37,598 nt of DNA from Planctomycetota bacterium (GTDB lineage: Bacteria; Planctomycetota; UBA8108; UBA1146): positions 1 through 37,598 of the forward strand of contig JAYZBV010000104.1 in NCBI GenBank assembly GCA_036338595.1. The letters are read 5' to 3'. The first letter of the stretch is position 1, and every line of letters starts with the position of its first letter. This document shows, one piece after another, positions 1 to 37,598 of this stretch. The translations under genes and the position numbers were made by a program. The notes beneath the pieces are model-generated. The model was not told the DNA's origin, did not search any database, and saw only the letters and a program-made list of their open reading frames with translations.

Positions 1-555
1 GACCTGTTCGCCCGATCCAGCACCACGGAAGCGGAACCGATCCGTGTCCGAGGGCTTCATTCGATCGAGGGTGAGGTCGACGCGCTGCATCGACTCAATC
101 AGGACCATGTGCCGCAACTCGGCGGACTCGATCGGACCGACTTCGAGGCGCTGCTACGCTGTGCATCGCTGGTGCGGGTGGTCGATGGGGCGAGACCAGA
201 CGATACAGCGGTGGCGCGGCCACCGGCGGCGATGATGGTCGCGATGCGCCGCGATGACGATTACAACAGCCCCAACTTCCTGTGGTTTCGAGAAGGGTTC
301 GACAACTTCGCCTATGTCGATCGCATCGCCACCGCCGCAGCCGCCAGGCGAAGCGGTGCCGGATCAGCGCTGTACGCGGTACTGGAGGCGTGGGCGAGAA
401 GATACGAGATGACCTCCATCGTGTGCGAGGTCAACCTGCAGCCGCGCAACCAGGGCAGTCTCGATTTCCACAACGCCTGCGGCTTCCGCGAGGTGGGCCA
501 GAAACTGAGCCACGGCAAACCGGTGGCGATGATGCAGAAGCTGCTGGCACACTAG
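1..555 (+). CDS. GNAT-family N-acetyltransferase (COG3818-like), 5'-truncated by the window edge
   Basis: Frame 1 is open from base 1 (DLFARSSTTEAEPIRVRGLHSIEGEVDALHRLNQDHVPQL...) to TAG at 553-555. Motifs YNSPNFLWF, YVDRIA...RRSGAGSALY (acetyl-CoA motif A) and CEVNLQPRNQGSLDFHNACGFREVG fit this GNAT subfamily. Confidence 0.85.
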   Translation, partial: DLFARSSTTEAEPIRVRGLHSIEGEVDALHRLNQDHVPQLGGLDRTDFEALLRCASLVRVVDGARPDDTAVARPPAAMMVAMRRDDDYNSPNFLWFREGFDNFAYVDRIATAAAARRSGAGSALYAVLEAWARRYEMTSIVCEVNLQPRNQGSLDFHNACGFREVGQKLSHGKPVAMMQKLLAH

Positions 556-599
556 CCAGAACTGCTTCGCGGCTTCCTCCGGAACAAAGTTCGACTTCT

Positions 600-888
600 G
601 ATAAGAAGAAACAGCAGCCAGGGCCCCCCTGATAAGAGAGTACCTCTGCCACGGTGTGACCCGGGTGAATCGGTGCTGTGGATAAGAGGATCTGCCGCGG
701 AACCGGCCGAGTGAGGGAAGATTTGATAAGAATGTGCCCCGGTCGATGTCAGAAGATAAGAGGCACGGATGGTCGAGTCATAAGAAAGATGCTGTGGCGG
801 TATAAGAGCATAAGAGCGCGGACACTCCGTCGATAAGAGCTGCCCCAGAAAAGTTCCTCCAATAAGAGGAGTCTCCTCCAGTAAGAGG
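600..888 (+). repeat. Array of 11 same-orientation short motifs, consensus (G)ATAAGA(G/A), in a convergent intergenic region; candidate ncRNA or protein-binding array
   Basis: ATAAGA starts at 601, 632, 682, 726, 756, 780, 802, 810, 833 and 862, with GTAAGA at 881. Every copy is followed by a purine. Spacing is irregular (8-50 nt). Confidence 0.9.
677..685 (-). promoter_or_regulatory. Perfect DnaA-box sequence (TTATCCACA on the minus strand); function unproven
   Basis: The plus strand reads TGTGGATAA at 677-685 and overlaps motif copy 3 of the array. Confidence 0.3.
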
Positions 889-926
889 GTAAACGAGACT
901 GCGATACCCTGCTCTGGCATGGTTCC

Positions 927-1541
927 TCAACCATCGGACGGTTGCGAATATCCAATCACTCCCTGGCTGACCCTGGCGCCGGCGTTGCCGGTGGGTTGGC
1001 CGCCGTCATCGACCTTGGCGTGGATGATGACCCCTCTTCCGATGATGGGATTGTGAGTGCCGTCGAGGGTCACATTATCGATGGTGATCGAGTAGCTGGC
1101 ATTGCCGTCGGCATCGGCGCTCAGGTTTCCGAGATCTCCGGCGTGACGCATCTCGGTGCTGGGCAGCGCATGATCGTGTCCCTCGGGGTTGTAGTGGCCA
1201 CCCGTGCCCTTGCCATCGTTCTTGCGTAGATCGCCGTACTGATGGATGTGTATGGCGTGATCGCCGGGAGAGAGTCCTGAGATGTTTGCATCGACCTGGA
1301 TGCCACCTTTTGTACCGGTGAAGGTGACGGTGCCCTGGGCCTTGTTGCCGGCAGTGGGAGTCATCACCGCTACCAGGACCCGACCAGCCTGTCGCTGGGC
1401 ATCGACCATGGCCGCCATCTCCTGGGCTTCCTGTTGTGCCATCTGGTCCTGCATAGCATGGTCATTGACGGGAACACACCCTGAAAGAATGCCGCCAAGC
1501 AGTGCCAGGATGGAGATGGTAACCAGTTTCTGGATCGTCAT
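927..1541 (-). CDS. sodC: Cu/Zn superoxide dismutase, lipoprotein
   Basis: Lipobox LSGC. Metal-ligand motifs HAIHIH, GGHYNP, HDHALP, RHAGDLGN and IIH, plus the C-terminal GNAGAR...GVIG. AGGAG ribosome-binding site upstream. Confidence 0.95.
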   Translation of the reverse strand: MTIQKLVTISILALLGGILSGCVPVNDHAMQDQMAQQEAQEMAAMVDAQRQAGRVLVAVMTPTAGNKAQGTVTFTGTKGGIQVDANISGLSPGDHAIHIHQYGDLRKNDGKGTGGHYNPEGHDHALPSTEMRHAGDLGNLSADADGNASYSITIDNVTLDGTHNPIIGRGVIIHAKVDDGGQPTGNAGARVSQGVIGYSQPSDG

Positions 1542-1648
1542 GTGGAATCGCTCCTATCGATGTGGGTTCGCCGACAGCATCGAGTGGTTAAGGGCTCACA
1601 TCCAGTTCCTTGTCGAACTTCTGCTGGATGACCTTTACGATGCCCGGT

Positions 1649-2695
1649 ATGCGCATTCCATCGCTCCTGCTCCTGGTATCGATCGCGCTGGTCGGATTGC
1701 TGGCGTCGAAACCGCTGGAGGATCCTGTTTCGGGACCCAATCGCAGCGACGAGCCACTCATCGACCAGTTTTCCCTGAAACGTGCGGTGTCCTTCGCCGA
1801 TGCCTCGGCACTGCAGTGGGAACAGCAGCGAGATTGTGTCACCTGTCACACCAACGGCCTGTACCTGGTGGCGGCGGCGAGGGTCGCGCCCACCAGTGGC
1901 GAAAATCGTCGCGCTCGTGAGTTTGCCCGCGGCTACCTGAAGCGCTACGTGGTCGAGAAGAAGGAACCATCGGGGCAGCGAGGGGCGGTCGAGGGGCTGG
2001 TCGCGACCACCTGCTTCCTCGCCATCAGCGACATCGGTACCGACGGGAAACTGACCGCCGCAACCCGCACCGCTCTCGATCACATGTGGAGCCTTCAGGA
2101 TGAAGATGGCGGCTGGAGTGCCTGGCTCAAGTGTGGCTGGCCCCCCTTTGAATCGGATGATCACTTCGGCGTGACGCTGGCGGCAGTGACGGCGGGGGTG
2201 CTGCCGCAGTCGTATCGAAAAACCGATGGGGCCGCCGCGGGGATCCAGCGTCTTCGAGGGTGGCTTCGTGACCACCCTCCCCAGAATCTCCACCACAAGG
2301 GCATGATGATGTGGGCTGCGTCCGGACTCGATGGACTGGTCGATGATGAGACGAGACAGAAGTGGAGTCGCGAGCTTCTAGAAGTACAGCGGCCCGATGG
2401 AGGCTGGCGATTGGTCGATGTCGGGGCCGGGAAATGGAAACGGCCTGAAGATGTGTCCGAGAAGTTGACCAGCGATGCGTACGCCACGGCATTTTCCATC
2501 TTTGTACTTCGCCAGGCAGAAATCCCTGTCGATCATCCGCAACTGCAACGAGGGCTACAGTGGTTGCGTAGCCATCAGCGAGAGAGTGGCCGTTGGTTTT
2601 CCCGTTCGCCCCGGCGCGATGGCAAGCACTACATCAGCCACGCTGCGACGATGTTCGCCATCCTGGCGTTCCACAGCTGCGGCGAGGAATCCTGA
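1649..2695 (+). CDS. Exported squalene-hopene-cyclase-like / prenyltransferase-fold (alpha/alpha barrel) protein with a CxxCH motif
   Basis: Signal peptide from ATG 1649 (MRIPSLLLLVSIALVGLLA). QW-type repeats WSLQDEDGGW, LEVQRPDGGW and WLRSHQRESGRW. CVTCH near the N-terminus. Confidence 0.75.
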   Translation: MRIPSLLLLVSIALVGLLASKPLEDPVSGPNRSDEPLIDQFSLKRAVSFADASALQWEQQRDCVTCHTNGLYLVAAARVAPTSGENRRAREFARGYLKRYVVEKKEPSGQRGAVEGLVATTCFLAISDIGTDGKLTAATRTALDHMWSLQDEDGGWSAWLKCGWPPFESDDHFGVTLAAVTAGVLPQSYRKTDGAAAGIQRLRGWLRDHPPQNLHHKGMMMWAASGLDGLVDDETRQKWSRELLEVQRPDGGWRLVDVGAGKWKRPEDVSEKLTSDAYATAFSIFVLRQAEIPVDHPQLQRGLQWLRSHQRESGRWFSRSPRRDGKHYISHAATMFAILAFHSCGEES

Positions 2696-2698
2696 TCA

Positions 2699-3925
2699 TC
2701 ACCTTGCGGTAGCCGATTCGAGGTTGGCGGCGGCGACCGCTTTCTCTAGCATTTCCAGTTCAGGAGTGCCCTGCAGCGCCGAGTTCCCACGGGCGTATTC
2801 GATGATTGAGGTGTGCCTGAAGTAGGTCTCACTCGGATCTCCGCGACGCTGCCTCTTTCGTGTGTCCGTGAACATGGGGCTTGCCCCCGCCTCGAGAAGC
2901 TTGGGGATGATGTCCAGATTGTGCTCGCAGCACTTCCTCACGGCGGCGAGCAGTGGCCGCGACCGTTCATCGCCTTGATTCACATCGGCACCTGCATCGA
3001 GCAGCATCTGGACGATCTCGGATGCGTGTCTGCACCGATGAGCCCCTGAGTCATAGAGGCAAGAGGTGATCATGGAGATGCCTTGCGGATCTGGATCGGC
3101 TCCCAGTTCCAGCAGTAATGAGATCACTTCCGGGGATTTCTTGCGCGAGATGGCAGTTTTCAGTGCATCTGCTCTGGCGACCCCATCGAAAGCGGCCCCC
3201 TGGGAAATCAACCAGCGGATCTTGTCCTGCCATTCCGGATCGAAAGATTCCTTCTTCTCTGGCGGCTTCGGCGGCTCCAGGCCCTTTTCGATGTAAGCGA
3301 GATCGATTTTCGCCCTGGCGACATTGAAGGACTTATCTGCAGCCTTGCTCTTATCCTTGCTTTCAGTGTGCGCCGGTGAATCAGGGGAACCCTTTTCGAT
3401 CAACTGAGTCAGGGGCGAATGCCTTCGCATCTCTGTATCCGATTTTCCGTCCACATCCGCGCCCAGTTCGATCAGAAGATCTCCGGTGATCTTCCAGTTA
3501 GACCCGGGCTTCGCGCGAAGATTCAAATCCAACGGAGTATGACCAAATAGCCACGCGGAATCGAGGTCGGCCCCGGCCTCGGCTGCTGCACGGATGATCG
3601 CAGTCTTGTTCTCGTAAGCCTCCGGCGTGGTCCCGTCAGACATCATCATGAACTGGATGAGGGTCGTGCCGAAGGCGGAGCGCTCCTCGTGATCGATGGG
3701 CATGCCACTGGCAAGAGCCATTTCCAGCCGATCGACCGAAGTGCTGGCCAGCATCCATCGGGCGCTTTTTTCTTTCTTGTCAAGCATGGACCACGGGACT
3801 CGGGCTTTGATGAAATTGAAGATGAAGGGTGAAGCGACCATGAGCAGCACCAGAATTGTCTTCCCGATGCCGGATGACTTCTTCGGCGGGGATTGGCCGT
3901 TTGTTTCCTGAAGGGTGTCGATCAT
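2699..3925 (-). CDS. Membrane-anchored ankyrin-repeat protein
   Basis: N-terminal hydrophobic helix ILVLLMVASPFIF. Ankyrin-like units GHTPLD...LLIELGADVD, LLLELGADPD, MLLDAGADVN...RPLLAAV and LLEAGASP. GAGGAGG ribosome-binding site. Confidence 0.8.
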   Translation of the reverse strand: MIDTLQETNGQSPPKKSSGIGKTILVLLMVASPFIFNFIKARVPWSMLDKKEKSARWMLASTSVDRLEMALASGMPIDHEERSAFGTTLIQFMMMSDGTTPEAYENKTAIIRAAAEAGADLDSAWLFGHTPLDLNLRAKPGSNWKITGDLLIELGADVDGKSDTEMRRHSPLTQLIEKGSPDSPAHTESKDKSKAADKSFNVARAKIDLAYIEKGLEPPKPPEKKESFDPEWQDKIRWLISQGAAFDGVARADALKTAISRKKSPEVISLLLELGADPDPQGISMITSCLYDSGAHRCRHASEIVQMLLDAGADVNQGDERSRPLLAAVRKCCEHNLDIIPKLLEAGASPMFTDTRKRQRRGDPSETYFRHTSIIEYARGNSALQGTPELEMLEKAVAAANLESATAR

Positions 3926-4117
3926 GCTGTCCTCCTCTGCACGGAAAATTGACTCTACTGCTGGAATCCGGAAGAAAGGAGGGTCCGGACCGGCAAGTGT
4001 GGCTAATTATTGCCAATTTGCCCCGGTCAGGAGCAGTGGCTGTCCCTGGTTCGATTTACAAGCCCAGGGGGTATCGCCAGCCTCAGGATGGGGTCAGGAA
4101 TTGAGGACTGAGGCGCC

Positions 4118-5332
4118 TCAACACCCTGCTGCGCGTCTCGCCCAGCGCATCTCGGCGGTGATGCCGTCGACCAGGCGTTTTCGTTGTTCTGATTTCTTCA
4201 CGCCTCGAGTCAGCACCGGCCAGGTGTAGGTTTCGACGGCGATGTGGGGGGCCTGTTCCTGCCGACGCAGCGCTTCCTTCAGCAGTGCCGTGGCTTCCTT
4301 GCGCGTGGTGTGCAATTTGCCGTGACGAGCACCCGACAGTGGCACATGGAAGTGGGTTCTGATCTCCGAGATGGTGGAGAGGTCCTGCTGGCGAATGTCG
4401 GGCAGGTCAGCCAGCCGCACGACATTTCCGTCCTTCATGCGGGCGGCACTCTGGTGCAGGTAGCGCGGCTCGATGTGTTGCAACAGCTCGTCGTAGGCTG
4501 CCGGAGAACGGCCAGGGTTCGGCAATGCGATGGCGCTGGTGATGTGGACCTTGCCGACGATGATTCCGGCGCGGTCGAGGCGGCGCCAGTCCTCCACCGG
4601 TGAGCGAAACAAGACAGCAGAATGACAGGCGTCGAGATTGACGGTCCAGTGACGCCGCAGCAAACCCTCGGCGCGAGAGCGATGACAACCGAGGAGGCGC
4701 GCCAGATCGGGCAAGCGAGGTTGCAGGTGCTGCTTCCAGAAGGCGATCACATCCTCGGCGCATTCAAAGGTAGTATCGGGTTCCGGCTCGGCATTGAGGG
4801 CGATGAAGATGCCGGTCTGCTGGTCGATGCGCGCCAGGTGGGCGACCACCTTCAGGTAGCCGTCCGCCATCTTTTCATGAATCGCAGTGCTGTCGCCGGC
4901 AATTCGGTAGCCACCGCCGAGGGTCGAGATGGTCAGGCGTCTCGCATCGGGAGCCATCCGGACCAGTACATCTGCGATGCGACAGGTCGTATTGGCACGG
5001 GCGACATGGGCCCACGATGGCAGATAGACCTGCTCCTTGACGCGTTTCGCATGAAAATCCTTGAGTGGAAAAGCGTTGACGGTGTAAAGGTGCAGACCGA
5101 GGTCACGCAGATGTTCTCCGACCGACTCTGCGACTCCTTTTCGAGAGAGTTGCCCTGCGAGGCTCTGGCCGATGTGGGGAGCGATGGCAAAGGATTCGCC
5201 GGGACAGACCCTGTCTCGAACCGGAACCACGAAGTCATCGATGGCGGATCGGAGATCACTCACCGTCGAAGCGGGGTGAGCGTTCATCTCGTAACCGAAG
5301 GGGTGACTTCGTGTGCCCTGGGTGATGAACAC
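4118..5332 (-). CDS. eboE: EboE-family xylose-isomerase-like TIM-barrel protein
   Basis: EboE-type motifs YxxNAHP, TVNAFPxxDFHxxRVKEQVYxPSW, EPEP, DACHSAV, EPRYLHQ, RTHFHVPL and VETYTW. Confidence 0.85.
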   Translation of the reverse strand: MFITQGTRSHPFGYEMNAHPASTVSDLRSAIDDFVVPVRDRVCPGESFAIAPHIGQSLAGQLSRKGVAESVGEHLRDLGLHLYTVNAFPLKDFHAKRVKEQVYLPSWAHVARANTTCRIADVLVRMAPDARRLTISTLGGGYRIAGDSTAIHEKMADGYLKVVAHLARIDQQTGIFIALNAEPEPDTTFECAEDVIAFWKQHLQPRLPDLARLLGCHRSRAEGLLRRHWTVNLDACHSAVLFRSPVEDWRRLDRAGIIVGKVHITSAIALPNPGRSPAAYDELLQHIEPRYLHQSAARMKDGNVVRLADLPDIRQQDLSTISEIRTHFHVPLSGARHGKLHTTRKEATALLKEALRRQEQAPHIAVETYTWPVLTRGVKKSEQRKRLVDGITAEMRWARRAAGC

Positions 5333-5337
5333 GGTGG

Positions 5338-6633
5338 CTACGGTGCGCCGGTCTTGGACATGACACTCCCGGAGACTCCCTCGATGGTGCTGTGACTGAG
5401 GGGGGTCCCGTACATCGTCAGGTTGCCCTCGACGCTCTGGACCGTGATCCCCTCACGCCCATCGAAGACAGTGAGGTCGCCGGAAATATAGCGGATCTCG
5501 AGGTTTCCACCTCGACCCCAGACCTCCACGTTTCCTGTCACCTGACCGAGAACGCAATCTCCAGATCCGTCTCGAACCTTCACGGCGCCCTCGAACCCGG
5601 TCACGGTACAGGGTCCACGGCCGCTGGAGATCCCCACGCTTCCCGAGCCGTTGGTCACCTCGATCGATCCTCGCAGACTGGTGATGGAGAGCTTGCCATC
5701 GAATCCGTCGATGGCGATATCGCCGCTGCTGTCCTGGATCTCGAAAGCGAGGCCAGAATCACTACCGCCGGGGATGGAGACGGTGACATCGACCTCGCAC
5801 TCCTCTCCATCCTCGAGCCGCGGGTCGATGACCCGAACTCTGGCTCTTCCCGGTGCGGTGCGGTCGATGGAGATGCGGACCTCGGATTCAATTTGTTTCT
5901 GGCGTGCCAATCCAGTGCCACGACAGACCACATCGGCGCGGATGACGATGTCGTTCATCGAACCGGACTCTTCGACGGAGATGGATCCGGGGCCGCTCAT
6001 GAGGATCAGGGTGTCGATTCCTTCAGGAGCGAGGATCTCGGTGAGTAGCGACTCCTCTTCCACCGCTGGATCCGGGTCCTGTCGCGTGACCGGGATCACT
6101 TCGACGGGAAGTGAGGTCACCTCTGCGGCATCGATGGGTGTTACTTCCTCTGTTGTGGCGCTGGTGACCGGTGCAGTGGTCACGGGCTCGGCCGGATCCG
6201 TGAATCCGAACTCCGACACATCGATCTCTGTACCTTCGGACTCGATCGCGTCGACCTCGACGACCTCGATCTCCACGACTTCCGGCTCGTGGATGGGTGC
6301 TTCCACGACCGGCTCATCTGCCGCTTCGGTCACCTCGATCGTCACCTCCTCCGTGTCGGTCGAGATGGGGTTCAAATCGACGATCCGTAGCAGCGAAGTG
6401 CCGGAATCGGGTCCGGAGGAGTGATCCACCTCGACCGCATCGTCTCGTGCGAAGGAGGGGGCAATCCCGGATGCCAGTTCCATCGGGGGCCATTGCACAT
6501 CGGAGGCAACGGTCGGGGTGACAGTCGGCCGCTCGGGGGGACCTCCACAACCGACAATGACCAGAGTCAGGGCGTAAACAAGCAGCGAGATCAGCACCAC
6601 GATGCCGGGACGGGCAGACACAAGGACCATCAT
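5338..6633 (-). CDS. Lipoprotein with an acidic Glu/Thr/Pro-rich linker and a C-terminal DUF4097/adhesin-like beta-repeat domain
   Basis: Hydrophobic N-terminus ending in IVGC. Low-complexity acidic middle region. Repeats SSGDIAIDGFDGKLSITSLRGSIEV, GSGDCVLGQVTGNVEV and GGNLEIRYISGDLTV. Confidence 0.7.
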   Translation of the reverse strand: MMVLVSARPGIVVLISLLVYALTLVIVGCGGPPERPTVTPTVASDVQWPPMELASGIAPSFARDDAVEVDHSSGPDSGTSLLRIVDLNPISTDTEEVTIEVTEAADEPVVEAPIHEPEVVEIEVVEVDAIESEGTEIDVSEFGFTDPAEPVTTAPVTSATTEEVTPIDAAEVTSLPVEVIPVTRQDPDPAVEEESLLTEILAPEGIDTLILMSGPGSISVEESGSMNDIVIRADVVCRGTGLARQKQIESEVRISIDRTAPGRARVRVIDPRLEDGEECEVDVTVSIPGGSDSGLAFEIQDSSGDIAIDGFDGKLSITSLRGSIEVTNGSGSVGISSGRGPCTVTGFEGAVKVRDGSGDCVLGQVTGNVEVWGRGGNLEIRYISGDLTVFDGREGITVQSVEGNLTMYGTPLSHSTIEGVSGSVMSKTGAP

Positions 6634-6665
6634 CTTCTCTCCTCACTTCTTGGTAGCAGTCCGGT

Positions 6666-6674
6666 AGTGTAGCA
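6666..6674 (-). promoter_or_regulatory. Putative extended -10 element (TGCTACACT) for the lipoprotein-eboE unit
   Basis: TGnTAnnnT pattern about 33 nt upstream of the ATG at 6633, followed by a GAGGAG ribosome-binding site. Confidence 0.35.
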
Positions 6675-6808
6675 CGGTGCCGGGACAGGTGGGTGCAGGA
6701 AGAGGGGGAGTTCTGATCGGCGAGGTTACCGGTCATGAGATGTTCATCGCTGGCCTTGCTCGAAGCGGTGACTTGGGCGACGATGAGTTCACCTCGGAAG
6801 GGGGGGGA

Positions 6809-7819
6809 ATGACCGATCTTGAGCATGATCTCGCCCGTCTGAAAGACGATTTCCAGCGCGTCCGCGAAGAGGTGGGAAAGATCCTCGTCGGTCAGGACGA
6901 GGTCGTGGAAGCGGTTCTGATCGCGCTCTTCGCCGGCGGCCATGTGCTGCTGGAGGGTGTGCCCGGTCTCGGCAAGACTCTGCTGGTTCGAACCCTCTCC
7001 GGTTGCCTCGATCTACACTATTCTCGCATCCAGTTCACGCCTGACCTGATGCCCGCAGATATCACAGGAACTCGAATCGTGACGGAGGATGAGAACGGCA
7101 GAAAGGGATTTCAGTTCGAAGCGGGACCCGTATTCGCTCAGGTAGTGCTCGCCGACGAGATCAACCGCGCCACCCCCAAGACCCAGTCTGCATTGCTGGA
7201 AGCGATGCAGGAAGGAGAGGTGACAGCAGGTGGGAAGACCCATGTGCTCGAGCAACCCTTCATGGTGCTGGCAACGCAGAATCCTCTCGAGATGGACGGA
7301 ACCTATCCGTTACCGGAGGCACAACTGGACCGCTTCCTGTTCAAGGTCCATGTTCCCTTTCCCGATCGCGATGAACTGACCGAGGTGTTGATACGCACCA
7401 CGGGTGCGCATTCGGGAGAGGTCAAGCCGGTCCTCGATGGGAAAGCGATCCTCGCACACAGGCGACGTGTCAGGGATGTCGAAGCCGCTTCGCATGTCCA
7501 GGACTACGCCGTGAGACTGCTTCTGGCAACCCATCCAGAGGGGGAGGGATCCCCCGATCAGGTGACCCGCTGGGTGCGCTATGGCGCCAGCCCTCGTGGT
7601 GTGCAATCGCTGCTGCTCGGAGGCAAGGTCAGAGCAGCTCTGGCGGGGAGAGTGCATGTCTCTTTCGATGACATCCGCAAGACCGCACCGTCTGCACTTC
7701 GACACAGGGTGCTGCTCGGGTTCGAGGGTGAGGCTGAGGGAATCAGCACCGACCAGATCGTTGCTGCGGTACTGGACGAAGTACCAGAAGTGGTCGGAGA
7801 TGGCGCGGCCATCGGATGA
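6809..7819 (+). CDS. moxR: MoxR-family AAA+ ATPase
   Basis: Motifs GHVLLEGVPGLGKT (Walker A), RIQFTPDLMPADITG, LADEINRATPKTQSALLEAMQE, ATQNPLEMDGTYPLPEAQLDRF and GASPR. Start re-placed at ATG 6809 after a G-rich ribosome-binding site. Confidence 0.95.
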   Translation: MTDLEHDLARLKDDFQRVREEVGKILVGQDEVVEAVLIALFAGGHVLLEGVPGLGKTLLVRTLSGCLDLHYSRIQFTPDLMPADITGTRIVTEDENGRKGFQFEAGPVFAQVVLADEINRATPKTQSALLEAMQEGEVTAGGKTHVLEQPFMVLATQNPLEMDGTYPLPEAQLDRFLFKVHVPFPDRDELTEVLIRTTGAHSGEVKPVLDGKAILAHRRRVRDVEAASHVQDYAVRLLLATHPEGEGSPDQVTRWVRYGASPRGVQSLLLGGKVRAALAGRVHVSFDDIRKTAPSALRHRVLLGFEGEAEGISTDQIVAAVLDEVPEVVGDGAAIG

Positions 7820-8715
7820 ACCTGTCAAACGGCGTCGAAGACCCTCTCCTCGATGAGGATTTTCTGGCGCGCTGCGGCAGATTGGCGCTCATTTCCAGAA
7901 AGATAGTCCGGGGCAAACTGCGCGGTGAAAAACGTTCGCGGCGAAGAGGGATGTCTACCGAGTTCGCCGATCATCGAAACTATGTTGCCGGCGATGACCT
8001 CCGTCACCTCGACTGGAACATCTACGGTCGACTGGAAAAACTCTTCATCAAACTGTTCGAGGAAGAGGAGGAACGCAGCGTCGTGTTGTTGCTCGATGCT
8101 TCCGGTTCGATGGCATGCGGTGAGCCAGACAAGTGGCGACATGCTCGTCAGGTCACGGCCGCTCTCGGAGCCATCGCACTGGCTTCTGGCGACCGCGTCC
8201 ACCTGCGTGTCTTCGATCAGGAGTTGAGACCCGTGGTCGGTTCTCTGAGAGGAACTCGATCCATCTTGCGACTGGTTGGAGTGCTGGAGGAGCTGAAAGT
8301 GGGCCAGGGCACTGCCTTGCTTGCATCGTTGAAGGCTCATGCGGCCACTGCGCCACCTCGCGCCATCCAGATCCTCATCTCTGACCTGATGGACCCGGCA
8401 GGTATCGAGGAAGGGTTGCGACAGATTTCTGGAACCCGGGGCGAGAGTTGGCTGATCCATCTGCTGTCGAGAAGCGAGCAAGACCCGGAGGAGCTGGGAG
8501 ATCTACGGCTGCGAGATGTCGAAGATGGCTCCTTCGTGGATGTCAGCTTCAACTCCTCGATCCATGAGGCATACCGTTCGATCCTGGCGAAGTATCGCAA
8601 TGAGGTTCGACAGATGTGCGCCCGTTTTCAGATCCAGCCAGTCGAGGTGTGTACCGATGTTCCCTTCGACCGGGTCGTTCTCGAGATGATGAGGCAGAGA
8701 GGGATGCTCGCATGA
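7816..8715 (+). CDS. DUF58-domain protein (MoxR partner)
   Basis: GMSTEFADHRNYVAGDDLRHLDWNIYGRLEKLFIKLFEEEE and LLDASGSM. ATGA overlap with moxR. Confidence 0.92.
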   Translation: MNLSNGVEDPLLDEDFLARCGRLALISRKIVRGKLRGEKRSRRRGMSTEFADHRNYVAGDDLRHLDWNIYGRLEKLFIKLFEEEEERSVVLLLDASGSMACGEPDKWRHARQVTAALGAIALASGDRVHLRVFDQELRPVVGSLRGTRSILRLVGVLEELKVGQGTALLASLKAHAATAPPRAIQILISDLMDPAGIEEGLRQISGTRGESWLIHLLSRSEQDPEELGDLRLRDVEDGSFVDVSFNSSIHEAYRSILAKYRNEVRQMCARFQIQPVEVCTDVPFDRVVLEMMRQRGMLA

Positions 8716-10664
8716 GCTGGGGAGCCCCGACGATGTTCTGGTTGCTGCTGCTGATCCCGGCAGTGCTGCTACTCTGGTTCCTGAAGATTCGACGCACAGA
8801 AAAAATAGTCTCCAGTACGGTTCTCTGGCGCCAAGCATTGCAGGACGAACGGGTCAGGTCGCCGTTCCAGAGATTGCTGCAGAACCTGGTGCTGCTGTTA
8901 CAGTTGATCACGGTGCTGCTGGCGGTGCTGGCGCTGGCCGCGCCCGGATCTGGATCGCAGAAATTTACCTCGCGTCTCAATCTGATCCTCATAGATACAT
9001 CTGCGAGCATGAACAGCGTCGAGAGTGACGGGACAACTCGCTTCGAACTGGCTCGAGCGACCTTGAGAGATGTCATCGATGAGATCTCGGGTGAGAGAGG
9101 AATGTTGATCCAGTTTGGATCCAGAGCGCAGTCGTTGACCCCGGTCACATCGGATCTGTCACTGCTTCGCGAGATGGTTGCTGGACTCTCCGCAGGATCA
9201 GGAACCTCAAACTTCGATGATGCTCTGGAACTGGCACTCTCCATCGCCAAGCAAGATGCGGTGATACCGATGCCTGCAAGCGATGAGGTTTCAGGATCCG
9301 AGGAAGAGGTGCTGCAGCAGCAGATCGATGCGCGGATTTTCGTCGTGACTGACGGAGCCTTACCGAAGTGGAGTGGAGATCCGATTCCGGTTCCGGTGCT
9401 GACTCGATCGGTAGGGGAAGCTTCTGCCAACAGTGGCATCGTGGCTCTGGCAGCGCGTCGAGAGTTCTCCGAGGAGGGTGACTTGCGGGTCGTGGTGGAG
9501 ATCAGAAATACCGGAGACGAGGTGATCTCGGGAGAACTGGTGTTGCACCTCGATGGGGAACCGATTGCGGATCCCCAGCCACGGATTCTGGAAGGTGGAG
9601 AGCGCTGGACCCGTTCCTTCGCCCTTCAGGGCAGCGGCAGCCATCGGATTGCAGCGCACTGGCGCCCCGATGGCGGCGATGCGCTGTCCCTGGATGACGA
9701 TGCCTGGTTGATCGCTTCGCGCCCCAGAGAGATTCGCGTCGCTCGAGTGGGAGAGAAGAACATCTTGCTCGATGATGCTCTGGCAGTGATCCCATCGGTG
9801 ACGGTGGAATCGCTGGAACTCGACGAGGTGGATCCAGAGACGGTGGTCGATGAGTTCGATGTGATCGTCTGGGATCGTGTGGTTCCCGCGCTTCTCCCGT
9901 CGGGTCCCGGGCACCTGGTGATCGGTGCCAGGCCGCTGCAGTTCTGGCCCGATGAGATCGCTCGAGTCGAGCAGCCGCTGCTGGTGGCATGGAAGAGAGA
10001 CGATCCGGTGTTGCGGTACAGCCAGCTGGGCGCCATCGACGGCACTGTACTGGAGACCTATCCATTGCCTCCGGGGCCGGGGATCAGTGCTCTGGCCCAG
10101 TGTCGCGAGGGCGCACTGATCGCGCGATTTTCCGGACAGGATGTCCGAGGGATCGCGGTCGCCTTCGATGTACTGTCATCCCCCTGGCCGTTGACACCTT
10201 CCTTTCCATTTTTCATCGAGGCCTCGCTGCGAGATCTGGCGAGGATCGGTGGGGGCATCGAAAGTGGCATTCGAAGCGGCGATCTGATCGAAGTGGCCGC
10301 AGGAGCCGGGGCCAGGCGAGCGACTCTCACCCGACCCGATGGCACCGGTGAACGCGAGGTGCCGATATTGCCAGGTGGGTTCCTGAGGTCTCCCACTGGC
10401 GATGATCTGGGTATTCACACCATGAAGTGGCAAATTGGCGAGGCCGACGATGAGCGCTGGCTCGAGAAGTTGATACCGGTCAACTTGCTCTCTCCAGAGG
10501 AAAGTTCCATCGAACCGAAACCAGCCATCGCAGGGATTACCTCCGGTCAGGAGCGCGAAGCCGCCGGAATCTGGGGCAATGCCAGAAGAGAACTCTGGAA
10601 GTGGTTTCTCGCTGCAGCAGTCGTTCTGATGATGATGGAATGGATCGCCTTTCATCGACGCTGA
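8712..10664 (+). CDS. BatA N-terminal domain plus VWA-domain membrane protein
   Basis: N-terminal BatA-like segment with two TM helices (LLLLIPAVLLLWFLKIRR...SSTVLW...LLLQL...LALAAP). MIDAS motif LIDTSASM, VVTDG, and a C-terminal TM RELWKWFLAAAVVLMMMEW. ATGA overlap with the DUF58 gene. Confidence 0.88.
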   Translation: MSWGAPTMFWLLLLIPAVLLLWFLKIRRTEKIVSSTVLWRQALQDERVRSPFQRLLQNLVLLLQLITVLLAVLALAAPGSGSQKFTSRLNLILIDTSASMNSVESDGTTRFELARATLRDVIDEISGERGMLIQFGSRAQSLTPVTSDLSLLREMVAGLSAGSGTSNFDDALELALSIAKQDAVIPMPASDEVSGSEEEVLQQQIDARIFVVTDGALPKWSGDPIPVPVLTRSVGEASANSGIVALAARREFSEEGDLRVVVEIRNTGDEVISGELVLHLDGEPIADPQPRILEGGERWTRSFALQGSGSHRIAAHWRPDGGDALSLDDDAWLIASRPREIRVARVGEKNILLDDALAVIPSVTVESLELDEVDPETVVDEFDVIVWDRVVPALLPSGPGHLVIGARPLQFWPDEIARVEQPLLVAWKRDDPVLRYSQLGAIDGTVLETYPLPPGPGISALAQCREGALIARFSGQDVRGIAVAFDVLSSPWPLTPSFPFFIEASLRDLARIGGGIESGIRSGDLIEVAAGAGARRATLTRPDGTGEREVPILPGGFLRSPTGDDLGIHTMKWQIGEADDERWLEKLIPVNLLSPEESSIEPKPAIAGITSGQEREAAGIWGNARRELWKWFLAAAVVLMMMEWIAFHRR

Positions 10665-10674
10665 GAGCAGCCAC

Positions 10675-10702
10675 GATTGCAGGAGATGGATTGCAGGAGA
10701 TG
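10675..10702 (+). repeat. Perfect 14-bp tandem duplication (GATTGCAGGAGATG x2)
   Basis: Copies at 10675-10688 and 10689-10702, in the intergenic region upstream of the YtoQ-family gene. Confidence 0.9.
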
Positions 10703-10740
10703 ATCGAGAAGTAGATTCACAATCGGGGTGGAGGCACTAG

Positions 10741-11181
10741 ATGCGACTGACGGTTTACCTGGCTGGCCAGATTCATGACGATTGGCGAGATCGATTGAGG
10801 ACCGAGGCGAAGCAGCGAGATCTCGATGTGGAGTTTGTTGGCCCGCAGGATGAGCACGACTTATCCGATGGGATCGGAGAGCAGATCCTCGGTGAACAGG
10901 AGTCTGCTCGCTGGAAAGATGAGGTGGCCTCGCAGGTCAACAACCTCAGAACCAGGATTCTGATGTCTCGAAGTGACGCAGTGGTGGCGCAGTTCGGCGA
11001 GAAATTTCGCCAGTGGAATGCCGCCATGGATGCGGGTATCGCCATCGCACTGGGAAAGCCGCTCATCATCGTGCGAGATCCGTCGCTTCATCATGCTCTG
11101 AAGGAAGTATCCCAGCGTGCCCAGATGACGGTTGACCGGCCGGAGCAGGTCCTGGACGCGCTGGAATACGTGCTTCGTTGA
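10741..11181 (+). CDS. YtoQ-family protein (nucleoside 2-deoxyribosyltransferase-like fold)
   Basis: VYLAGQIHDDWR, HDLSDxIGxxILG, NNLRTR, FGEKFRQWNAAMDAG and HHALKEV. GGAGG ribosome-binding site. Confidence 0.85.
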   Translation: MRLTVYLAGQIHDDWRDRLRTEAKQRDLDVEFVGPQDEHDLSDGIGEQILGEQESARWKDEVASQVNNLRTRILMSRSDAVVAQFGEKFRQWNAAMDAGIAIALGKPLIIVRDPSLHHALKEVSQRAQMTVDRPEQVLDALEYVLR

Positions 11182-11185
11182 ATGA

Positions 11186-14100
11186 TCAGTCAGAAGCCTG
11201 CTTGATCTGAATCCCCTTGCGCACTTTCTTCAATTCACTTCGCCACGCTCCGTCACGAGCAGTGCGATTGAAGTCGTTGGATTGAATGACATTCTGCAGG
11301 TAGTCCTGGATCTCCATCTGTTGAGCAGGTGCCACATCCAATTGCTGCTGGCCTTCCCTGATAACGCTGCCACCGGGTGCACGGAAAAATGCGTAATCAC
11401 TGCTGCTACGTCTGGCGATCACGGTCGGCATGAAGTTGGCGCCATCCGAGATGAAGAGGCCTCTTCGGTCGGTGGTTCCGGAATGGACATCACCCAGAGC
11501 CAGCACACGAACCTGGACATCAGGGATCAGCTCATCGGTGACCGGATCGATGGACTGGATCCGAAGGGTTCCGGAGAGAGCCTCGACCACCAGTTCCATC
11601 TGGTTGATCAACACCAGCCCGGAGGTGTGGACATCCCCGCCCCTGACGATGATCAGGTACGCGCCGACATCTTCGATGGGAAGGGTGACCTCCGTGGTAG
11701 CCTGCATCGCACCTCCACCGGGACCGATCTTGCCCAGTTCAACCGTGGTGGAGATGGTCGGTGAAATGCCGCTCAGGTTGACCTCTGTCACACGAGAGAG
11801 ATCCTGCTCGCGCAGGGCAAGCGTCATCAGGTTGACCTTGTATGCGAGCACTTCTGCCTCATCGATGTTTCGGTAGCGCAATTCAATGTTGACCGGATCC
11901 CCGGGTCGGAAATCCGAGATCTCATCGAGTTCCAGTTCTTTGGCACGGAAACGTGCAAGTGAGGCCCGGGCATCTTCAAAGAAATCCACGACCTGCTCGT
12001 AGTATTTCGATGCGGCCTCGGTCTGGTTGGCAGCGTGGTGGATCTGGCCGATGATGTAGAGTGCGAGATCGCGATTTTCGCTGGTGCGGGTATTTCCTGA
12101 CGCAGTTTCGTAGCGAGCATCGACGATCTGCTGCAGTAGTTGCAGCGCCTCTTCCTCCTGATCCAGTGACCAGAGAGCCACTGCCCTGGTGTAACGGAAC
12201 GAATCCAGGTGTTGTGAGTCGTTGAATACCGTGGCGAGTGTACCGGACTCATCTGCGGCGCGGCGCCAGTCCTCCAGATCGAGGAAAGCACTGACGAGAT
12301 TGAGACCTGCATCGGGAGCGGTCGGATCATCGCCGTGGGTGTAGAGGAATCTGCGAAGCAATTCGATGCCGAAGAAGGACAGTTCTGCCGGACTCAGGCC
12401 CCAACTGGCACGTCTTGCATCATCGGCCCTGCTGAGGGCCAGGTCGGCAAGAGTCTGATCGGCGGCCAGCACCGGAGGAAGATCCGGGTACTCCATCACA
12501 AGCCTCAGCAGTAACTGCAAGGATGCCTTCAGATCCCTATCCTCCAGGACTCCCGGCACACGGATATCTCGACCAAAGGTCTCCTGAATCACCGCGAGGA
12601 AGATCTGGATCGAGCGGGGGTGCTCACCCAGGATCCGGTAGGCTTCTCCGATGCGAATGACCTTGTCGAACTCGATGTTGAGATCTGGATTCTGTTCCTT
12701 GAGAACCTCGAAGAAGGAGACCATTGCAGAGTTGTCTCCCGCCTCGATGGCAGAGAGCAGCAGAATCCTTGCGACTTCCTTGCGAACTCCGGGGCGAATT
12801 TGATCGTTGTATTGTTCCCACAGTCCGGTCAGCAGTTCCCTCGCCTCACGCCACCGCTTCGCTTCCCAGTGCATTCTGCCTCGGTTGTAGATCTCATCGG
12901 GGGTCTGGCGGTATTCGTCATCGGTCGGTCGACCTCGAGAGAGGACAGTGAGTGTGGTGGCCTCGCCGATGCTGATTCGTGAAGGTACCGACACGCTTCG
13001 GATCACCGGCGGCGGCACCCTGTACTGTCCCGGTACAGTTCCAACGAGAGAGTAGGAGATGGTGAAACCACCCTGGATCCTCGTCCAGATCTGCAGCGAA
13101 TTCCCGTCGAGTCGATGGGTGTCGATGCGGCCCTTCAGGCTTCCATCGACAAAACTCATTCCTGCTGGAATGATGAGATCGAGCTGCAGGTGTTCGGGAT
13201 CTCTACGTATCCGACCGTTCGATTCGCCATCGGGTCGGTCGTGAACCGAGAAGGACACCTCGGTACTATCGCCGAGGGGTAACTTCTTGACGTGGTTGAG
13301 CCACTGGTTCTTCCTGTCGCGTGTGATCGAGAAACCTATTCCCACTTCTTGACCATCCTGGCGAGGCGCAGAGCGCAGGTAGCGAGTGGGTCGAGGTGCG
13401 AATGAACTTTCCACCACTTTCGGATAGTCGGTGGTGCGTGCAGATAGAAGGGCGGCCCAGTGAGGTTTCCCTGCGCCTCGGGTCACGAGACGTATTTCTA
13501 GATCTCCCTTGCCGTCACCGAGCTCGAAGAAAGCCGTGACCGACGGTTGATTGGGATTTACCGACATCAGCTTTGTAGGTTCGCCGTCGATGAAGAATTC
13601 GATCTCGCAGTCGGTGGCGGCAGATGCCGATTCCACATCGACGACGGCCAGCGCAGCCAGTGCCAGGCCGGAACCGAGACCATGATCCCAGGGGCGACGA
13701 TCTTCCAGCCACTGGATGCTGCTCTCCAGAGCCGAAAGGGGCTTTCCGGCCAGGGAGCAGGACTCGACAGCCATTGCGGTCACCACCAGTGGATCACGGT
13801 ACCAGTAGTCAAGATCGCTGGCACTTTTCCCCACTGGAGTTGGAGACCAGGAACCGTCAGCCTTCATGCGAGTGAGCAACAGCGATGCGGCTTCCGATGC
13901 CATCGGGAGTCGCTTCATGGCGACCAGAGAGGAGATCAGATGTGCGAGAGTGCTACTGGAGAGACGATCACGCGAGCGGTGCAGTCGGTTTGCCGCAGCG
14001 AAGTCGCCGACTCCGCAAACTGACAGAGCATCCAGCAGATGGGCTTTCAGATCATCTCGAGATGCTGCCGCGGATCGGAACATCCTTTCCACTGCTGGAA

Positions 14101-17100
14101 TCGCCTTGCCGAGCACCGACTGAGGAACAGTGAAGCCGGCGCTTTTCGCTTTCCCGAGGGCGATCAACACCTCTGCGCTGGTCCGGGGAGTCGATTCTCC
14201 GCCTCGCCATCCCCAGCCACCATCGGTGTTCTGTGTCATCGAGAGATGCCCGATGAGCCCACGGATCTTGTTGCGGATCAGATCGAGTTTCTGGGGAGCG
14301 ATCTCCTTCCCAGAGCGCCTTGCCATCGTCAGTACCGAGATGGATCCACGTAACCTCGCAGCACGAGAAGCAAGATCATTGCCGAACTGAATACGATGTC
14401 CCGGTGTTGAATCCGCGGCGAGATCGACCAGCACCTGAGAAAGACTGGAGCCGATCCAGAGACTCAGCGTTCTATCCAGCCAGTGGGACGACCCTGGCAG
14501 GCGAATCGTCCTGGTCACTCGGGTATCGAGGCTACCTCCCGCTTTTCCGCTGGCCATCAATCCCCACGGACGGACGGTGATGGTACGAATCTGACGGATG
14601 GTGCGCGGGCCTGCTTCTCCATCGACCTTCAAGGTGATCTCGACAGGCAATTCAGGATCAGCGGGCAGTGGTCCGATTTCACCCAGTGTCAACTCCTGCA
14701 TCCCCTCATTGAGCACCAGATCGGAAGTGACCTCGAAGGCTCCATCTCCACCTCCGATGCGGATGGCGACGGTAGCTCTGCCTCTGGTCCCGGAAGAATT
14801 GACGATGCGGACGCGAGGTTCGATCAGATCCCCTTCCATCGCACTCGAAGGAAGAATTGGATCGACCGAGATTTCATTTCGAGCGATGAAAGACCCGGCA
14901 CTGTTGCCAAACAGGTCGTCATCGCCGATGGCCTGGGCCCTGATCCTCCATGTTGTGCTGTGAGGGGGGGCGATGAAGGTGATGCGGGCGGTCCCATCTG
15001 GACCCGTCATCAACGCGCCCTCCCAGTGGGCGGTGAAGTTATTGTTGGTGAGCGAGGGCCTCTCTTCCCCGAGAGACTCTCCAGCCTTGTTCTTGGCGAG
15101 GGAGGCCTTTCCACCCATGGTTAGAGTCCTACCGCGTCCAAATCGTTGCCCGTAGGCACCCCCTGCTCCACCGCCGGCCATGATGGTTTCCGCTTCCGGG
15201 AGGCCGCCCTGAAAATTGTATCCGAATCTGGCATCGTTGGCAGGCGCTTGAGGGCGTCCAGCGACCAGCAGGCTGCCGAGTGAGTTTCTTCGCTCCATCA
15301 GTTCCATCTCTTCCAGGGCGTATTCGTCCTCATCGAGCAGCGCCTTGGAGATTTCAATCGTCTCGCCCTCATACTTGAAGCCACAGGAGGTGGCAGAGGT
15401 GACGATGTGCGACGATCGATTACGGCGACTGATATCGCCCTTGAGATCCTGGAAGTAACCGGGGTAAAGGTCATCCACTGCGACATCGATCACCGCCAGA
15501 GCGATCTCTGCTGGTATCGGTTCGCCTTGCAAGTTTCTGCTGATCACTTCGAGCGTGACTTCGGATCCAGGCTCCACGGCTTCTGCCGGTGCGATGACCT
15601 CGAGGATCAACTGCTTTCTGACCCGAAATACGATCTGGGCCTCGTACAACCTGGAAGTTTCCATCATCGAGAGTTGCACCGTGGCTTCCGGGTACATCGA
15701 AGACAGAACATCGATCTCGATACTGTTGCGATCCGCATCGAGGTCGACGATGCGGTACTCCAGGATTCCGTCGCCGATGATGGTCAAGAGCGCTGGACTG
15801 CTGGATCGCGTGTTTTGAAGTTCCAGTGCGACGGTTTCTCCGACATCGATCGTTGTTCGTTCGACGAGCCAGATCAGCCCGCGTTCTTCGTCCTCGCCCG
15901 ATACTGTCACAGCCAGTCTGCTGGTGATGCGATTACCGATCCTGTCGATTCCCTCTGCGATGATGGCATAGCTTCCCGAGTCGTCGAGCGGGATCCTCGC
16001 CTCGCCATGTCCATCGGTATCGGTGCGAAGTTCACGGGTTTCGATGGTGTTCTCGACCCAGCGGCCCCCGGTTCGCAAGTTCTGAACCAGCCGGACCTTC
16101 ACATCCCTTTCGACAGGGTGTCCTGAAGCATCTGTAGCGGTGATCGATACCGGCACCGATTCGCCGATGATGTAATCACCACTTTCTCGAGGGATCTGGA
16201 GTGCGAGTTGCCACATCGATTCGGCAATCATGACACTCGTAGATCTGCTCAGGCCGTATTCAGGAACCGTCACGGTCAGCGTCACTACAGATCCGAGTTC
16301 GTCGCGGGTGTCCTGCTGGATCTTTGCCTCACCCTTTTCGTCGAGCGTGTAGTTTTCGGTGTGTCCATCGTTGAAATGCACGACTACCGGTGTTCCCGCC
16401 AGCGGCTCTCCGTACCAGGTTTGAGCCGTGATGGTCGCCTGGATCGTTTCACCGCGGACATGAACCAGTTGCTCCGATTCGATGCGAAGATCGATCGCCA
16501 GGGGTGCGATGTTCTCGACCATGAATTGATGCTGGCCTGTCGCATCTTCGGATCCGGAGACCTGGATGGTCCAGGTGCCGTGCGGGGCTTCGAGTGGCAA
16601 GACGAATGAATCCGAAAGGGTTCCCGCATCACTGAAAGTGCCCTTGCTCGTCAGGACCTCGACTCCTCCGGGAGTGACGAGTGTTGCATGACCTTCTTTC
16701 CCCTGCGGGTTGATCCAGAGGCCCGTATCGGAATCCACTTCCCGGACCACCGCACGCCAGTGGACGGTGTCCCCTGGACGGTATGTCGCGCGATCCGTGA
16801 GGAAGTTGACTCGTGGTGCGCGGCCTGTGGTCAGGATGGTTCCATCGAGGCGCAACCCCGTGACAGCGGAGTCACCACCGCGCATCGCCAGTACCTTCAC
16901 ATCGTCAGAATCCTTCAGGTTTTCGTATCTGATGTGAACGGTTCCATCGGAACCGGTCTTCACCTCCTGGAGTTCCTGATGATCGTCATTTCCGAATCGA
17001 TCCTTGATGGCGATGAGGACATCGACACCTGCTGCGGGCTTTCCTTGCAGCATGTCCTGGGCAAAGACCAGCACCTCGCGGCGTCCCGCCTTGACGATGA

Positions 17101-19108
17101 TGTCCAGGTCTGTCCTGACGACCAGGGTGGTGGCCTGCAACTTCTCGGAGGCCACCATCACCGCCCAGGTACCCGATCCTTCCACGGGGAGATCTACACG
17201 CTGATGACAGGGGCGATACTTCGCGAATTCGTCGACTTCCACCTCGATGGTTTTCCAGGGATCGATCAGATCCAGGTCCAGTCTTTCGACCTCGTCCCTC
17301 GAGTTGTACTTGCGGAAGTAAGCCTCGATGTCGAGGGGGTAGATGCGCACCTCGACCTTTTCGATGTTACGAGTGTCGAGCGAGAAGGATGCCGGAGAAT
17401 CGGACCGGATCAGCCCGTCTGTACCGATCTGCAGGCTCTTCTCGGTCAACTCGCGAAGCCGTGCCCGAGCGGAGCCCTCGATCGGAAGACCAAAACACTC
17501 CCTGTAGGCCACGACCGCTTCTTCGAGGCGAAGCAGAGACTCCTCGAGAATGATTCCTATCTCTAGCCTGGCTCGGAATCCCTCCTGGGATTGCGGGTAT
17601 TTTCCGATGAGCCGACCGAGATCGGAGAGGCTCGCCTCGTAAAGGGTGGTTGCCCGGTCCCGTTTCTCGCCGCTGAGAGCCTCGATATTCCGTTTCCCCC
17701 TCAGTTCCTTTGCTTCGTGCGAGTGAGACAGGGCGCTACGCAAGAGCAACGGGAGAGTACGAGAATCCAGTGGGTAGCGAGTTGAGAACTGCTCGATGGC
17801 CTCTCTGCCTTCTTCCCAGCTGGAGTTGTCGAGAAAACGTTCACCGATTCTGGCATCGATGTGGATGATCGCTTCCTGAGCCCGGGCCCAGTCCGGCCCA
17901 TCGGGGGCGCGCTGGCCGTACTTGACGAAAGCGGATCGCGAGTCGACATAGCGTTCCATCTGCAAGAGCAGGTTTCCGACCTGGTACTGCGTTTTGCGCT
18001 TCAGGTCTTCAAGAAGCGCAGCATCGCCGGGGATATCCTCGTTGATGAAGTCATTCCAGTGGTCGAGCGCAGCCTCCGATTGACCGCTATCCTTCAAGAG
18101 TTGACCGACGCCGAACCCGGCGTGGATGCGCATCGGATGATCGGGCGCTTCCTCGTTGAATCTGCGCAGCGCAGCGATCTTCAGATCGACAGAGTTATAG
18201 GTTGCGACGATCTCCATCAGCGCATCGCCACGGATCATCTGGAGTTGTGCGACCTGGTCGCCCTGGAACTGATCGCCCCACGGCTCTTCACCTGCCAGGC
18301 TCGCATCGATGGTATCGACGAGGTCCTGATAGCCGCGTCGAGCGAGCACGCCTCTGGTAGCACGGCTGCGTGCTAGCAACACCTCGAACAGATGCATGCC
18401 AGCATCCTGTGCGTCAACTCGAGGGTCGAAGTGGGACGTATACCGATCCGCATCCCGGATGATCTGATTGCGGTCATTTTTCATCTTGTCAGAACATCGC
18501 ACGAGGCCCCACAACGATTCTTCCAGCAACAGCCTCGGAGGTACCAACTCGGCGGCCTGTATGTAGAGATCGCGTGCGCGACCGTATTGCGGCTTCGGCG
18601 GATCCGGCAACTTATCATCGGGTTCTGCCGAGATTCGATCGGCGACATCCAGCAGTATCTGTGCCAGTTCCTCGATCCTCGCTCCCGATCGAAGTCGCTC
18701 TGTTTCTTCCTCGAGGATCTTCTGCGCCTCACCGTAACGTTGCAGTTTCGTCAGCAACTGACTGCGCCGAAGTCGTGACTTGTGGAACCAGGGGCTCTCT
18801 GGATACTGATCCTCGAGCACCTTCAGCGCCTGGATCGACTGCTCGTATTTTTCTGCTCTCTGGAGCAAGACCGATCGATAGAGGAGCCAGTCGTCTCGTC
18901 TGGTGGGCTGCTCCTGCTCCAGCTCATCGAGCAATTTCAGACCCGAATCGGTGTCGTTCTGCAGCAGTGCCAGCCGCAGCGGCTCGGGAAGTGACATCCC
19001 GGGCACATCGAGTGGGGTGTCATCGATCGCATGAGTGAAGGGAAGGGCAGCCAGGATCAGGATCGCCGTGAGGACCGGGATCTGAATTGACGGGAAACGG
19101 GGTGACAT
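11186..19108 (-). CDS. Giant (2640 aa) exported TPR-containing alpha-2-macroglobulin-family protein
   Basis: Signal peptide and TPR-like helical repeats at both ends. MG2 signature FLTDRATYRPGDTVHWRAVVR, bait-region flank LAVIDVAV, A2M segment TGPDGTARITF...TTWRIRAQA, TED-like QNTDGGWGW, and C-terminal GTVPGQYRVPP. GGAGG ribosome-binding site. Confidence 0.85.
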   Translation of the reverse strand: MSPRFPSIQIPVLTAILILAALPFTHAIDDTPLDVPGMSLPEPLRLALLQNDTDSGLKLLDELEQEQPTRRDDWLLYRSVLLQRAEKYEQSIQALKVLEDQYPESPWFHKSRLRRSQLLTKLQRYGEAQKILEEETERLRSGARIEELAQILLDVADRISAEPDDKLPDPPKPQYGRARDLYIQAAELVPPRLLLEESLWGLVRCSDKMKNDRNQIIRDADRYTSHFDPRVDAQDAGMHLFEVLLARSRATRGVLARRGYQDLVDTIDASLAGEEPWGDQFQGDQVAQLQMIRGDALMEIVATYNSVDLKIAALRRFNEEAPDHPMRIHAGFGVGQLLKDSGQSEAALDHWNDFINEDIPGDAALLEDLKRKTQYQVGNLLLQMERYVDSRSAFVKYGQRAPDGPDWARAQEAIIHIDARIGERFLDNSSWEEGREAIEQFSTRYPLDSRTLPLLLRSALSHSHEAKELRGKRNIEALSGEKRDRATTLYEASLSDLGRLIGKYPQSQEGFRARLEIGIILEESLLRLEEAVVAYRECFGLPIEGSARARLRELTEKSLQIGTDGLIRSDSPASFSLDTRNIEKVEVRIYPLDIEAYFRKYNSRDEVERLDLDLIDPWKTIEVEVDEFAKYRPCHQRVDLPVEGSGTWAVMVASEKLQATTLVVRTDLDIIVKAGRREVLVFAQDMLQGKPAAGVDVLIAIKDRFGNDDHQELQEVKTGSDGTVHIRYENLKDSDDVKVLAMRGGDSAVTGLRLDGTILTTGRAPRVNFLTDRATYRPGDTVHWRAVVREVDSDTGLWINPQGKEGHATLVTPGGVEVLTSKGTFSDAGTLSDSFVLPLEAPHGTWTIQVSGSEDATGQHQFMVENIAPLAIDLRIESEQLVHVRGETIQATITAQTWYGEPLAGTPVVVHFNDGHTENYTLDEKGEAKIQQDTRDELGSVVTLTVTVPEYGLSRSTSVMIAESMWQLALQIPRESGDYIIGESVPVSITATDASGHPVERDVKVRLVQNLRTGGRWVENTIETRELRTDTDGHGEARIPLDDSGSYAIIAEGIDRIGNRITSRLAVTVSGEDEERGLIWLVERTTIDVGETVALELQNTRSSSPALLTIIGDGILEYRIVDLDADRNSIEIDVLSSMYPEATVQLSMMETSRLYEAQIVFRVRKQLILEVIAPAEAVEPGSEVTLEVISRNLQGEPIPAEIALAVIDVAVDDLYPGYFQDLKGDISRRNRSSHIVTSATSCGFKYEGETIEISKALLDEDEYALEEMELMERRNSLGSLLVAGRPQAPANDARFGYNFQGGLPEAETIMAGGGAGGAYGQRFGRGRTLTMGGKASLAKNKAGESLGEERPSLTNNNFTAHWEGALMTGPDGTARITFIAPPHSTTWRIRAQAIGDDDLFGNSAGSFIARNEISVDPILPSSAMEGDLIEPRVRIVNSSGTRGRATVAIRIGGGDGAFEVTSDLVLNEGMQELTLGEIGPLPADPELPVEITLKVDGEAGPRTIRQIRTITVRPWGLMASGKAGGSLDTRVTRTIRLPGSSHWLDRTLSLWIGSSLSQVLVDLAADSTPGHRIQFGNDLASRAARLRGSISVLTMARRSGKEIAPQKLDLIRNKIRGLIGHLSMTQNTDGGWGWRGGESTPRTSAEVLIALGKAKSAGFTVPQSVLGKAIPAVERMFRSAAASRDDLKAHLLDALSVCGVGDFAAANRLHRSRDRLSSSTLAHLISSLVAMKRLPMASEAASLLLTRMKADGSWSPTPVGKSASDLDYWYRDPLVVTAMAVESCSLAGKPLSALESSIQWLEDRRPWDHGLGSGLALAALAVVDVESASAATDCEIEFFIDGEPTKLMSVNPNQPSVTAFFELGDGKGDLEIRLVTRGAGKPHWAALLSARTTDYPKVVESSFAPRPTRYLRSAPRQDGQEVGIGFSITRDRKNQWLNHVKKLPLGDSTEVSFSVHDRPDGESNGRIRRDPEHLQLDLIIPAGMSFVDGSLKGRIDTHRLDGNSLQIWTRIQGGFTISYSLVGTVPGQYRVPPPVIRSVSVPSRISIGEATTLTVLSRGRPTDDEYRQTPDEIYNRGRMHWEAKRWREARELLTGLWEQYNDQIRPGVRKEVARILLLSAIEAGDNSAMVSFFEVLKEQNPDLNIEFDKVIRIGEAYRILGEHPRSIQIFLAVIQETFGRDIRVPGVLEDRDLKASLQLLLRLVMEYPDLPPVLAADQTLADLALSRADDARRASWGLSPAELSFFGIELLRRFLYTHGDDPTAPDAGLNLVSAFLDLEDWRRAADESGTLATVFNDSQHLDSFRYTRAVALWSLDQEEEALQLLQQIVDARYETASGNTRTSENRDLALYIIGQIHHAANQTEAASKYYEQVVDFFEDARASLARFRAKELELDEISDFRPGDPVNIELRYRNIDEAEVLAYKVNLMTLALREQDLSRVTEVNLSGISPTISTTVELGKIGPGGGAMQATTEVTLPIEDVGAYLIIVRGGDVHTSGLVLINQMELVVEALSGTLRIQSIDPVTDELIPDVQVRVLALGDVHSGTTDRRGLFISDGANFMPTVIARRSSSDYAFFRAPGGSVIREGQQQLDVAPAQQMEIQDYLQNVIQSNDFNRTARDGAWRSELKKVRKGIQIKQASD

Positions 19109-19164
19109 GAGGCCTCCGATGGGGTCCAGAGGGGGGTCCCGGAAACTTTGCTTCCGAGACAGGT

Positions 19165-19192
19165 GAAGTTCTCATGCGGGAAGGAGAACTTC
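19165..19192. promoter_or_regulatory. 9-bp perfect inverted repeat (GAAGTTCTC-N10-GAGAACTTC) upstream of the A2M-like gene
   Basis: Arms at 19165-19173 and 19184-19192, directly downstream (minus strand) of a putative promoter. Confidence 0.5.
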
Positions 19193-19204
19193 GGGCTAGT
19201 TAGC

Positions 19205-19232
19205 ATCCTAGAGCGAATGAGTGTCCAGGCAA
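19205..19232 (-). promoter_or_regulatory. Putative sigma70-type promoter of the A2M-like gene (TTGCCT-N16-TAGGAT)
   Basis: Minus-strand -35 at 19232-19227 and -10 at 19210-19205; pattern match only. Confidence 0.35.
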
Positions 19233-19266
19233 GGGAGACCCATCGATCCGGAGATGGTGTCAGGGG

Positions 19267-20196
19267 TCAGGATTCCATCAATCCGAGGATTTTGCCCCGA
19301 ACCCCTACCGTACAGCGAGCCTCGACCAGCATGTCTCGACGTTGATCGATGGCGTATCCGGACCAGTTGAAGTCAAAACCCTCACCCACCCTGAGCAGGA
19401 AGGAACCGGTGTGCCACGGGCGAGAGGGCGGATCCCGGCGGCTGGGTCCCAGCAACAGGTGGGTCAATCCCCTCGGTTCGAGGTCACGACGCACCGCTTC
19501 ACTCAATACGCCCAGCGGAATGTGACCCGAGTGCTGGCCGATGTTGGCGGTTCCTGCGAGAGTCGCCATCCACTCGCCCAGAGGTGAATCGCCATCGACC
19601 TGTAACGACCAGGGGTGTTCACCCCTGGCACGAACCACCGCATCCAGATTTCGATCATCATCGGTTTGAATCTCTTTCGGAGACCAGTCGGCGCTTCCTG
19701 GAACTGCATCTGCGGTGATGGCGAACACGATACGCTTCTCGACTCCATCACAATCGGCCAGCCAGACGCCGCAGAAGAAGGAAGGATCCTCGGGATCGTC
19801 GGGGTTCTCCTTGACCTGTCCAAAGGTGAATCGTCGATCGGATCCTCTACGCCCCGTCTCGGATACCTTTCCAAGATCCCAGCGCTTGCCACCGGAAATC
19901 TGGCGCTGTTTCTCCAGCTCCCGCTTGAGCAGCGGATTGACAAACCCCTTTCGCGGAGGCGTTTGCTCCTTGAGACACAGTTCAATCAGTTGAAGGTTGG
20001 TCCGGATGAATCGCTGGGCGTCGCAGAGGTCGAGTCCACAACCGTCCAGTGGCGGAAGTGACGAGAAGCACGAGATCAACTCGGAGTATTCAGTCTCTGC
20101 AAGGATGCCCTTGTCCAGCGCACGCTGAGCGATGCGATGGGCTACATCTGCCGGTGGCAGTTCTCCGATTCCTGTCATCCAATTCTCCGATGCCAC
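19267..20196 (-). CDS. Hypothetical protein (309 aa), no family recognised
   Basis: The longest ORF filling the gap, with protein-like composition, divergent from moeB. The start could be GTG 20196 or ATG 20178. Confidence 0.65.
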   Translation of the reverse strand: MASENWMTGIGELPPADVAHRIAQRALDKGILAETEYSELISCFSSLPPLDGCGLDLCDAQRFIRTNLQLIELCLKEQTPPRKGFVNPLLKRELEKQRQISGGKRWDLGKVSETGRRGSDRRFTFGQVKENPDDPEDPSFFCGVWLADCDGVEKRIVFAITADAVPGSADWSPKEIQTDDDRNLDAVVRARGEHPWSLQVDGDSPLGEWMATLAGTANIGQHSGHIPLGVLSEAVRRDLEPRGLTHLLLGPSRRDPPSRPWHTGSFLLRVGEGFDFNWSGYAIDQRRDMLVEARCTVGVRGKILGLMES

Positions 20197-20378
20197 GGCA
20201 CTCCATCCGACCGGTTGTCTGGCTCGCCTCGATTCTCATGTATCCTGACAATTCTTGCACGCTTTAGATGAGAGGTCCCTTTCCGATGGGGAGTGGTCGG
20301 TGTAGACCAAGGGTCGGGTCTCGAAGTGATCGTTGGCCCGCGTCGATCGATCGCCATCACCAGGGAGAGAGGAATCGG

Positions 20379-21527
20379 GTGGAACCCTCGAATCAGCTCG
20401 ATCCGGAGCCGGGCGACCCAGAACTTCTGGAAGTAGAGGCTCTGCAGGTGGCTCGTTGGCTCGAGGAGCAGTCGCCACTGCGCATCATCGACGTTCGTGA
20501 GGCGGTGGAACTGGTGTCCGGGATCCTGCCCGGGGCGATCCATATCCCGCTCGGCGACCTGGCGATGAAGGGCTCGAAGGGGCTCGAATCTGCTTCTGGA
20601 GACTGCATCCAGCGTCACGAGCCACTGCTGGTCTATTGCCATCTGGGGATCCGATCACACCAGGCGATGACCTGGCTACGCAAGAACGGATTTGAACGGT
20701 GCCATTCACTCGTGGGAGGGATCGAGCAGTGGGTCAGCGCCGGCCTGTCACTGAGCCGTGGTCCCGGTAGTGAAGGTCTGGAACCGCAGCAACTGGAACG
20801 ATACGCCAGGCACCTGACGATTCCCGAGGTGGGTGTGGAGGGGCAGAAGAAGTTACTGGCCAGTAGCGTGCTGGTGGTCGGCGGAGGCGGGTTGGGCTCA
20901 CCTGCGGCGCTCTACCTCGCCGCAGCGGGTGTCGGAAGAATCACCATCGCCGACGATGATGTAGTGGAGGCCTCCAATCTTCAACGACAGGTACTGTACA
21001 GGAGCGATGAGATCGGGCAGCCGAAGGCGAAGGTTGCTGCCAGAACTCTCTCCGCTCTCAACCCGACGATCCGAATCGACGCACTCGAAGAGCGCATCAC
21101 TGCAGCAAATGGCCGGGAGTTGATACGAGATCACGATGTCGTGATCGATGGAGCGGACAATTTCGAGACAAGGTTCCTGATCAATGATCTCGCAGTGGAG
21201 GAACGAACTCCCGTGGTTCACGGAAGTGTGTTTCGATTCGAGGGGCAGGCGACGGTGTTTGATCCCGCGCAAGGGGGGCCCTGTTTGCGATGCCTGCATC
21301 CAGAGCCACCGCCAGAGGGGTTCTGTGCCAGTTGTGCAGAAGCGGGGGTTCTCGGCGTGATGCCGGGCATCATCGGCACCATCCAGGCAGCCGAGGCGAT
21401 CAAGGGGATGCTGGGACAGGGGGTCTCGATGCGGGGGAAACTGCTCGTCATCGATATCCTCAACGGGGCATTTCGACAGATCAGCATCCCGATCGACCCC
21501 AGTTGTATTACCTGTAGCCAGTACTAG
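20379..21527 (+). CDS. moeB: Rhodanese-MoeB/ThiF fusion (sulfur-carrier adenylyltransferase/sulfurtransferase, MoeZ-like with N-terminal rhodanese)
   Basis: Rhodanese IIDVRE...YCHLGIRS...SLVGGIEQW. E1-like domain ERYARHLTIPEVGVEGQKKL, GGGGLGSP, SNLQRQ, DGADNF, CLRC, SCAEAGVLG and CITC. GTG 20379 follows GAGAGAGGA. Confidence 0.9.
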   Translation: MEPSNQLDPEPGDPELLEVEALQVARWLEEQSPLRIIDVREAVELVSGILPGAIHIPLGDLAMKGSKGLESASGDCIQRHEPLLVYCHLGIRSHQAMTWLRKNGFERCHSLVGGIEQWVSAGLSLSRGPGSEGLEPQQLERYARHLTIPEVGVEGQKKLLASSVLVVGGGGLGSPAALYLAAAGVGRITIADDDVVEASNLQRQVLYRSDEIGQPKAKVAARTLSALNPTIRIDALEERITAANGRELIRDHDVVIDGADNFETRFLINDLAVEERTPVVHGSVFRFEGQATVFDPAQGGPCLRCLHPEPPPEGFCASCAEAGVLGVMPGIIGTIQAAEAIKGMLGQGVSMRGKLLVIDILNGAFRQISIPIDPSCITCSQY

Positions 21528-21529
21528 AC

Positions 21530-21625
21530 ATTACATACGCTATTGAATACAGGTTTTCTCAGTAATCTTTGATAAATCGTATATTGCAATTAGGCATTAT
21601 AGACAGTTTACTTGACGAGTATTCG
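21530..21625 (+). promoter_or_regulatory. AT-rich intergenic island, probable promoter/regulatory region of the dockerin-protein pair
   Basis: Strongly AT-rich relative to the window, with several TTGAnn hexamers; no unambiguous -35/-10 pair could be assigned. Confidence 0.4.
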
Positions 21626-21685
21626 GAATGAGAGCGTGGAAGAGATCCCTGGGCAATGTGATCCGGAATCACTGCCCAGGGAATT

Positions 21686-22591
21686 TTGAGGAGCATTCTA
21701 TTGAAGACTGAAAGGGCCACCTATGGCCTACTCTTTCTGCTTCTATGTGTAGGTACTGTCAGTGCCCTGGATGACACGGTTTTCCTTGGAGGGCGATCCG
21801 ATTCGCTCCTCTTTGACCCGACCGTGAGTATTCAACCGGGAGGTGTGCAGCACTTCTCCTTCTTCTACAGTGATCCCTCCAGCAATCTACAGGGCTTCAC
21901 GATCACGGCATGCTTCGAGGGGCCTCTGGTGGCATTGCCAGGCACCTTCACCGTCGAGGGCAGCATTCTCGACGATGTCGATGCGGAGTATGTCGCCATG
22001 CAGGCCGATAACTCAGAGGATGATGGAGATGGGCGTCAGATCATCATCGGAGTTCTGATCGATGCTTTGCCGCCCTTCGATGGTCAGACCGCTCCTCCGA
22101 CCTTCTTTCCACAGGAGATCGGCAGGTTCGATTTTTACGCCCCCGAGGACATCGATTGTTCACGATGCTACCCCATCACCTTCTGTAATCAGATCAACGG
22201 AAACGGCAATGTGGTTCTGTCCAACAAGGTGGTGATCGATAACGAATCCATCGATCCGGCGGGGTTTTACGATGGCCAGGTCTGCGCTCCGGCCAATGCG
22301 CTCTTTGTCCGTGGGGATGCCAACAATGATGGCCTCTTCGATGTCGCCGATCCGATTTTCATGCTCAATTATCTGTTCCTGAACTCTGCTGAGCCACCCT
22401 GTCCAGATGCAGCAGACGCGGATAACGATGGATTACTCAACATCACAGATCCGGTATTCATGGTCCTGTACGTCTTCGGAATAGGAGTGGCGCCCCCATA
22501 TCCCTTTCCAGATTGTGGACTGGAGAGTTATCCAGATATCGACGGGCTGGACTGCCAGGTTCTCAGCCCTGCATGCCCGGTCTGTCCCTGA
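21686..22591 (+). CDS. Secreted protein: beta-rich (cohesin/Ig-like) domain plus C-terminal type-I-dockerin-like double EF-hand module
   Basis: Signal peptide ending TVSA. FVRGDANNDGLFDVADPIFMLNYLF...CPDAADADNDGLLNITDPV...PPYPFPDCG. Confidence 0.75.
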   Translation: MRSILLKTERATYGLLFLLLCVGTVSALDDTVFLGGRSDSLLFDPTVSIQPGGVQHFSFFYSDPSSNLQGFTITACFEGPLVALPGTFTVEGSILDDVDAEYVAMQADNSEDDGDGRQIIIGVLIDALPPFDGQTAPPTFFPQEIGRFDFYAPEDIDCSRCYPITFCNQINGNGNVVLSNKVVIDNESIDPAGFYDGQVCAPANALFVRGDANNDGLFDVADPIFMLNYLFLNSAEPPCPDAADADNDGLLNITDPVFMVLYVFGIGVAPPYPFPDCGLESYPDIDGLDCQVLSPACPVCP

Positions 22592-22618
22592 GCTGTTGAA
22601 GGGAACGAGGCGTTCCAG

Positions 22619-24364
22619 GTGAATATTACGCGAACCCTGCTGGCACTGTGTTTGGTCATGGGCGGTTCTTCTCTGCTCGAGGCGATCGATCGCCTGGTCC
22701 CTTCCGTGTATCCCACCATCATGGACGCGATGACAGTTGCCCTCGATGGAGATCGCATCCTGGTCAGCGCTGGCACCTATCCGGGACACATCAGTTTCCT
22801 TGGCAAGCAGGTCGAGTTGATCGGACTGGACGGGGCGATGGAGACCGTTCTCGACGGCTTCGGGACCTACAACTGCGTCATTCGAATCGATGCGCCAGGC
22901 TCTGGAGCACGGGTCTCGGGTTTCACCGTAAAAAATGGTTTTGGCACCAGTTGTGGACTTCCGCTGGCGCTCTGTGGTGGTGGAGTCCTGATCACGGCAG
23001 GCTCGCCGACCGTCGATTCCTGCGTTTTTCTCGATAACAGCTCGTCGCGAGGTGGTGCCCTGCATTCAGAGCAGGCATTTCCGATCATCGATGGGTGTGT
23101 CTTCATGGGAAACTTCGCCTCGCAAGGAGGAGCCATCTCGGTTCGCGGGGGGGATGCAACCATCACCAACTGCGTCATCGTGGATAATCAGGCCTACGGA
23201 TGGGGAGGCGGAATCGCTGCTGACTTTGCCACGGTGGAGGTGAGTAACTGCATCCTCGAAGGAAACGAATCAGAGTCCGGTGGCGGGATGTTCATCACGG
23301 AATCGATCGCGACGATCAGCGTTTGCACCATCCGCGATAACGTCGCGGTGGATGAAGGTGGTGGGGCCCTGCTCGATGAATTCAGTACAGTTGAGATGAC
23401 AGACTGCGAAATCTCTTCGAATAGCGCACTCCGCGGCGGGGGTCTGGCAGTTACCCACTTCTGCGACGCCCTCGTCGAGGGGTGCAATATTATCGGCAAC
23501 AATGCCTATGATAATGGCGGAGGCGTGTACTCCTTCGAGTGCTTTGCTAAGTATCGCCGCAACCGGGTCACCAACAACAGTTGTGGTCTCCAGGGTGGCG
23601 GTTTCTTTCTGAAATACTTTTCCGATCCGCTGCTTGAGAATTGCCTGATTCAATACAATTTTGCTCCCGTTTCCGGAGCAGGTGTTACCTGTGTTGAAGG
23701 GGTCTCTGCTCGAATAGTGCATTGCACCATCGACAGCAACACGACCTGGGGAACAGGTGGTGGGCTCCATGCGGATTTTCTGTCGTATCCGATCGTCATC
23801 AACTCGATCGTCTGGCGTAACAATGCCACCAGCGGTACTGCCTTCTCTTCGGGAGAACTGGCCAGTTTCACGCTCGATCACGTCATCATGCAGGGTGCAG
23901 ATCCTGACGACCCGGTCGTGATGCAACTCGATCCAGAACTGGACGATGACGGGTATCCAGGGGAGTGCTCCGCTGCCATCGATGAAGGGACAGATCTCGT
24001 CGAGGATCTACCTGATGTGGATATCGATGGGGTGATCAGACCACAAGGCCTTCGCAGAGATATCGGTGCTTTCGAGGCTGCAGGAACGGGGCACTGCTTC
24101 ATCCGTGGCGACTGCAACAGTGATGGAGAACTGGAACTCTCCGATGCGATCGCAGCACTGGGATATCTCTTCTGGGGAGAATCTCTCCATGGTTGTGCCG
24201 ATGCTTGCGACTACGATGACGACGGCTGGGTCAGCATCGGAGATGTCATCAGCGGATTGCTCTACTTCTATCAGGGGGGATCACAGCCGGCACCACCCTT
24301 CCCCAACCCTGGCCATGATGTCACTGCTTCTCAGTCCGATAGTTGCTGGATTCTTGGCCCCTAG
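22619..24364 (+). CDS. Secreted right-handed beta-helix (pectin-lyase-like, GGA/GGG repeat) protein with C-terminal dockerin-like module
   Basis: VPSVYPTIMDA...GDRILVSAGTY...GKQVEL start, and repeated N-x-A-x-x-GGG/GGA units. AIDEG...DIDG..RPQG...DIGAFE (choice-of-anchor-Q-like), then FIRGDCNSDGELELSDAI...CADACDYDDDGWVSIGDV. Confidence 0.85.
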   Translation: MNITRTLLALCLVMGGSSLLEAIDRLVPSVYPTIMDAMTVALDGDRILVSAGTYPGHISFLGKQVELIGLDGAMETVLDGFGTYNCVIRIDAPGSGARVSGFTVKNGFGTSCGLPLALCGGGVLITAGSPTVDSCVFLDNSSSRGGALHSEQAFPIIDGCVFMGNFASQGGAISVRGGDATITNCVIVDNQAYGWGGGIAADFATVEVSNCILEGNESESGGGMFITESIATISVCTIRDNVAVDEGGGALLDEFSTVEMTDCEISSNSALRGGGLAVTHFCDALVEGCNIIGNNAYDNGGGVYSFECFAKYRRNRVTNNSCGLQGGGFFLKYFSDPLLENCLIQYNFAPVSGAGVTCVEGVSARIVHCTIDSNTTWGTGGGLHADFLSYPIVINSIVWRNNATSGTAFSSGELASFTLDHVIMQGADPDDPVVMQLDPELDDDGYPGECSAAIDEGTDLVEDLPDVDIDGVIRPQGLRRDIGAFEAAGTGHCFIRGDCNSDGELELSDAIAALGYLFWGESLHGCADACDYDDDGWVSIGDVISGLLYFYQGGSQPAPPFPNPGHDVTASQSDSCWILGP

Positions 24365-25818
24365 GCGAGGATGCCCGGCACAACTTTCCCGTGGACATCG
24401 GTGAGCCTGAAATCTCGACCTTGATAGGGATAAGTCAGTTTCAGGTGATCGATTCCCATCAGGTGAAGAATGCTTGCCTGCAGATCATGGACTGAAACCG
24501 GATCCTTGCTGATACGGTATCCCAGTTGATCGGTTTCACCGTGAACATGCCCACTCCGGACCCCGCCCCCGGCCATCCACATCGAATAGCAGTGAGGATG
24601 ATGATCTCTACCCAGGAATTTGGAGCCGTTCCGCTCCTCATTCATGGCGGTACGTCCGAACTCACCCGTCCAGATGACGAGGGTGTCATCGAGCAGTCCT
24701 CGTTGCTTGAGATCCCTGATCAGTGCGGCGACCGGTCGGTCGGTCTCGGCACACTTCTTCGGGAGTTGCGTGATGATGTCATCGTGCGGGGCGGTTCCGT
24801 GCGTATCCCAGCCCCAGTCAAATAGTTGCACGAACCTCACATCCTGTTCGATGAGACGCCGTGCCAGCAGACAGTTGTTGGCGAAGGAACTGGCGCCAAG
24901 CTCGGCACCGTAGTCTGCGAGAGTGCTGGGTTTCTCGCGGGAGATGTCCATCACATGGGGCACAGAAGTTTGCATGCGAAACGCCAGCTCGTACTGCTCG
25001 ATGCGGGTCAATGTCTCGGCATCCTCGTCGCGCTCGGCGGCAATTCGATCGAGCCCCTGGATGGCGTCGATGGTGCGCCGACGGGTTTCTCGGTCGATCC
25101 CGGGAGGGTCTCCCAGATACAGCACGGGGTCGCCACTGGTTCGACACTGAACACCTTGGTGGACAGAGGGAAGGAAGCCGGAGCCCCAGACGCTTTTTCC
25201 AGCACTGGGCGTCTTGTCACCGGAGACGAACACGATGAAGGCAGGAAGATCCCTGTTCATGCTACCGAGTCCCCAGGTCAGCCAGGAGCCCATCGAGGGA
25301 CGGCCGAATCGAGAAGATCCGCTGTAGATGAAAAGTTGCGCAGGGGCATGGTTGAACTGATCGGTATGCATCGAACGTATCAGGCAGATCTCGTCGGCGA
25401 CCCCGCCGAGATGGGGCATCAGTTCCGAGATTTCCATCCCGCATGAACCATGTCGGCGAAACTTGTAGGGGCTGGCTAGGATCTTCGGATGACCCTTGAT
25501 GAAGGGGAAGATCACGCCATCGAGCAAGTCATCGGGACACGGTTGCCCGTTGAGTTCTTCGAGCAGTGGTTTTGGATCGAACAGATCTTGCTGGGGAGGC
25601 GAGCCTGCCATGTGAATGCTGATGATGCGTCGTGCTTTGGGTGCAAAGTGCGGAGCAGAAAAACCGGGGAGCGGTTCGCCTGCCATCGACGGGTGATCGG
25701 AGATCATTGACGAGAGTGCCAGCCCGCCGATTCCCAGTCCCACCTGACCGAGGAACCAGCGCCGAGTCACTTCCTGATGCTGCTGGAGATACAACTGGGA
25801 GAGCGGATCCATCATCAA
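24361..25818 (-). CDS. DUF1501-family protein with Tat-type signal
   Basis: TRRWFLG twin-arginine motif, PHFAPKARRIISIHMAGSPPQQDLFDPKP, NHAPAQ, RPSMGSW, CLLARRLIEQDVRFVQ, WDTH, GEFGRT and GRDHHP. Confidence 0.92.
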   Translation of the reverse strand: MMMDPLSQLYLQQHQEVTRRWFLGQVGLGIGGLALSSMISDHPSMAGEPLPGFSAPHFAPKARRIISIHMAGSPPQQDLFDPKPLLEELNGQPCPDDLLDGVIFPFIKGHPKILASPYKFRRHGSCGMEISELMPHLGGVADEICLIRSMHTDQFNHAPAQLFIYSGSSRFGRPSMGSWLTWGLGSMNRDLPAFIVFVSGDKTPSAGKSVWGSGFLPSVHQGVQCRTSGDPVLYLGDPPGIDRETRRRTIDAIQGLDRIAAERDEDAETLTRIEQYELAFRMQTSVPHVMDISREKPSTLADYGAELGASSFANNCLLARRLIEQDVRFVQLFDWGWDTHGTAPHDDIITQLPKKCAETDRPVAALIRDLKQRGLLDDTLVIWTGEFGRTAMNEERNGSKFLGRDHHPHCYSMWMAGGGVRSGHVHGETDQLGYRISKDPVSVHDLQASILHLMGIDHLKLTYPYQGRDFRLTDVHGKVVPGILA

Positions 25819-28800
25819 CCTCTCACCAGGATCTCATCGAGGTTCAGCAGTACATTGGCGATGACCATCAGTGTCGCTGCCTCGGTGTGTAATTGCACAT
25901 CATCTATCTTCCAGTTACCGCTTTCAAGAAACAGCCTGGCCGCCTCCGGATCGTTCCTGAAGACCTCGAATTGCTGATGGGATAGTAGCACCAGCTGCTC
26001 GAGTTCGGCTTCTGTCGGGGGGCGGCAAGTAGCGCGCTCGAAAGCGTGAGAGATCGCCAGCGTCAGATCATTCGAGTGCTCAAGGGAGATCCTGGCGAGA
26101 CCAGCAGCCGCTTCTATCGATACGGGATCGTTCAGCATCACGAGCGCCTGGAGCGGAGTATTGGTACGAATCCTGCGCGGCATGCACACATCTCGACTCG
26201 GCGCATCGAAGGTGAGCATCGTCGGGTAAGGAGAGGTTCTGCGGAAATAGGTGTAGAGGCTGCGCCGAAGCCGATCCTCGCCGGAACTTTCTCGCCAGCC
26301 CGCGCCGTTATAGACCACCTGCCAGACTCCATCGGGTTGCGGTGGATAGACGGGAGGGCCGAACTTCTTTGCTGACAGGATGCCACCGAGCGAGAGAGCC
26401 TGATCGCGAACCACTTCGGCGGGAAGCCGGATGCGAGTGGCGTGTGAGAGCAGCCGGTTTCTGGCATCTCCCTGGCGTTGCTGTGACGTGCTGCGCGAGT
26501 CTCTGCGATAGGTCTCGCTGCTGACAAGACGTCGTAGAAGTGCCTTGTGACTCCACCGATCTTCCTCTTGCCAGGTCACGGCGAGCCAGTCGAGCAACTC
26601 GGGATGGCTGGGTAAGGCTCCCTGGGTACCAAAATCCTCCAGCGTCTCGACCAGCCCGATGCCAAACAGTTGTTCCCAGACGCGGTTGACATGAACTCGT
26701 GCAGTCAACGGGTTGTCGCTAGACAGCAACCAGCTGGCCAGAGAGCGTCTGTTCCGAGCAGACCCGGCTTCCATCGGAGGCAGGAAATCCGGTACATCTG
26801 CAGACACCTCTTCACCGACAGCGAGGTAGGAACCGCGCTCCAGGATATGGGTCGTGCGCAACTTATCTGGAGCCAGTTCGACCATCACCGGAACGCCGAC
26901 CGCTCTCGCCTCGATGGATTTCATGTGCCGCAGTGCCTCGTCGTATAGCGCTTGCTGTGGCTTCAGTATGGCTATTCCCACGGGGGAGAGTTGCTTTTTC
27001 CACCAGGTTTCCAGGTCCACAACATCCAGTTCCACAACATCCAGATCCACCGCATCGAGGTGTTGTTTCCCACCGTCGCCGCGGGTGGCGAGCAGCGCGT
27101 CACGGACCGAGGCCTCGAAGAGCACAGATGGGTTTTCACTCCAGCGGGCAAGAAAAGCTGGATAGGACCACAGGTCGCCTCGTTCGGTGGCACGGGTACT
27201 TTGCCTGCGAACTCCTCCCCACTCGATCTTTCCACCCGTCTGGGTCATGGCGATTCCGAGTACCGTAGCTCCGACCTCGACGCCGATCTTTCCAGCGTCG
27301 ACCTCGAGATGGACCCAATCACCTTGAGCAGGAAGATCACCATGGCCAAGCAGAGAAGGCTCACCATCGGTGCCGTGGGCGAATGTCGTCTGGCCCCAGT
27401 AGGCACGGTGCTCCCAGACGGTCTCGTCGTCGAGGCGCACCTGGAAAATCATCGATTCGGGCACTTCGAGGATCCGCACATCGATGTGATAGGTGTCCCC
27501 TTTGGCCGCGACATGGGGATGCAGTGATTGTTCGAAGTAGACCTGGCGGGTCTGGCCCTCGGGAGCCTCCTGCCGGATCACCATCTCGATCTCTTCTGGC
27601 GCATCCTCGGGCGATTCGACCCAGTTCCAGTGCTGCTGGTTTCCATCGACCACCTCGACGCAGAAAGGCGGAGTCTGGCCGCTGAAGGCGACGACATCGA
27701 GCGTTGAGGAATCCACAGATGTGGCTTCTGGGGGCACGATCACCACTTCTCGCGCGGCTGCATCGAGGAGTGCCAGCGTCTCCTCGACCTTTTCCGTTGC
27801 CGGGACGAGCAGTTGCTTGTCGGCGTTACCCAGTACCGAGATGACGGGGTGTTCATTGTTCAGATCCGCATCGGCACTTTGATTGAAGAAGTCATAGAAC
27901 TGATAGTACTCCTCGTGTGAGATTGGATCGTACTTGTGATCATGGCATTGGGCGCAGCCAGCGGTCAGTCCTTGCCACACCTGCATCGTCGTATTCACGC
28001 GATCTACCACAGCGGCAACCCTGAACTCCTCGTTCTGAGTGCCTCCTTCATCATTGGTCATCGTGTTTCGATGAAATGCGGTCGCCAGTTGCGTCGATTC
28101 GTCGGGGGAATCGAGAAGATCACCGGCGAGTTGCTGCATCGTGAACTGATCGAAGGGAAGATCATCGTCAAATGCCTGGATGACCCAGTCTCGCCAGGGC
28201 CAGATATTGCGGTTTCCATCCTGCTCGTATCCTTTTGTGTCGGCGTACCGTGCCTGGTCGAGCCACACGCTCGCCCAACGCTCACCGAAGGATTCAGAAG
28301 CGAGTAATTCATCGACCAGTGCCAGCCACGCTGCCTCGCGATCTTGTCGATGATCCTGCACGAACTGTTCGACTCGTTGGGGGTCAGGAGGTAGCCCGAT
28401 CAGATCGAGGTGCACTCGTCTCACCAGTGTTTCTGGTGTGGCGGGCCCGTTGGGGGTAATCCCTGCGGCAGCGAGTTTTTCATCGATGAAGGCATCGATC
28501 GGGTGCTTCTCGGCGTCAGCGGTTGGAGGAGGGGTCAACTTCGGTGGGGAAAATGACCAGTGTGATTCCCATTCGGCTCCCGAATCGATCCATCGAGCCA
28601 GCGTCGAGATGGCGTCAGCGTCGAGTGCCGCTGCGTGATCGGGGGGGGGCATCCGATACTCGGGATCCTCGGAGGTGATGCGCTGATACAACTCGCTCTC
28701 GGTTGCTGATCCCGCTTCGATAACGCCCAGCAGACCCTCTCGAACATCGAGTCGAAGATCCGCTCGCCGGGTCGCAGAGTCCGGGCCATGGCACGGGAGA

Positions 28801-28916
28801 CATTGCCTGGAGAGGATTGGCCGCACCTCGCTGGAATAACTCGGTGCATTGGCATCACGGATGTCGGCAGCGGGAGAGGTCAATAAGGCCAGCCACGCAA
28901 TAGTTGCGGCGATCAT
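25815..28916 (-). CDS. Planctomycete cytochrome c / PSD1 protein (PSCyt1, DUF1549, DUF1553)
   Basis: VRPILSRQCLPCHGPD, RMPP, HWSF, HPIDAFI, RRVHLDLIGLPP, GERWASVWLDQARYADTKGY, CAQCHDHKYDPI, NPLTARVHVNRVW, PSHPELLDWLA and TNTPLQALVMLND. ATGA overlap with the DUF1501 gene. Confidence 0.93.
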   Translation of the reverse strand: MIAATIAWLALLTSPAADIRDANAPSYSSEVRPILSRQCLPCHGPDSATRRADLRLDVREGLLGVIEAGSATESELYQRITSEDPEYRMPPPDHAAALDADAISTLARWIDSGAEWESHWSFSPPKLTPPPTADAEKHPIDAFIDEKLAAAGITPNGPATPETLVRRVHLDLIGLPPDPQRVEQFVQDHRQDREAAWLALVDELLASESFGERWASVWLDQARYADTKGYEQDGNRNIWPWRDWVIQAFDDDLPFDQFTMQQLAGDLLDSPDESTQLATAFHRNTMTNDEGGTQNEEFRVAAVVDRVNTTMQVWQGLTAGCAQCHDHKYDPISHEEYYQFYDFFNQSADADLNNEHPVISVLGNADKQLLVPATEKVEETLALLDAAAREVVIVPPEATSVDSSTLDVVAFSGQTPPFCVEVVDGNQQHWNWVESPEDAPEEIEMVIRQEAPEGQTRQVYFEQSLHPHVAAKGDTYHIDVRILEVPESMIFQVRLDDETVWEHRAYWGQTTFAHGTDGEPSLLGHGDLPAQGDWVHLEVDAGKIGVEVGATVLGIAMTQTGGKIEWGGVRRQSTRATERGDLWSYPAFLARWSENPSVLFEASVRDALLATRGDGGKQHLDAVDLDVVELDVVDLETWWKKQLSPVGIAILKPQQALYDEALRHMKSIEARAVGVPVMVELAPDKLRTTHILERGSYLAVGEEVSADVPDFLPPMEAGSARNRRSLASWLLSSDNPLTARVHVNRVWEQLFGIGLVETLEDFGTQGALPSHPELLDWLAVTWQEEDRWSHKALLRRLVSSETYRRDSRSTSQQRQGDARNRLLSHATRIRLPAEVVRDQALSLGGILSAKKFGPPVYPPQPDGVWQVVYNGAGWRESSGEDRLRRSLYTYFRRTSPYPTMLTFDAPSRDVCMPRRIRTNTPLQALVMLNDPVSIEAAAGLARISLEHSNDLTLAISHAFERATCRPPTEAELEQLVLLSHQQFEVFRNDPEAARLFLESGNWKIDDVQLHTEAATLMVIANVLLNLDEILVRG
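27011..27055. repeat. In-frame 15-bp tandem repeat x3 within the DUF1553 gene (encodes ...LDAVD-LDVVE-LDVVD-L...)
   Basis: CCAGGTCCACAACAT / CCAGTTCCACAACAT / CCAGATCCACCGCAT. Confidence 0.8.
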
Positions 28917-28991
28917 GCTTCATCCTCCCTGGCAAAAGTGTACCCCAGTCAGCAGCGGTCTCCATCCAGCGACAGGGTAACTACTTCTGTC

Positions 28992-29717
28992 TCAGGCAAA
29001 GAGGCGATCATTATCGGGGTGCCAGCAGAAGCAGCGGTACGCCGGCAAGAGGCGTTTCCACTCCGCGATGGCTCTCTGTTCGAATCCTCCCGATGTGATG
29101 AACAGGTCATCTCGCTCGAATCTTCTCTCAACATGAAGCCAGTGCTCGCCAGGAGTGAAACTCTTACGCATCTCTGCCAGTTCCAGATCGTCGATGCCTT
29201 TGCACTCGCGAGTTCGTTTGTGATCGTGGACTCGCAGGGAATAACCCTCTAGCGGCTGGAGCGCACTGGCGATGGTCGGGCGTTCATCTTCGTCTCCGAG
29301 CAGACGCTTCAGGTTTTCGCCATCCCACCACGCCTTGGGGTGGATTCTGAGTGCGAAGATCAAACCCCGCTCATCGATCTGAAGAACCAGTTGCGTGTGG
29401 ATGTAATCGGTATCCAGATCCTCGCCGATCTCGTCGCCGAGGTGCTTTTTCAGGAATGTTCGCTCCTTTTCACCCCGTGAAAGATAGGTGCACTGCTGGG
29501 CGACGCGAAAACCGTTGAACCGGTGAGGATGGTGAATGCTCGCACGCGCCACCAGCAGGTATGGCGCAGTGGAGAGGGCATCGGCTGCCACCTTGCCGAT
29601 GCGTTCCAGTTTTCTTCGAACCTCTAGCCTCGCCTCGTTGAATTCCGGGTCGGTCTGGACGCTCTCGCGAAACCTCTCGAAATCGGTAGGAAGGAAGGCC
29701 ACCTCGTCGCTGTTCAT
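28992..29717 (-). CDS. Hypothetical protein, weak resemblance to the YktB/DUF1054-like superfamily
   Basis: N-terminus AFLPTDFERF...RLEVRRKLERIG and C-terminus WKRLLPAY recall that family. GAGAGG ribosome-binding site. The family assignment is tentative. Confidence 0.6.
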   Translation of the reverse strand: MNSDEVAFLPTDFERFRESVQTDPEFNEARLEVRRKLERIGKVAADALSTAPYLLVARASIHHPHRFNGFRVAQQCTYLSRGEKERTFLKKHLGDEIGEDLDTDYIHTQLVLQIDERGLIFALRIHPKAWWDGENLKRLLGDEDERPTIASALQPLEGYSLRVHDHKRTRECKGIDDLELAEMRKSFTPGEHWLHVERRFERDDLFITSGGFEQRAIAEWKRLLPAYRCFCWHPDNDRLFA

Positions 29718-29762
29718 CGGTCAAATTCCTCTCAATGATCCGTTGTAGCCGCTGTGGGGTCG

Positions 29763-29791
29763 TTGCCGCAGCAGTCCGCACGCATTAGGGT
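29763..29791 (+). promoter_or_regulatory. Putative sigma70-type promoter of the kynurenine operon (TTGCCG-N17-TAGGGT)
   Basis: -35 at 29763-29768, 17-nt spacer, -10 at 29786-29791, about 70 nt upstream of the nbaC ATG. Confidence 0.45.
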
Positions 29792-29862
29792 ATTCCCCAT
29801 GGAGTGGCCCGTACAGGGCACATTCTCTGTTCTCAGAGCATGGCCTGGAAGGAATCAGCAAG

Positions 29863-30387
29863 ATGTCGAGTCTCAGCGCATTTTCTCTCAAACAGTGGAT
29901 CGATGAACACCGGCACCTGCTCAAACCCCCGGTCGGAAATCAGGTCGTATGGGAAGATACCGATACGATCGTGATGATCGTCGGTGGCCCCAACAAGCGC
30001 AAAGATTTCCACATCAATGAAACCGAGGAGTTTTTTCACCAGCTCGAAGGCGACATCGTGCTGCGGATCAAGGAGGGCGACGAGTACAGGGATATCGACA
30101 TCCGCGAGGGCGATGTGATGCTGCTGCCCCCTGGGATCCCTCACTCTCCTCAGCGCGGAGCCAATACCGTGGGAATGGTCGTGGAGAGAAAGCGATCCGC
30201 AGCGATGGAAGACCAGTTTGTCGTCTTCTGTGAAGAGTGCGATCACCAGGTATTTCACTCACAATTCCACCTCGTGGACATCGTTCGCCAGCTGAAGCCC
30301 CTGATGGAAAATTTCTGGGCAGATGAGACGAAACGTACCTGCTCGAATTGCGGCGCTATCGTTCAGCCGGCAGTCAAGAGCGACTAG
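29863..30387 (+). CDS. nbaC: 3-hydroxyanthranilate 3,4-dioxygenase
   Basis: WIDEHRHLLKPPVGN, VMIVGGPNKRKDFH, EEFFHQLEGD and PHSPQR, plus the rubredoxin-like CEEC...CSNC site. Confidence 0.96.
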   Translation: MSSLSAFSLKQWIDEHRHLLKPPVGNQVVWEDTDTIVMIVGGPNKRKDFHINETEEFFHQLEGDIVLRIKEGDEYRDIDIREGDVMLLPPGIPHSPQRGANTVGMVVERKRSAAMEDQFVVFCEECDHQVFHSQFHLVDIVRQLKPLMENFWADETKRTCSNCGAIVQPAVKSD

Positions 30388-30409
30388 AAGTGCCCCGGGG
30401 GAGAGTTTC

Positions 30410-31447
30410 TTGTCACTGAAGATAGATCTGCATACTCACATCTTGCCCCGGCAGTGGCCCGACCTTTCCAGGCGTTACGGTTACGATGGATTCGTCACCA
30501 TCGAGCACCATGCTCCTTGCTGTGCCAGGCTGTGGAAGGACGGCGCCTTCTTCAGAGAGATCGATGACCGCTGCTGGGACCCTCAGAAGAGAATCGAGGA
30601 TTGTGACCTGCACGGGGTCGATGTGCAGGCGTTGTCGACGGTACCGATCATGTTCAGTTACTGGGCGCAGCCTGCGGATGCCGATGACCTGTCACGTCTC
30701 CTCAATGATCACATCGCAGAAGTGGTGAAGGATCACCCTGATCGTTTCGTCGGCCTCGGGACGGTGCCGCTGCAGGATCCCGACCTGGCCATCCAGGAGA
30801 TGGAGAGATGCGTCGACGAACTCGGATTTCCAGGGCTTCAGATCGGAACTCATTGCGGCGAGTGGAATCTCGACGCTCCCGAGCTGTTCCCGTTCCTCGA
30901 ACGAGCGTCTAGCCTCGGAACATCCATCTTCATTCATCCGTGGGATATGCTCGGTGCCGATCGTCTGGGGTCATATTTCTTGCCCTGGCTCGTCGGGATG
31001 CCGGCCGAGACGAGTCTGGCCATCTGTTCCGTCATCTTTGGCGGAGTCCTCGATCGATTGCCCGAACTAAAGATCTGCTTTGCCCACGGAGGTGGTTCCT
31101 TTCCTGCAACACTGGCACGGATTGACAAGGGCCATCTGGCCCGTCCCGACCTCTGTGGCGTCAACGGTTGCAAGGCACCTCGAGAGTATATCGATCGGCT
31201 GTATCTGGACACGCTGGTCCACGATCCGAAGACGCTGGATTTTGTGATCGACATCTTCGGTACAGATCAACTGGCACTGGGATCCGATTATCCCTTTCCG
31301 CTCGGCGAGGACCACCCGGGCAAGATGATCGAGGAGATGGATTCCATCTCTGCAGATCAGAAGAGGCGTCTGCTCGGGGGCACGGCGCTGGAGTTCCTCG
31401 GTATCGAATCCGCTGTTTTTCACAGCGATGCGACGGGGACCAGTTGA
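30410..31447 (+). CDS. nbaD: 2-amino-3-carboxymuconate-6-semialdehyde decarboxylase (ACMSD, amidohydrolase family)
   Basis: KIDLHTHILP, QALSTVPIMFSYWA, FIHPWDM, PWLVGMPAET, FAHGGGSFP and LGSDYPFPLGE. Start taken as TTG 30410. Confidence 0.94.
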   Translation: MSLKIDLHTHILPRQWPDLSRRYGYDGFVTIEHHAPCCARLWKDGAFFREIDDRCWDPQKRIEDCDLHGVDVQALSTVPIMFSYWAQPADADDLSRLLNDHIAEVVKDHPDRFVGLGTVPLQDPDLAIQEMERCVDELGFPGLQIGTHCGEWNLDAPELFPFLERASSLGTSIFIHPWDMLGADRLGSYFLPWLVGMPAETSLAICSVIFGGVLDRLPELKICFAHGGGSFPATLARIDKGHLARPDLCGVNGCKAPREYIDRLYLDTLVHDPKTLDFVIDIFGTDQLALGSDYPFPLGEDHPGKMIEEMDSISADQKRRLLGGTALEFLGIESAVFHSDATGTS

Positions 31448-32748
31448 TGCAATCGGAGAATGAGAGACCCCTCCAGGATGCCGCTTCACGGGATGCGAAT
31501 GAGCCTCTCGGTCAATTCAGGGATCGGTTTCATATTCCAACGCGGCAAGATGGAGAGCCTCTCATCTACTTCAGTGGCAACTCGCTCGGATTGATGCCCA
31601 GGAAGTGCTTCGAGGATGTCACCGCAGAACTGGAAGCGTGGCGAGATCTTGCCGTGGCGGGGCACCTCGAGGGTCGCCACCCCTGGTACCCCTACCACGA
31701 GTCCTTCAGGGACAGTGGCGCGCGGCTCGTCGGCGCGAAGCCGATCGAGGTCGTGTTCATGAACACCCTGACGGCGAATCTCCACTTCCTGCTCGCTTCC
31801 TTCTATCGGCCCACAGCCGACCGGAGCAAGATTCTATGCGATTCTCCCATGTTTCCCTCCGACCTGTACGCACTTCAGGCTCAGGCGCGATGGCATCGCC
31901 TGGATCCAGACGAAGTGGTGCAGGTGATGAAACTCAGGGAAGGGGAGAGTACGCTGCGAGATGACGATGTGCTGCAGGCCATCGATGACCAACGAGATGA
32001 ACTGGCTCTCGTGATGTTTTCCGGTGTCAATTACTACACCGGACAGGCCTACGACATCGAAGCCATCTCAGCGAGATGCCAGCAATACGGAATCACCTTT
32101 GGACTCGACCTTGCCCATGCAGCCGGAAACCTAGATCTCAAGTTGCATGATCACGGTGTCGATTTTGCTGCCTGGTGTACCTACAAGTATGGCAACGCAG
32201 GACCCGGAGCGGTGGCGGGAGCGTTTGTTCATGAGCGCCATGCCGATGATCAGGAACTGGTCCGATTGGCAGGCTGGTGGGGGAACGACCCGGCCACTCG
32301 CTTTCGGATGGATGAGAACTCGAAGTTCATCGCGCATCCGGGTGCCGAGGGGTGGCAGGTCTCCAACCCTCCCATCTTTTCGATGGCACCGCTGCACACA
32401 TCGTTGGAGATCTTTGACGAGGCAGGAATCACTGCACTGCGTGAACGGTCGATTCGCCTCACTGGATATCTCGAGCAACGCATCGACTCCATCGGAGCAG
32501 ATCACTATCAGATCATCACGCCACGAGATCCTGATCGCCGTGGAGCGCAGATCTCCATACGGGTGATCGGAGATGCCAGCGCACTCCAGCAATCGCTGGA
32601 GGAGGCGGGGATCATCACCGATTTCCGGCCCCCCGATGTGGTTCGCGTCGCCCCGACACCGCTCTACAACACCTTCGAGGAGATCCATCGGTTCACCGAA
32701 GTGCTGGAGAGTGTCGCTCAGATCGGTTCGAAGCGGGGGAGGGACTGA
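31447..32748 (+). CDS. kynU: Kynureninase (PLP-dependent)
   Basis: YFSGNSLGLMP, MNTLTANLH, FPSDLYA, FGLDLAHAAGN, WCTYKYGNAGPG (PLP lysine), LAGWWG and RVAPTPLYNTF. TGATG coupling to nbaD. Confidence 0.96.
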   Translation: MQSENERPLQDAASRDANEPLGQFRDRFHIPTRQDGEPLIYFSGNSLGLMPRKCFEDVTAELEAWRDLAVAGHLEGRHPWYPYHESFRDSGARLVGAKPIEVVFMNTLTANLHFLLASFYRPTADRSKILCDSPMFPSDLYALQAQARWHRLDPDEVVQVMKLREGESTLRDDDVLQAIDDQRDELALVMFSGVNYYTGQAYDIEAISARCQQYGITFGLDLAHAAGNLDLKLHDHGVDFAAWCTYKYGNAGPGAVAGAFVHERHADDQELVRLAGWWGNDPATRFRMDENSKFIAHPGAEGWQVSNPPIFSMAPLHTSLEIFDEAGITALRERSIRLTGYLEQRIDSIGADHYQIITPRDPDRRGAQISIRVIGDASALQQSLEEAGIITDFRPPDVVRVAPTPLYNTFEEIHRFTEVLESVAQIGSKRGRD

Positions 32749-32749
32749 G

Positions 32750-34078
32750 ATGGCTACCGGGTCGATCGTCATCGTTGGCGGAGGCCTGACCGGAGCGCTG
32801 GCCGCCCTGGCCCTCGCCAGCGACGGATACAAGGTCGATCTGTACGAGCGAAGATCTGATATTCGTGAAGCGGAGGTGATTCGCGGGCGTAGCATCAATC
32901 TCGCCATCTCGGAACGTGGATTGACCGCCCTCGAACGTGTGGGCCTCAAGCAGAAGGCGCTGGAAATGTCGGTACCGATGCGTGGCCGACAGATGCACGA
33001 CATCGGCGGTTCACTGACGTTTCAACCCTACTCTGCAAATTCCGACGAGAACATCCACAGCATCTCCAGAGGTGAATTGAATCGGATTCTCATCACCGAG
33101 GCAGATCGATCAGATCGAGTTCAACTTCACTTCCACCACCGCTGTATCGATCTCGACACGGAGGCGAGTGTCGTCACCTTCCTGGATGATCGAACCGGAG
33201 ATCGGATCGAGGCGAGCGGTGACCTGATCATAGGCGGGGACGGTGTGAATTCCGCGGTTCGTGGTGCTCTGACCGATGCAGATGACCTTGAACTTCAGCA
33301 GTCCACCCTGAGCCACGGATACCTGGAACTGTACATCCCTCCGGCACGCGGTGGCGGTTTTCGGATCGAGAAGAACGCTCTTCACATATGGCCCCGAAAA
33401 TCCTTCATGATGATCGCACTTCCCAACGACGACGGCTCTTTCACCGGAACCTGTTTCTGGCCGCTGGAAGGGGAGGGCTGCTTCGGCAATCTCGGTGACG
33501 CCGCGCAGGTCAGTGACTATTTCGAGCGCTGGTTTCCCGATGTGCCGGATCTTGTCCCAGATCTTGAAGATCAGTTTCTTGCCGCCACCCCATCCACCCT
33601 GGTGACCGTCCGATGCCAGCCGTGGGTGGTCGGGGATACGGTTCTGATCGGAGATGCTGCCCACGCAGTGGTGCCTTTCTACGGCCAGGGGATGAACGCA
33701 GGATTCGAGGATGTGCGCATCCTGTGCGAGCAACTGGAGGCTCACCCTGGCGACCAACGATCGGCTCTCGAGAATTACGAGAAGCTCCGCATCGACAACG
33801 GCAACGCCATCGCAGATCTGGCCATCGCGAATTTCCACGAGATGCGAGACCATGTCGCAAGTCCGTGGTTTCAGTTGCGCAAGAAATTCGCAAATCTGCT
33901 GCAGAAAATGCTGCCGGGCTGGTACCGTCCCCTGTACTCGCTGGTTTCCTTCACGAACACACCCTACGCAGAAGCGATCGAGATTCACCGGAGGCAGACG
34001 CGAATTCTCAGCCTCTGGTCGATCTTCATCCTCGGTGCCTTTGTCTGGGCGGTGATCTGGATTGTGAGGAATGGATGA
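32750..34078 (+). CDS. kmo: Kynurenine 3-monooxygenase (FAD-dependent) with a C-terminal hydrophobic helix
   Basis: IVGGGLTG, GRSINLAISERG, LHIWPRKSFMMIALPNDDGSFT, IGDAAHAVVPFYGQGMNAGFED, NFHEMRDHV and PLYSLVSF. Confidence 0.95.
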   Translation: MATGSIVIVGGGLTGALAALALASDGYKVDLYERRSDIREAEVIRGRSINLAISERGLTALERVGLKQKALEMSVPMRGRQMHDIGGSLTFQPYSANSDENIHSISRGELNRILITEADRSDRVQLHFHHRCIDLDTEASVVTFLDDRTGDRIEASGDLIIGGDGVNSAVRGALTDADDLELQQSTLSHGYLELYIPPARGGGFRIEKNALHIWPRKSFMMIALPNDDGSFTGTCFWPLEGEGCFGNLGDAAQVSDYFERWFPDVPDLVPDLEDQFLAATPSTLVTVRCQPWVVGDTVLIGDAAHAVVPFYGQGMNAGFEDVRILCEQLEAHPGDQRSALENYEKLRIDNGNAIADLAIANFHEMRDHVASPWFQLRKKFANLLQKMLPGWYRPLYSLVSFTNTPYAEAIEIHRRQTRILSLWSIFILGAFVWAVIWIVRNG

Positions 34079-34857
34079 CTCTCACCTATCACGACTATCT
34101 GAAGATCGAGGATCTGCTCGATATCCAGGTGCCGCGTAGCGATCCACCCGAGCATGATGAAACGCTGTTCATCATCATCCATCAGACATACGAACTCTGG
34201 TTCAAGCAGTTCCTGCACGAGATGGATCGAACAGAACAGTTGATGGCTTCCGATGATCTGTGGGGTTGCATCGCGACGCTCAAGCGGATGCGGATGGTGA
34301 TGAAGACGCTGGTGCAGCAGGTCGACATCCTGGAGACGATGACACCCCTCTCCTTCGTTTCATTTCGAGACAGGCTCGATACCGCCAGCGGATTCCAATC
34401 GATGCAATTCAGGATTCTCGAGTTCAGACTGGGCCACAAGAGAGCAGGCTTGCTCGATGCGATCGAGGCGGGGGTGCCGCTTCGGGACAAGGTTCAGGAA
34501 GCGTTCGACGCACCGACGCTTCAGGATGCATTTCACGGTTTTCTATCGCGTATGGGATGTCAGATCCCCGATGAAGTGCTCGCTAGAGATGTGACCCGGC
34601 CGATCGCCGCCAACGATGCGGTGCAGGAAGAACTGCTGCGTGTTTATCAGCAGCAACCGGATGTCACCGTCCTGCTGGAACTCCTCACCGACATCGATGA
34701 GGGATTGCAGGAGTGGCGATACCGCCACGTGAAACTGGCGGAACGCACCATCGGTTCCAAGATCGGCACAGGTGGTAGCGATGGTGTCGAGTTCCTCAAG
34801 AAGTCCCTGTTTCGACCGATGTTCCCCGACCTGTGGGCGATCCGTTCCAGGATGTGA
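34075..34857 (+). CDS. kynA: Tryptophan 2,3-dioxygenase
   Basis: TYHDYLKIEDLL, HDETLFIIIHQTYELWFKQ, LETMTP, ASGFQSMQFR, WRYRHVKLAERTIG.K.GTGGS.G and FPDLWAIRS. ATGA overlap with kmo. Confidence 0.96.
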   Translation: MTLTYHDYLKIEDLLDIQVPRSDPPEHDETLFIIIHQTYELWFKQFLHEMDRTEQLMASDDLWGCIATLKRMRMVMKTLVQQVDILETMTPLSFVSFRDRLDTASGFQSMQFRILEFRLGHKRAGLLDAIEAGVPLRDKVQEAFDAPTLQDAFHGFLSRMGCQIPDEVLARDVTRPIAANDAVQEELLRVYQQQPDVTVLLELLTDIDEGLQEWRYRHVKLAERTIGSKIGTGGSDGVEFLKKSLFRPMFPDLWAIRSRM

Positions 34858-34865
34858 GGCGAGTG

Positions 34866-35492
34866 GTGAGCCTGATCGACATCTCTCCTGCATTATCGCC
34901 TTCGATCGCGGTTTTTCCGGGTGATTCTCCGCTGACCCGTGAAGTGCTGCTCGATCTCAGAAACGATGACAACCTGACGCTGTCGACGCTTCGTTCGACG
35001 GTTCACATCGGCAGCCATCTCGATGCCCCCAGTCACTACGACCGCGATGGAGCGACCATCGACCAGGTCGACCTGCAGCGGTGCATCGGTCCGTGCGAAC
35101 TGATGAAGATCGATGTCGAGAAGGGAGGTCAGATCGGGATCGATGACCTGCCTCGCAAACCGAGCAGTGAACGATTGCTGCTGGCGACCGGTACACACCC
35201 CGATCCACAGCACTGGGGTGGAGATTTTGCCGGCGTGCGGCCTGAACTGATCGAACAGCTGGCGAGCCAGGGAGTTCGCCTGCTCGGCATCGATACTCCC
35301 AGTGTCGATGTGGCCGATTCGAAGCAGTTGCCGTCTCACGATGCCTGTCGCCGTCACGATGTGCTGATCCTCGAGGGTCTGGTGCTCGATGAGGTGGACG
35401 ATGGCCACTACGAGTTGATCGCCTTGCCGCTCAAACTGACCGGCTTCGACGCCTCTCCGGTGCGCGCGGTATTGCGGAGCCTGGATCGTTGA
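34866..35492 (+). CDS. kynB: Kynurenine formamidase (arylformamidase, cyclase family)
   Basis: LIDISP...VFPGD, HIGSHLDAPSHY (HxGxHxDAPxH), GIDTPSVD, ILEGL and YELIALPLKL..FDASPVRAVLR; operon context. Confidence 0.93.
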   Translation: MSLIDISPALSPSIAVFPGDSPLTREVLLDLRNDDNLTLSTLRSTVHIGSHLDAPSHYDRDGATIDQVDLQRCIGPCELMKIDVEKGGQIGIDDLPRKPSSERLLLATGTHPDPQHWGGDFAGVRPELIEQLASQGVRLLGIDTPSVDVADSKQLPSHDACRRHDVLILEGLVLDEVDDGHYELIALPLKLTGFDASPVRAVLRSLDR

Positions 35493-35788
35493 GGCTGAAG
35501 GCGATCGGTATCATCGACTCGCTGCTGTGTGCGTTGATTCCGTTGTTGCTGCTTTTCGAGATGCTGGTTCTGGCAGCACTGTCGCTCTCTACCGAGGAAC
35601 TACCTGCACCGCCGTGGGCGTGGCCGGCGATGATCAGCTGTGGGTTACTGGCGATGCTCTTCACCGGCTGGCAGATGCTGGGTTCCGAGCAACGCTCCAC
35701 GTCCACGAGGGTGCTGGCGCTACTCGCCCTGGTGGCCCTCGTCACGCTGATCGGCACTCTCGGCTTCTTTGATCGTCTCTTACGGTGA
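35489..35788 (+). CDS. Small membrane protein (99 aa, about 3 TM helices), unknown function
   Basis: Three hydrophobic stretches. Its TTG start overlaps the kynB stop (TTGA). Confidence 0.65.
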   Translation: MRLKAIGIIDSLLCALIPLLLLFEMLVLAALSLSTEELPAPPWAWPAMISCGLLAMLFTGWQMLGSEQRSTSTRVLALLALVALVTLIGTLGFFDRLLR

Positions 35789-35823
35789 TGGGCACACGTG
35801 ATGGGGCCACGTGATGGGGCCAC
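35785..35823. repeat. 13-bp tandem repeat x3 (GTGATGGGGCCAC consensus) at a convergent gene junction
   Basis: GTGATGGGCACAC (35785-35797), GTGATGGGGCCAC (35798-35810) and GTGATGGGGCCAC (35811-35823). Confidence 0.85.
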
Positions 35824-35837
35824 AGCGGCACGCGAAA

Positions 35838-37598
35838 CTACGGCAGGCGTAGTCGTGTCGACTGTTGCGGTGCGATGAAGATGGTGGCGGTCGACGGACC
35901 GCTGTCTAGTTGAGTACTGATCTCGTACTCGCCCGGTGCCAGGGTCACGCGGCAGGAACCGCGCGGTCCCGTCGCTCGATGGGTCCAGGCGCTCGGGAGG
36001 TCAGGGGCCGACAGCGGTTCGATGGTGAAGGGGTGATCGGCGAGCACCTCGCCGTCGAGTCCGACCAGCGTCACCGTCACCTCGCCCCCCGGTTGCAGCA
36101 GCGCCTCGACGGGAATCGGGTGGTCGACCGGTCCGGTGGTGAAGAAGAAGGGCGTCCAGCCGCGCTGGTACACGACGCCCAGTCCGCCCTGCCTGGGCCA
36201 CCAGAACTCATCCGAGTTCTCGGTTCTCTTCAGTGGTGACAGCGATCCATCCTCGGCGATGCGATAGACCGGTGCGCTCGCCTCTTCCGGGCGAGAGTAC
36301 TCATCTGCGGCCTTGCTGACCTGGATGAGAAGTCGGTTGGCGCCATGAAACTGGAACTGCTCCGAAGTGGCACCAGAGACCTCGAACTGCGCTCGTGGTG
36401 CGAAGACGCCTTCCGGTTGATGCAGGAACACCCACCGATATTGACCGTACGGGATCTCCTCGATGCTGAAACGTCCCGTCTCGTCGGTGGTGAAGGAGAA
36501 GGGGCGAGGCCCGAAGAGGCTGCCCTGCATTCCGACCATCGGCTCGCCTCCAGGACCGACGACCCGCCCCTCGAGGGATCCGGTGCGCAACTCGATGACG
36601 ATCTCGGCATCGGCACTGAGTTCCATCTCGAGAGAGGTGCCTTCGCCATTGGCCAGCGGAGAGCTCCAGATGAAGCGCCAGCTGCCGGGGCCGGGGAGTC
36701 TCGTCTCGAAGCGACCATCTACGGCGACCGGGATCGAGGAGGAAGCTTGCGTCTGGCGACACCAGGTCTGGACGGTTCCGCCTTCGACCGGGATTCCATT
36801 TCGCAGTACTTCACCGAAGATCTGGATCGATGGTCCCAGCTGGAACACGACCTCGCGCTCCTCGCCTTCTCCCACCTCGACCTCGCGCCGTGCGAGCACT
36901 CGAGATCCCGCCCTCAGGCTCACCAGATGCCGACCCGCCAGCAGTCCTCCGATGCGAAGTTCAGAATCGACGAGCGGCTGCGGCGTACGTTTGACAGCGG
37001 CTCCCAGTTCGCGCGCAGTGCGCGACTGCAACATGCGGACCTCGACGAGGGGAGCATCTAAAAGGTCGAGATCGGGTGCCTCGACCGAGACCCACAACAC
37101 ACTCTCGGGAGAGATGGCCAGGAACAGATTCTCGGCGTGAGCGTCGGTGCTCGACTCGGCATCGGGGAGCATATCTGGACCCCATTGCCAGCGACCGGTG
37201 GCATAGCCGATACTTCGAACGGTGATCAGGGCACGGGTGCATTCAGGGATGTCGACGGCGAACTCGCCACCGGCACGAGTACGGGCGTGACCCAGTGGGG
37301 TGGATCCGGCAAGGTTGCGAAACGCAACGGTCGCTCCAGGTACAGGTAATCCGGTCGACACATCGATGACCTGCCCTGCAAAGCGCATCCGTGGCAGATT
37401 GGCCACAACAGGCGGTGGCAATTCGGGACCAGGGCCCGTGAATCCGACATCTTCTGTATCGCCGATGCCGCTGGTGACGCTCGAAGCGCCGCCATCGGGG
37501 GATGGTGCTGGATCTCCAGACATGAAGTAGAAACTCACTGCCAGGATGATCATGCCGACTCCGATGAGGGTCAGCGGGATGACTCTGCCGAGGACCAT
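35838..37598 (-). CDS. Membrane-anchored protein with multiple carboxypeptidase-regulatory-like (prealbumin-like beta-sandwich) domains; start at the window edge, possibly truncated
   Basis: N-terminal TM helix. Repeated GQVIDVSTGLPVPGATV, GEVLRNGIPVEGGTV, GRVVGPGGEPMVG...TTDETGRFSIEEIPYGQY and LAPGEYEI. Confidence 0.75.
   Translation of the reverse strand: MVLGRVIPLTLIGVGMIILAVSFYFMSGDPAPSPDGGASSVTSGIGDTEDVGFTGPGPELPPPVVANLPRMRFAGQVIDVSTGLPVPGATVAFRNLAGSTPLGHARTRAGGEFAVDIPECTRALITVRSIGYATGRWQWGPDMLPDAESSTDAHAENLFLAISPESVLWVSVEAPDLDLLDAPLVEVRMLQSRTARELGAAVKRTPQPLVDSELRIGGLLAGRHLVSLRAGSRVLARREVEVGEGEEREVVFQLGPSIQIFGEVLRNGIPVEGGTVQTWCRQTQASSSIPVAVDGRFETRLPGPGSWRFIWSSPLANGEGTSLEMELSADAEIVIELRTGSLEGRVVGPGGEPMVGMQGSLFGPRPFSFTTDETGRFSIEEIPYGQYRWVFLHQPEGVFAPRAQFEVSGATSEQFQFHGANRLLIQVSKAADEYSRPEEASAPVYRIAEDGSLSPLKRTENSDEFWWPRQGGLGVVYQRGWTPFFFTTGPVDHPIPVEALLQPGGEVTVTLVGLDGEVLADHPFTIEPLSAPDLPSAWTHRATGPRGSCRVTLAPGEYEISTQLDSGPSTATIFIAPQQSTRLRLP

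Follow-up and report, generated by a model that had tools for sequence, protein, structure and literature searches.

What is a dense array of one short word, all on one strand, doing between the 3' ends of two convergent genes? The array lies near the left end of the window analysed here, a stretch of 37,598 nucleotides from an uncultured marine member of the Planctomycetota (assembly GCA_036338595.1, contig JAYZBV010000104.1). We call the source assembly G000 (2.9 Mb, 88% complete, 7% contamination). An original prediction, made from the letters of the window, had described the array as ATAAGA repeats and proposed a protein-sponge RNA or, alternatively, a multi-site DNA-binding array.

Sequence and coding status of the array

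We re-counted the repeats in the letters and found ATAAGA at 601, 632, 682, 726, 756, 780, 802, 810, 833 and 862, all on the plus strand, with GTAAGA at 881. As described, a purine follows all 11 copies, G precedes 6 of the 10 ATAAGA copies, the copies are spread over three codon phases, and the region is bounded by two stops (555 and 927). The other convergent junctions of the window (-4, 3, 4 and 49 bp) agree with the list of open reading frames. The 371-bp length of this junction is correct as stated, but length alone does not make it unique, as 15 of the 204 convergent gaps of the genome, counted from crude gene calls, reach 300 bp or more.

The word is rarer than had been estimated, with 0.006 copies per 300 bp per strand instead of 0.03. 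G000 holds 122 copies of ATAAGA on both strands together, and the sole further copy in the window is at 3349 on the minus strand. The genome-wide count that had been proposed left the array as the only dense cluster (Poisson log10 p = -28.6 over the whole genome), with other same-strand clusters holding at most 2 copies per 400 bp. Among the non-period-3 clusters of 5-mers and 6-mers in the genome, the array ranks first by a wide margin. The base 5' of the core has changed twice in the homologue from the relative G008; hence, the constrained word is TAAGA, and the predicted array is real but its unit is not the hexamer. The features of the locus are collected in Table 1.

Table 1. Features of the array and its surroundings (window coordinates)
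Feature	Position	Strand	Remarks
Kdo/WaaP-kinase-like + GNAT acetyltransferase fusion gene, 3' part	1..555	+	PF00583; left neighbour
122-aa open frame	552..920	-	not a gene
Conserved non-coding element	583..926	.	from G004 and G008 alignments; 556-582 poorly conserved in G004
Eleven TAAGA cores	602..886 (285 bases)	+	starts 602, 633, 683, 727, 757, 781, 803, 811, 834, 863, 882
Core-to-core gaps	602..886	+	31, 50, 44, 30, 24, 22, 8, 23, 29, 19
G008 join of array to native-type sodC 3' fragment	602	+	0-1 base microhomology; one contig
Perfect DnaA-box match, single	677..685	-	overlaps core 3; broken in G008; judged incidental
Two one-mismatch cores	717-721, 749-753 (717..753)	+	in phase with exact cores
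Hairpin around core 10, then short U run	855..870	-	possible sodC terminator; roughly kept in G004, G008
sodC, Cu/Zn superoxide dismutase	927..1541	-	PF00080; right neighbour

The left neighbour is truncated by the end of the window; its full-length copies in relatives combine PF06293 with PF00583. No promoter-like sites were found from 400 to 1073, and the array region has neither a plus-strand terminator nor a tRNA or tmRNA. The original prediction had named a 122-aa minus-strand open frame that, as a conserved protein under purifying selection, might explain the motif. We found that this frame carries a frameshift and a stop in G008 and differs at its C-end in the relative G004, that 7 of the 11 codons changed between G000 and G004 are non-synonymous, that its coding score is -0.23 (0.10-0.39 in called short genes), and that it has no Pfam match. 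The 122-aa frame is not a gene, and the array is non-coding.

Elsewhere in the window, the genes include a planctomycete cytochrome domain, and 29863-35492 holds a tryptophan/kynurenine breakdown cluster (3-HAO, amidohydrolase, kynureninase, FAD monooxygenase, tryptophan dioxygenase and cyclase).

Distribution, core constraint and apparent transfer

A DNA search of 61 genomes found the array only in G004 and G008 besides G000. A profile search of 59 genomes of the class returned only the three input copies and four weak matches, all in coding DNA, three of which we take to be rho. The kinase-GNAT gene occurs in 24 of 28 family genomes and has an array beside it in four of the 24 (G000, G004, G008 and G012). 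Eight of the 24 have a GNAT-sodC junction of a few tens of bases without the array, and the remaining 12 have other genes next and no more than a single TAAGA on either strand within 1 kb. Since it is absent beside the gene in 20 of 24 relatives, the array is dispensable, and it is an accessory element.

The short junction also occurs within the G000 assembly. A second allele (G000:C28:6890-7601, aligned to window 1-1034) is 93% identical and has a junction of about 45 bases without the array; the two alleles probably represent two co-binned strains. One contig from RNA run X3 ends in a junction resembling that of C28. Derivation of the C28 junction from the array was not significant (83/1000). 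A metagenome scan with the GNAT protein gave 10 loci, four with the tight GNAT-sodC junction and none with the array.

The G012 array, from another genus, has at least nine TAAGA cores at the kinase-GNAT locus in the opposite orientation relative to the GNAT gene, mostly spaced by 8-12 bases or a multiple thereof, and surrounds a run of about 165 N that we took as an assembly gap. Beyond TAAGA, we found no significant homology between the G012 and G000 arrays (best 38/500 shuffles; apparent remnant 371/2000).

The three alignable copies (G000, G004 and G008, two of them from sister species) were compared position by position. The cores vary at 1 of 111 compared positions and the spacers at 39 of 464; counted as distinct sites over the three species, 1 of 55 core sites and 31 of 230 spacer sites are variable (p = 0.009), and the difference holds relative to A/T spacer sites only (11 of 89 variable, p = 0.03). 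By this alignment, the TAAGA cores are kept by selection over the spacers. The G004 spacers differ at 11 of 230 sites, relative to 15 of 88 and 27 of 87 fourfold sites in the neighbouring genes; however, the sodC 3' end adjoining the array is equally similar (92-100% identical), so the low spacer divergence may reflect recent exchange rather than selection. Around core 9, independent duplications of 21 bases in G004 (two helical turns) and of 12 bases in G008 have changed the array.

These duplications bear on whether the array is a repeat relic or selfish tract, derived from the purine-rich 6-11 bp tandem repeats of other planctomycetes by slippage and recombination and with no dedicated function. 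Such an origin fits the TAAGA tandem tracts in other genomes of the phylum, the 8-12 bp units of the G012 array and the lack of an array in most relatives, and heptamer repeats between convergent genes are described in the accessible part of PMC4692102. However, slippage leaves unexplained why exact cores persist amid spacers without mutual likeness, and such tracts often recur within a genome (25 and 22 matches in two cases), whereas the array is single, with no second copy in G000. The core flanks are near random (mean identity 0.33) and TRF reports one 8-bp doublet only in the G000 array; hence, the array is not a fresh tandem repeat. We consider a relic origin unlikely.

Across the phylum, 59 of 401 genomes match a three-motif pattern, and among the matches listed (38 more stand outside that list; 11 loci from the class and phylum scans were inspected) the multi-match cases outside the locus are short tandem or peptide repeats. 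Purine-rich tandem tracts of variable 6-8 bp units lie between genes in other planctomycetes (L198, L204, L205, L206 and L192), sometimes many per genome and often with an inverted partner or in a convergent-gene setting. Separately, L023:1490-1530 (G005:C15) has three RTAAGA at 9-base spacing immediately 5' of a start codon in AT-rich sequence.

The relationships of G008 differ between the array and the rest of its genome. By contig identity, G008 is closer to G003 (93%) than to G004 (69-76%) and is grouped with the former; the MamK-like actins of G008 and G004 share 83% and 93% identity, respectively, with the G000 protein. Yet the last 250-300 bases of the G008 sodC are 88-98% identical to G000, and the rest of the gene groups with other relatives by both identity profile and tree. 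At its other end, the G008 array, from the first base of core 1, joins about 110 bases of native-type sodC 3' end; beyond this fragment lie an AT-rich Hsp70/DnaJ-TPR island and then the GNAT gene. In this one genome, whose array is split over two contigs so that a chimeric join is possible, the array was apparently imported together with the sodC 3' end. The structure would fit one homologous and one illegitimate crossover, a pair for which homology-facilitated illegitimate recombination provides a precedent (PMC6382021, in the part accessible). The array block thus seems to move between species.

Two observations concern the same region. The island (L090:225-5419, G008:C140) carries genes for an Hsp70, a pair of DnaJ-TPR proteins and a 300-aa product that looks GrpE-like by eye and has no Pfam match. 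Across the genus, sodC is mosaic, with its tree and identity profile in conflict with the neighbouring genes.

The G008 junction falls on the first base of core 1 and the locus is variable (the Hsp70/DnaJ island in G008; sodC missing from the locus in G012 and G018), as would be expected if the cores were binding or cutting sites for a recombinase or nickase and the array a remnant of an attachment site or transposon end at an integration hot spot. We regard this as very improbable. The junction is a single one on one metagenome contig, and a random break would fall at some core edge in about 6% of cases (hand estimate). Y1 transposases occur in 0 of 5 genomes, G000, G004, G012 and the array-free G003 alike have only two tyrosine recombinases, and there is no phage or plasmid match (phage blastn gave four 34-bp matches at E 0.4; plasmid blastn gave none). 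A REP/RAYT or IS200/IS605 remnant was rejected on the same lack of a Y1 transposase and of a second copy in G000.

Among viral contigs, one 18-mer match was found, in an AT-rich contig with unrelated flanks, and is about what chance would give by estimate. The matching sequence (L050:1-70, at the end of an 18-kb contig) contains a 39-base direct repeat with four ATAAGA beside a very AT-rich run.

DNA and RNA readings of the array

Given the selection on the word and the apparent movement of the block between species, the array is probably a multi-site dock for a protein, on DNA or RNA. That it docks the protein as double-stranded DNA is a plausible reading, which we hold at somewhat less than an even chance. 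One sequence-specific protein would then read TAAGA/TCTTA, most likely in duplex DNA. Some dozen 5-base sites, each weak and roughly on one helix face, would favor cooperative binding of subunits, which would wrap or coat about 300 bp. The locus would serve as a sink that sequesters this protein or as a block where two transcription units meet head-on. Such an array would grow and shrink by short unit duplications and would spread by recombination with sodC as its homology anchor.

The spacing of the cores was examined for helical phase. All 11 cores lie within 2.6 bp of one 10.5-bp phase; a third non-overlapping one-mismatch core, beyond the two in Table 1, is out of phase. Among periods of 6-20 bp, the best for G000 is 10.5 (R = 0.63; p = 0.005-0.012 at fixed 10.5), and the best for the 3' part of the G012 array is 10.3 (R about 0.9, p = 0.001-0.02). 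The phasing hints at double-stranded DNA, and for ArcA, sites repeated directly every one or two helical turns are an established binding layout (PMC3798270, available part). The G000 value becomes p = 0.09 with a period scan of 10.2-11.0 and 0.10 on gap permutation, and the G008 piece shows no significant phasing. As a control, AGGA in Escherichia coli CsrB gave R = 0.53 (p = 0.028, best period 10.4), and CsrC was not phased. Because the phase was noticed post hoc, is weaker under looser nulls and has a CsrB control at p = 0.03, the phase test shifts the balance between DNA and RNA little.

Further points counted for the DNA reading are the opposite orientation in G012, the 21-bp duplication in G004, the lack of a promoter-like site, plus-strand terminator or shared fold, and the genome-wide depletion of TAAGA (observed/expected 0.80, rank 10 of 1024). 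Counted against it are a like depletion of TAAGA in G018, whose locus lacks an array, the strong avoidance of TA throughout the G000 genome (observed/expected 0.36), the lack of an array beside the gene in most relatives and the small number of alignable copies (three). The cores lie on the G-rich strand in G000 and on the other strand in G012, so their orientation to replication is not fixed. As a separate observation, TAAG/CTTA in G000 coding DNA reaches about 0.2 of the synonymous-shuffle expectation.

We looked for a protein whose distribution tracks the array. The OmpR/PhoB family domain is found in 0 of 4 array genomes, and neither it nor the cold-shock domain, a Y1 transposase or an extra integrase tracks the array. 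The MamK-like actin does not track it either because the actin is universal in the family (28 of 28 genomes); a centromere for this actin was therefore rejected, and two parS patterns gave no match. A link to DnaA was rejected as well, with 1 of 11 sites matching a DnaA box, that one being broken in G008, and no conserved motif upstream of dnaA in five relatives. A replication origin or terminus was rejected on the lack of a GC-skew switch in the window; 400 kb of G003 and 267 kb of G018 (both array-free) have none either.

Three side observations on replication were made. The sole clear GC-skew turning point inside a long contig of G000 is near C113:83858, a candidate replication terminus. 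At G000:C23:14150-14200, about 450 bases 5' of a tyrosine recombinase gene, are two DnaA-box-like sites separated by about 30 bases. Six genomes from two genera share a visibly conserved block of about 250 bases in front of a dnaA paralogue (L048:480-1070, G000:C20; also L223-L227). The block matches nothing in Rfam at E up to 1 and is a candidate structured RNA or leader; a divergent 6S RNA would be a guess.

Docking on RNA is possible but rather doubtful. The RNA would be a stand-alone small RNA or the read-through 3' end of a neighbour's mRNA, and its UAAGA (or UCUUA) repeats would titrate an RNA-binding protein that is neither CsrA nor Hfq, in the manner of CsrB but with a new word and with hardly any fixed structure. 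The size, one-strand bias, irregular spacing and copy-number change of the array are CsrB-like; CsrB itself has 22 GGA, according to the portion of PMC10729762 at hand, and similar phasing of about 10.4. Within the core, TAA tends to be unpaired in local folds of the three homologues (4, 9 and 2 of 90 shuffles on the plus strand, and 7, 7 and 0 of 90 on the minus strand), but the whole core is not more unpaired than in shuffles, whereas GGA in CsrB is (0/40). The plus-strand fold of G000 gave z = -2.36, but the three homologues together range over -2.36, -1.31 and +0.37, relative to -3.85 for the CsrB control. A long plus-strand helix pairing 700-717 with 907-925 stands out from shuffled sequences in G000 but not in the other two homologues (1, 11 and 29 of 60).

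Covariation is not above shuffles (77/500, with only three sequences and no power), no fold is common to the three homologues, and the Rfam comparison returned seven matches (E 0.79-8.4), none of which came close to its gathering score. Single ATAAGA copies had been expected near ribosome-binding sites; they are not enriched there, with 6 of 112 other copies near a start relative to 0-5% for five control hexamers. A divergent anti-Shine-Dalgarno sequence was rejected because the genome uses ordinary AGGAG-type sites; the 3' end of its 16S rRNA gene is unassembled.

The partners that had been suggested, a CsrA paralogue or Hfq, were not found: CsrA occurs in 0 of 23 genomes of genera g1, g5 and g7, including G000 (and in 4 of 28 family genomes, none with an array), Hfq in 0 of 1 (G000 only, 88% complete) and the cold-shock domain in 0 of 5. 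An RRM protein is present in G004, G008, G012 and G003, but was not found in G000, and its gene leader has no motif. In addition, the G008 copy starts at core 1, without the upstream DNA in which a plus-strand promoter would lie.

Two RNA runs, each from a different study, have near-identical contigs that fall in the array (718-868 at depth 3; 652-809 at depth 10), and in run X1 the array contig is the only high-identity piece in 2.7 kb. These contigs are of single-read length and come from 2 of 4 RNA runs; X3 and X4 have no array cover, to which we attach no weight, and the runs with related sequence are marine or vent. The contigs leave some room for a poorly structured RNA sponge. However, the contigs are unstranded, possibly DNA and chosen by words in common with the query region, and the flanking genes are likewise covered in X2 and X3. 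Of the proposed protein sponge, a non-coding, selected element with many copies of one word is supported; a CsrB-type RNA with CsrA and a conserved fold is not. The alternative of a DNA array is slightly preferred here on phasing (p about 0.01), free orientation and the lack of a shared fold.

Known systems and meaning for the Planctomycetota

Non-origin DNA sinks and site clusters include E. coli datA and the DnaA-box clusters of Bacillus. The array resembles these as a single mid-replichore cluster of sites for one putative protein away from promoters; unlike them, its cores are not DnaA boxes, and neither dnaA gene has a conserved upstream motif. CsrB/CsrC (Rsm) RNAs are similar in having 250-370 nt with many short purine-rich words on one strand at irregular spacing. 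They differ in their word (GGA, not TAAGA), in the lineage of the array lacking CsrA, in the array having no Rfam match, no clearly conserved hairpin presentation and no plus-strand terminator, and in its being accessory rather than core. CrcZ-type sponges of Hfq/Crc differ in that Hfq was found in 0 of 1 genome (G000, 88% complete).

OmpR/PhoB sites, as the accessible text of PMC3798270 describes them for ArcA, consist of short direct repeats at whole helical turns on one strand, a layout that the array may share. In contrast, the array lies downstream of both genes, has 11 sites in 285 bp with gaps up to 50, and occurs in four carriers without an OmpR-family domain. Long simple sequence repeats with 6-9 bp units (PMC4692102, same part) are also intergenic, may sit between convergent genes and have a counterpart in the TAAGA tracts of other planctomycetes, but the array is not tandem, its spacers are unique and up to 45 bp, it is single per genome and its cores are conserved. 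Head-to-tail units of one length are absent from G000 and partly present in G012. By analogy, the array may act in the manner of CsrB or of a datA-type sink, but it is a member of neither. In the literature searched, mostly outside subscription journals and including the accessible parts of PMC4682653 and PMC10729762, among others, we found no description of such an array.

We regard the array as a real, selected element that, on three alignable copies, seems to be mobile, and we infer its transfer from the G008 structure. Its binding by a protein, the partner, a role as sink or block and any effect would follow from the docking reading. A bolder and decidedly tentative reading, which we think improbable as a whole, sees the array as a titration cassette that carries no gene and moves horizontally. 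As DNA or RNA, it would act as a sponge for a TAAGA-reading protein outside the described families, in a lineage without CsrA and apparently without Hfq and cold-shock proteins. The cassette would have been assembled or re-inverted on two occasions at a single chromosomal site, in two genera, with sodC as the recombination anchor for its spread between species.

The four carriers and twenty non-carriers provide a ready profile for tracing the partner protein. If a protein reads the array, the Planctomycetota would have a new nucleic-acid word and its reader, found without a gene pointing to it, and a non-coding titration or insulator module that is traded between species.
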